Positions 1 to 32,839 of a stretch of 32,839 bases of DNA are shown one piece after another; the stretch's first letter is position 1, and each line of letters begins with the position of its first letter. The stretch covers positions 1 through 32,839 of IMG/VR virus record IMGVR_UViG_3300009515_000014, one strand, 5' to 3'. A program made the translations under genes and the position numbers. The notes beneath the pieces are model-generated. The model saw only the letters and a list, made by a program, of their open reading frames with translations. It made no database searches and had not been told where the DNA came from. Source of the DNA: a virus.

Positions 1-99
1 GGCGGGTCGGCTATAGACTTCGACTCTGGCTTATATCAAAATCTGAATTATGCAGTTAACAAATCAAACCCTGCTGCTTCGGCAATATCTGTTCTATTG
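1..99. repeat. Exact 99-bp direct terminal repeat, copy 1 (identical to 32741..32839); signature of a circularly closed or terminally redundant contig
   Basis: Bases 1-99 (GGCGGGTCGGCTATAGACTT...ATATCTGTTCTATTG) recur verbatim as the last 99 bases of the window. Confidence 0.97.
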
Positions 100-648
100 A
101 GATTCGCGCCAACTTATTCTGGCTCGCCTCCTGGCAATAGAGGGCTTATGTACTTAGGCGGCGCGGGACAAAACGGACCATCGTTTGAGATATGGCATCT
201 CAGCACTGGCTCGTTGAATTTGCGGGCTCAGAAAGAAAACTCTGGCTTGATAAAATCAGGGGCTGTCGTCAATCCATGGTCTCCGGTTGCCGATACTTAT
301 TACGATATAGTTATCACTAACGCAGGCGATGGGTCTGTGAATAGCCTCAAGACCTACTTGGACGGCTCTCTAGTAGATCAAGTAACGGCTGGAGCCTACC
401 TAAGAACGCCCCTTTCTTTCACTCACTTTGCAATGGGGATGAGCAATGTCTACCAAGTGAGCCACATGAAATTAAATGAATTCGTTGTCTGGGATGAAAT
501 CGTCGATGAGTCTCCGTATGTAGGAGCAGCTAGGACCACCTTTGTGGACGTAGTGAGCAGTTCGATTATAGATCAGCTAGCTCCAACCGTCTATGGCAAC
601 GTTACAGGGTCAGTCGGGAATAGATCAATAACGGGGGATATATCATGA
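1..648 (+). CDS. LamG / concanavalin-A-like lectin-fold virion protein, 3' portion of a gene that wraps the window ends (5' portion 32621..32839; bases 1..99 duplicate 32741..32839; joined product about 255 aa)
   Basis: Frame 1 is open from base 1 and in phase with the ATG at 32621 through the repeat; track ORF 97..648 is only the part after an internal TTG. Laminin_G_3-like pattern: YYDIVITNAGDG..LKTYLDGSLV..FAMG..MKLNEFVVWDEIV. Confidence 0.7.
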   Translation, partial: GGSAIDFDSGLYQNLNYAVNKSNPAASAISVLLRFAPTYSGSPPGNRGLMYLGGAGQNGPSFEIWHLSTGSLNLRAQKENSGLIKSGAVVNPWSPVADTYYDIVITNAGDGSVNSLKTYLDGSLVDQVTAGAYLRTPLSFTHFAMGMSNVYQVSHMKLNEFVVWDEIVDESPYVGAARTTFVDVVSSSIIDQLAPTVYGNVTGSVGNRSITGDIS

Positions 649-968
649 GCGCTTCAGTAACTAGAGGGGAAAACCCAACGCTGACCTTGACTGTGACGGA
701 TGGGAACACACCCGTAGACATATCGGCAGCTTCAGCTATCACGACGAAGTTCCCGCAGGAAGGAAAGAAAGAACTCTCAGTCACTGGCCACGTGATAACA
801 GACGGGGCTAATGGTGTTTACACAGTCAGCCTTACTGCTGCACAGACTGAGACTCTAGGTCTAGGCTCTAAGCAAAATATAGTGAACATCATGACGATAG
901 GCAGCAATATAATAATTGCTCACTTCGAAAATGAATTAGAGGTAAAATCGGGAAGCGTCTTCGGTTAG
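645..968 (+). CDS. Ig-like (BppU_N-type) beta-sandwich virion protein
   Basis: ATGA stop/start overlap with upstream gene; NPTLTLTVTDGNTPVDISAASAITTKF...VTGHVITDGANGVYTVSLTAAQTE resembles phage Ig-like decoration/baseplate domains. Confidence 0.5.
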   Translation: MSASVTRGENPTLTLTVTDGNTPVDISAASAITTKFPQEGKKELSVTGHVITDGANGVYTVSLTAAQTETLGLGSKQNIVNIMTIGSNIIIAHFENELEVKSGSVFG

Positions 969-976
969 GGGAAACG

Positions 977-1684
977 ATGGGGATTTTTGGCAAATTAGTT
1001 CTAGAGAATGCAGTTCAGACAGACGACAAGACTCGCCTAGATGCCACGAAGAGTTTCGTTTCCAAGGAAGAATCGCCTATCACTAAGGTAGAGATAGAGC
1101 CCGAAGCTGCCGGCGGGTTTATAGACGTCACCGGTGGATCTTCAGAAGACTACTATTTGGACACTCAATATTCTGGATCGAGTCGAACAGTGACGGTTTC
1201 TGTTCGTGTGACCACGGATGGTTCGCCTGTTACCACGACAGAAGATATAGAGGTCTTGACGCCAGCAGATGATAAGCTTCTTTCAAACGATGCTGATCTG
1301 AAGACGCATGAGCCTTGTATCCTAGGCAACGTTCAGGATGGGAGAACCACCTACCTAGACGTTCATCGCAGAGCTAGGGACTTAATCATTGATTGGCTCT
1401 ACGAGAACTCCTTTGTCGACGATACTGGCAACAGATTGACGAAGGACTCGATAGTCTTGACGGAGCCCTTTAGAAAGTGGTCAACTTATCTAACGCTCCG
1501 ATTGATCTTTGAGGGTTTGTCGAATGCGGTGGACGATGATTTCGCAGATAAGGCCGTCAAGTATGAGGGCAAAGAACACGAGTCTAGGAAGCTGGCTATA
1601 CTGCCGCTAGACCTAGACGGAGATGGAAGTGTCGAAGTGAACGAAGGAATCAGGGTGAATAGTTTGGATATGCTTAGACGATGA
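977..1684 (+). CDS. Head-tail adaptor candidate with N-terminal extension
   Basis: Position two genes upstream of the tail tube; helical C-terminal half (RRARDLIIDWLYE...YLTLRLIFEGLS...ADKAVKYEG) is connector-like; assignment mainly by synteny. Confidence 0.35.
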   Translation: MGIFGKLVLENAVQTDDKTRLDATKSFVSKEESPITKVEIEPEAAGGFIDVTGGSSEDYYLDTQYSGSSRTVTVSVRVTTDGSPVTTTEDIEVLTPADDKLLSNDADLKTHEPCILGNVQDGRTTYLDVHRRARDLIIDWLYENSFVDDTGNRLTKDSIVLTEPFRKWSTYLTLRLIFEGLSNAVDDDFADKAVKYEGKEHESRKLAILPLDLDGDGSVEVNEGIRVNSLDMLRR

Positions 1685-2100
1685 GTATGACTGAGGTTAG
1701 ATCTTATTTTAGAGATCGCATGAACGAGCTCGGATTCAAAGAGCACAAGGATGCGTTTGGTCTAGAGATCGGATCGACTAAGATTCACAAAGCCTATCAC
1801 ATTGAGAGCGGAGACATTTCAGAGCTGCAACAAAATCACGGTTGTGCTATGTTTGTATATCCGTTGACGGTTCGCTTCTATTTGAAAGGGTATAGATACC
1901 CAGCAGACGCGATAGATGAAAGTATAGATTTTGAACAGACAATTGCTAAGAATTGCAAGAGTCCCGCAACACTAGCCGAAACTACAATTAGAAGGGTTAG
2001 TCTGCCGAGCTCATCTAGAGAGCCTCATTCGGAAAGTAATGATAACATAGTCATGACTACCATGGGGTTCGTGGCTGAAGTAGTTTTAGAAATTATATAA
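1681..2100 (+). CDS. Neck / tail-terminator candidate
   Basis: ATGA overlap with upstream gene, 139 aa, immediately before tail tube gene; synteny only. Confidence 0.3.
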   Translation: MSMTEVRSYFRDRMNELGFKEHKDAFGLEIGSTKIHKAYHIESGDISELQQNHGCAMFVYPLTVRFYLKGYRYPADAIDESIDFEQTIAKNCKSPATLAETTIRRVSLPSSSREPHSESNDNIVMTTMGFVAEVVLEII

Positions 2101-2121
2101 TATATTCAACGGAGGAATATT

Positions 2122-2646
2122 ATGGCGATACCAGAAGTTTTAGTCGAACCGCATTCGGTCACCTGGAAAACAACTGATCTAGGATGCACGGAAGGCGATA
2201 TCGAAATATTGAGGGAGCCCCAGTTTACCCCTGTGGTTTGTCACCAAACAGGAACAAACGAGCGCGACAGAATCAGAACGGGAATGATCGTTTCTGTTTC
2301 CATGACTATCAAAGAATTCACAGACGCCAACTTCGATGAGCTGATCGGACTAGCAGGCGGCGTGAAGAATACATCTGCGGCAACAGATGCCTATGGATAT
2401 GGTTTCAATAGAGACTTTACATCGATGAGCTCACTTGCTGACGTGCTCGTTCTTCATCCTTTGTCACAAGCAACTAAGGTGAAGGACTGGAACTTTCATC
2501 TTTCATATCCGATCGTAGAGTCGATTGTATACTCTGGCGAAGCCACTCAGTCTTTGACTCTTACTTGGAGCATTCTACCAGACGACACGAAGGCGAGCGG
2601 GCTTGAGTATGTCATTCGCGGAGACGGTGATTTAGTTTATACCTAA
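2122..2646 (+). CDS. Major tail tube protein candidate
   Basis: 174-aa beta-rich ORF with SD (GGAGGAATATTATG) directly upstream of the chaperone pair and tape measure: conserved order tube-G-GT-TMP. Confidence 0.55.
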   Translation: MAIPEVLVEPHSVTWKTTDLGCTEGDIEILREPQFTPVVCHQTGTNERDRIRTGMIVSVSMTIKEFTDANFDELIGLAGGVKNTSAATDAYGYGFNRDFTSMSSLADVLVLHPLSQATKVKDWNFHLSYPIVESIVYSGEATQSLTLTWSILPDDTKASGLEYVIRGDGDLVYT

Positions 2647-2662
2647 TAGCCAGGGAGGCTGA

Positions 2663-2917
2663 GTGGAGTTTCAGAAAGCAACGCGCACGAAGATCAAGGT
2701 CGTTCTCTACGGGGAAGCCTACGAGATGCGCAAACCAAAGCTAAGAGAAAAGCATGAGTACATAGGCAAGTTGTCGGACATGACAAACGATCAAGCTTAT
2801 GACTGTACTTTAGAATTTCTTAGTCTTTTAGGTTTACCTAAAGACGTTGCAGAGGACATGGAGGAAGAACACTTCATGGAACTTTCTAGGACTGTTCTTG
2901 GTGTAGCAAAAAAGTAG
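2663..2917 (+). CDS. Tail assembly chaperone (gpG-like), zero-frame product
   Basis: 84 aa, SD AGGGAGG before GTG start, ends in slippery A_AAA_AAG followed by TAG; located just upstream of the tape measure. Confidence 0.75.
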   Translation: MEFQKATRTKIKVVLYGEAYEMRKPKLREKHEYIGKLSDMTNDQAYDCTLEFLSLLGLPKDVAEDMEEEHFMELSRTVLGVAKK

Positions 2918-3210
2918 GCTGGCAGCTCTTGTTAAAGGCGAGGGTTGCCAGGTTCTACGGATGGACTGACGACTATATGAACTCTATGGATGCAAGCACT
3001 TTCGAAGAGTACGTGTTGGCAATGGAGTCACTTGAAGCTAGGGAAAGCATGTCGATGATAAGCAATATTAGCTACCCAGAGATGAAGAAGTCTTCTCAAC
3101 AGAAGTTGGCTAGAGATCTTAGAATTCAATCTAAGAAAAACATAGACATGCCTAGGCGCGAACTAACTGAGAAAGACTTGCAGGCTATGGCGCGGAGATT
3201 AAATGGCTAA
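2663..3210 (+). CDS. Tail assembly chaperone -1 frameshift fusion (gpGT-like), slip at 2908..2914, about 182 aa
   Basis: Downstream ORF (track 2929..3210) is in the -1 frame, open from 2890, has no ATG/SD of its own and overlaps the TMP start by 8 nt. Confidence 0.7.
2908..2914 (+). promoter_or_regulatory. Programmed -1 ribosomal frameshift slippery heptamer A_AAA_AAG
   Basis: Zero-frame codons GCA AAA AAG TAG (2906..2917); heptamer phasing X_XXY_YYZ exact. Confidence 0.75.
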
Positions 3211-5233
3211 TGAAGATGTGACTCTCATATTAGGCATTGATGGAAAGCCATTCAAGAAGGCTCTTTCGGACGTAGAGAAGCAGGCGAAGAGAACTGGCAG
3301 AAAGGTTGAGAAGGAGTTCGTGGTTCCCATAGATTCTGGGATTAAGAACTCAATCGGGGCTGGGCTCAAACGTTTGAAGTCTCAACTGCTAGGTGTCGGT
3401 GCGGCCTTTGCTGCTGCGTTCGCTGTACGAAACACTATCGACGCAGCGATAAGACAAGAAGAAGCAATCAACAATCTAAACATTGCACTGAGAAACGCAG
3501 GCGAATTCAGTATCGAAGCGAGTGAAGATATACAAAGGTTCGCTGCTGCGATAGAGGAAACGACAAAAGTCGGAGATGAAGCTGCATTAGAAATCTTTGC
3601 CTTGGCTAGAACGTTTGCTAGGTCTAACGAAGAAGCAAAGAAGCTGACTGAAGCTGCGATTGATTTGAATGCAGCTACTGGCATCGAGCTAAACAGTGCG
3701 GTGAAGAACTTAGGTAAGACTTTCGCAGGACTCACGGGAGAACTTGGGGAAAGCGTTACCTCTATACGTACACTCACGATTGAAGAATTGAAGGCTGGTA
3801 AGGCGATTGAATTGATTTCAAATCAGTTTGGTGGCACTGCACGAAAACAGATCAACACATTCTCAGGATCTGTCACTCAGTTGGGCAACTCCTTTGGCAC
3901 GTTCTCAGAGGAGCTCGGCTTCTTTGTAACTAAGGGGCAAGGGTCTGTTGGGTTTATTCAAGACCTGAGCGCAGGATTTGCACAGCTAGCTAAAGATATC
4001 AAAGGCGCTCGCGTGAGTGTCTTCGGTAACGACATGGAGAAAGCAAACGAGAAGATCGAAAACCAACGAGAACTTCTCAAGAAAACAAATAATGAAATAC
4101 AGTTCTTGAGTGCTGCCATAGTAGGATTATCAGACGTACCTCAAAAGCAAACGGGTTTTGTTCAAGACCTGAAAGATATAGGGGAAGCAGCGTCCAAAGC
4201 ATTGGGCATTGGCGGCGCTGCTGGCAGAGCTGAGTTCTTAGAAGCACAGTTAGCAACGGCAGAGGCACGGGCGAAGAAGCTGACAGATGCTTTAGCTGAA
4301 GTTGACAAAAAAAGTGGTGGTGACAAAGGCGGAGGCGGTGGAACTGTCATACCTATAAATCAGAAAGAAGCTGCCGCTCTGCAGGCTGCATTCGATAAGC
4401 AACTAGCAGACACTGAAGCGTCTATTGGCAACAGTCTGTTGAAGCGGGCGGCCTTATCTCGTGACTTCAATCAGAGAGAGCTATTGGAAACTCAGTCTCA
4501 GTTTTTGCGATTGAATCAGCTAGAGCAGCAGGAAAACGCGCTCATCATAGAAGCGAAGAAGCAGTTCAATGAAAGGCGAGTCATTGACGAGAATGAGTTC
4601 AACGAGCTGATCACTAGCATACGTGCGGACTCTCAGCTAAAAAGAGAAGCAATTCTAGAAGAAAGCAACAAGCGTCAGTTGGCAGCAGCAGAACGTTTGC
4701 GGGCAGGCATGGCTTCAAGCATTAGTAGTTTAGTCAACAATGTTATTGGTAGCGGTATGGCTACTATAGGAGCTGCTCTAGTCACTGGAGCCAAGGCGTT
4801 TGATAACTTCGGAAAGTCTGTTCTAGGAATCTTAGGCGACTTTGCCATTCAGTTAGGAACTTTGATAGTAGCAAGTGGCCAGGCGATTGAAGCTTTGAAG
4901 GCTTCGCTGATTACTTTCTTCGGCGGCTCTGCTGTCGTTGCGGGTCTAGCGTTGATCGCAATCGGTGGCGCGATGAAGGCATTAGCAGGCAAGGGTGGTG
5001 GAAACCCAGCAGGCGGCGGAGCTGGAGCAGGCGGTGGAGCAGGTGGTGGTGGCGATTTCATAGACCTCCCTGAAGACGACGACCTAGAGAAGAAGAAGGG
5101 AACTGAAGTCATAGTGAACATTCAAGGCAACGTTCTCGATCGTAGAGAGACGGGTCTAGAAATAGCTGCTGCGATCAATGAGGCATTTGATTCTGAAGGC
5201 GCAGTCATAGCAAGGGGGGCGATCCAGGTATGA
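3203..5233 (+). CDS. Tape measure protein
   Basis: 676 aa, Ala/Glu/Lys-rich helical N-terminal two-thirds, hydrophobic Gly/Ala-rich segments (GILGDFAIQLGTLIVASG...VVAGLALIAIGGAMKALAG), Gly runs; follows G/GT chaperones. Confidence 0.9.
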   Translation: MANEDVTLILGIDGKPFKKALSDVEKQAKRTGRKVEKEFVVPIDSGIKNSIGAGLKRLKSQLLGVGAAFAAAFAVRNTIDAAIRQEEAINNLNIALRNAGEFSIEASEDIQRFAAAIEETTKVGDEAALEIFALARTFARSNEEAKKLTEAAIDLNAATGIELNSAVKNLGKTFAGLTGELGESVTSIRTLTIEELKAGKAIELISNQFGGTARKQINTFSGSVTQLGNSFGTFSEELGFFVTKGQGSVGFIQDLSAGFAQLAKDIKGARVSVFGNDMEKANEKIENQRELLKKTNNEIQFLSAAIVGLSDVPQKQTGFVQDLKDIGEAASKALGIGGAAGRAEFLEAQLATAEARAKKLTDALAEVDKKSGGDKGGGGGTVIPINQKEAAALQAAFDKQLADTEASIGNSLLKRAALSRDFNQRELLETQSQFLRLNQLEQQENALIIEAKKQFNERRVIDENEFNELITSIRADSQLKREAILEESNKRQLAAAERLRAGMASSISSLVNNVIGSGMATIGAALVTGAKAFDNFGKSVLGILGDFAIQLGTLIVASGQAIEALKASLITFFGGSAVVAGLALIAIGGAMKALAGKGGGNPAGGGAGAGGGAGGGGDFIDLPEDDDLEKKKGTEVIVNIQGNVLDRRETGLEIAAAINEAFDSEGAVIARGAIQV

Positions 5234-6006
5234 GTTTGACAACGTTCTCCAAGTTCTATTATGGGCATTCTGTAGATTCAGAAAATAATCTAATCTCCTT
5301 TAGCGAAGGCGGGCCTGAGATAATAGCCACCATCAACACGAGTGACTATAGTCTAGAAGAGTTCGCCATTGCGGTTGCCACTGCATTGAATTCATCTGGA
5401 GCGCTCACCTATACTGTGACTGTTCTACGTGGAACCCCTACTCTAAGAGTAGCAGCGACAGGAACGTTTGAATTGTTGGTATCTACTGGAACAACTTCAG
5501 GCACTAGTGCTTATGGATTGATGGGCTTTACTGGAGCAGACAGAACAGCGGCTGCGACCTATGATGGAGATTCAATTAGTGGATCAGTGTATGAGCCTCA
5601 GTTCATTCTTCAAGACCATGTGGCCAAGGAAAAGAGACAGAACGCAGTTGACGCAACCGTGCAAAAATCAGCAAGTGGAAAGATTGAAGTGGTCCGGTTT
5701 GGTCTAGAGAAGTTCGTTCAGTTCAACTTGAGATATAACACCGACATCGCACAGTCGGTTATTGGTGTGATCATTTCAAGCGCAACGGGCGTGGCAGACA
5801 CTGAAGCTTTCATGCAGAACATCACGACCAAAGCCCCGTTCGAATACATGCCAGACAAGGATTCTGAATCGACTTTCGATACATTGATACTAGAGAGAAC
5901 CCCACAAGACCCCAAGGGCACGGGCTACGATTTGAAAGAACAATATGGTCGGGGGTTGCCAGGGTATTTTGATAGTGGAATACTACTATGTAGAGTAGTG
6001 GAATAA
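5230..6006 (+). CDS. Distal tail protein (Dit) candidate
   Basis: ATGA overlap with TMP stop; first gene after TMP; 258 aa beta-rich; synteny only. Confidence 0.4.
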   Translation: MSLTTFSKFYYGHSVDSENNLISFSEGGPEIIATINTSDYSLEEFAIAVATALNSSGALTYTVTVLRGTPTLRVAATGTFELLVSTGTTSGTSAYGLMGFTGADRTAAATYDGDSISGSVYEPQFILQDHVAKEKRQNAVDATVQKSASGKIEVVRFGLEKFVQFNLRYNTDIAQSVIGVIISSATGVADTEAFMQNITTKAPFEYMPDKDSESTFDTLILERTPQDPKGTGYDLKEQYGRGLPGYFDSGILLCRVVE

Positions 6007-6016
6007 GGAGGTTTTT

Positions 6017-6901
6017 GTGTCAGTCAGTGATGGGCAGAAAGTCAATGCGGCAGTCACCAATGCATCGTTTGTATCGAGAACGACAGACTCAAACACAGTC
6101 GGGAAAGTTGATCTAGAGAATACTGATTCAGGGGTTTCAGGTGGAACTATCACCAACGCTCAGAGAGAGCTCAATTCAATCAGCTCCTTTACTGGACACA
6201 CTCCAAACACTGTCGCAACTGCAAAACCTGTATGGACGAACAACGACGTCGGGGCATCAACTGACGATGTGAAGTTGAGAGCAGATCTGTTGACTGCGGA
6301 GTCTGCTAAGAAAGTAGAGGGGCCAGCTTCAGCTACAGACAACGCCATTCCTAGATATAACTTAGCAACCGGTAAGTTGATTCAAGACTCTGGCGTTATT
6401 ATAGACGATTCAGATAACATTACAGGCGTGAATGATCTAACTGTTATCGGAACTTTGACGGCGACAGATACCAACGTATTGGGTTCAACCATTACAGCGG
6501 AAGACCCAGAGATCGAAATCAATTCTGGAGGAAATCAGGCAACGGCGAATTCGGCTGCGAGTGGTATCAAGGTCACCATGACAGACGCTACCGATGCAAA
6601 GCTAGGCTATGATTCAAGCCTTGCCTCTAAGTTCAAGGTAGGGGAAGTCGGATCAGAGTCTGAAGTATTGTCTGCCGCAACTGCGCAAACTCTCACCGGC
6701 GTGAAGACTCTGAACACTGAGACTATCAACAAGCATATTTCAACGCCTGCAAATCCAGCGGCGGGTCACTTGAAGTTGTATTCTAAATCAGACGATAAGT
6801 TTTATTCACTAGATAGTGGCGGCACTGAAACCGAACTAGGCGGTGGCGCAGGCGTTGTTGATGGCGATCAAGCGATCTTAGCAGTGCAAGTATTTTCATA
6901 G
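6017..6901 (+). CDS. Tail fibre-like protein
   Basis: GTG start with SD AAGGAGG; motif ATDNAIPRYNLATGKLIQDSGVIIDDSDNITGVNDLTVIG is typical of phage fibre proteins; Thr/Ser/Gly/Asp-rich. Confidence 0.5.
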   Translation: MSVSDGQKVNAAVTNASFVSRTTDSNTVGKVDLENTDSGVSGGTITNAQRELNSISSFTGHTPNTVATAKPVWTNNDVGASTDDVKLRADLLTAESAKKVEGPASATDNAIPRYNLATGKLIQDSGVIIDDSDNITGVNDLTVIGTLTATDTNVLGSTITAEDPEIEINSGGNQATANSAASGIKVTMTDATDAKLGYDSSLASKFKVGEVGSESEVLSAATAQTLTGVKTLNTETINKHISTPANPAAGHLKLYSKSDDKFYSLDSGGTETELGGGAGVVDGDQAILAVQVFS

Positions 6902-6910
6902 GAGAAATGA

Positions 6911-7267
6911 ATGGCAACTTTTACAAAAGAGATATTGAGCAGCTCGGCAAACGGCCAGGGGATTCTTATCGCAGCAACTGCAACGGCTGGAACTTTGATT
7001 CATACGGGCTCGACAACTGTGACGGACTTAGATGAGGTTTGGTTGTGGGCTGTAAACTCTGGATCGACCGATACGAAGCTAACCATTGAATGGCTAACGG
7101 CGACAGCTACCGACAATATAGAGGTTACAATTCCATACGAGAGCGGGCTTTATCAAGTAATACCAGGATTGTTAGTGAAGGGCGTTGCGACTCCGCTAGA
7201 AATTAGGGCGTTTGCAGCTAACGCAAATATAATAATGATTCATGGTTTCGTTAATTCAATAGTGTAA
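6911..7267 (+). CDS. Small beta-sandwich (jelly-roll-like) tail accessory protein
   Basis: 118 aa, SD GGAGAAATGAATG; shares motif VWLWAVNSGSTDTKLTIEW and C-terminal IIMIHGFVNSIV with the 28455 and 29381 proteins. Confidence 0.4.
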   Translation: MATFTKEILSSSANGQGILIAATATAGTLIHTGSTTVTDLDEVWLWAVNSGSTDTKLTIEWLTATATDNIEVTIPYESGLYQVIPGLLVKGVATPLEIRAFAANANIIMIHGFVNSIV

Positions 7268-7277
7268 GGGAATAAAA

Positions 7278-7775
7278 ATGAGTAGACGAGGCGGCCTAGG
7301 GCCAGTAAGCACAAAGCCAATAAAGCCAGAGTATCAGGAAGTAGAGTTGACGACTAGTTCTGTTTCAGTTTCCGCCGACACTTGGGTGGACGTGGCTGGC
7401 TCAACCATCACTTTAGGCGGAAAGGCGCGTTGGCAAGTTGGGTATAGCGTTCTCGGTTGGATGCAATATATAAGCGGATCGTCAACGCATTTAGGCAACG
7501 TTGCTATATTTACTTTTGGCAATACGCTGGTAGAGCCATCAATGTCTATGATCTGGAAAGACACAATAGCCTCAACTGCGGACCAAATTGCAATGACAAT
7601 GACAATGGTCACCACTATTGACGTGGCATCTGAGACGGCTTACAAGCTTCGCCTAAGATCAAGCGTTGCCGCCGCAGTTGGAAAGTTTTTTGTTTTCCAT
7701 GATTCATTTACTGGGGCAGTTACCGATCCAGATCATAACTCAATCTTTTGGGCTAGGAAGATAAAAGATGTATAA
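7278..7775 (+). CDS. Hypothetical beta-rich tail-module protein
   Basis: 165-aa ORF in the co-directional structural operon; no recognised motif. Confidence 0.4.
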   Translation: MSRRGGLGPVSTKPIKPEYQEVELTTSSVSVSADTWVDVAGSTITLGGKARWQVGYSVLGWMQYISGSSTHLGNVAIFTFGNTLVEPSMSMIWKDTIASTADQIAMTMTMVTTIDVASETAYKLRLRSSVAAAVGKFFVFHDSFTGAVTDPDHNSIFWARKIKDV

Positions 7776-8133
7776 GCTATATCTGATTCAAGAAAACGGA
7801 AAGTATGGCACCGTGAAATTCAAGTCTAGCAACCCAAAGGCTCGACCCACATATTACATTGGCGAAGTCTTTGAAGGGTCTGACTCTACAGACATAGATG
7901 TGTACGACGTTGTAGACGATGGACAAGGCGGGAAGAAGGCTGTCTTTAATCAATCAAAAGCAGATGCAAAAGAAGCTGCTAACGATTTGAAGAAAAGTTC
8001 TAAGGACCAAAAGGCAGCAGCAAAGCAGGTCTTGAGGCAGAAGCTTCAAGACGAAGATATGTCAAAGCTGACAACCGTTGCAAAGATGAGATCATTTATT
8101 GAAGAACTTAGGGACCTAATACTAAAGGAGTGA
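7768..8133 (+). CDS. Hypothetical protein with Lys/Ala-rich helical C-terminus
   Basis: 121-aa ORF, 8-nt overlap with upstream gene; no recognised motif. Confidence 0.4.
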   Translation: MYKLYLIQENGKYGTVKFKSSNPKARPTYYIGEVFEGSDSTDIDVYDVVDDGQGGKKAVFNQSKADAKEAANDLKKSSKDQKAAAKQVLRQKLQDEDMSKLTTVAKMRSFIEELRDLILKE

Positions 8134-8136
8134 ATC

Positions 8137-8343
8137 ATGGCAGATGAGAAGAAAGACTGGAAAGGAATTTGGCTATCCAAGACTTTTTGGATGAACGTGA
8201 TCGGCGCAGTAGCCTATTTTTGGAGCCCGATAAAAGACTTCGTGTCAGAAGAGCAGCTCGTTATGCTACTTACTTCTGCCAACGTGGTCATGCGTTTCTT
8301 CACTGAGAAGAAAGCTGTACTCAAAGAGCCAGCAGCGAAGTGA
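8137..8343 (+). CDS. Small two-TMD membrane protein (class II holin-like)
   Basis: 68 aa; hydrophobic stretches TFWMNVIGAVAYFW and LVMLLTSANVVMRFF, charged C-terminus; SD AAGGAGTGAATCATG. Confidence 0.45.
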   Translation: MADEKKDWKGIWLSKTFWMNVIGAVAYFWSPIKDFVSEEQLVMLLTSANVVMRFFTEKKAVLKEPAAK

Positions 8344-8561
8344 CAATACAGAGCGGCGGGTCTATGCAGATAGTGATCTCCCTTATCGTCGGAGCGATGG
8401 TAGGGGTTAGCACTTTGTATGCTACGTTTGCCACCAAGACAGAAGTCGAGAAGATGGTTCAGGTCAAGCACGACTCTGTGATGTTTACCCTGAAAGAGAT
8501 ACTAGTGAAGATTGAGACAGTAGATCAGCGCCTATGGGATCTTCAAAAGGATAAACTGTAG
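8340..8561 (+). CDS. Single N-terminal TMD + coiled-coil protein (holin/antiholin or lysis accessory candidate)
   Basis: GTGA overlap with upstream stop (alternative ATG at 8364); IVISLIVGAMVGVSTLYATFA then a charged helical tail. Confidence 0.4.
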   Translation: MTIQSGGSMQIVISLIVGAMVGVSTLYATFATKTEVEKMVQVKHDSVMFTLKEILVKIETVDQRLWDLQKDKL

Positions 8562-10801
8562 TGGCTTTCAAGCTAAGCGAAAGAGCGATAGTAGCATCAC
8601 AAAAACCTAATGTAGAGCCTCAATTGATTCTTGAAATCGAGGGTGTGTCTACTGTGTACGGTGCTATTGCAGTGAAGCGCTTTCTTCGCTATGGCGACGA
8701 TGTAGAATACGGAGATTCTGGGCTCGTCTATGGTGGATTCATAGAGGAAGAAGATTCAGAAAGCTTCATCTCATTTGATTCGGGAACTTCCACAACCATT
8801 AGACAAACACTAGACCCAGACAAAGGCCGTGGTGTAACAGTCTCCAGCCTTCAGATAGCATTGATAGACAAAGATCAGAAGATCACAAAGCTAATCACTC
8901 CAGGTGAAATAGTCGCAGATATATTGGGAAGAAAGGCTAGGGTGTGGTTTGGTTTTGCTGACACTGCCTACCCTCAGGACTTTTTTATTTTACATCGCGG
9001 TATTATAGACACCATTCAGTCAGATGCTGGCGCTGTGTTGCTAACGATTGCACACCCAGAATCCAAGAAGCGGCAGAGTCTATGGGATAAGAAAGACACT
9101 CTCTTAGATGGATCGATCGGCTCAGGGGATACGACTATCACAGTAGACGATGCCACTGAGTTCTTCGCGCCAGTTGCTGGCCCAGATGCTAGCTTTGATA
9201 GTTCGATAATCTATGGGCTAAGAATTTCAAACGAGGTCATGACATACACAGGTAAGACTGGAACAACTTTCACAGGGGTCACACGTGGCGTTCTTGGTAC
9301 GAGTGCTGTTGCACATTCAAATAATGAAAACGTTGAAGCGTTTGTCCAGCTTGAAGGGAATGCTGTTGATCTGGCTCTTAAAGTTATGTTTTCTGGGAGC
9401 AATGGCAATTGGGTTAGCGGGGTTGATGTCACTAACTTCAATCGCATTGATGCCACGACTCTTATATCTAATACAATCTTTTTTGACGCCATAGACATAG
9501 AAGAAATATATGGCTTAGTTGTAGGTGATTATGTCACAACCATCGCCGCAGCTTCTGGATCTAACAATGTCACAAACAAAGAAATCATAGGCATCAACGT
9601 TCTAGACGATGGTTCTTATTTAACTATCGATGGAGTTTCTTTTGTCGAAGAAATAGGAACCTCTGCTACTGTAGGATTCAGGTCACAGTATGATACCTTG
9701 GGCGAAGGGCTAGCATTAGGGGCAGATGAAGTGGACGTTGAGCAGCATCTATTTGTTCAAAGGTCTTTTGTCCCTAGCTTCAATTATTTGTTTTACATCA
9801 AGGACACTATAGACAACGCCAAAGAGTTCATCGAGAATCAGCTCTACAAACCGTTCTCTGGTTTTTCGATACCCAGAAAAAGCAAGAACTCAATCGGCAT
9901 ACACTCTGCACCGATACCAACACAAGACACAAAGATTATCACCAAAGACAGAGCGAAGCGGCCTGCTCAGCTAAAGCTATCTAGGAGCATCAATAAGAAC
10001 TTCGAGAACACTGTCATCTATAAGTTTGAAGATCAGCCTTTAGAAGACAGAACTATCAGAGGACTTCTGAAGACAGATGCCACTAGCTTAGGTCAAATCC
10101 CTGTTGGACAAAAGTCTACCATTATTCCAGCACTGGGTATGCGTACAGCGAAAGGCGCTGACACTCTCATAGATCAGGCTCAAACGAGGCGCTTGAATAG
10201 ATACTCTCTAGGCGCTGAGAGTTACGATATTTCAATATTCATGAAGTCAGGTTTCAATGCAGAGATCGGCGACATGGTGGTGATAGATGGAGATGGTCTT
10301 CAGATGTCGGACACTGACACGGGTTTGCGCGGTCGTCCTGCTGAGATCTTAGAGATCAAGAACAAGGTCTTCAACGTTAGAACAGGGAACGTGGTTCTGT
10401 CGGTCATAGCGACCGGTTTCGCGGGCTCTAGTCGCTTTGCAGTCATTGGCCCTAGTTCTCGCATAGCGGCTGGCATATCAACGACTAGCTTCACCATAGA
10501 GGCGTTCTATGGATCAGGCCGCTTCGGGACTAATGAGTTCTTCAAATGGGATAAGTTCACAGATCCAGAAGTAAGAATTCATAATGCTGATTTCTCAAAT
10601 GACGCAACTGCTACATTGACAGGCATAGCTGGCAACACGTTCACAGTTGACGTGAGCCTAGGTTTCACGCCTGCTGCTGGCGATATCATTGAACTGGCAA
10701 AGTATTCGACACCGAACACAGCACAAGTTAAACTACTTTACGCATGGATGATTGACGCTGCTACATTCGCAGACGGTGGCAGTCAATATGGAATGTTCTA
10801 A
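8561..10801 (+). CDS. Large tail-tip / host-specificity (hub or central fibre) protein
   Basis: 746 aa, largest gene downstream of TMP, TAGTG overlap start; size and position only. Confidence 0.55.
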   Translation: MAFKLSERAIVASQKPNVEPQLILEIEGVSTVYGAIAVKRFLRYGDDVEYGDSGLVYGGFIEEEDSESFISFDSGTSTTIRQTLDPDKGRGVTVSSLQIALIDKDQKITKLITPGEIVADILGRKARVWFGFADTAYPQDFFILHRGIIDTIQSDAGAVLLTIAHPESKKRQSLWDKKDTLLDGSIGSGDTTITVDDATEFFAPVAGPDASFDSSIIYGLRISNEVMTYTGKTGTTFTGVTRGVLGTSAVAHSNNENVEAFVQLEGNAVDLALKVMFSGSNGNWVSGVDVTNFNRIDATTLISNTIFFDAIDIEEIYGLVVGDYVTTIAAASGSNNVTNKEIIGINVLDDGSYLTIDGVSFVEEIGTSATVGFRSQYDTLGEGLALGADEVDVEQHLFVQRSFVPSFNYLFYIKDTIDNAKEFIENQLYKPFSGFSIPRKSKNSIGIHSAPIPTQDTKIITKDRAKRPAQLKLSRSINKNFENTVIYKFEDQPLEDRTIRGLLKTDATSLGQIPVGQKSTIIPALGMRTAKGADTLIDQAQTRRLNRYSLGAESYDISIFMKSGFNAEIGDMVVIDGDGLQMSDTDTGLRGRPAEILEIKNKVFNVRTGNVVLSVIATGFAGSSRFAVIGPSSRIAAGISTTSFTIEAFYGSGRFGTNEFFKWDKFTDPEVRIHNADFSNDATATLTGIAGNTFTVDVSLGFTPAAGDIIELAKYSTPNTAQVKLLYAWMIDAATFADGGSQYGMF

Positions 10802-10812
10802 GGGAGGCCACG

Positions 10813-11559
10813 ATGGCTGATTTACCAGATGGACCACTAGTCAAAATGAATGATGTCGAGGTCGACTTCGAAGCCGGTCTCTCTGAAGCCCTATTCGATA
10901 AGATGGGAAAAAACATCAACGGCTTGATAGCGCGTGGAATCTTCACAACTCAAGTCTTCACAGCGAGTGGATCATTCACGAAGCCAACGGGCGTTGGGTA
11001 TCTTTGGGTTTGGCTCGCAGGCGGCGGTGGAGCAGGTGGAGCAGGCGGCGGTGGTATCGCGGGACAAGGCGGACAAGGCGCAGTTCCGGTTCTAACTCTT
11101 GTTGATATCACGGCAGAAGGTGACCCGATTACGGTAACAATTGGGTCGGGCGGGGCATCGTCTGGCGCGAATGGTGGCAACACTGTTTTTGGATCTTTAC
11201 TGACGGCTCCAGGTGCGAACGGTGGAGCCACCGGCGGTTCTGAAAACACGACAGATCTAGCAATTGCTGGATCATTCAAATCTAACGGCGGTCAGGGTGG
11301 AGATCCAGGCGGCGGTGGTGGAAATTCCACAAGTGGTCAAGCATCACTCTTTGCAGCCGGTGGAGTCGCTCTACTTACAAACAACACAGGCGGCGGAGGC
11401 GGTGGTGGAATCGGAGCAGGCGGCGCGGGTGGAACTGCAAGTGGAGCAGGCGGCGCAGGTGGAATCTCAGCAGGCGGCGGAGGCGGTGGCAACGTTGGCT
11501 CTCCAGCAGGCGGAGCAGGCGGCGACGGCATAGTCGTAGTGGGGTATGTCCAGGCGTAA
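10813..11559 (+). CDS. Glycine-rich tail fibre / receptor-binding candidate
   Basis: FTASGSFTKPTGVGYLWVWLAGGGGAGGAGGGG...VTIGSGG...GG runs...GIVVVGY matches the phage glycine-rich fibre domain pattern. Confidence 0.6.
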   Translation: MADLPDGPLVKMNDVEVDFEAGLSEALFDKMGKNINGLIARGIFTTQVFTASGSFTKPTGVGYLWVWLAGGGGAGGAGGGGIAGQGGQGAVPVLTLVDITAEGDPITVTIGSGGASSGANGGNTVFGSLLTAPGANGGATGGSENTTDLAIAGSFKSNGGQGGDPGGGGGNSTSGQASLFAAGGVALLTNNTGGGGGGGIGAGGAGGTASGAGGAGGISAGGGGGGNVGSPAGGAGGDGIVVVGYVQA

Positions 11560-11999
11560 TGGCAAATTATTCTAAACCTGAAAAGCTAGTCGAAACGGAC
11601 GTGATGTGTTGGCTGAAAAGTAATGGGTTTAGTTGTCATGTGGTCGAATCAAAAGCTGTTTATTCTAAAGCTGCGGGGAGATACCTTAGAGGTATGGCAG
11701 CCAGGGGATTCTTAGACATAGTTGGAAACGACAAGCTAGGGGCAGCATGTTTCATTGAGCTCAAGGCCAAAGGGAAGAGATCAACACTCAGACCTGCTCA
11801 GCATGAATTCATCATAGATAAGATATGCACAAACGCTTTCGCTGTAGTGGTAGACTCTGCCGAACTACTATCTAGCTATTATGAGAAGTGGAACCATCTT
11901 CGCTTCAAGGATTCTGCGATGGCGCAGGAGTATCTACAAAGTATAATTCCACACAGTAAGAAAAAAAGGGCTAACCCACTAGACGCATTTGAGGTTTGA
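11559..11999 (+). CDS. VRR-NUC family (PD-(D/E)xK) nuclease
   Basis: TAATG overlap start; GFLDIVGNDKLGAACFIELKAKGKRSTLRPAQHEFI fits the D...E-x-K...Q VRR-NUC core. Confidence 0.65.
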   Translation: MANYSKPEKLVETDVMCWLKSNGFSCHVVESKAVYSKAAGRYLRGMAARGFLDIVGNDKLGAACFIELKAKGKRSTLRPAQHEFIIDKICTNAFAVVVDSAELLSSYYEKWNHLRFKDSAMAQEYLQSIIPHSKKKRANPLDAFEV

Positions 12000-12435
12000 G
12001 TCTGAACCTCAAGAGTTCTCGCAACACATTCGGACAAATGCCAGGGCAAAGCTTTCCAGGGTCGAACTCTCTGTGCCCAAAGAATCTATCCGGCGTTATC
12101 CCATGCCTAAGATATATCGACCCGTAGAGAGTTATCAATGAAGCTATCTGTTTTTCCGTCATTGAGTTTCTGCCAGCGTAGGCTATGCCGATCGAGTTCT
12201 TATTCATTCCGCCTTTCTTGCAGTGGGCACCAACTGAACTTTCTGGCCTGCCAGGTTCGACTGTTCCATCGCATTTGATAATCCAGTGATAGCCGCAATG
12301 AACGCCTGAAGCTGGATCTTTCCACCCATTGTCTGCATGCCAGCGATTGACTTGATTGAATCCATAGGCGTTGCTATAGTTTGGAGAATCAAGGCAGTGA
12401 AACACTATGGAGTCTATCTTTCTTTCAGTGGACAT
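11971..12435 (-). CDS. N-acetylmuramoyl-L-alanine amidase (Amidase_2/PGRP, T7-lysozyme-like) endolysin
   Basis: IVFHCLDSP...VNRWHADNGW...GYHWIIKCDGTVEPGRP...GAHCKKGGMNKNSIGIAYAG...GHREFDPGKLCPG are the hallmark amidase_2 blocks. Confidence 0.85.
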   Translation of the reverse strand: MSTERKIDSIVFHCLDSPNYSNAYGFNQVNRWHADNGWKDPASGVHCGYHWIIKCDGTVEPGRPESSVGAHCKKGGMNKNSIGIAYAGRNSMTEKQIASLITLYGSIYLRHGITPDRFFGHREFDPGKLCPGICPNVLRELLRFRLKPQMRLVG

Positions 12436-12619
12436 AAGTGCAATTCCCCCAAGGTACTGGGCTCAATAAAACTACTTCAGCCCATTCGATGATTCCGTCT
12501 TCCCATTTCACCTTTGCCATTATAGACCCCTTCGACAGGCTAATCACTATGACTTTTTCGTTTCCTATATACAGATGATCACCTAGTTTGATCATAGGGG
12601 TCTTCTGTTTCTTTCTCAT
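12425..12619 (-). CDS. Hypothetical small beta-rich protein (64 aa)
   Basis: ATG at 12619 forms an ATGA overlap with the upstream stop; the 3' end overlaps the amidase start by 11 nt. Confidence 0.5.
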   Translation of the reverse strand: MRKKQKTPMIKLGDHLYIGNEKVIVISLSKGSIMAKVKWEDGIIEWAEVVLLSPVPWGNCTYVH

Positions 12620-13029
12620 CTCAGAGACTTGATGAAGTAATGAACTCTGCCCTCGACCCATGGGTTTTGTGGATAATAGAAATGAAAGCCCGTTCTTATT
12701 AAATTAGCTATTGATCTGTGATTGTCTAGAGTGGTGTAGGTGACGACATCTTTAAATCCATTTCTTCTGGCCCAAAGAACTCTCCAGTTGATTGAGTCTC
12801 TATGAAAGCCAGCCCCATGGACGAAGGTCGCAGAGGTAGCTAGAAAGACAGTTGTCGGATCATGTGCCGGAGTGCTGACAGAGCAGAAACCTATCGTCTT
12901 GTATCCTTCATCTTTGATTAGCCAACAGGTGTCGCTTGGGAAGTCTCTCATTGTATCGGAGGGGAATGCTCGTCGATACATATTCGATAGGGCTTGATAG
13001 TCTTTTGTGATTTTAAATCTAGCCAGCAT
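12616..13029 (-). CDS. GNAT-like N-acetyltransferase candidate
   Basis: ATG at 13029 overlaps the upstream TAA (TAATG); FVHGAGFHRDSINWRVLWARRNGFKDVVTYTTLDNHRSIANLIRTGFHF resembles GNAT motifs A/B. Confidence 0.5.
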   Translation of the reverse strand: MLARFKITKDYQALSNMYRRAFPSDTMRDFPSDTCWLIKDEGYKTIGFCSVSTPAHDPTTVFLATSATFVHGAGFHRDSINWRVLWARRNGFKDVVTYTTLDNHRSIANLIRTGFHFYYPQNPWVEGRVHYFIKSLR

Positions 13030-13721
13030 TACAGCTTCCCCGTCCACCTTCCGTACTTGTCTAGCATCATAGGGATAAAGTGCGGGATGCCATTTAGAAC
13101 TATGCCAGTGCCCAGAATAGGCTTCACTCGAATGGTCTTACCATAAGCGAATGCATAGGCATTCTTGTCTATAAGGCACCCCGTATTCATTCCAAAAATA
13201 AGTCTGTCATGACAGGCGACATATTGAATCCCAGCATAGGAGTGAATGTGTCCTATGACAGTTGATCTCATGTTTTGAACAGCGGCCTTTGTGGCTCCGT
13301 ATTGGCCAGAGACTCCTTCGCCGTGTTCATATTTTACTTCGTCTATAATCCAAGAGTCTCTCCACTCCCATCCTTTTGGAGCCTCCATGAATTCCTTGTA
13401 AGACTTCAGAAACTTCTTTGGGATGCCTGCTTTGAATGCTCGCTTCAATGGTCGGACAGTATGGTTTGAAGTGCAGGCTTTGACCTTTGGGAAGATCTTA
13501 TAGAGTTCGTGCATGAACGCGAGTGCCGCGTCTAGCTCGTGTCCTGCGCTGAATCCATCGGGGTCTGAATCCCACTGGCCTAAAGCATGACAGTCAACTT
13601 CGTCACCCATACAAACAACTTCGTGCGGTTTGTATTGACCCTTCATTGTCTTGAGGAAGTCTATAGTATCTAGATGGTGGAATGGGGCTTGAATATCACT
13701 AAGAGCGAGAACGTTAGCCAT
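13029..13721 (-). CDS. Calcineurin-like metallophosphoesterase
   Basis: Ordered motifs LSDIQAPFHH, MGDEVD, TSNHTVRP, IGHIHS. Confidence 0.8.
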   Translation of the reverse strand: MANVLALSDIQAPFHHLDTIDFLKTMKGQYKPHEVVCMGDEVDCHALGQWDSDPDGFSAGHELDAALAFMHELYKIFPKVKACTSNHTVRPLKRAFKAGIPKKFLKSYKEFMEAPKGWEWRDSWIIDEVKYEHGEGVSGQYGATKAAVQNMRSTVIGHIHSYAGIQYVACHDRLIFGMNTGCLIDKNAYAFAYGKTIRVKPILGTGIVLNGIPHFIPMMLDKYGRWTGKL

Positions 13722-13727
13722 GCCCGA

Positions 13728-13736
13728 ATTATATCA
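13728..13736 (-). promoter_or_regulatory. Extended -10-like element TGATATAAT 6 nt upstream of an SD-less ATG (possible leaderless transcript)
   Basis: Minus strand reads ...AATTGATATAATTCGGGCATG; no SD at functional spacing. Confidence 0.3.
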
Positions 13737-13774
13737 ATTATTTAGTTCTGAGTGACTGGACCTTGGACTAGAAC

Positions 13775-13815
13775 TTGGGGCCTAGAGAAGACTGGAAAGA
13801 CAACTCTGACCCCAA
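13775..13815. repeat. Imperfect inverted repeat (possible terminator or operator) in the 97-bp intergenic gap
   Basis: TTGGGG-CCT-AGAG...16 nt...CTCT-GA-CCCCAA; no U-tract follows. Confidence 0.3.
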
Positions 13816-13818
13816 TTT

Positions 13819-14058
13819 CTAGAGATCGACACCGCAATTAAGTGGCGATTCAATCTCCAACACTTTGCCAACTTTGGCAAGGTTTTTTGCTAACATTGGG
13901 CGGCCGTGGTGTTCAAGTTCCCAGATGGCGGTTCTAGATACGCCGCTCCGTTCTGCTAGCTCTGTGTAGGTGATATCTTTTTCTGTTCTTGCAGCTCTTA
14001 GTTCTTCGCCAAAAGCTGCGATCAGATCCTTTTCATTCTGTGAAAGTCTGCGGGGCAT
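13819..14058 (-). CDS. XRE-family helix-turn-helix transcriptional regulator
   Basis: FGEELRAARTEKDITYTELAERSGVSRTAIWELEHHGRPMLAKNLAKVGKVLEI fits HTH_3. Confidence 0.8.
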   Translation of the reverse strand: MPRRLSQNEKDLIAAFGEELRAARTEKDITYTELAERSGVSRTAIWELEHHGRPMLAKNLAKVGKVLEIESPLNCGVDL

Positions 14059-14251
14059 AGTCCTTGTCTCCTACGTATTCGCCTGGACAATATTCGTGAA
14101 AGGTTCTATTAGTCCATACTTTCGCAGGGTAGACAACCTTGCAAACGCGGCAAACATGCCCCGCCATATATCCGATATCCACAGAATGAAATTGATTAGG
14201 CCTTTTTTTTGTGGCGATTTTGCATTCTTTGCATTTGATCCCATACCCCAT
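14033..14251 (-). CDS. Small zinc-ribbon protein (72 aa)
   Basis: Start moved to the internal ATG 14251, preceded by GGAG inside the upstream gene end; CKEC ... CRVC pairs. Confidence 0.55.
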   Translation of the reverse strand: MGYGIKCKECKIATKKRPNQFHSVDIGYMAGHVCRVCKVVYPAKVWTNRTFHEYCPGEYVGDKDYAPQTFTE

Positions 14252-14256
14252 GATCA

Positions 14257-14595
14257 CTAGAACTCCTTTAGAAAGAACGGGAAGGCTAGCCCCAATGGTA
14301 CGCCCGTAGAGCCCGCATAGAGCTCGTTTCTGTTGAACCCTTGATCTGATCTGTCTTTGGCTACTTGAACCAGCACAGCCCCTGTGAGCGTGATCAAAGT
14401 CGCTGTCCACATGGCGTCTCGCTTATTCATTGAGAACCACTTTCTCGCTGCACGGTAAGTGCCGACAGTCACACCCATAGCTATAGTCGTATGTGCGTAT
14501 AGTCTGGAATCGTTGAAAGACGTTTGCGCCGCCTGTGTACTAGTAGAGAATGCAATTGTACTAGAAACTAGTATGCTTATTAATAGTGCTTTCAT
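14257..14595 (-). CDS. Exported membrane protein (signal peptide plus hydrophobic segments)
   Basis: MKALLISILVSSTIAFSTSTQA/AQ signal-like N-terminus; later TATLITLTGAVLVQV and GVPLGLAFPFF. Confidence 0.6.
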   Translation of the reverse strand: MKALLISILVSSTIAFSTSTQAAQTSFNDSRLYAHTTIAMGVTVGTYRAARKWFSMNKRDAMWTATLITLTGAVLVQVAKDRSDQGFNRNELYAGSTGVPLGLAFPFFLKEF

Positions 14596-14607
14596 TCAAG
14601 CCACTCC

Positions 14608-14997
14608 TTAGATAATCTCCTTTCGATTGATAAGGAGATCGTTATAGTTCTTTTTGCCTTGTCGATCATAGAGCTCAATGATCCATCTGCCATATTTGCC
14701 CTTTTTGATTGGGCAGACAATAACGTTGTTCTTGTCTTGACGCAACAGGTTTTGCAGCCTTTCCTTTGCTGCTATGCCTCGTATCTTCTCGGCCTTGTCT
14801 CGTGTCCTGGTTTCGGGCGCATTGTAACGCGCTAATCTGCCCCTTTCATGCACCATAACGTTGAAACCTAGAATGACAATCATATCGATAGTGTCGCCGT
14901 CTATGACTCTTTCAACGTTTGCATACCTGCATGTGATGATCATCGCCTGCGCAAAGTTCATGCCAAAGCTAACGCAAAGGGCTAAAATATACTTCAT
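14608..14997 (-). CDS. Staphylococcal-nuclease-like thermonuclease (SNase) with N-terminal signal peptide
   Basis: MKYILALCVSFGMNFAQA signal; VERVIDGDTID, RLARYNAPET, KYGRWIIEL match the SNase core blocks. Confidence 0.8.
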   Translation of the reverse strand: MKYILALCVSFGMNFAQAMIITCRYANVERVIDGDTIDMIVILGFNVMVHERGRLARYNAPETRTRDKAEKIRGIAAKERLQNLLRQDKNNVIVCPIKKGKYGRWIIELYDRQGKKNYNDLLINRKEII

Positions 14998-15232
14998 CCT
15001 TGAGCCTCCTTAGATATTTTTTGATTTCACCTGTGTCTTTTGGACTGAAGCAGTTGAAGCCCCTCATGTGCTCCACGGGCTTCATGCTATATGATCCGTC
15101 CTTGAGCGTACAATCGGCCACAGTTCTGTTGATTATGGCGCAAGGCTCTACTTCTGGCGCTGGGATACTGACACAGCTACTCGAAGATATCATCGCGCAG
15201 GCGGCGACTAGACTCCTTAAGGGCTTCTTCAT
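14969..15232 (-). CDS. Small exported Cys-containing lipoprotein-like protein
   Basis: MKKPLRSLVAACAMISSSSC then Pro-rich VSIPAPEVEPC; starts inside the 3' end of the upstream gene in another frame; start uncertain (GTG 15259 possible). Confidence 0.5.
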   Translation of the reverse strand: MKKPLRSLVAACAMISSSSCVSIPAPEVEPCAIINRTVADCTLKDGSYSMKPVEHMRGFNCFSPKDTGEIKKYLRRLKDEVYFSPLR

Positions 15233-15374
15233 CCCCACTATCCACAGACTTTTCAACACTCTCCACTTCCTTGTCGACCTTCTTATTATACCTCATAACA
15301 CGAGAAAACTTGACCCAAAATTGAGCGAGCCTTTTGGCTAGGAATGTAAGGAGCTGAGATAGAATCACGTTCAT
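15177..15374 (-). CDS. Hypothetical 65-aa protein, amphipathic N-terminus and acidic C-terminus
   Basis: ATGA overlap with upstream stop (15371..15374) suggests translational coupling. Confidence 0.45.
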   Translation of the reverse strand: MNVILSQLLTFLAKRLAQFWVKFSRVMRYNKKVDKEVESVEKSVDSGDEEALKESSRRLRDDIFE

Positions 15375-16234
15375 AGATACTTCTCAACCAGGGGGGCGCA
15401 GAGTTTATCGAGTGGTGGCGCGTGACTCTCAGGTCTGAAGTAACTAATGAGGCAGGCTTGTGCGGGGTGAACTCTCGAAGGGATACGTGGTTTGTCTCTT
15501 CCATACCAAGTGTCATAGACGGGGTTCAGTCTTAGTCTATAGATGCGCTTTGCTAACCATGATAATGGCGTTGGTAGGTAGATTGAAGCTTGAATCATCA
15601 TGCAGATCATTTGCAAATCATCGTTATCATTCTTGTCTCTGGACTTGATTACTTTCACTATAGAATTGACGACCAAAAAAGTATCACAGACGAGAACCAC
15701 TGGCCAAAGAACCACCCAGTTGAAGCCCCTAAGGTAACAATTGATGTGATGAGGCAGAGCAAAGTCGGGCAGTTTCCAATGTTTGCCCTCCCATGTTCTG
15801 TCAACGATGCGGGATTTGATAGCTTCATTTTGTTCAACCAAAGTTTCATACTGCCAATTATGCCTCGTGTTCGTATAGAAACCAAACCTTGACAGCAATT
15901 TGACAAACATTTGACAGAGCCTAGACTTCATCCCCCACGCGCCTAGTGCCATTGCAATAGGTAGCTGTTGATCGCGACTTGAAGTCTTAGGGCTAAAGCC
16001 CCAATGCTTTGGATCTGCTGATCGTCTATAGGTCCCGTCGCTTAGAGAAAGCTTATCCAATGATTTGCTAAACTCCACCCGATGAGGAAGTGCAGTATCA
16101 AAAAGGAGAGCATTACAAAAGAAAAGAAAGCCTGTTCTGTTGCATTGGTCGCCTGAATCTCCATTCTTCTGTCGTATGAGTCCATTAGAATCTTTGAATT
16201 CATTGACTAACTCTAGGGTCATTAAATTGTCCAT
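15371..16234 (-). CDS. Hypothetical 287-aa protein with internal hydrophobic segment(s); function unknown
   Basis: Longest ORF of the region; WVVLWPVVLVCDTFLVVNSIV is TMD-like; no motif recognised. Confidence 0.6.
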   Translation of the reverse strand: MDNLMTLELVNEFKDSNGLIRQKNGDSGDQCNRTGFLFFCNALLFDTALPHRVEFSKSLDKLSLSDGTYRRSADPKHWGFSPKTSSRDQQLPIAMALGAWGMKSRLCQMFVKLLSRFGFYTNTRHNWQYETLVEQNEAIKSRIVDRTWEGKHWKLPDFALPHHINCYLRGFNWVVLWPVVLVCDTFLVVNSIVKVIKSRDKNDNDDLQMICMMIQASIYLPTPLSWLAKRIYRLRLNPVYDTWYGRDKPRIPSRVHPAQACLISYFRPESHAPPLDKLCAPLVEKYL

Positions 16235-16448
16235 TGCATACCTGCTTCACTGGAAAGGTTTGAGGGTTGCAGCGACTGACAACTGACCCGTCTTTAAAAT
16301 AGAAGTCACACTGATTGTAACACACACGGCTACGGTAGCAGCTATAGTACACAGCTCGCACATTCTGACAATCGCTTTGACTACGAACAACAGTATCACC
16401 TTCACTACACCCCACGGCTAAAAATAAAACCAAAAATAAATATTTCAT
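16200..16448 (-). CDS. Cys-rich small lipoprotein (82-aa precursor)
   Basis: Start at internal ATG 16448: MKYLFLVLFLAVGC has a canonical lipobox (LAVG/C); six further Cys in the mature part. Confidence 0.7.
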   Translation of the reverse strand: MKYLFLVLFLAVGCSEGDTVVRSQSDCQNVRAVYYSCYRSRVCYNQCDFYFKDGSVVSRCNPQTFPVKQVCNGQFNDPRVSQ

Positions 16449-16500
16449 TTGAACTTCACCCATAATATTTGCACTCCTGTCAATATGCCAATGCCGAATA

Positions 16501-16848
16501 TTACGAGCAGTTTGGCGGTTTGTTCTTCGCATTCCATCTTCTTACGTTCTCCAGTCTGTACGCTTCTCGCTCTTTCGCGAGTGCTTCTTTCTTCTTCGCA
16601 TAATCAGGATCGCTTTGGATCTTTAGTTCATACAGTTGTTTTCTCATCTGCCAATCATTGATTTGAAGCTTAGCTAGATGATCATAGAAATTAAGGATTT
16701 CTTGCTTTGTTCTTTTCCCGACATCATATTGGTCTTGTGTTTCTGCGCACGATGCTTCTTCTTTTCCGTCTATGTCAGTGCGAACTATTCCGACTTCGAC
16801 AGTAGTGTAGGAAAACATTTTGCGCATAAAGGATTTAAAAAAAGTCAT
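16501..16848 (-). CDS. Hypothetical helical protein
   Basis: 115-aa ORF on the operon strand; charged helical C-terminus; start ambiguous (16848/16827/16818). Confidence 0.55.
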   Translation of the reverse strand: MTFFKSFMRKMFSYTTVEVGIVRTDIDGKEEASCAETQDQYDVGKRTKQEILNFYDHLAKLQINDWQMRKQLYELKIQSDPDYAKKKEALAKEREAYRLENVRRWNAKNKPPNCS

Positions 16849-17050
16849 AATGATTCCAATATCTATAGTGCTTTGCCTGCACTTTTATATTCGTAATAAT
16901 ATGTAGTGGAAATGGTTTACCACATTGCCCACGATTCCACCAATTTACTTTCATTTTTGTATATTTTTCACTTACATATTGAACCTTAATCACATAGATA
17001 AACACGTCCTTGAAATTATCGTGAGTGTAGTATCCAGTTCTAAACCTCAA
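16835..17050 (-). CDS. Hypothetical 71-aa protein (TTG start), AT-rich
   Basis: Only ORF filling this interval on the operon strand; weak start signals. Confidence 0.3.
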   Translation of the reverse strand: MRFRTGYYTHDNFKDVFIYVIKVQYVSEKYTKMKVNWWNRGQCGKPFPLHIITNIKVQAKHYRYWNHYDFF

Positions 17051-17174
17051 TGTAAACCCTGCCTAGCTTTGATTGTAAACCCAGTATGATTCATATTAGC
17101 CACTTACTTCATTTTAACTTCTAAGAAATAGCATTTTTAAAGGTTCACAGTTCATGAATTGTAAATTCACTAAC

Positions 17175-17251
17175 TGGTCAGCCCGGGAGGATTCGAACCT
17201 CCGCTCTCTCGGTTCCAAACCGAGTGACTTACCTGACTAGCCTACGGGCTG
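17175..17251 (-). tRNA. tRNA-Pro (anticodon UGG), 77 nt, CCA encoded, A at position 37
   Basis: Hand-folded cloverleaf: CAGCCCG-TA-GGCT-AGTCAGGTA-AGTC-A-CTCGG-TTTGGAA-CCGAG-AGAGC-GGAGG-TTCGAAT-CCTCC-CGGGCTG-A-CCA; C1:G72 and A73 fit bacterial Pro identity. Confidence 0.9.
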
Positions 17252-17254
17252 CAT

Positions 17255-17686
17255 TTATTTCTTAAGTTCCTTCTTCAATGAACCTACTCGCTCGGTTAAA
17301 AATCTATTGTCTGCTAGCAGCATATCGTTTTCCCGCTTTAGCTCATTATATATCTGAGCCCGCCTATACGAATTGTTTTCGTGAAAGACGGCAGACCTTC
17401 GCCACTCTTCTTTGGTCTTGCTTTCTAATGGTAAAAGAAAATCCTTAGTCGAATCAGCAAAAAGCTTTTCAGTCTTTAGCTCTAAATCTTTTAGCTCGAA
17501 ACACTTATCGTAATATTTCTCTCTCCACCTATGGGCCAACTTATAACGCTTAGACTTTAACTCTGCTATTTTCTCAGTCGCTATTTCGAATTGTTCTTTG
17601 TAGTATTCCATGTCTCGCATTTTACTCATCCCACAATTACAAGGGTATCCAGGCGCTGGGCATCCATCTCCGTGACCATAGCTCAT
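17255..17686 (-). CDS. Hypothetical coiled-coil protein with Cys-rich N-terminus
   Basis: 143-aa ORF; stop lies 3 nt before the tRNA; GDGCPAPGYPCNCG then heptad-like helical sequence. Confidence 0.6.
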   Translation of the reverse strand: MSYGHGDGCPAPGYPCNCGMSKMRDMEYYKEQFEIATEKIAELKSKRYKLAHRWREKYYDKCFELKDLELKTEKLFADSTKDFLLPLESKTKEEWRRSAVFHENNSYRRAQIYNELKRENDMLLADNRFLTERVGSLKKELKK

Positions 17687-17992
17687 TCACTCACCGCCTA
17701 GCTGTTTACGGATATTGGATAATGTCTGACAGTTTGAGCAAATAGGCATAGGTTTATTTTTTACAGTCTTAGTGCCTGGCTCAAATAAATTAGCACAAGG
17801 GTAATGATGTTGCTTAAGCGCTTCGACCGCAGGCCAAAGAAGCTCTACTGCGGCGTTAAAACCCTCTATAAACTCATCGCTTGCCTCATCCTCTATAGCT
17901 TGACGTCCACCGTTGTAATGCCAGTTACAATAACCCAAGTCTAAAGCCAACTCATTCCCGTGCTCAATCACTCTCTGCTTTAGATTAGTCAT
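17687..17992 (-). CDS. Hypothetical early protein (101 aa)
   Basis: Stop immediately abuts the next ATG (TGAATG); ATGA overlap at its own start. Confidence 0.6.
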   Translation of the reverse strand: MTNLKQRVIEHGNELALDLGYCNWHYNGGRQAIEDEASDEFIEGFNAAVELLWPAVEALKQHHYPCANLFEPGTKTVKNKPMPICSNCQTLSNIRKQLGGE

Positions 17993-18258
17993 TCATCCCC
18001 CTTCTTAAACTCAGCAAATGCGGCGAGTACATTTTCTGCATGTGGATATGTGGTAGCATTATCTTTTGGCTCACCAAAAGTTATGTTGCCCAAAGCCTCA
18101 GCCAATTGCTCAGCCTGTTCCATAAGATCTTTATGTTTTCTGTCGAAATAGAACCAGCAATGCTTAGAAAGTTCCATCATTTCTTCTGGGTGTCTTGTTT
18201 CATACCAGACATAGGTCGACAAAAAGCCTGCTAATTCTCGCTGTTCTTTATCTGTCAT
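17989..18258 (-). CDS. Hypothetical early protein (89 aa)
   Basis: Strong SD GGGGGAG upstream; ATGA overlap at its 3' end. Confidence 0.6.
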   Translation of the reverse strand: MTDKEQRELAGFLSTYVWYETRHPEEMMELSKHCWFYFDRKHKDLMEQAEQLAEALGNITFGEPKDNATTYPHAENVLAAFAEFKKGDE

Positions 18259-18320
18259 TCACTCCCCCTCATTTGCACAAAAATATAAAAATAGGTTTGT
18301 AAGAATGCAAAACGCTGATT

Positions 18321-18491
18321 TCACTCAGCCCCCTCGTCTTGTGGCTTGGGCCTTCTTCTTATTCGCACCCAAGGGAAAAATTTTACTCGCCCACCTAGCC
18401 TATTGCCGTATTCATAGCCGTATTTCCAAATGCGGAAATGATATTGTCCGAACCTAAAGACTAATCCACCCATCTTCACTGGTCCACTCAT
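18321..18491 (-). CDS. Unannotated 56-aa ORF (below track cutoff), basic/aromatic-rich
   Basis: ATG 18491 overlaps upstream TGA (TGATG); translates MSGPVKMGGLVFRFGQYHFRIWKYGYEYGNRLGGRVKFFPWVRIRRRPKPQDEGAE; preceded by GAGGGGGAG. Confidence 0.45.
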   Translation of the reverse strand: MSGPVKMGGLVFRFGQYHFRIWKYGYEYGNRLGGRVKFFPWVRIRRRPKPQDEGAE

Positions 18492-18967
18492 CACTCCCCC
18501 TCGTTAGCCAAGGCCCGCTTAGCTCTTTCGCAAATGTCCCAGGTTTCTTTAGGGTTAGAATTATTAAATCCACAGTCGTGATGTTCTATACCATCCTTTG
18601 TAGATTTTGAGCGTGAAATTATTCTCTCTAGATCCCTTAGAACATCTCGACACGACTCTTTCTTGATTGGCGTTATGTTTATGAGTAGCGCACGGTGGGT
18701 AAATTTCATATTAGGTGCATTTTTGTCAGTATCCCATAGAGAATCCATAAGCTTTTTTTCTTGGTATATCTCAACCGCCTCACTCAGCATCTTTTGTTGG
18801 GCTTGGAACTTCTCTTCAAACGCACGCCACTCGCCCACAGAAATCTCGATACAGCCGCAACTTTCGCCTAAGCATGTCTTACAAGACCTCTGCCCATCGG
18901 CGTCGATGCGAGTGTTTGCTATTGTAAACCTGTGTCCTTTGCCGCATCTTATTTTTTTCTTAGCCAT
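18491..18967 (-). CDS. Hypothetical protein with N-terminal zinc-binding motif
   Basis: CGKGHRFTIANTRIDADGQRSCKTC resembles the Zn loop of HNH-type phage proteins; remainder unknown. Confidence 0.55.
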   Translation of the reverse strand: MAKKKIRCGKGHRFTIANTRIDADGQRSCKTCLGESCGCIEISVGEWRAFEEKFQAQQKMLSEAVEIYQEKKLMDSLWDTDKNAPNMKFTHRALLINITPIKKESCRDVLRDLERIISRSKSTKDGIEHHDCGFNNSNPKETWDICERAKRALANEGE

Positions 18968-18982
18968 GTCGATCGAACTCCT

Positions 18983-19681
18983 TTAAAAGTTTGGGGTATC
19001 ACCTGGATCAAATTGCGGTTCCATATATGCAGGTCCTTGCATCAAAGCAAAGTTCTGCACCACATCTTTGCACCAGCCTTTCGCTTCTTTGGCTCCATCG
19101 TCCGTGTAGAAGTTAACTAGGTCCTTTACTTTGTCATAGCCAACTTGACCTAGTGTTTGTCCTGCATGTTTGCCTTTAGGGAAAACATAATCGCGCCCGC
19201 TGCCGCCTGCTCCAGGTGCATAATTAGGTAGCGACGACTGCGCAGAGGTATTGGGTGACCTATGGACAGCCGTCGCTTGGGTATTGGGTCGGGACAACTC
19301 GACGGCGTCAGTGTCGTCTTCACTTGTTATCCCTAATAGGCCGCACAAAGCGTATCTCCTATAATAACTCATAAGCTTCCCGAAATTCTGTGGATTACTA
19401 TCAATCGCCATTGGTAAAACACTTTCCACAGCCTCCCCGCTCTCTACGTGTATTATAGAAGTCACTAAGACGACCCGATCTTCTATCATTGTCAATGAAT
19501 GTGTGACCAAAAGACCATGCTCTGCAAAGAGTGGCGTTAGCGTCTTCATGATCTTAGGAAGGGTTGAGAACTTATAGCTGAAAGATCCCGCCTTCGCCTC
19601 CCCGTCTTTAGACATTGTCGGCATAGCTTTCTGAACTTCAAACATTGCCTTCGTTATATTGCCCGCTACTGGTTCACTCAT
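18983..19681 (-). CDS. ERF-family single-strand annealing recombinase
   Basis: Start set to ATG 19681 (SD AAGGGAGA, 8-nt spacer); SFSYKFSTLPKIMKTLTPLFAEHGLLVTHS...HVESGE...GKLMSYYRRYALCGLLGITSEDDTD is the ERF core. Confidence 0.85.
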   Translation of the reverse strand: MSEPVAGNITKAMFEVQKAMPTMSKDGEAKAGSFSYKFSTLPKIMKTLTPLFAEHGLLVTHSLTMIEDRVVLVTSIIHVESGEAVESVLPMAIDSNPQNFGKLMSYYRRYALCGLLGITSEDDTDAVELSRPNTQATAVHRSPNTSAQSSLPNYAPGAGGSGRDYVFPKGKHAGQTLGQVGYDKVKDLVNFYTDDGAKEAKGWCKDVVQNFALMQGPAYMEPQFDPGDTPNF

Positions 19682-19925
19682 CTTCGATATCTCCCTTGTC
19701 CAAAAAAAACTGCTCATCATTGATCACTAAATCTATAGAATTTTCATGGATGAACCGTCTCATTTTCTCATAATGATTGACCCCTACTGGGTGTTTATAG
19801 CGTCCATTGCATAGCTTTTCTAATAGAGCTGTAGAGACTCCTGTCTCCGCAGCAAATTCCACATACGACAATCTATGCGCAGCTAGCCACGCAGCGATCA
19901 TTCTTCCGTTGAGTCGTCTTCTCAT
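19674..19925 (-). CDS. Helix-turn-helix early regulator (Cro/CI-like)
   Basis: First leftward gene; LSYVEFAAETGVSTALLEKLCNG HTH-like; SD AGGAGAGAG. Confidence 0.6.
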   Translation of the reverse strand: MRRRLNGRMIAAWLAAHRLSYVEFAAETGVSTALLEKLCNGRYKHPVGVNHYEKMRRFIHENSIDLVINDEQFFLDKGDIEDE

Positions 19926-19949
19926 CTATCTCTCTCCTGGTGAACTATG

Positions 19950-19979
19950 CTTATACATATTTATATGATACGCCGTCAA
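19950..19979 (-). promoter_or_regulatory. Leftward early promoter candidate (-35 TTGACG, 18-nt spacer, -10 TATAAG)
   Basis: Minus strand reads TTGACG-GCGTATCATATAAATATG-TATAAG upstream of the 19925 start. Confidence 0.45.
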
Positions 19980-19991
19980 GTATAAATATGT
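19955..19991. promoter_or_regulatory. Perfect 11-bp inverted repeat (ACATATTTATA / TATAAATATGT, 15-nt spacer): operator candidate
   Basis: Arms at 19955..19965 and 19981..19991 bracket the -35 and overlap the -10/spacer of the leftward promoter. Confidence 0.5.
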
Positions 19992-20091
19992 GATAGGCTA
20001 CTAAGCAGCTCAACACTGAAAACTTTACATAATTTTACGTAATTTTAGAAACCTATTGCTGGATCGTGCCAGATCATGCCAAAAGCCTGTC

Positions 20092-20844
20092 ATGGAAGTG
20101 GAAATCACGATAATCAAATGGAAAGAACACCAGTCCCTCAAAGTGGACGGGCAAGGGGTGGGCTGGTTCAAGGTAAAGACTGGTATCTCTAGTAACGCGC
20201 AGCTTCAAAGAGTGCCGCCTTCAGCTCGTTGGCTTTGGGTTTGCTTACTGTCCCTTGCTGCCAAAGAGGGCTCAAAGACCTTCAAAAAAACCCTCAATGA
20301 ACTTCACTGGACGTCAGATCTGACACTTGAATCGGTAAAGAAATACCTATCTGAATTTAAAGAACTTGGTCTTATTCATTTGAAAATTGAAGAAAAAAAC
20401 CGAGAGAGTAGAGTAGAGGATAGGAAAGGAGAGGAGAGTTTTGAGAGAGAGAGAGAGTTAAATGTCCATTTAAAAAATGGACGAGTCAATGATTCTTTTT
20501 CTTTTCCTGAAGAAACTATCCTTTCGTCCTACTCGAATTATCCACGCAAAGAAGGCAAACAGCAGGGAATACGCACACTTAGGCGAAACATTAAATCGAT
20601 GCAGAATGTCGAAGATTTTAGCAAGGCCGTTGACAACTATGCCAAGCACGTAGAGCTCAACAACCCAGAACCTAAGTTCATCAAGATGTTCTCTACCTTT
20701 GCCAACTGTTGGCAGGACTACGTTGAGCTAGAACCGAAAGACCTTAGCAAAAAAAGAGACAAAGAAGCAGACGAATGGGACGAAAGACTCAAAAAAGCAC
20801 AAGAATTTGATAGATTACAAACCTTAGCAAAGGAGAAAAAGTGA
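20092..20844 (+). CDS. Replication initiator / replisome organiser candidate
   Basis: First rightward gene; start set to ATG 20092 (track TTG 20056). N-terminal winged-helix-like part, charged linker, C-terminal YSNYPRKEGKQQG...KFIKMFSTFANCWQDY motif seen in phage replication proteins. Confidence 0.5.
   Translation: MEVEITIIKWKEHQSLKVDGQGVGWFKVKTGISSNAQLQRVPPSARWLWVCLLSLAAKEGSKTFKKTLNELHWTSDLTLESVKKYLSEFKELGLIHLKIEEKNRESRVEDRKGEESFERERELNVHLKNGRVNDSFSFPEETILSSYSNYPRKEGKQQGIRTLRRNIKSMQNVEDFSKAVDNYAKHVELNNPEPKFIKMFSTFANCWQDYVELEPKDLSKKRDKEADEWDERLKKAQEFDRLQTLAKEKK
20443..20457. repeat. (GA)7 dinucleotide repeat inside a long polypurine tract
   Basis: GAGAGAGAGAGAGAG read directly; encodes ERERE in the initiator linker. 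Confidence 0.9.
20464..20482. repeat. Perfect palindrome GTCCATTT-AAA-AAATGGAC
   Basis: Read directly; lies between a polypurine tract and a T-rich tract. Confidence 0.9.
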
Positions 20845-21404
20845 CGAAGTCAGAACTAACATTGGAAATCAAAGAAGTTACAGAGTTCTTTCCCTCGGCG
20901 AAATACACAGATGCCTTCATAGACATACTCTACGACGAGATCGGAGACCTATCGGTCTATGAATTCGCCAAAGCAAAAAAAATGATCTACAAAGAATCCA
21001 TGTATGCCCCAAAATTTCGTGACTTCATGACCACGGCTAAATGGGTTAGGGGTCAGCAGGAAAAGCCGCTACCAGGCTATGAGGGCTGTAGATGGTGCAA
21101 GGATACCGGGATCACAAAAGCTATCTGCAACTTCGAAGGATACGAGCACATGATTTTCACCGACGAACGAGAACAAAACCAATGGGATCTCAAAGGAGGC
21201 TTCGGGAAAACAACAGTCGGGCGAACCTTCAACTTCATCTGTGACTGCGGCATTCAACCTAACGATGAAAGAGCTGTGACGCAGTGGGCCGAAAGATATA
21301 ATGGAGGCTATTCGAGAGTACTCTATGGTAGTCCGATGGACCATGAAGTGACTAGAGACCTAGATGTCAGAGACATCAATGCCGACGTAAGGGAGTTCGA
21401 ATGA
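20841..21404 (+). CDS. Helicase-loader-like (G39P-type N-terminal domain) protein with Cys4 cluster
   Basis: GTGA overlap start; EFFPSAKYTDAFIDILYDEIGDLSVYEFAKAKKMIYKESMYAPKFRDF resembles G39P-type loaders; CRWC...CDC. Confidence 0.4.
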   Translation: MTKSELTLEIKEVTEFFPSAKYTDAFIDILYDEIGDLSVYEFAKAKKMIYKESMYAPKFRDFMTTAKWVRGQQEKPLPGYEGCRWCKDTGITKAICNFEGYEHMIFTDEREQNQWDLKGGFGKTTVGRTFNFICDCGIQPNDERAVTQWAERYNGGYSRVLYGSPMDHEVTRDLDVRDINADVREFE

Positions 21405-21592
21405 CAGACGAACAATTTGATAGAGCTATAAACCGAGCAGATCAAGAAACTCATATAGCACTAAAGCAAGTCGTGCTTATTGGCCTGATTGCCAAAACTA
21501 TTCACGACTTGAGCAAAAAGCTTGAGCAAGTCGACGGAACCTTAGTCCGCATCTCTGCGGAGATTGAGTCCGCGAGACTCGGAGACAAGTAA
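21401..21592 (+). CDS. Hypothetical 63-aa helical protein
   Basis: ATGA overlap with upstream stop. Confidence 0.5.
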   Translation: MTDEQFDRAINRADQETHIALKQVVLIGLIAKTIHDLSKKLEQVDGTLVRISAEIESARLGDK

Positions 21593-21627
21593 AGTCAGTT
21601 AACTTTTTTGCACTAAGTCTGGACTTG

Positions 21628-21636
21628 TGATAGCAT
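21628..21636 (+). promoter_or_regulatory. -10-like element TGATAGCAT 7 nt upstream of the SD-less terS ATG
   Basis: Read directly; weaker match than the other two TGnTA..AT elements. Confidence 0.25.
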
Positions 21637-21643
21637 TCAAAGC

Positions 21644-22003
21644 ATGCCAGCAGGACAACCGACAAAATACAAACCCGAGTACTGCGCCCTTCTCATTGAA
21701 CACATGAAGAAGGGACTCTCCTATGAATGCTTCGGCGCTGTCGTCGGAACTTGTAAGCAAACAATATACAATTGGGAGAAAGATAATCCTGAATTCTTGG
21801 ACGCCAAAAACAAGGGGCGTCAATTGTCGCAGATGTTTTGGGAGAGCATCTTCGTTGAAAACATTATCACCGACAAGGGTACAAACTTCAATACAACCGG
21901 CTGGATCTTCAATATGAAAAACAGATTCAACTGGAGAGACAAGCAAGAAATTTCTGGCGACGAAGAAAAACCGTTGAAGCTTTGTTACAACCTAGACGAA
22001 TAA
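21644..22003 (+). CDS. terS: Terminase small subunit
   Basis: GQPTKYKPEYCALLIEHMKKGLS...TCKQTIYNWEKDNPEFLDAKNKG...GWIFNMKNRFNWRDK is the common HTH-type TerS pattern; upstream of terL. Confidence 0.8.
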   Translation: MPAGQPTKYKPEYCALLIEHMKKGLSYECFGAVVGTCKQTIYNWEKDNPEFLDAKNKGRQLSQMFWESIFVENIITDKGTNFNTTGWIFNMKNRFNWRDKQEISGDEEKPLKLCYNLDE

Positions 22004-22007
22004 TCAG

Positions 22008-22016
22008 TGGTATAAT
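22008..22016 (+). promoter_or_regulatory. Extended -10-like element TGGTATAAT 9 nt upstream of an SD-less ATG
   Basis: CAGTGGTATAATCTAGCCACTATG read directly. Confidence 0.3.
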
Positions 22017-22025
22017 CTAGCCACT

Positions 22026-22241
22026 ATGAGACTGAAACTTTTCGATGTCGAAGCCACACCTGAGTGGTTGAAACTCCACTTCAAAGACGACGATGAAAAA
22101 CACTACGAACTAATTCTCGTGGACGAAAAAGAAATCAATGACTTCGTCGATAGACTCGTCGACATGGACCTACTCAATCGTGACCTTGACACACTTTGCT
22201 TCTTCCCGTCTGATATGGAGAAGCCTGAGCTGCTTTGCTAA
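22026..22241 (+). CDS. Small acidic protein (71 aa)
   Basis: Asp/Glu-rich (DDDEKHYELILVDEKEINDFVDRLVDMDLLNRDLD); sits between terS and terL. Confidence 0.55.
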   Translation: MRLKLFDVEATPEWLKLHFKDDDEKHYELILVDEKEINDFVDRLVDMDLLNRDLDTLCFFPSDMEKPELLC

Positions 22242-22390
22242 TGGCTAAGAATAAAGATAGACAAAAACGTGAAGACAAAAAACCGAAAGGGCTCAAAGAC
22301 AAAAGCAAACCAAAGGAGAAGCCGGACCAAAGTCGGAGGCTCACCTATAAAGAGTTTATCAATATTGGTTTGGGAAGTCGTAAGAGTTAG
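22241..22390 (+). CDS. Unannotated polybasic 49-aa ORF
   Basis: TAATG overlap; MAKNKDRQKREDKKPKGLKDKSKPKEKPDQSRRLTYKEFINIGLGSRKS. Confidence 0.45.
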   Translation: MAKNKDRQKREDKKPKGLKDKSKPKEKPDQSRRLTYKEFINIGLGSRKS

Positions 22391-22405
22391 GGTATATTAC
22401 ACCAC

Positions 22406-23821
22406 ATGTCTGAAGCAAAGGGATCACCAACGCTAATAGAGTTCGATCCAACGATCATTCCCTATCAATACGAGGTAATCAAAAGTGTTAGGAAAACATT
22501 CGATTATTCAATCGGCACTCATGAAATTCTTCTCAGCGGTAGCGTGGGTTCTGCTAAATCTATTCTTATGGCTCACGTCGCTGTCACTCATTGCCTTCTT
22601 AATAGTGGTGCTTGTCTTGGTATCGGTCGTCGGGCTATGCCTGATCTCAAAGACACTATATTCAGAGATATATGCGATCATATCCAAAGCGATCTCGTGG
22701 AAGGAAAAGACTTCGAGATTAATGAGACTAGAGCCTCTATTAAATTCCGTAACGGCAGCAAAATCGTCTCTCGATCATGGTCCGACAAAAAATACAAAAA
22801 ATGGCGCTCACTTAAACTTAGTGCGGCAATAGTAGAAGAGCTCACCGAGAACAACCTCGAAGACAAAGAAGCCTATGACGAGATGAAGATGCGCGTCGGG
22901 CGTGTCCCTGGAGTCACCGAGAACTTCATAATCTCTGCAACAAATCCAGACGACCCTTCTCACTGGGCATATAAATATTGGGAGCTAGGCAGGAATAAGC
23001 CTTCAAAGAAAACAAGGCACGTCTACTATTCAGTAACAACAGATAACCCCTTCCTTCCTCCACAGTACATATCGCAACTCGAAGAAGACCTTGATCCACT
23101 CATGGCGCAAAGGATGATACACGGTAGATGGATACGAATATCAGGTGAAACCATCTATCACCAATACACCAAAGAGCATAACTTCAGAGACGAGAAGTAC
23201 GTCGTCAACCAACGCGAACCTGTTCATATCTCCTTTGACTTTAACATCGGTGAAGGCAAACCCATGTCGTGCGTCCTATCGCAATTCATCGGAGGCTCGT
23301 TTCACTTCTTCAACGAAGTCATTGTCCACGGAGCGAGAACTCAAGACATCATGGAAGAACTCGCAAACAGAGAATTACTTGAGTATGACACGAAGTATTA
23401 TATCTTTGGAGATGCGACGGGCAAGTCTAGGGATACTCGTTCGAAGTTATCTGACTATGATATCATCCGAGACTTTTTGACGAAGTATCAACAAAAGCCA
23501 CTCAGGCAAGGCGGGTCATATAGAAGGCTGAACTTTCAGCAGAGAGTTCCACTAGCTAACCCGCCGATAAGGCTAAGGCATAACACGGTCAACTCATACA
23601 TGAAGAACGCCAAAGGACAGCACAGGCTCTTTGTTTATAAAGATGCCCCAACGCTTGACGAAGGCTTCTCTTTGACTAAACTTATGAAGAATGGAAACTA
23701 CATTGAAGACGATGGACCATCATGCCCCTACCAACACTGTACAACTGCGGCGGGCTATAATATAATCACACACGTTGAGCAGATAAGAAATCACACACCG
23801 GTGCGCATGCTCAACCGCTAA
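22406..23821 (+). CDS. terL: Terminase large subunit
   Basis: 471 aa; deviant Walker A LLSGSVGSAKS, Walker B-like AAIVEEL, C-terminal nuclease-like half; followed by portal. Confidence 0.9.
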   Translation: MSEAKGSPTLIEFDPTIIPYQYEVIKSVRKTFDYSIGTHEILLSGSVGSAKSILMAHVAVTHCLLNSGACLGIGRRAMPDLKDTIFRDICDHIQSDLVEGKDFEINETRASIKFRNGSKIVSRSWSDKKYKKWRSLKLSAAIVEELTENNLEDKEAYDEMKMRVGRVPGVTENFIISATNPDDPSHWAYKYWELGRNKPSKKTRHVYYSVTTDNPFLPPQYISQLEEDLDPLMAQRMIHGRWIRISGETIYHQYTKEHNFRDEKYVVNQREPVHISFDFNIGEGKPMSCVLSQFIGGSFHFFNEVIVHGARTQDIMEELANRELLEYDTKYYIFGDATGKSRDTRSKLSDYDIIRDFLTKYQQKPLRQGGSYRRLNFQQRVPLANPPIRLRHNTVNSYMKNAKGQHRLFVYKDAPTLDEGFSLTKLMKNGNYIEDDGPSCPYQHCTTAAGYNIITHVEQIRNHTPVRMLNR

Positions 23822-23841
23822 ACACAGAAGGAGCCAAGGAT

Positions 23842-25617
23842 ATGGCGAACCCCGACCTATTAGACCCGAACTTCCGTTCGACTTTTATTCAGAGCATAGA
23901 CAACAATGAAGAAAATCTAGAAAGAAAGCGCGAGACACAAAGGCGCTTTGATGTCTACAGAGACAGACAAGGCCCATACATAGAAGAGAAACTGCGATCA
24001 GAGTACACCGAGAAAACAGTGTCGGAGATGCGCAAATGCTTATCGATCAATATCTCTAAGAAGATTATCGACGAGCAATCAAGCATCTATAAGCAGGAGC
24101 CAATAAGAGAGTTCACCAACGCCAGCGAAAAAGAGCTCAAACAGCTAGAGAATCTCTACTCAATCAATAAGGTGAATCAAAACCTACATCAAGCAAATCG
24201 TTGGTATAAGCTATTCAATCAAGCTGCGCTCATGGTAGTTCCACAGAACAATAAAATGATGGTCAGAGCACTTTGGCCAGGACAATACGACGTCATTCCT
24301 GACGAGACAAACCCAGAGGAAGCTTTTTGCTACGTCCTGAACGTCTGGGATTTCGATCTACATAAGACTATCAGAGAACCGTCGAAGCTAATCGATAAGA
24401 GATACAACGGGCAATCGGATAGAATCAATCAGAAGGCAGCCGACGACGACGACAGAAAGGCACTCACTCAAAGATATGTGTGGTGGACTAATGATCTCCA
24501 CTTCGTAACAGACGGCAACGGGACCTTGGTAAGTAATCCTGAAGACGTATCGAACCCTATCGGCCGTCTACCATTCATCGACATAGCTACAGAGAAAGAC
24601 TTTCAATACTTTGTTAGACGTGGACAAAATGTCACAGAGTTTAGCCTAGAGTTAGGAGTCGGGCTGAGTGATGCTGAGAACACGGCAAGACTTCAAAACT
24701 ACAGCCAGGCGATAATCAAAGCAGAGAAGGCTCCGCAGGATTTGCTAATCGGACCGAACCGCGTTCTCTTTCTCCAGCTTGATCCGTCTCGTCCAGAACT
24801 TAGTCCTAGCTTTGAATTTGCATCTCCATCTGCTGACATCGCAGGAACTATGGACATGATCGAATCGAAGGTGAAGTTCTTCCTTTCTGCTGAAGGTCTA
24901 GACACGGATACAATAACAGGCAAAGGAGACAGTCGACAGTTTGCATCTGGCACTGATAGACTCTTAGCAATGCTTGATCGCTTTGAAGCAACACAAGCAG
25001 ACAGGGCTCTATTCAGAGAAGTAGAGATAGAGCTATTCGATCTCATGAGAGAATGGTCGAACCTAATGCAGACGGTTCAAGGCGAAGGTGCTTTTATTGA
25101 TAAGCTTAGAAACGGGAAGCTATCAGATAAGATCGAGCTGGGAGTGAAGTTTGCTGAGCCAGTTCCTGTCATGGGAAAGAGTGACATTATTGATAATGCT
25201 CTGAAGCAAATGGAAGCGGGCCTAATGTCTAGGGTTGAAGGCATTGCAGACATAAGAGAAGTTAGTGATGAAAGAGCCCTAGAGATCATAGAAGAAATCG
25301 ACAAAGACTTAGGTCTAGGTCAAGAATCAACCCCAGGGGTAGAGGCAGTGCCAGGCACGGGAACTCCTTCAACGGTCGGCGGCGATACTATACAAGATAT
25401 CTCGCTCAACGGTGCGCAGGTGTCATCACTTGTCACGGTGGTCGAGAAGGCAGCGTCTGGGCTCATACCTAGACAAACGGCTGTAGAGATCATTGAAGCG
25501 GCATTCCCTGTGAACAGACAAAAAGCTGAAGCTATCGTCGGAGCCATTGGCAAAGGTTTTGCGCAAACGCCTGAAGAAGTAGAGCCGAAGGGAGTGTCTG
25601 ACTTTGTCGAAGCCTGA
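23842..25617 (+). CDS. Portal protein
   Basis: 591 aa, immediately after terL, SD AAGGAG; size and position. Confidence 0.75.
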   Translation: MANPDLLDPNFRSTFIQSIDNNEENLERKRETQRRFDVYRDRQGPYIEEKLRSEYTEKTVSEMRKCLSINISKKIIDEQSSIYKQEPIREFTNASEKELKQLENLYSINKVNQNLHQANRWYKLFNQAALMVVPQNNKMMVRALWPGQYDVIPDETNPEEAFCYVLNVWDFDLHKTIREPSKLIDKRYNGQSDRINQKAADDDDRKALTQRYVWWTNDLHFVTDGNGTLVSNPEDVSNPIGRLPFIDIATEKDFQYFVRRGQNVTEFSLELGVGLSDAENTARLQNYSQAIIKAEKAPQDLLIGPNRVLFLQLDPSRPELSPSFEFASPSADIAGTMDMIESKVKFFLSAEGLDTDTITGKGDSRQFASGTDRLLAMLDRFEATQADRALFREVEIELFDLMREWSNLMQTVQGEGAFIDKLRNGKLSDKIELGVKFAEPVPVMGKSDIIDNALKQMEAGLMSRVEGIADIREVSDERALEIIEEIDKDLGLGQESTPGVEAVPGTGTPSTVGGDTIQDISLNGAQVSSLVTVVEKAASGLIPRQTAVEIIEAAFPVNRQKAEAIVGAIGKGFAQTPEEVEPKGVSDFVEA

Positions 25618-26122
25618 CATAGACAAGGACCTGATTCAGCAGACGATTGATCTGGAGGAAGCTCTAGGGGTATCTCTCAGGGGAAAGAAAGCACTGAGAG
25701 AACGCTTCGGTCAGGCGCTGATTGATAAGATGATCGCTAGAGTAGAGAAAGGCGTAGGCTTTCGATCGGCGAAGCTGCACTCTCCGTATTCCGATGAATA
25801 TCTAAAATCGGATGAAGCTAAGGCAGCAGGGAAGAAGTCTTCGCCAATCAATATGACCCTCAATGGTGACATGCTAGGAACTCTCGACATCAAGAAACAG
25901 ACTTCAGACTCCATCACACTTGGATGGAAAGGCGGAGCTGGTAACATTCAGAACAAGAAAGCCTATGCTCATCAAGTAGGCAGAACTGGCGATTCATCGG
26001 TGACAGTTCCCAAACGTCCTTTCTTTGGCCTGACGAATAAGGAGATCGCAGAAGTTCGAAAAGAGTTCGCCTCTGAACTCAGAGAAATCATGCGAAAACA
26101 AAAGAAGAAAGGCGGAGGGTAA
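25604..26122 (+). CDS. Virion morphogenesis protein (Mu G / P2 S family-like)
   Basis: TTG start with GGGAG SD; NGDMLGTLDIKK...ITLGW...KKAYAHQVGR...VPKRPFFGLTNKEI matches the family blocks. Confidence 0.6.
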   Translation: MSKPDIDKDLIQQTIDLEEALGVSLRGKKALRERFGQALIDKMIARVEKGVGFRSAKLHSPYSDEYLKSDEAKAAGKKSSPINMTLNGDMLGTLDIKKQTSDSITLGWKGGAGNIQNKKAYAHQVGRTGDSSVTVPKRPFFGLTNKEIAEVRKEFASELREIMRKQKKKGGG

Positions 26123-26686
26123 GTGGCGGGAAAAGTTAAAGTCAAAGGACTAGCTAGACTCAACGCTAGGTTGAAGCGGGCGCTCAGCACAAAGAACAAA
26201 CCACTGCTAGATGAAATCGGAGTCTTCACACTCAATAGAATTCAAACGTTCACACGAGCAGGAAAATCAATCGCAGGGAGAAAGCCCAAAGGATTCAAAG
26301 GGCTTTCCTCCAGCTATAAGGCATTCAGGAAAGGACTTGTGTTTTTCTTCATGGATGATCAAGGCCAATTACGCAAAGTGCCAAAGAGATCTAAGGCATT
26401 GGCTAATGTAGACAAGACATACTTCAAGCCCACAAAGTCGAACTTGACGTTCACGGGTCAGATGATCAAGTCTCTAACTTTCAAGACAACCGTCACAAAG
26501 TCTTCGGTGGCTGTCTTCCCTAAAGGAAGAAGGAAGGGGTCGAAGTTATCGAATAAGAAAGTCGCTGAATTCGTTTCGGCCAACGGCAGGCCTTTCATTG
26601 GAATTGATACGGAAGGTATAAAAGTAACAGTGAACATGATAAAACGCTTCTATCGTCGACAATTAAAGCGCGAGGGGTTGCGTTAA
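26123..26686 (+). CDS. Second morphogenesis protein, apparent distant paralogue of the upstream gene
   Basis: GTG start after GGAGG; FTGQMIKSLTFK...VAVFPKG...NGRPFIGIDTEGI parallels the upstream protein motifs. Confidence 0.5.
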   Translation: MAGKVKVKGLARLNARLKRALSTKNKPLLDEIGVFTLNRIQTFTRAGKSIAGRKPKGFKGLSSSYKAFRKGLVFFFMDDQGQLRKVPKRSKALANVDKTYFKPTKSNLTFTGQMIKSLTFKTTVTKSSVAVFPKGRRKGSKLSNKKVAEFVSANGRPFIGIDTEGIKVTVNMIKRFYRRQLKREGLR

Positions 26687-26706
26687 CACACAAAGGAGAA
26701 TAAAAT

Positions 26707-27351
26707 ATGGATCAAGTAGAAAAAGGCAGCGGGGCTGCGCCGGAAGATGGAAGCGGGACTTTCACGACGGAACCTGACTCAATCACTAGCGGGACTAGCG
26801 ATAAACAGTTTGTGAGACGAGAGACACATTCTCGCGCTGTTACTGAGGCAAAGCGATTCAAAGAAGAAGCAAGGGAAAAGGCTAATCAACTAGACGATGC
26901 CCTAGCTAAACTTTCTGAGATAGAAAACGCTAACCTCCAACAGCAGGGAAAGTTCAAAGAGTTAGCTGAACGCGAAAGCAAAGAAAAGCAGGAGCTAAAG
27001 CAGAAACTCAACACAGCCGTTGCAAACTTCGCAAGGGGGAAAGCAATGGACGTGATCGTCGATGAAGCTGTGAAAATGGGTGTGACATCTACTAAGCTGT
27101 TGAAGAAATGCGTTGAAGACGAACTTGAAACTTTAGACTATGACAACGAATTCAATCCAAACCGAGATCAGGTAAAAGAAATGCTTGAACGACTCAGAAC
27201 AGAAGAATCAGTCCTTTTCAACACGGCTAAGCCCAATGTGGCTAACCATGTTATCAGAACAGGGAACATGACTTCTAAGGCTTTGGACACTGACAATATG
27301 TCAAAGGATGAGTTGCTGGCTGCGGTGAAAAAGTACGATTCACTTATCTAA
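26707..27351 (+). CDS. Scaffolding protein
   Basis: 214 aa, charged coiled-coil core, directly upstream of the capsid gene; no protease gene present. Confidence 0.7.
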   Translation: MDQVEKGSGAAPEDGSGTFTTEPDSITSGTSDKQFVRRETHSRAVTEAKRFKEEAREKANQLDDALAKLSEIENANLQQQGKFKELAERESKEKQELKQKLNTAVANFARGKAMDVIVDEAVKMGVTSTKLLKKCVEDELETLDYDNEFNPNRDQVKEMLERLRTEESVLFNTAKPNVANHVIRTGNMTSKALDTDNMSKDELLAAVKKYDSLI

Positions 27352-27369
27352 TCATTAAAGGAGAATATC

Positions 27370-28221
27370 ATGGCTGATGCAATCACAGGGACCACAGAAC
27401 TGGTCGCAACAAAACAGGATCTCGTATCCCAATTAGTACAAAAAGAACTTCGTGAAGCAGTAACTTTGCTTCCTACTATTTCTGACTTCTCAGCAATGGC
27501 AGTGCCAGGCGCTAAGCAATTGAACATTCCAAAGCTTGATGCCTTCACAGTTATTGATCGAGTTAGTGCAGCGGCTGGAGACGCCACAGTGTTGACGTCT
27601 TCTACTGACGACCTAGCCCTAGACAAGAATGCTTTCGTTTCTTGGATCATTGATTCATTTGACGAAATCCAGTCTAACATCAACGCTCAGCTAGAGTTCG
27701 CACGACGTGCAGCTTCTGCTCAAGGCCGTTATGTAGACGCACAGATTGTCACTGAAATGGAGACAGTCGGGGAAGCCACTACTACTGCTGGAACTATCTC
27801 TAGAGATATCGTTCTAGAAATGCGCGAGACTCTACTCACTCGTAATGCCAATAAGGATCAGTTGTTCTTAGCTGTACCGCCTGCACAAGAAGCTGCGCTC
27901 CTAAAGATCGCAGAGTTTTCTAGTTCAGACGTCTACGGTGCTGCTGTTATTCCTTCTGGCTTTATTGGTCGAGTCTTTGGTGTGAACCTAGTTCTCAACA
28001 ACCAATTGGGAGCTACTCAATACTTCATGTATGACAAAGATGGAATCGCCATTGCATTCCAACAACGTCCTAACATGGCTTCCGAGTCTGATATCAAGTA
28101 CGGTTCAAAAGCAATGCGCTTTGTGCTCGATCAGATCTTCGGATTGAAAGGTATGCAGTTAGGTGTCAACGGTGTTGGCGGAACTGAATCTGCTCTAGTA
28201 GTTAAAGACAACAACGTCTAA
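27370..28221 (+). CDS. Major capsid protein (HK97 fold)
   Basis: 283 aa, strong SD AAAGGAG, after the scaffold; N-terminal LVSQLVQKELREAVTLLPTI and overall pattern typical of Phage_capsid family. Confidence 0.85.
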   Translation: MADAITGTTELVATKQDLVSQLVQKELREAVTLLPTISDFSAMAVPGAKQLNIPKLDAFTVIDRVSAAAGDATVLTSSTDDLALDKNAFVSWIIDSFDEIQSNINAQLEFARRAASAQGRYVDAQIVTEMETVGEATTTAGTISRDIVLEMRETLLTRNANKDQLFLAVPPAQEAALLKIAEFSSSDVYGAAVIPSGFIGRVFGVNLVLNNQLGATQYFMYDKDGIAIAFQQRPNMASESDIKYGSKAMRFVLDQIFGLKGMQLGVNGVGGTESALVVKDNNV

Positions 28222-28227
28222 TAGGCG

Positions 28228-28455
28228 ATGTCACTACCAAGTAGTACGACTATTCCAAACTTTGTGCGAGCGCGGACCCCTCTGGGTCTGCGCCGTGCTA
28301 TGCTTCTATATCAATCAAAGAACTTCACCTTCAACAGAATACAAGCAATCGTCTTCAATGAGAAAGAAGGCTTTTGGTATTGTTGGTTCGTTGCTGACCT
28401 GAAAAACGATGATCCGATCTTCAATGAATCGGTGCCAAAAGAAGGTGGTAGCTAG
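28228..28455 (+). CDS. Hypothetical 75-aa head-module protein
   Basis: ORF directly after the capsid gene. Confidence 0.5.
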   Translation: MSLPSSTTIPNFVRARTPLGLRRAMLLYQSKNFTFNRIQAIVFNEKEGFWYCWFVADLKNDDPIFNESVPKEGGS

Positions 28456-29204
28456 TGGCACTTAGAAACGATCGCGAACTCAGAGAATACGATAAGTTCA
28501 AGGCCGACACGGCAGGCGATACCGCTGTCAGAACCTGCGTCACTGAAGGCACGATCAATGCTATTCCAGACGGACCGATACAAATCGGCGTTGATGGAAC
28601 CGCAACAGATGTAAACATAGACACAGGAACTCCAGCGAATACCGTATCTGTGCCCGTGGTTCTTACTGGTTCAAGTGGTCCTGTAAATATAACCGCCGGT
28701 GATCTAAATGTGCAGCTCAGCCACTTGGGCGCGAACTTCGATTCAACTCGCATAGGCGACGGAACAGAGACAGCTTCCGTCAATACTTCAAACGAACTCA
28801 ACGTCAGAGACGACGACGCCAACACAACACTAACAGGAATACTCTCAGCCCTAGGCGGAGGCTCGGGAGAGGTAACTAATACCTTCGGACTAGTGACAAG
28901 TGTTGCTGCCTCTACCTCGACTTCGGTCGTGTCGTTCACTGTCCCTGTGGGAAAAGAGTTCTTCTTACAACACATCGAAGCGAGTGGAACAAACATAGCT
29001 CAGTATGATGTCTTCATGGACGCTGCGCGTATAGCAAGGAAAAGAACCTTCTTCGGTGGAGCATTCAACACTGAGTTTTTCTTTGTACAAACAAACAATA
29101 AAGGCTTGAAGTTTATAGCAGGCGAGAAGGTAGAATTGAAAGTTGAACATTTTCGCTCGATGGTTGGCGATTTTGAGGGTAGAATAGTGGGGATCTTAGA
29201 ATGA
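28455..29204 (+). CDS. Beta-rich acidic virion protein 1 (jelly-roll-like C-terminus)
   Basis: TAGTG overlap start; Thr/Val/Asp/Gly-rich; FFLQHIEASGTNIAQYDVF ... FEGRIVGILE. Confidence 0.5.
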   Translation: MALRNDRELREYDKFKADTAGDTAVRTCVTEGTINAIPDGPIQIGVDGTATDVNIDTGTPANTVSVPVVLTGSSGPVNITAGDLNVQLSHLGANFDSTRIGDGTETASVNTSNELNVRDDDANTTLTGILSALGGGSGEVTNTFGLVTSVAASTSTSVVSFTVPVGKEFFLQHIEASGTNIAQYDVFMDAARIARKRTFFGGAFNTEFFFVQTNNKGLKFIAGEKVELKVEHFRSMVGDFEGRIVGILE

Positions 29205-29377
29205 TGAGCAAAGAGAAAAAGAAAATGATGGTTCAAAAGATCAAGGCAGAAGCTGCTATGATGGAACTTGAATATAAGATAATGGAGCGCGAAGATGAAA
29301 TTGAGCGCATCAAGGATCATATAGGTAAACAAAAAGAAATAATCAAAGAAATGGAAAAACAAATCAGGGAGGAATAA
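29201..29377 (+). CDS. Unannotated 58-aa coiled-coil ORF
   Basis: ATG overlaps upstream TGA; MMSKEKKKMMVQKIKAEAAMMELEYKIMEREDEIERIKDHIGKQKEIIKEMEKQIREE. Confidence 0.45.
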   Translation: MMSKEKKKMMVQKIKAEAAMMELEYKIMEREDEIERIKDHIGKQKEIIKEMEKQIREE

Positions 29378-29380
29378 ACC

Positions 29381-30163
29381 ATGGCAGATTTTGAAAGTGG
29401 ATTGCCCATTCGCAGTGAAGCGGACGGCACCGACGAAAGAGTGCAAACAAAGATAGTAGATGCATCTTCACCCGATACGCAACAGATGGAGGTTGATACC
29501 GATGGTAACGCGCACGTTGAAGCGCATGGTAATAACCCAGCGGGTGGCGATGAAGTTCTAAGAATGTCAGAGCTCGGCTCTGCCTCTGTAGACGGTGTGT
29601 ACGATGGCACTAACAATAGTGACCCATCGCAAGTTGGCGTTGTTGGTATGGACCGCAACGCTTCACCTGCCGATAGCCAGCAAACTCTCAGAGTTACTGC
29701 TAAGGCCAATGCCGCTGGAGACGTAAGGGCTCTAGACATAGCCTTGCATGATGAAGACGGCGAGCCCTTCAGTGCTTCAAACCCTTTGCCCATTACAATG
29801 GAACAAAGCGAAGGCACTGAAATTCACGACTTTGATGAAGGTACGGCGATAGCCAAAGACGCGACCTCTACCCATGACTACAGTGTTGCCGACACAGTTG
29901 TTTTCACGCTCCACCAAGTTCTATCATCTGGCTCTGGCAAAATGAAAGTGGAAATTCAAGTAGGCGATGGTGCAGCTTCTGAAGTTTTCGCGACTAAGGC
30001 AATTACTTTCAACTCAACTGCTGCCCCTCAGGCTGACGTTGCTTTGGCTGTTCCGATTGTTGTAACTGGAACTGCGAACACTACTACAGTGAGAGTGATT
30101 AGGACGAACTTGGACAACCAGCCTCAGGATTTGCACTCAACCATTATTGGAGTTGAAAACTAA
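29381..30163 (+). CDS. Beta-rich acidic virion protein 2 (jelly-roll-like C-terminus)
   Basis: SD AGGGAGGA; VFTLHQVLSSGSGKMKVEIQV ... LHSTIIGVEN parallels protein 1. Confidence 0.5.
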   Translation: MADFESGLPIRSEADGTDERVQTKIVDASSPDTQQMEVDTDGNAHVEAHGNNPAGGDEVLRMSELGSASVDGVYDGTNNSDPSQVGVVGMDRNASPADSQQTLRVTAKANAAGDVRALDIALHDEDGEPFSASNPLPITMEQSEGTEIHDFDEGTAIAKDATSTHDYSVADTVVFTLHQVLSSGSGKMKVEIQVGDGAASEVFATKAITFNSTAAPQADVALAVPIVVTGTANTTTVRVIRTNLDNQPQDLHSTIIGVEN

Positions 30164-30165
30164 GA

Positions 30166-31302
30166 ATGGGTGATATTGATTTAGATCAGGCAACACAGAC
30201 GATAAGGATCGCGGGCGACGATGAAGCACACGTCGCCGACGTGGTTCTAGAGGGTGGCACTAAGAAGTTGGCCGTCAAGGCTGACGTGACGGTGAACGAA
30301 ATTCTTGGCGCAGATCCGTTGCCTGATTCTTATTTTACTATTGATTTTGCTGGAGCCATTGGCGATACGGTTCGTGTTCAAGTTGCAGCGACCGCTAATG
30401 ATTCGACAAGTCCTGATAGGGATTTGCCGGCGGTTGATGTTACTTCAACACTGACGGCTACTGAGGCCGGCAATGAACAAGCTTTGGCTGATTTAATTGT
30501 TAGTGATCTTAATGCAGACACTAACTTTCAAAACGCTTTTTTAGAGGCATTTAGCATTGAAGAAGATGGCGACGATGGTAAGAGAGCCATTGTCCATGTT
30601 ACGTCTAAGATTTTCAGCTTAAATTCTGAGTTTGCCGAAAGGCCCAACAGTGGTGATTTCGCTGTAAGTGTTACGGGCACAACACTGGTTACAGTGGCTT
30701 TTGATACTTTCATATCTAGAGGCAAGCCCACTTCATTAGCCCGTGACCCACAAAACCCGCATAGACTTGGTATCTTGGGAATATCTGGTTCGGTTCGTGT
30801 TCGTGGTGAAAACGTATCTGATTTGTTTTTTAAAGATGCGGAGTTTGGCGGATCTAATGATTTAACCATAGACGGCCAAACGACTCCGACGACATTCTCA
30901 GTCAACGCTAATGCGGCAGGCGGCAAGGATATCTTTGTCGAGCAGTTAAAATTATTTGGCATTGATACAAACATTAAAGTGCAAAACTCTAAATTCATGG
31001 GTCAAAACTCAGCACTAACGAATGGAATTGTTGTCACAGTTACTTCGCTTGGAGAAGTTACCGTACTACCGACAATTATGAGCACGGCTGATTTTTTAGC
31101 CAGGTTTGGCACGACAGCGAGCGATAACAAAATTATAAATCAATCAGGCGGTGATTTTATCGAGGCTGTATTTAACTTTATTGCTAAAAACATTCTGGTT
31201 CAACTAAAGGCCGGAACTAGTGATAAAATTGAAATCTTAATACAAGATGATATTAGTGCGGTCACGTCATTAATTCTTGCGGTGGAGGGCTTTGAAGAAT
31301 GA
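30166..31302 (+). CDS. Beta-rich acidic virion protein 3 (378 aa)
   Basis: Same composition and operon; no recognised motif. Confidence 0.5.
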   Translation: MGDIDLDQATQTIRIAGDDEAHVADVVLEGGTKKLAVKADVTVNEILGADPLPDSYFTIDFAGAIGDTVRVQVAATANDSTSPDRDLPAVDVTSTLTATEAGNEQALADLIVSDLNADTNFQNAFLEAFSIEEDGDDGKRAIVHVTSKIFSLNSEFAERPNSGDFAVSVTGTTLVTVAFDTFISRGKPTSLARDPQNPHRLGILGISGSVRVRGENVSDLFFKDAEFGGSNDLTIDGQTTPTTFSVNANAAGGKDIFVEQLKLFGIDTNIKVQNSKFMGQNSALTNGIVVTVTSLGEVTVLPTIMSTADFLARFGTTASDNKIINQSGGDFIEAVFNFIAKNILVQLKAGTSDKIEILIQDDISAVTSLILAVEGFEE

Positions 31303-31853
31303 GTTTTTTACCAGAAAGAAGTGCAGACGGATCACTTTTACTCAGGGCTCAATATGCCACTCCGGGGTGGACATATCAGCTTAGAGTTTTCGAGTTTGAA
31401 ACGAGTGTTCTTAATTCTCTATACAATAAAGATGCGGCGGGCTCAGACATAGGAGACGTAACGTTCAAATTGTACGATAGCTCCGATGTGGAAATCACAG
31501 TGCAGGCAACGGCTGACGCTCAGTGCGTGAAGACAGTTGTCGACTGGGAGCCAACGCATGATTATGAAATAGTAGGTGGTAAGATTTTAGCAAAGACAAC
31601 TCCAGGCGTAGACATGAGACTATATGTCATTGGAGTTCCAGATGTTCCAGCGGGCAGCGGTGGATCTAAAGCAATGGTCAGTGGCGCTAACTTATCTTAC
31701 CCGAATGATAAGATGGTGATAGCAGACGGCAGGGCTTCGAAGTATATGAAGTATGACGACACTTATCACACGAACAAGCTAAGATTTATATTGATTCATC
31801 CAGCAGGTGCCAAGTGCAAAATGGCATGCATGAAGGATATATTCAAAGCATGA
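31299..31853 (+). CDS. Beta-rich virion protein 4 (184 aa)
   Basis: ATGA overlap start; no recognised motif. Confidence 0.5.
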   Translation: MSFLPERSADGSLLLRAQYATPGWTYQLRVFEFETSVLNSLYNKDAAGSDIGDVTFKLYDSSDVEITVQATADAQCVKTVVDWEPTHDYEIVGGKILAKTTPGVDMRLYVIGVPDVPAGSGGSKAMVSGANLSYPNDKMVIADGRASKYMKYDDTYHTNKLRFILIHPAGAKCKMACMKDIFKA

Positions 31854-32332
31854 TAAAATTACTTTGGACTAATTCTAAACTTCCACTTTCTAAGTTCATA
31901 ACATGGGGGCTCGATGAGCCGGTTAGCCATTTTGCTATTATGTTCTTTGGTCGAATTATACTTCATTCTAATGTTCTGGGGTTTCATGTCGTTGGCATTA
32001 ACTCTTTCAAAAAGTGGAATGACATAAGGATAGAAAAAGAACTAAAGATAGGTCAACAAAACGGTGTCGACCTAATGCTAGAGCTGATCGAGAAACACGA
32101 CGCCAAAGGATATGACTTCAAGGCTTTCTTCTTCTTCGTTTGGCGCGGTATATTGAGAAAGTTCTTCAGAATAAAACTACCCTCAAAGAGTTCAAACGCG
32201 GGTCCGAACGAGATACTATGCACTGAAGCTGCGAACATGATACCCTTGCCAAGGCTGCAAGAAAAACTCAAAGGGCATGATCTAGCGATAGTCAGCCCCT
32301 ATGCGCTTTATAAGCTTGTAAAGGATTTGTGA
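31850..32332 (+). CDS. Permuted papain-fold (YaeF/YiiX-type NlpC/P60-like) peptidase candidate
   Basis: Start set to ATG 31850 (ATGA overlap); His-before-Cys order VSHFAIMFFGRIILHSN...KGYDF...NEILCTEAANM. Confidence 0.5.
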   Translation: MIKLLWTNSKLPLSKFITWGLDEPVSHFAIMFFGRIILHSNVLGFHVVGINSFKKWNDIRIEKELKIGQQNGVDLMLELIEKHDAKGYDFKAFFFFVWRGILRKFFRIKLPSKSSNAGPNEILCTEAANMIPLPRLQEKLKGHDLAIVSPYALYKLVKDL

Positions 32333-32466
32333 TGTACAATGTTTCAATATTCGTTTTCTACGTTTCAAAAAAAGGCCGCAAAGATAAGAGCCTGAGAAAC
32401 CCTGGCAGAGCTAGAGAGATCGGAAAGAAGAAGGGCAAGGGCAAGGCCAAAGGAAAGGCTAAGTAA
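32332..32466 (+). CDS. Unannotated 44-aa ORF with hydrophobic N-terminus and polybasic tail
   Basis: TGATG overlap; MYNVSIFVFYVSKKGRKDKSLRNPGRAREIGKKKGKGKAKGKAK. Confidence 0.4.
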   Translation: MYNVSIFVFYVSKKGRKDKSLRNPGRAREIGKKKGKGKAKGKAK

Positions 32467-32621
32467 TGTCAGCAGAATCAGATGCCAAACAAGCAGAGGT
32501 TGATGCGAAAGCGGCGCAGATGCTAGCATTCAAAGACGGCGCATACGCTCAGTACTTTGTTTGGGAAGAAGAATTGATGGATCTATTAGAGGAACTTCGC
32601 GTTTTATTGGAGGCTGAATAA
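32466..32621 (+). CDS. Unannotated 51-aa acidic helical ORF
   Basis: TAATG overlaps at both ends; MSAESDAKQAEVDAKAAQMLAFKDGAYAQYFVWEEELMDLLEELRVLLEAE. Confidence 0.45.
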   Translation: MSAESDAKQAEVDAKAAQMLAFKDGAYAQYFVWEEELMDLLEELRVLLEAE

Positions 32622-32839
32622 TGGCTGTAGTCTTTGCCATGCGTGGCGACTCCCTGAATGCTAGATACACGAAGGACTTCAACGAGCCCAACAATGGCGG
32701 CTCCACCACTTCGGCGGTTGTTGCCGACGCTGGTGCCATAGGCGGGTCGGCTATAGACTTCGACTCTGGCTTATATCAAAATCTGAATTATGCAGTTAAC
32801 AAATCAAACCCTGCTGCTTCGGCAATATCTGTTCTATTG
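32621..32839 (+). CDS. LamG-fold virion protein, 5' portion (continues at base 100 after removal of the duplicated 99 bp)
   Basis: ATG 32621 overlaps upstream TAA; open to the window end; in phase with frame 1 at the window start. Confidence 0.7.
   Translation, partial: MAVVFAMRGDSLNARYTKDFNEPNNGGSTTSAVVADAGAIGGSAIDFDSGLYQNLNYAVNKSNPAASAISVLL
32741..32839. repeat. Exact 99-bp direct terminal repeat, copy 2
   Basis: Identical to 1..99. Confidence 0.97.

What the first reader, a model, noticed from the sequence alone, without database searches (positions are those of the whole stretch)
14257..16448. Cassette of consecutive exported / envelope-targeted phage proteins with no recognisable counterpart
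Seven back-to-back minus-strand genes are linked by stop/start overlaps, and five carry export or membrane signals. They are: a canonical-lipobox Cys-rich lipoprotein (16200..16448, LAVG/C plus 6 Cys), a 287-aa protein with a TMD-like core and no motif I recognise (15371..16234), a second Cys-containing lipoprotein-like protein (14969..15232), a signal-peptide SNase nuclease (14608..14997), and a signal-peptide multi-hydrophobic protein (14257..14595). The sixth gene is a 65-aa amphipathic/acidic protein (15177..15374) with no clear export signal. The recognisable endolysin lies 2 kb away and the holin-like genes are on the other strand. This therefore does not look like a standard holin-endolysin-spanin cassette. 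A coherent reading is an envelope-remodelling or superinfection-exclusion module, with small lipoproteins as in T5 Llp or phi80 Cor plus a periplasmic nuclease. The combination is not one I can name as a described system.
Basis: partly seen in the sequence, partly recalled or inferred. Interest (0 to 1): 0.7.

Follow-up and report, generated by a model that had tools for sequence, protein, structure and literature searches.

The report
Patchwork of exported phage accessory genes
A tightly packed run of six genes in a new 32.7-kb phage does encode four small exported proteins, but it is a mix of unrelated accessory genes, one pair of which looks lysis-related, and not a single envelope or exclusion system.

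Summary
The six ORFs exist at the stated coordinates and are tightly packed. Heuristics support export signals for four. These are two lipoproteins (16200-16448 and 14969-15232), a minimal SNase-like nuclease with an added Sec-type leader (14608-14997), and a leader-bearing hydrophobic 112-aa protein (14257-14595).

The 287-aa protein is not a membrane protein. It has no signal peptide and models confidently as a soluble alpha/alpha-toroid. It belongs to a large unannotated family found in phages and Bdellovibrionota. Its "TMD-like core" carries invariant Pro and Asp.

The block is not conserved. Homologues of the 287-aa gene sit in different places in about ten other phage contigs, without the other genes. 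The exception is the overlapping 65-aa/87-aa pair. This pair recurs in one distant phage with the same 56-nt, +1-frame overlap. There it sits at the end of the putative late operon, beside a TMD-plus-coiled-coil protein. The relative of that protein in a third phage directly follows an SLT endolysin.

The pair is therefore most likely a dispersed, non-canonical spanin-like lysis function. The other lipoprotein, the nuclease and the 112-aa protein are orphans. Superinfection exclusion remains possible for them but has no support. Interest is moderate.

The parts
16200..16448 (-). 82-aa predicted outer-membrane-type lipoprotein. Leader is MKYLFLVLFLAVG/C with Ser at +2, and the mature part has 6 further Cys. 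An orphan. An alternative start at 16463 would give MGEVQMKY...
   Evidence: No hit in Pfam, PHROGs, NCBIfam or GenBank phages. One sub-threshold PADLOC match at E 0.02. No similarity to T5 Llp. The codon-usage frame test is ambiguous.
15371..16234 (-). 287-aa soluble alpha/alpha-toroid protein with no signal peptide. Member of a large unannotated family with the motifs GDxGD (26-29), SRDQ (86-89) and DxDD (203-206).
   Evidence: AlphaFold2 model with pLDDT 89.4 and pTM 0.90. Foldseek results. No Pfam match in any of 37 members.
15177..15374 (-). 65-aa protein with a cationic amphipathic N-terminal helix (hydrophobic moment 0.63) and an acidic helical tail. It has no TMD. It is the upstream partner of the overlapping pair.
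   Evidence: Positional homologue L001 6608-6904, pairwise E 9e-5. That pair has the same 56-nt, +1-frame overlap with its lipoprotein gene.
14969..15232 (-). 87-aa predicted outer-membrane-type lipoprotein. Leader is MKKPLRSLVAACAMISSSS/C with Val at +2, followed by a Pro-rich tether, a conserved EPCxIIN...C motif and a C-terminal amphipathic helix. Spanin-like (o-spanin) candidate.
   Evidence: Homologue L001 6331-6663, E 1e-6 to 2e-8. The lipobox Cys aligns between the two. No similarity to T5 Llp.
14608..14997 (-). 129-aa minimal SNase-like nuclease with an 18-aa Sec-type leader (AQA/M). The calcium-site motif DTPE reads NAPE, and the protein lacks the C-terminal portion found in homologues.
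   Evidence: Pfam SNase 21.1 bits against a cutoff of 21, and phrog_452 at 2.9e-24. Homologues are 36-40% identical in 406 phage records, 369 of them cyanophage. The two read (S-TIM61, Syn19) have no leader. AAGGAGG lies 7 nt upstream of the start.
14257..14595 (-). 112-aa orphan protein with a Sec-type leader (TQA/A), one marginal hydrophobic segment (61-79) and a hydrophobic C-terminus.
   Evidence: No homologue found. The resemblance to YfiM is by eye only, and BLASTP finds none.
14033..14251 (-). 72-aa CxxC...CxxC zinc-ribbon-like protein, next in the operon. It has no export signal and is not part of any envelope function.
   Evidence: Sequence read. The 5' extension of this ORF to 14410 is not favoured by the frame test.
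8340..8561 (+). 73-aa protein with an N-terminal TMD and a coiled coil, called 'TMCC' in this report. It is the only strong TMD protein in the genome. Candidate i-spanin or holin that co-occurs with the 65/87-aa pair's homologues.
   Evidence: Homologue L001 7131-7349, E 9e-12. Relative L015 8226-8540, E 0.0075, lies directly after an SLT endolysin.
8137..8343 (+). 68-aa small membrane-like protein upstream of TMCC.
   Evidence: No significant family match: one sub-threshold PHROG hit at E 0.077 and none in Pfam.
11971..12435 (-). Amidase_2 endolysin without a signal peptide. It is the last gene of the same leftward operon.
   Evidence: Pfam Amidase_2 at 2.3e-18 and phrog_822 at 2.6e-30. Phage matches.
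13029..13721 (-). 230-aa metallophosphoesterase. Context gene: a phosphoesterase of some subfamily lies near the 287-aa homologue in L001, L004 and L005 as well.
   Evidence: phrog_221 at 5.4e-54. Contexts. The phosphoesterases are not BLAST-similar to one another.

Best explanation
The 2.2-kb stretch is not one system. It is a mosaic run of accessory genes in the leftward operon of a complete, circularly assembled phage of about 32.7 kb from a poorly sampled lineage. That operon runs HTH, Erf, ..., phosphoesterase, ..., amidase endolysin.

1. **The 287-aa gene.** It encodes a cytoplasmic alpha/alpha-toroid protein that looks like an enzyme. It belongs to a large uncharacterised family that moves between positions in phage genomes and also occurs in Bdellovibrionota chromosomes.
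2. **The 65-aa/87-aa pair.** This overlapping pair is a conserved two-gene unit: an amphipathic protein plus an outer-membrane-type lipoprotein. In a distant phage it lies at the end of the putative late operon, next to the homologue of the window's TMD-plus-coiled-coil protein (8340-8561). Most likely (inferred) it takes part in the last, outer-membrane step of lysis. The lipoprotein would act as the o-spanin-like component and the 73-aa TMD protein as the inner-membrane partner. The lysis genes of this phage would then be scattered rather than in one cassette.
3. **The three orphans.** These are the 82-aa Cys-rich lipoprotein, the leader-bearing minimal SNase and the 112-aa leader-bearing protein. 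They are probably delivered to the periplasm or outer membrane (inferred from heuristics and Cys content). Their roles, such as exclusion, DNA scavenging or lysis control, are open.
For: **Genome context.**
- The contig has a 99-bp terminal direct repeat, so the assembly is circular.
- There is no megablast match to any GenBank phage.
- The best TerL identity to a known phage is 24-28%.

**The 287-aa protein.**
- A profile search finds 1056 cluster representatives at E<=1e-3.
- None of 37 members scanned has a significant Pfam hit.
- The AlphaFold2 model has pLDDT 89.4 and pTM 0.90 and is all-alpha.
- The best PDB neighbours are alpha/alpha toroids, none at E<1e-3.
- BFVD has an uncharacterised Caudovirales relative at E 1e-11, TM 0.70.
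- Invariant P178 and D184 lie inside the hydrophobic helix.
- Only about 5 of 185 members carry an N-terminal signal-like extension.
- The gene's position varies among phages: next to TerL in L011, RecT in L001 and HNH in L004.
- Five of 7 cellular hits are Bdellovibrionota.

**The pair.**
- The 87-aa protein matches the L001 110-aa lipoprotein at E 1e-6 to 2e-8, and the lipobox Cys and the EPCxIIN...C motif align.
- The 65-aa protein matches the L001 98-aa protein at pairwise E 9e-5.
- Both pairs overlap by 56 nt in the +1 frame.
- The L001 order is 666 aa, 72 aa (TMCC), 75 aa, 98 aa, 110 aa.
- TMCC is homologous to window 8340-8561 at E 9e-12.
- A TMCC relative in L015 lies between an SLT endolysin (Pfam 3.8e-10) and a small TMD protein. 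This is downstream of the homologue of the window's 746-aa tail protein.
- L013 and L014 show analogous cassettes of lipoprotein plus TMD-coiled-coil protein, with an endolysin only in L013.
- The 82-aa and 87-aa proteins were the only products found with a lipobox near the start of the ORF, and w8340 is the only strong N-terminal (type II-like) TMD protein among the window's genes.

**The orphans.** No homologues turned up in any library searched.
Against: - The 65-aa partner has no TMD, so the pair fails the definition of a two-component spanin.
- The proposed inner-membrane partner is 6.4 kb away on the other strand, and at 73 aa it is short for an i-spanin. It could equally be the holin.
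- In the window the pair is not next to the endolysin or any holin candidate.
- The lysis context of the homologues is itself inferred. Those genes are uncharacterised, L001 shows no endolysin in the part recovered, and the L015 link rests on E 0.0075.
- The L013 and L014 parallels have no significant sequence support.
- A position at the end of the tail operon also fits cor/llp-type exclusion lipoproteins.
- Export signals were judged by heuristics only.
- The SNase could start at the internal Met19 and be cytoplasmic.
Confidence: 0.5

Rival explanations
1. First reader's reading. The six genes form one envelope-remodelling or superinfection-exclusion module. Small outer-membrane lipoproteins would block receptors (as T5 Llp and phi80 Cor do) and a periplasmic nuclease would destroy incoming DNA.
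For: Four products carry plausible export signals. Signal-bearing genes cluster more than chance, P about 0.03. The genes lie in the operon that starts with early genes (Erf), as llp does in T5. The SNase leader is an addition absent from the two homologues read. The 82-aa protein has the size, lipobox and disulfide-rich make-up of Llp-type proteins.
Against: There is no co-occurrence of the genes in any related locus. The largest gene is a signal-less soluble protein. There is no similarity to Llp. No PHROG family matched the two lipoproteins, the 65-aa or the 287-aa protein at E<=0.1, so no PHROG exclusion family and no PADLOC model above noise. The 65/87-aa pair has a lysis-type context elsewhere. 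Neither lipoprotein gene is next to the receptor-binding tail genes.
Confidence: 0.15
2. The whole stretch is a displaced lysis module. The 112-aa protein would be a holin or antiholin, the 65/87-aa pair the spanin equivalent, and the 287-aa alpha/alpha-toroid a second, new kind of cell-envelope-degrading enzyme released by the holin.
For: 287-aa homologues lie within about 2.5 kb of lysis-type genes in the window, L001, L013, L014 and L015. In L014 the homologue occupies the slot just upstream of a module of TMD-coiled-coil protein, small protein, amphipathic protein and lipoprotein. A Bdellovibrionaceae subfamily carries signal peptides, as secreted wall-degrading enzymes of predators do. 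The amidase has no adjacent holin.
Against: About 97% of family members have no signal. In L004, L005, L011, L012, L016 and L017 the gene sits among DNA-metabolism or packaging genes. No structural neighbour is a peptidoglycan hydrolase. Proximity to lysis genes can follow from shared genome layout in related phages. The 112-aa protein lacks a strong TMD and the charged tail typical of holins.
Confidence: 0.12
3. Some of the small ORFs are not genes, or their signals are chance features. In particular, the 82-aa ORF may be non-coding and the SNase may start at Met19 and be cytoplasmic, like its relatives.
For: The frame test does not favour the 82-aa frame and is ambiguous for the 87-aa frame. 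The 82-aa and 112-aa sequences as called here are not in the protein collection. The two SNase homologues read start directly at the domain.
Against: The 110-codon open frame, its ribosome-binding site and its lipobox together are unlikely by chance, and there is no competing long ORF. The 87-aa gene has a homologue. The SNase long form has the strong AAGGAGG site while Met19 has none. The 129-aa form is the one called in the source metagenome.
Confidence: 0.1

Closest known systems
Two-component spanins (lambda Rz/Rz1 type, overlapped architecture), as defined in PMC6139136
   Same: A small outer-membrane-type lipoprotein gene starts inside the 3' end of the upstream gene in the +1 frame (56-nt overlap). 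The upstream product has a charged helical C-terminal part. The lipoprotein has a Pro-rich tether and periplasmic Cys. Homologues sit in a lysis-type context in a relative. A type II membrane protein with a coiled coil (8340-8561) co-occurs with the pair.
   Different: The upstream 65-aa protein has no TMD, only an amphipathic helix. In this genome the pair is not beside the endolysin or a holin candidate. The only candidate inner-membrane partner is 6.4 kb away on the other strand and is only 73 aa long. There is no sequence similarity to any known spanin family in PHROGs or Pfam.
T5 Llp / phi80-type Cor superinfection-exclusion lipoproteins
   Same: The 82-aa protein is a small lipobox protein of about the same size (82 against 77 aa precursor). 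It has a non-Asp +2 residue and disulfide-forming Cys, and it is encoded in an operon that begins with early genes.
   Different: BLASTP finds no similarity to T5 Llp, and there is no PHROG match. The gene is not next to the receptor-binding tail gene. The protein has 6 Cys against 2 in Llp. No functional evidence exists.
Staphylococcal nuclease fold (Pfam PF00565) and phage 'endonuclease' phrog_452, for example in cyanomyoviruses S-TIM61 and Syn19
   Same: The DGDT motif, the Arg35, Glu43 and Arg87 equivalents and the GKYGR motif are present. Identity to the phage homologues (mostly cyanophage) is 36-40%.
   Different: It carries an N-terminal Sec-type leader that the two homologues read lack. 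The DTPE calcium-site motif reads NAPE. It ends before the C-terminal segment that holds the nucleotide-binding Tyr residues. The Pfam score is only at the threshold.
Alpha/alpha-toroid (six-hairpin) proteins: squalene-hopene and class II terpene cyclases, alpha2-macroglobulin/C3 thioester domains, GH76 and AGE-type enzymes
   Same: The 287-aa model is an all-alpha toroid-like bundle. Conserved polar residues sit at the N-termini of alternate helices. A DxDD-like motif (consensus DVDDN) recalls class II terpene cyclases.
   Different: No match reaches E<1e-3 and TM-scores are 0.35-0.48. It is a single domain of about 250-300 aa. It has no QW repeats, no thioester motif, and no sequence match to any Pfam or PDB entry.
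YfiM / DUF2279 small envelope proteins
   Same: The 112-aa protein has a similar length and leader, and a by-eye similar spacing of His, small-residue helices and a K[DE]...D...G motif.
   Different: BLASTP finds no alignment and Pfam DUF2279 does not match. YfiM has a lipobox, while the 112-aa protein has an SPase I-type site.

Membership tests
Two-component spanin (PMC6139136) | o-spanin: outer-membrane lipoprotein with a lipoylation signal (lipobox + Cys) | tested here: met
   The 87-aa protein has a basic n-region MKKPLR, a hydrophobic region, then SSSS/C. It fits the PROSITE-type pattern. The Cys aligns with GIS/C of the L001 homologue. This is a heuristic result, not LipoP.
Two-component spanin (PMC6139136) | i-spanin: integral inner-membrane protein with an N-terminal TMD, encoded by the partner gene | tested here: not met
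   The best 19-aa window of the 65-aa protein contains K14 and R15 and sums to +7.3 on the Hessa scale, against +0.9 for a true TMD in w8340. The same holds for the L001 98-aa homologue.
Two-component spanin (PMC6139136) | Embedded, overlapped or separated gene pair | tested here: met
   There is a 56-nt overlap with the lipoprotein gene in the +1 frame, in both the window and L001.
Two-component spanin (PMC6139136) | Located in the lysis cassette with holin and endolysin | tested here: not met
   In the window the amidase is 2.5 kb downstream of the pair and the small membrane proteins are 6.4 kb away on the other strand. Only the homologues in L001, and the TMCC relative in L015, have a lysis-type context.
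Two-component spanin (PMC6139136) | Required for outer-membrane disruption; complements lambda RzRz1 | not testable with these tools
   Needs genetics.
Unimolecular spanin (T1 gp11 type) | N-terminal lipobox plus C-terminal TMD in one protein | tested here: not met
   Neither the 82-aa nor the 87-aa protein has a C-terminal hydrophobic segment.
Llp/Cor exclusion lipoproteins | Sequence relationship to T5 Llp or a PHROG exclusion family | tested here: not met
   BLASTP finds no alignment at E<=100 for either lipoprotein against T5 Llp. PHROGs gives 0 families. Cor itself was not compared directly.
Llp/Cor exclusion lipoproteins | Small outer-membrane lipoprotein that inactivates the phage's own receptor | not testable with these tools
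   Only the generic features (size, lipobox, Cys) are present.
SNase (PF00565) | Profile match at or above the gathering score | tested here: met
   21.1 bits against a cutoff of 21, covering profile positions 3-69 of 107. This is backed by phrog_452 at 2.9e-24 and 406 phage records with a match. There is no direct phmmer hit to any PDB SNase.
SNase (PF00565) | Complete catalytic and calcium site (D21, R35, D40, T41, E43, R87 in S. aureus numbering) | tested here: inconclusive
   A by-eye alignment to the two homologues, and to the S. aureus motif recalled from memory, gives the following. The D21, R35, E43 and R87 equivalents are present. D40 and T41 read N and A (NAPE). The C-terminal Tyr-bearing segment is absent.
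   Segment 170-197 holds invariant P178 and D184 and sums to +4.3 on the Hessa scale. It is a helix of a compact all-alpha model with pLDDT 89.
Alpha/alpha-toroid enzymes (terpene cyclase / six-hairpin glycosidase-like) | Significant structural match to a member | tested here: inconclusive
   The top PDB hits are all toroids, but the best E is 0.06 and TM is 0.35-0.48.
DUF2279 / YfiM | Sequence or profile match | tested here: not met
   Pfam finds no match at E<=0.1. BLASTP against E. coli YfiM gives no alignment.

The most novel reading that the evidence does not exclude
The 65-aa amphipathic protein, the 87-aa lipoprotein and the 73-aa TMD-coiled-coil protein would form a previously undescribed three-part outer-membrane-disruption system, a spanin variant whose lipoprotein partner is not itself membrane-spanning. 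In addition, the 287-aa alpha/alpha-toroid family would be a new envelope-acting enzyme shared between phages and predatory Bdellovibrionota.
Probability: 0.12. Interest if true: 0.7.

Novelty: new variant of a known kind. Interest (0 to 1): 0.38.

Why it matters
**Lysis biology.** If the pair and its TMD partner do carry out the outer-membrane step of lysis, they would widen the definition of spanins. One partner would be amphipathic but not membrane-spanning, and the genes would be scattered over the genome. This would also help explain part of the fraction of Gram-negative phages (about 15%) in which no spanin can be found (10.1101/515445, listed; PMC6139136).

**A new protein family.** The 287-aa family has at least a thousand 50%-identity clusters, no Pfam or PDB relative and a confident toroid model. 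It is restricted mainly to phages and Bdellovibrionota, which makes it a well-defined target for biochemical characterisation.

**The nuclease.** A phage SNase that has gained a secretion leader is a simple, testable candidate for periplasmic DNA degradation.

None of these points is yet more than inference. As one system, the cassette is not supported.

Tried and rejected
- **Close relatives of the phage.** Megablast of the region and of 25 kb found nothing. IMG/VR scans with the phosphoesterase and Erf proteins found no close relatives.
- **Relatives of the small proteins.**
  - tblastn of the 112-aa and 82-aa proteins against GenBank phages found nothing.
  - Scans for relatives of the 87-aa lipoprotein in IMG/VR and JGI metagenomes returned only the already known contig.
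  - The scan for the TMD-coiled-coil protein returned nothing.
- **A wasted search.** I spent the last word-index protein search on a chimeric query of five concatenated small proteins. It returned nothing, not even the 65-aa protein, which is in the collection. That search says nothing about whether homologues exist.
- **The 287-aa protein.**
  - The first structure model, from 4 sequences, was poor (pLDDT 62) and its Foldseek hits were not significant. I replaced it with a 37-sequence model.
  - Profile searches of the PDB by sequence gave only noise.
- **PADLOC.** It gave only sub-threshold noise.
- **YfiM/DUF2279 idea for the 112-aa protein.** Rejected, because BLASTP and Pfam find no match.
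- **L013 and L014 modules.**
  - Leave-one-out HMMs did not confirm that the four-gene module of L014 is homologous to those of the window and L001, with E about 1. BLAST gave no support for L013 either.
  - I use both only as architectural parallels.
- **Phosphoesterase linkage.** The link between the 287-aa gene and a metallophosphoesterase is not a conserved gene pair, since the four phosphoesterases are not BLAST-similar to one another.
- **Other scans and searches.**
  - The promoter and terminator scan gave counts close to shuffled controls.
  - Plasmid SNases are not close relatives.
  - Literature searches found no description of such a cassette.

Full report
**Context**

The window is a circularly assembled contig with a 99-bp terminal direct repeat. 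It is therefore a complete phage genome of about 32.7 kb.
- The plus strand carries replication, packaging, head and tail genes. These include a DnaD-like protein, TerL, portal, major head protein and tail fibre.
- The minus strand from about 19925 to 11971 is one leftward gene string. It runs HTH, Erf (18983-19720), small ORFs, tRNA-Pro (17175-17251), the genes of the finding, a zinc-ribbon-like protein and an HTH protein. It then continues with a metallophosphoesterase (13029-13721), a GNAT-like protein, a 78-aa protein and an Amidase_2 endolysin (11971-12435).
- The phage has no close relative. Megablast finds nothing, and TerL is at most 24-28% identical to known phages, which infect Gram-negative hosts or cyanobacteria.

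**Checking the observation**

The six ORFs lie at the stated coordinates and are tightly packed, with overlaps of 35, 4, 56 and 29 nt and a 12-nt gap. The next gene (14033-14251) is a CxxC...CxxC protein without an export signal.

A codon-usage frame test trained on the long genes supports the annotated frame for the 287-aa, 65-aa, SNase and 112-aa genes. It is ambiguous for the two Cys-rich lipoprotein genes.

SignalP and LipoP were not available, so I used explicit rules: n-region charge, uncharged h-region, the -3/-1 rule, and the PROSITE-type lipobox pattern.
- **82-aa protein.** The leader is MKYLFLVLFLAVG/C with Ser at +2, and six further Cys suggest folding in an oxidising compartment.
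- **87-aa protein.** The leader is MKKPLRSLVAACAMISSSS/C. The ATG at 15232 and the lipobox Cys20 are both supported by alignment with its homologue, which reads VKKSLLMPLGICCVIFGIS/C.
- **SNase.** The leader is MKYILALCVSFGMNFAQA/M, behind an AAGGAGG site 7 nt upstream.
- **112-aa protein.** The leader is MKALLISILVSSTIAFSTSTQA/A, with one further marginal hydrophobic segment.

Among the roughly 62 genes of the genome, N-terminal signal-like segments are concentrated here and at 8137-8561. Random placement gives such clustering with P of about 0.03.

**The 287-aa protein**

- The word-index search found only three relatives, all on phage contigs. A profile search then found 1056 cluster representatives at E<=1e-3.
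- The family has no Pfam domain and no sequence relative in the PDB.
- Its near-invariant positions are D26, G28, D29, G67, R71, S86-R87-D88-Q89, R116, N122, D157, R169, P178, D184, D205-D206 and T222-P223.
- With a 37-sequence alignment, AlphaFold2 gives pLDDT 89.4 and pTM 0.90 and an all-alpha protein of twelve helices.
- Foldseek places it nearest to alpha/alpha toroids: alpha2-macroglobulin/C3 thioester domains, squalene-hopene and type II terpene cyclases, AprG, GH76 and AGE-type enzymes. None of these is significant, with a best E of 0.06 and TM of 0.35-0.48.
- In BFVD it matches an uncharacterised Caudovirales protein at E 1e-11 and TM 0.70.
- The conserved polar residues sit at the N-termini of alternate helices, as in toroid enzymes. 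A DxDD-like motif (consensus DVDDN, here DNDD at 203-206) recalls class II terpene cyclases. This is a lead only.
- The protein has no signal peptide. About 5 of 185 family members have an N-terminal signal-like extension, and these include Bdellovibrionaceae MAGs.
- Five of seven hits in reference genomes are Bdellovibrionota. There the gene stands alone in varied chromosomal contexts.

**Do the genes travel together?**

They do not. The 287-aa gene occupies different positions in other phage contigs.
- L001: between RecT and a metallophosphoesterase.
- L004: after an HNH gene and before peptide deformylase and a phosphoesterase.
- L005: before three small membrane proteins and a phosphoesterase.
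- L011: directly upstream of TerL. This TerL is 54% identical to the window's, making L011 the closest relative found.
- L012, L016 and L017: among small early genes.

None of these loci has a homologue of the 82-aa, SNase or 112-aa proteins. The four phosphoesterases are not BLAST-similar to each other.

**The 65-aa/87-aa pair**

This is the one conserved unit.
- In L001-L003, a 98-aa and a 110-aa gene are homologous to the pair. The lipoprotein matches at E 1e-6 to 2e-8. The upstream partner matches at pairwise E 9e-5, with a shared LAKxLxxxWxxxSRxM amphipathic helix. They overlap by the same 56 nt in the +1 frame.
- There the pair ends the putative late operon, in the order 666 aa, 72 aa, 75 aa, 98 aa, 110 aa.
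- The 72-aa protein has an N-terminal TMD and a coiled coil, so I call this family TMCC. It is homologous to window 8340-8561 at E 9e-12, which lies just upstream of the 746-aa tail protein.
- A two-sequence HMM of this family also hits L015 8226-8540, at E 0.0075 among 962 ORFs. That gene sits directly after an SLT-domain endolysin (Pfam 3.8e-10) and before a small TMD protein. All of this is downstream of the homologue of the window's 746-aa protein (E 2e-100).
- L013 has a lipoprotein, an apparent M15-type peptidase endolysin (judged by eye from an SxHxxxxAxD-like motif, not scanned against Pfam), a TMD-coiled-coil protein and a holin-like protein.
- L014 has, directly after its 287-aa homologue, a TMD-coiled-coil protein, a small protein, an amphipathic protein and an overlapping lipoprotein.
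- The L013 and L014 sets are architectural parallels only. Leave-one-out HMMs and BLAST give no significant support.

**Interpreting the pair**

The defining features of spanins are taken from PMC6139136.
- Features met: the 87-aa protein meets the o-spanin features (lipobox, small size, Pro-rich tether, periplasmic Cys), and the overlapped +1 architecture fits.
- Features not met: the 65-aa partner has no TMD, and the pair is not in a lysis cassette in this genome.

I therefore do not file it as a canonical two-component spanin. The best-supported working model is a dispersed lysis apparatus made of four parts:
- the amidase endolysin (11971-12435);
- small membrane proteins at 8137-8561, one of which would be the holin and/or the inner-membrane spanin-like partner;
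- the 87-aa lipoprotein as the outer-membrane component;
- the conserved 65-aa amphipathic protein as an accessory or third component.

PMC6139136 itself notes that an i-spanin encoded far from the o-spanin gene would escape detection. The end of a tail operon is also where cor-type exclusion genes lie, so exclusion remains a rival for this lipoprotein.

**The SNase**
- Pfam SNase scores only at threshold (21.1 against 21 bits), but phrog_452 scores 2.9e-24. 406 phage records, 369 of them cyanophage, hold a match at 36-40% identity.
- The two homologues read (S-TIM61, Syn19) start directly at the domain, so the 18-aa leader is an addition in this phage.
- By eye, the DGDT motif and the equivalents of Arg35, Glu43 and Arg87 are present. 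The DTPE calcium-site motif reads NAPE, and the C-terminal segment is missing. Activity is therefore plausible but uncertain.
- There is no direct hit to a solved SNase, and plasmid SNases are not close relatives.

**The remaining orphans**

The 82-aa lipoprotein and the 112-aa protein have no homologue in any library or collection I could search. The 82-aa and 87-aa proteins show no similarity to T5 Llp. A by-eye resemblance of the 112-aa protein to E. coli YfiM (DUF2279) is not supported by BLASTP or Pfam.

**Verdict**

Four exported small proteins are plausibly real, and one claimed membrane protein is not. The interpretation as a single envelope-remodelling or exclusion module is not supported by co-occurrence. 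The stretch is a mosaic of three kinds of gene:
- a mobile, uncharacterised toroid-enzyme gene;
- a conserved amphipathic-protein/lipoprotein pair with a lysis-type context in relatives;
- three orphan secreted proteins.

Interest is moderate. It rests on the possible non-canonical spanin variant and on the large uncharacterised family shared between phages and Bdellovibrionota.

Noticed in passing
window 1-99 and 32741-32839: There is an exact 99-bp direct repeat at the two ends of the window. The contig is therefore a circular assembly, a complete genome of about 32.74 kb.
   Followed up: yes
window 17175-17251 (-): A tRNA-Pro (anticodon UGG) gene sits in the middle of the leftward operon. 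It lies between the 143-aa ORF (17255-17686) and an AT-rich stretch (GC 0.31-0.40) that holds the 71-aa and 115-aa ORFs.
   Followed up: partly
window 15371-16234; loci L007, L020, L022-L024: The 287-aa family has about 1056 clusters at 50% identity and no Pfam or PDB relative. In reference genomes it is almost confined to Bdellovibrionota. One Bdellovibrionaceae subfamily has an N-terminal signal-like segment followed by a Pro-rich linker.
   Followed up: partly
L014 4244-5968 and L013 9325-11352: Large secreted proteins (574 and 675 aa) share an N-terminal 'NGGFE..GW.NSGGTF' region and lie next to or near 287-aa homologues. In L011 a 119-aa secreted protein abuts the homologue. Exported genes therefore often neighbour this family, although these neighbours are not related to one another across the three loci.
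   Followed up: partly
L001 6904-7131, L014 7056-7259, L015 8120-8365: Small proteins that follow the TMD-coiled-coil gene share a 'K(S/T)AT..(x)DD' motif (KSATMSPNKYDD, KSATPVDD, ATTKTLVDD). The L015 one also has an N-terminal TMD and looks holin-like. No counterpart was recognised in the window.
   Followed up: no
window 12616-13047 (-): A 143-aa protein with weak GNAT acetyltransferase matches (Pfam E 0.004-0.016) lies between the phosphoesterase and the endolysin.
   Followed up: no
window 14033-14251 (-) and 13819-14058 (-): A 72-aa CxxC...CxxC zinc-ribbon-like protein overlaps by 26 nt the start of a 79-aa HTH_3/HTH_31 regulator inside the operon. A 98-nt gap follows before the phosphoesterase gene, which may mark a regulatory boundary.
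   Followed up: no
window 16462-16491 (-): The best sigma-70-like match in the region (TTGGCA-18-TATTAT, 10 of 12) lies just upstream of the 82-aa lipoprotein gene. The total number of promoter-like sites is not above shuffled controls.
   Followed up: no
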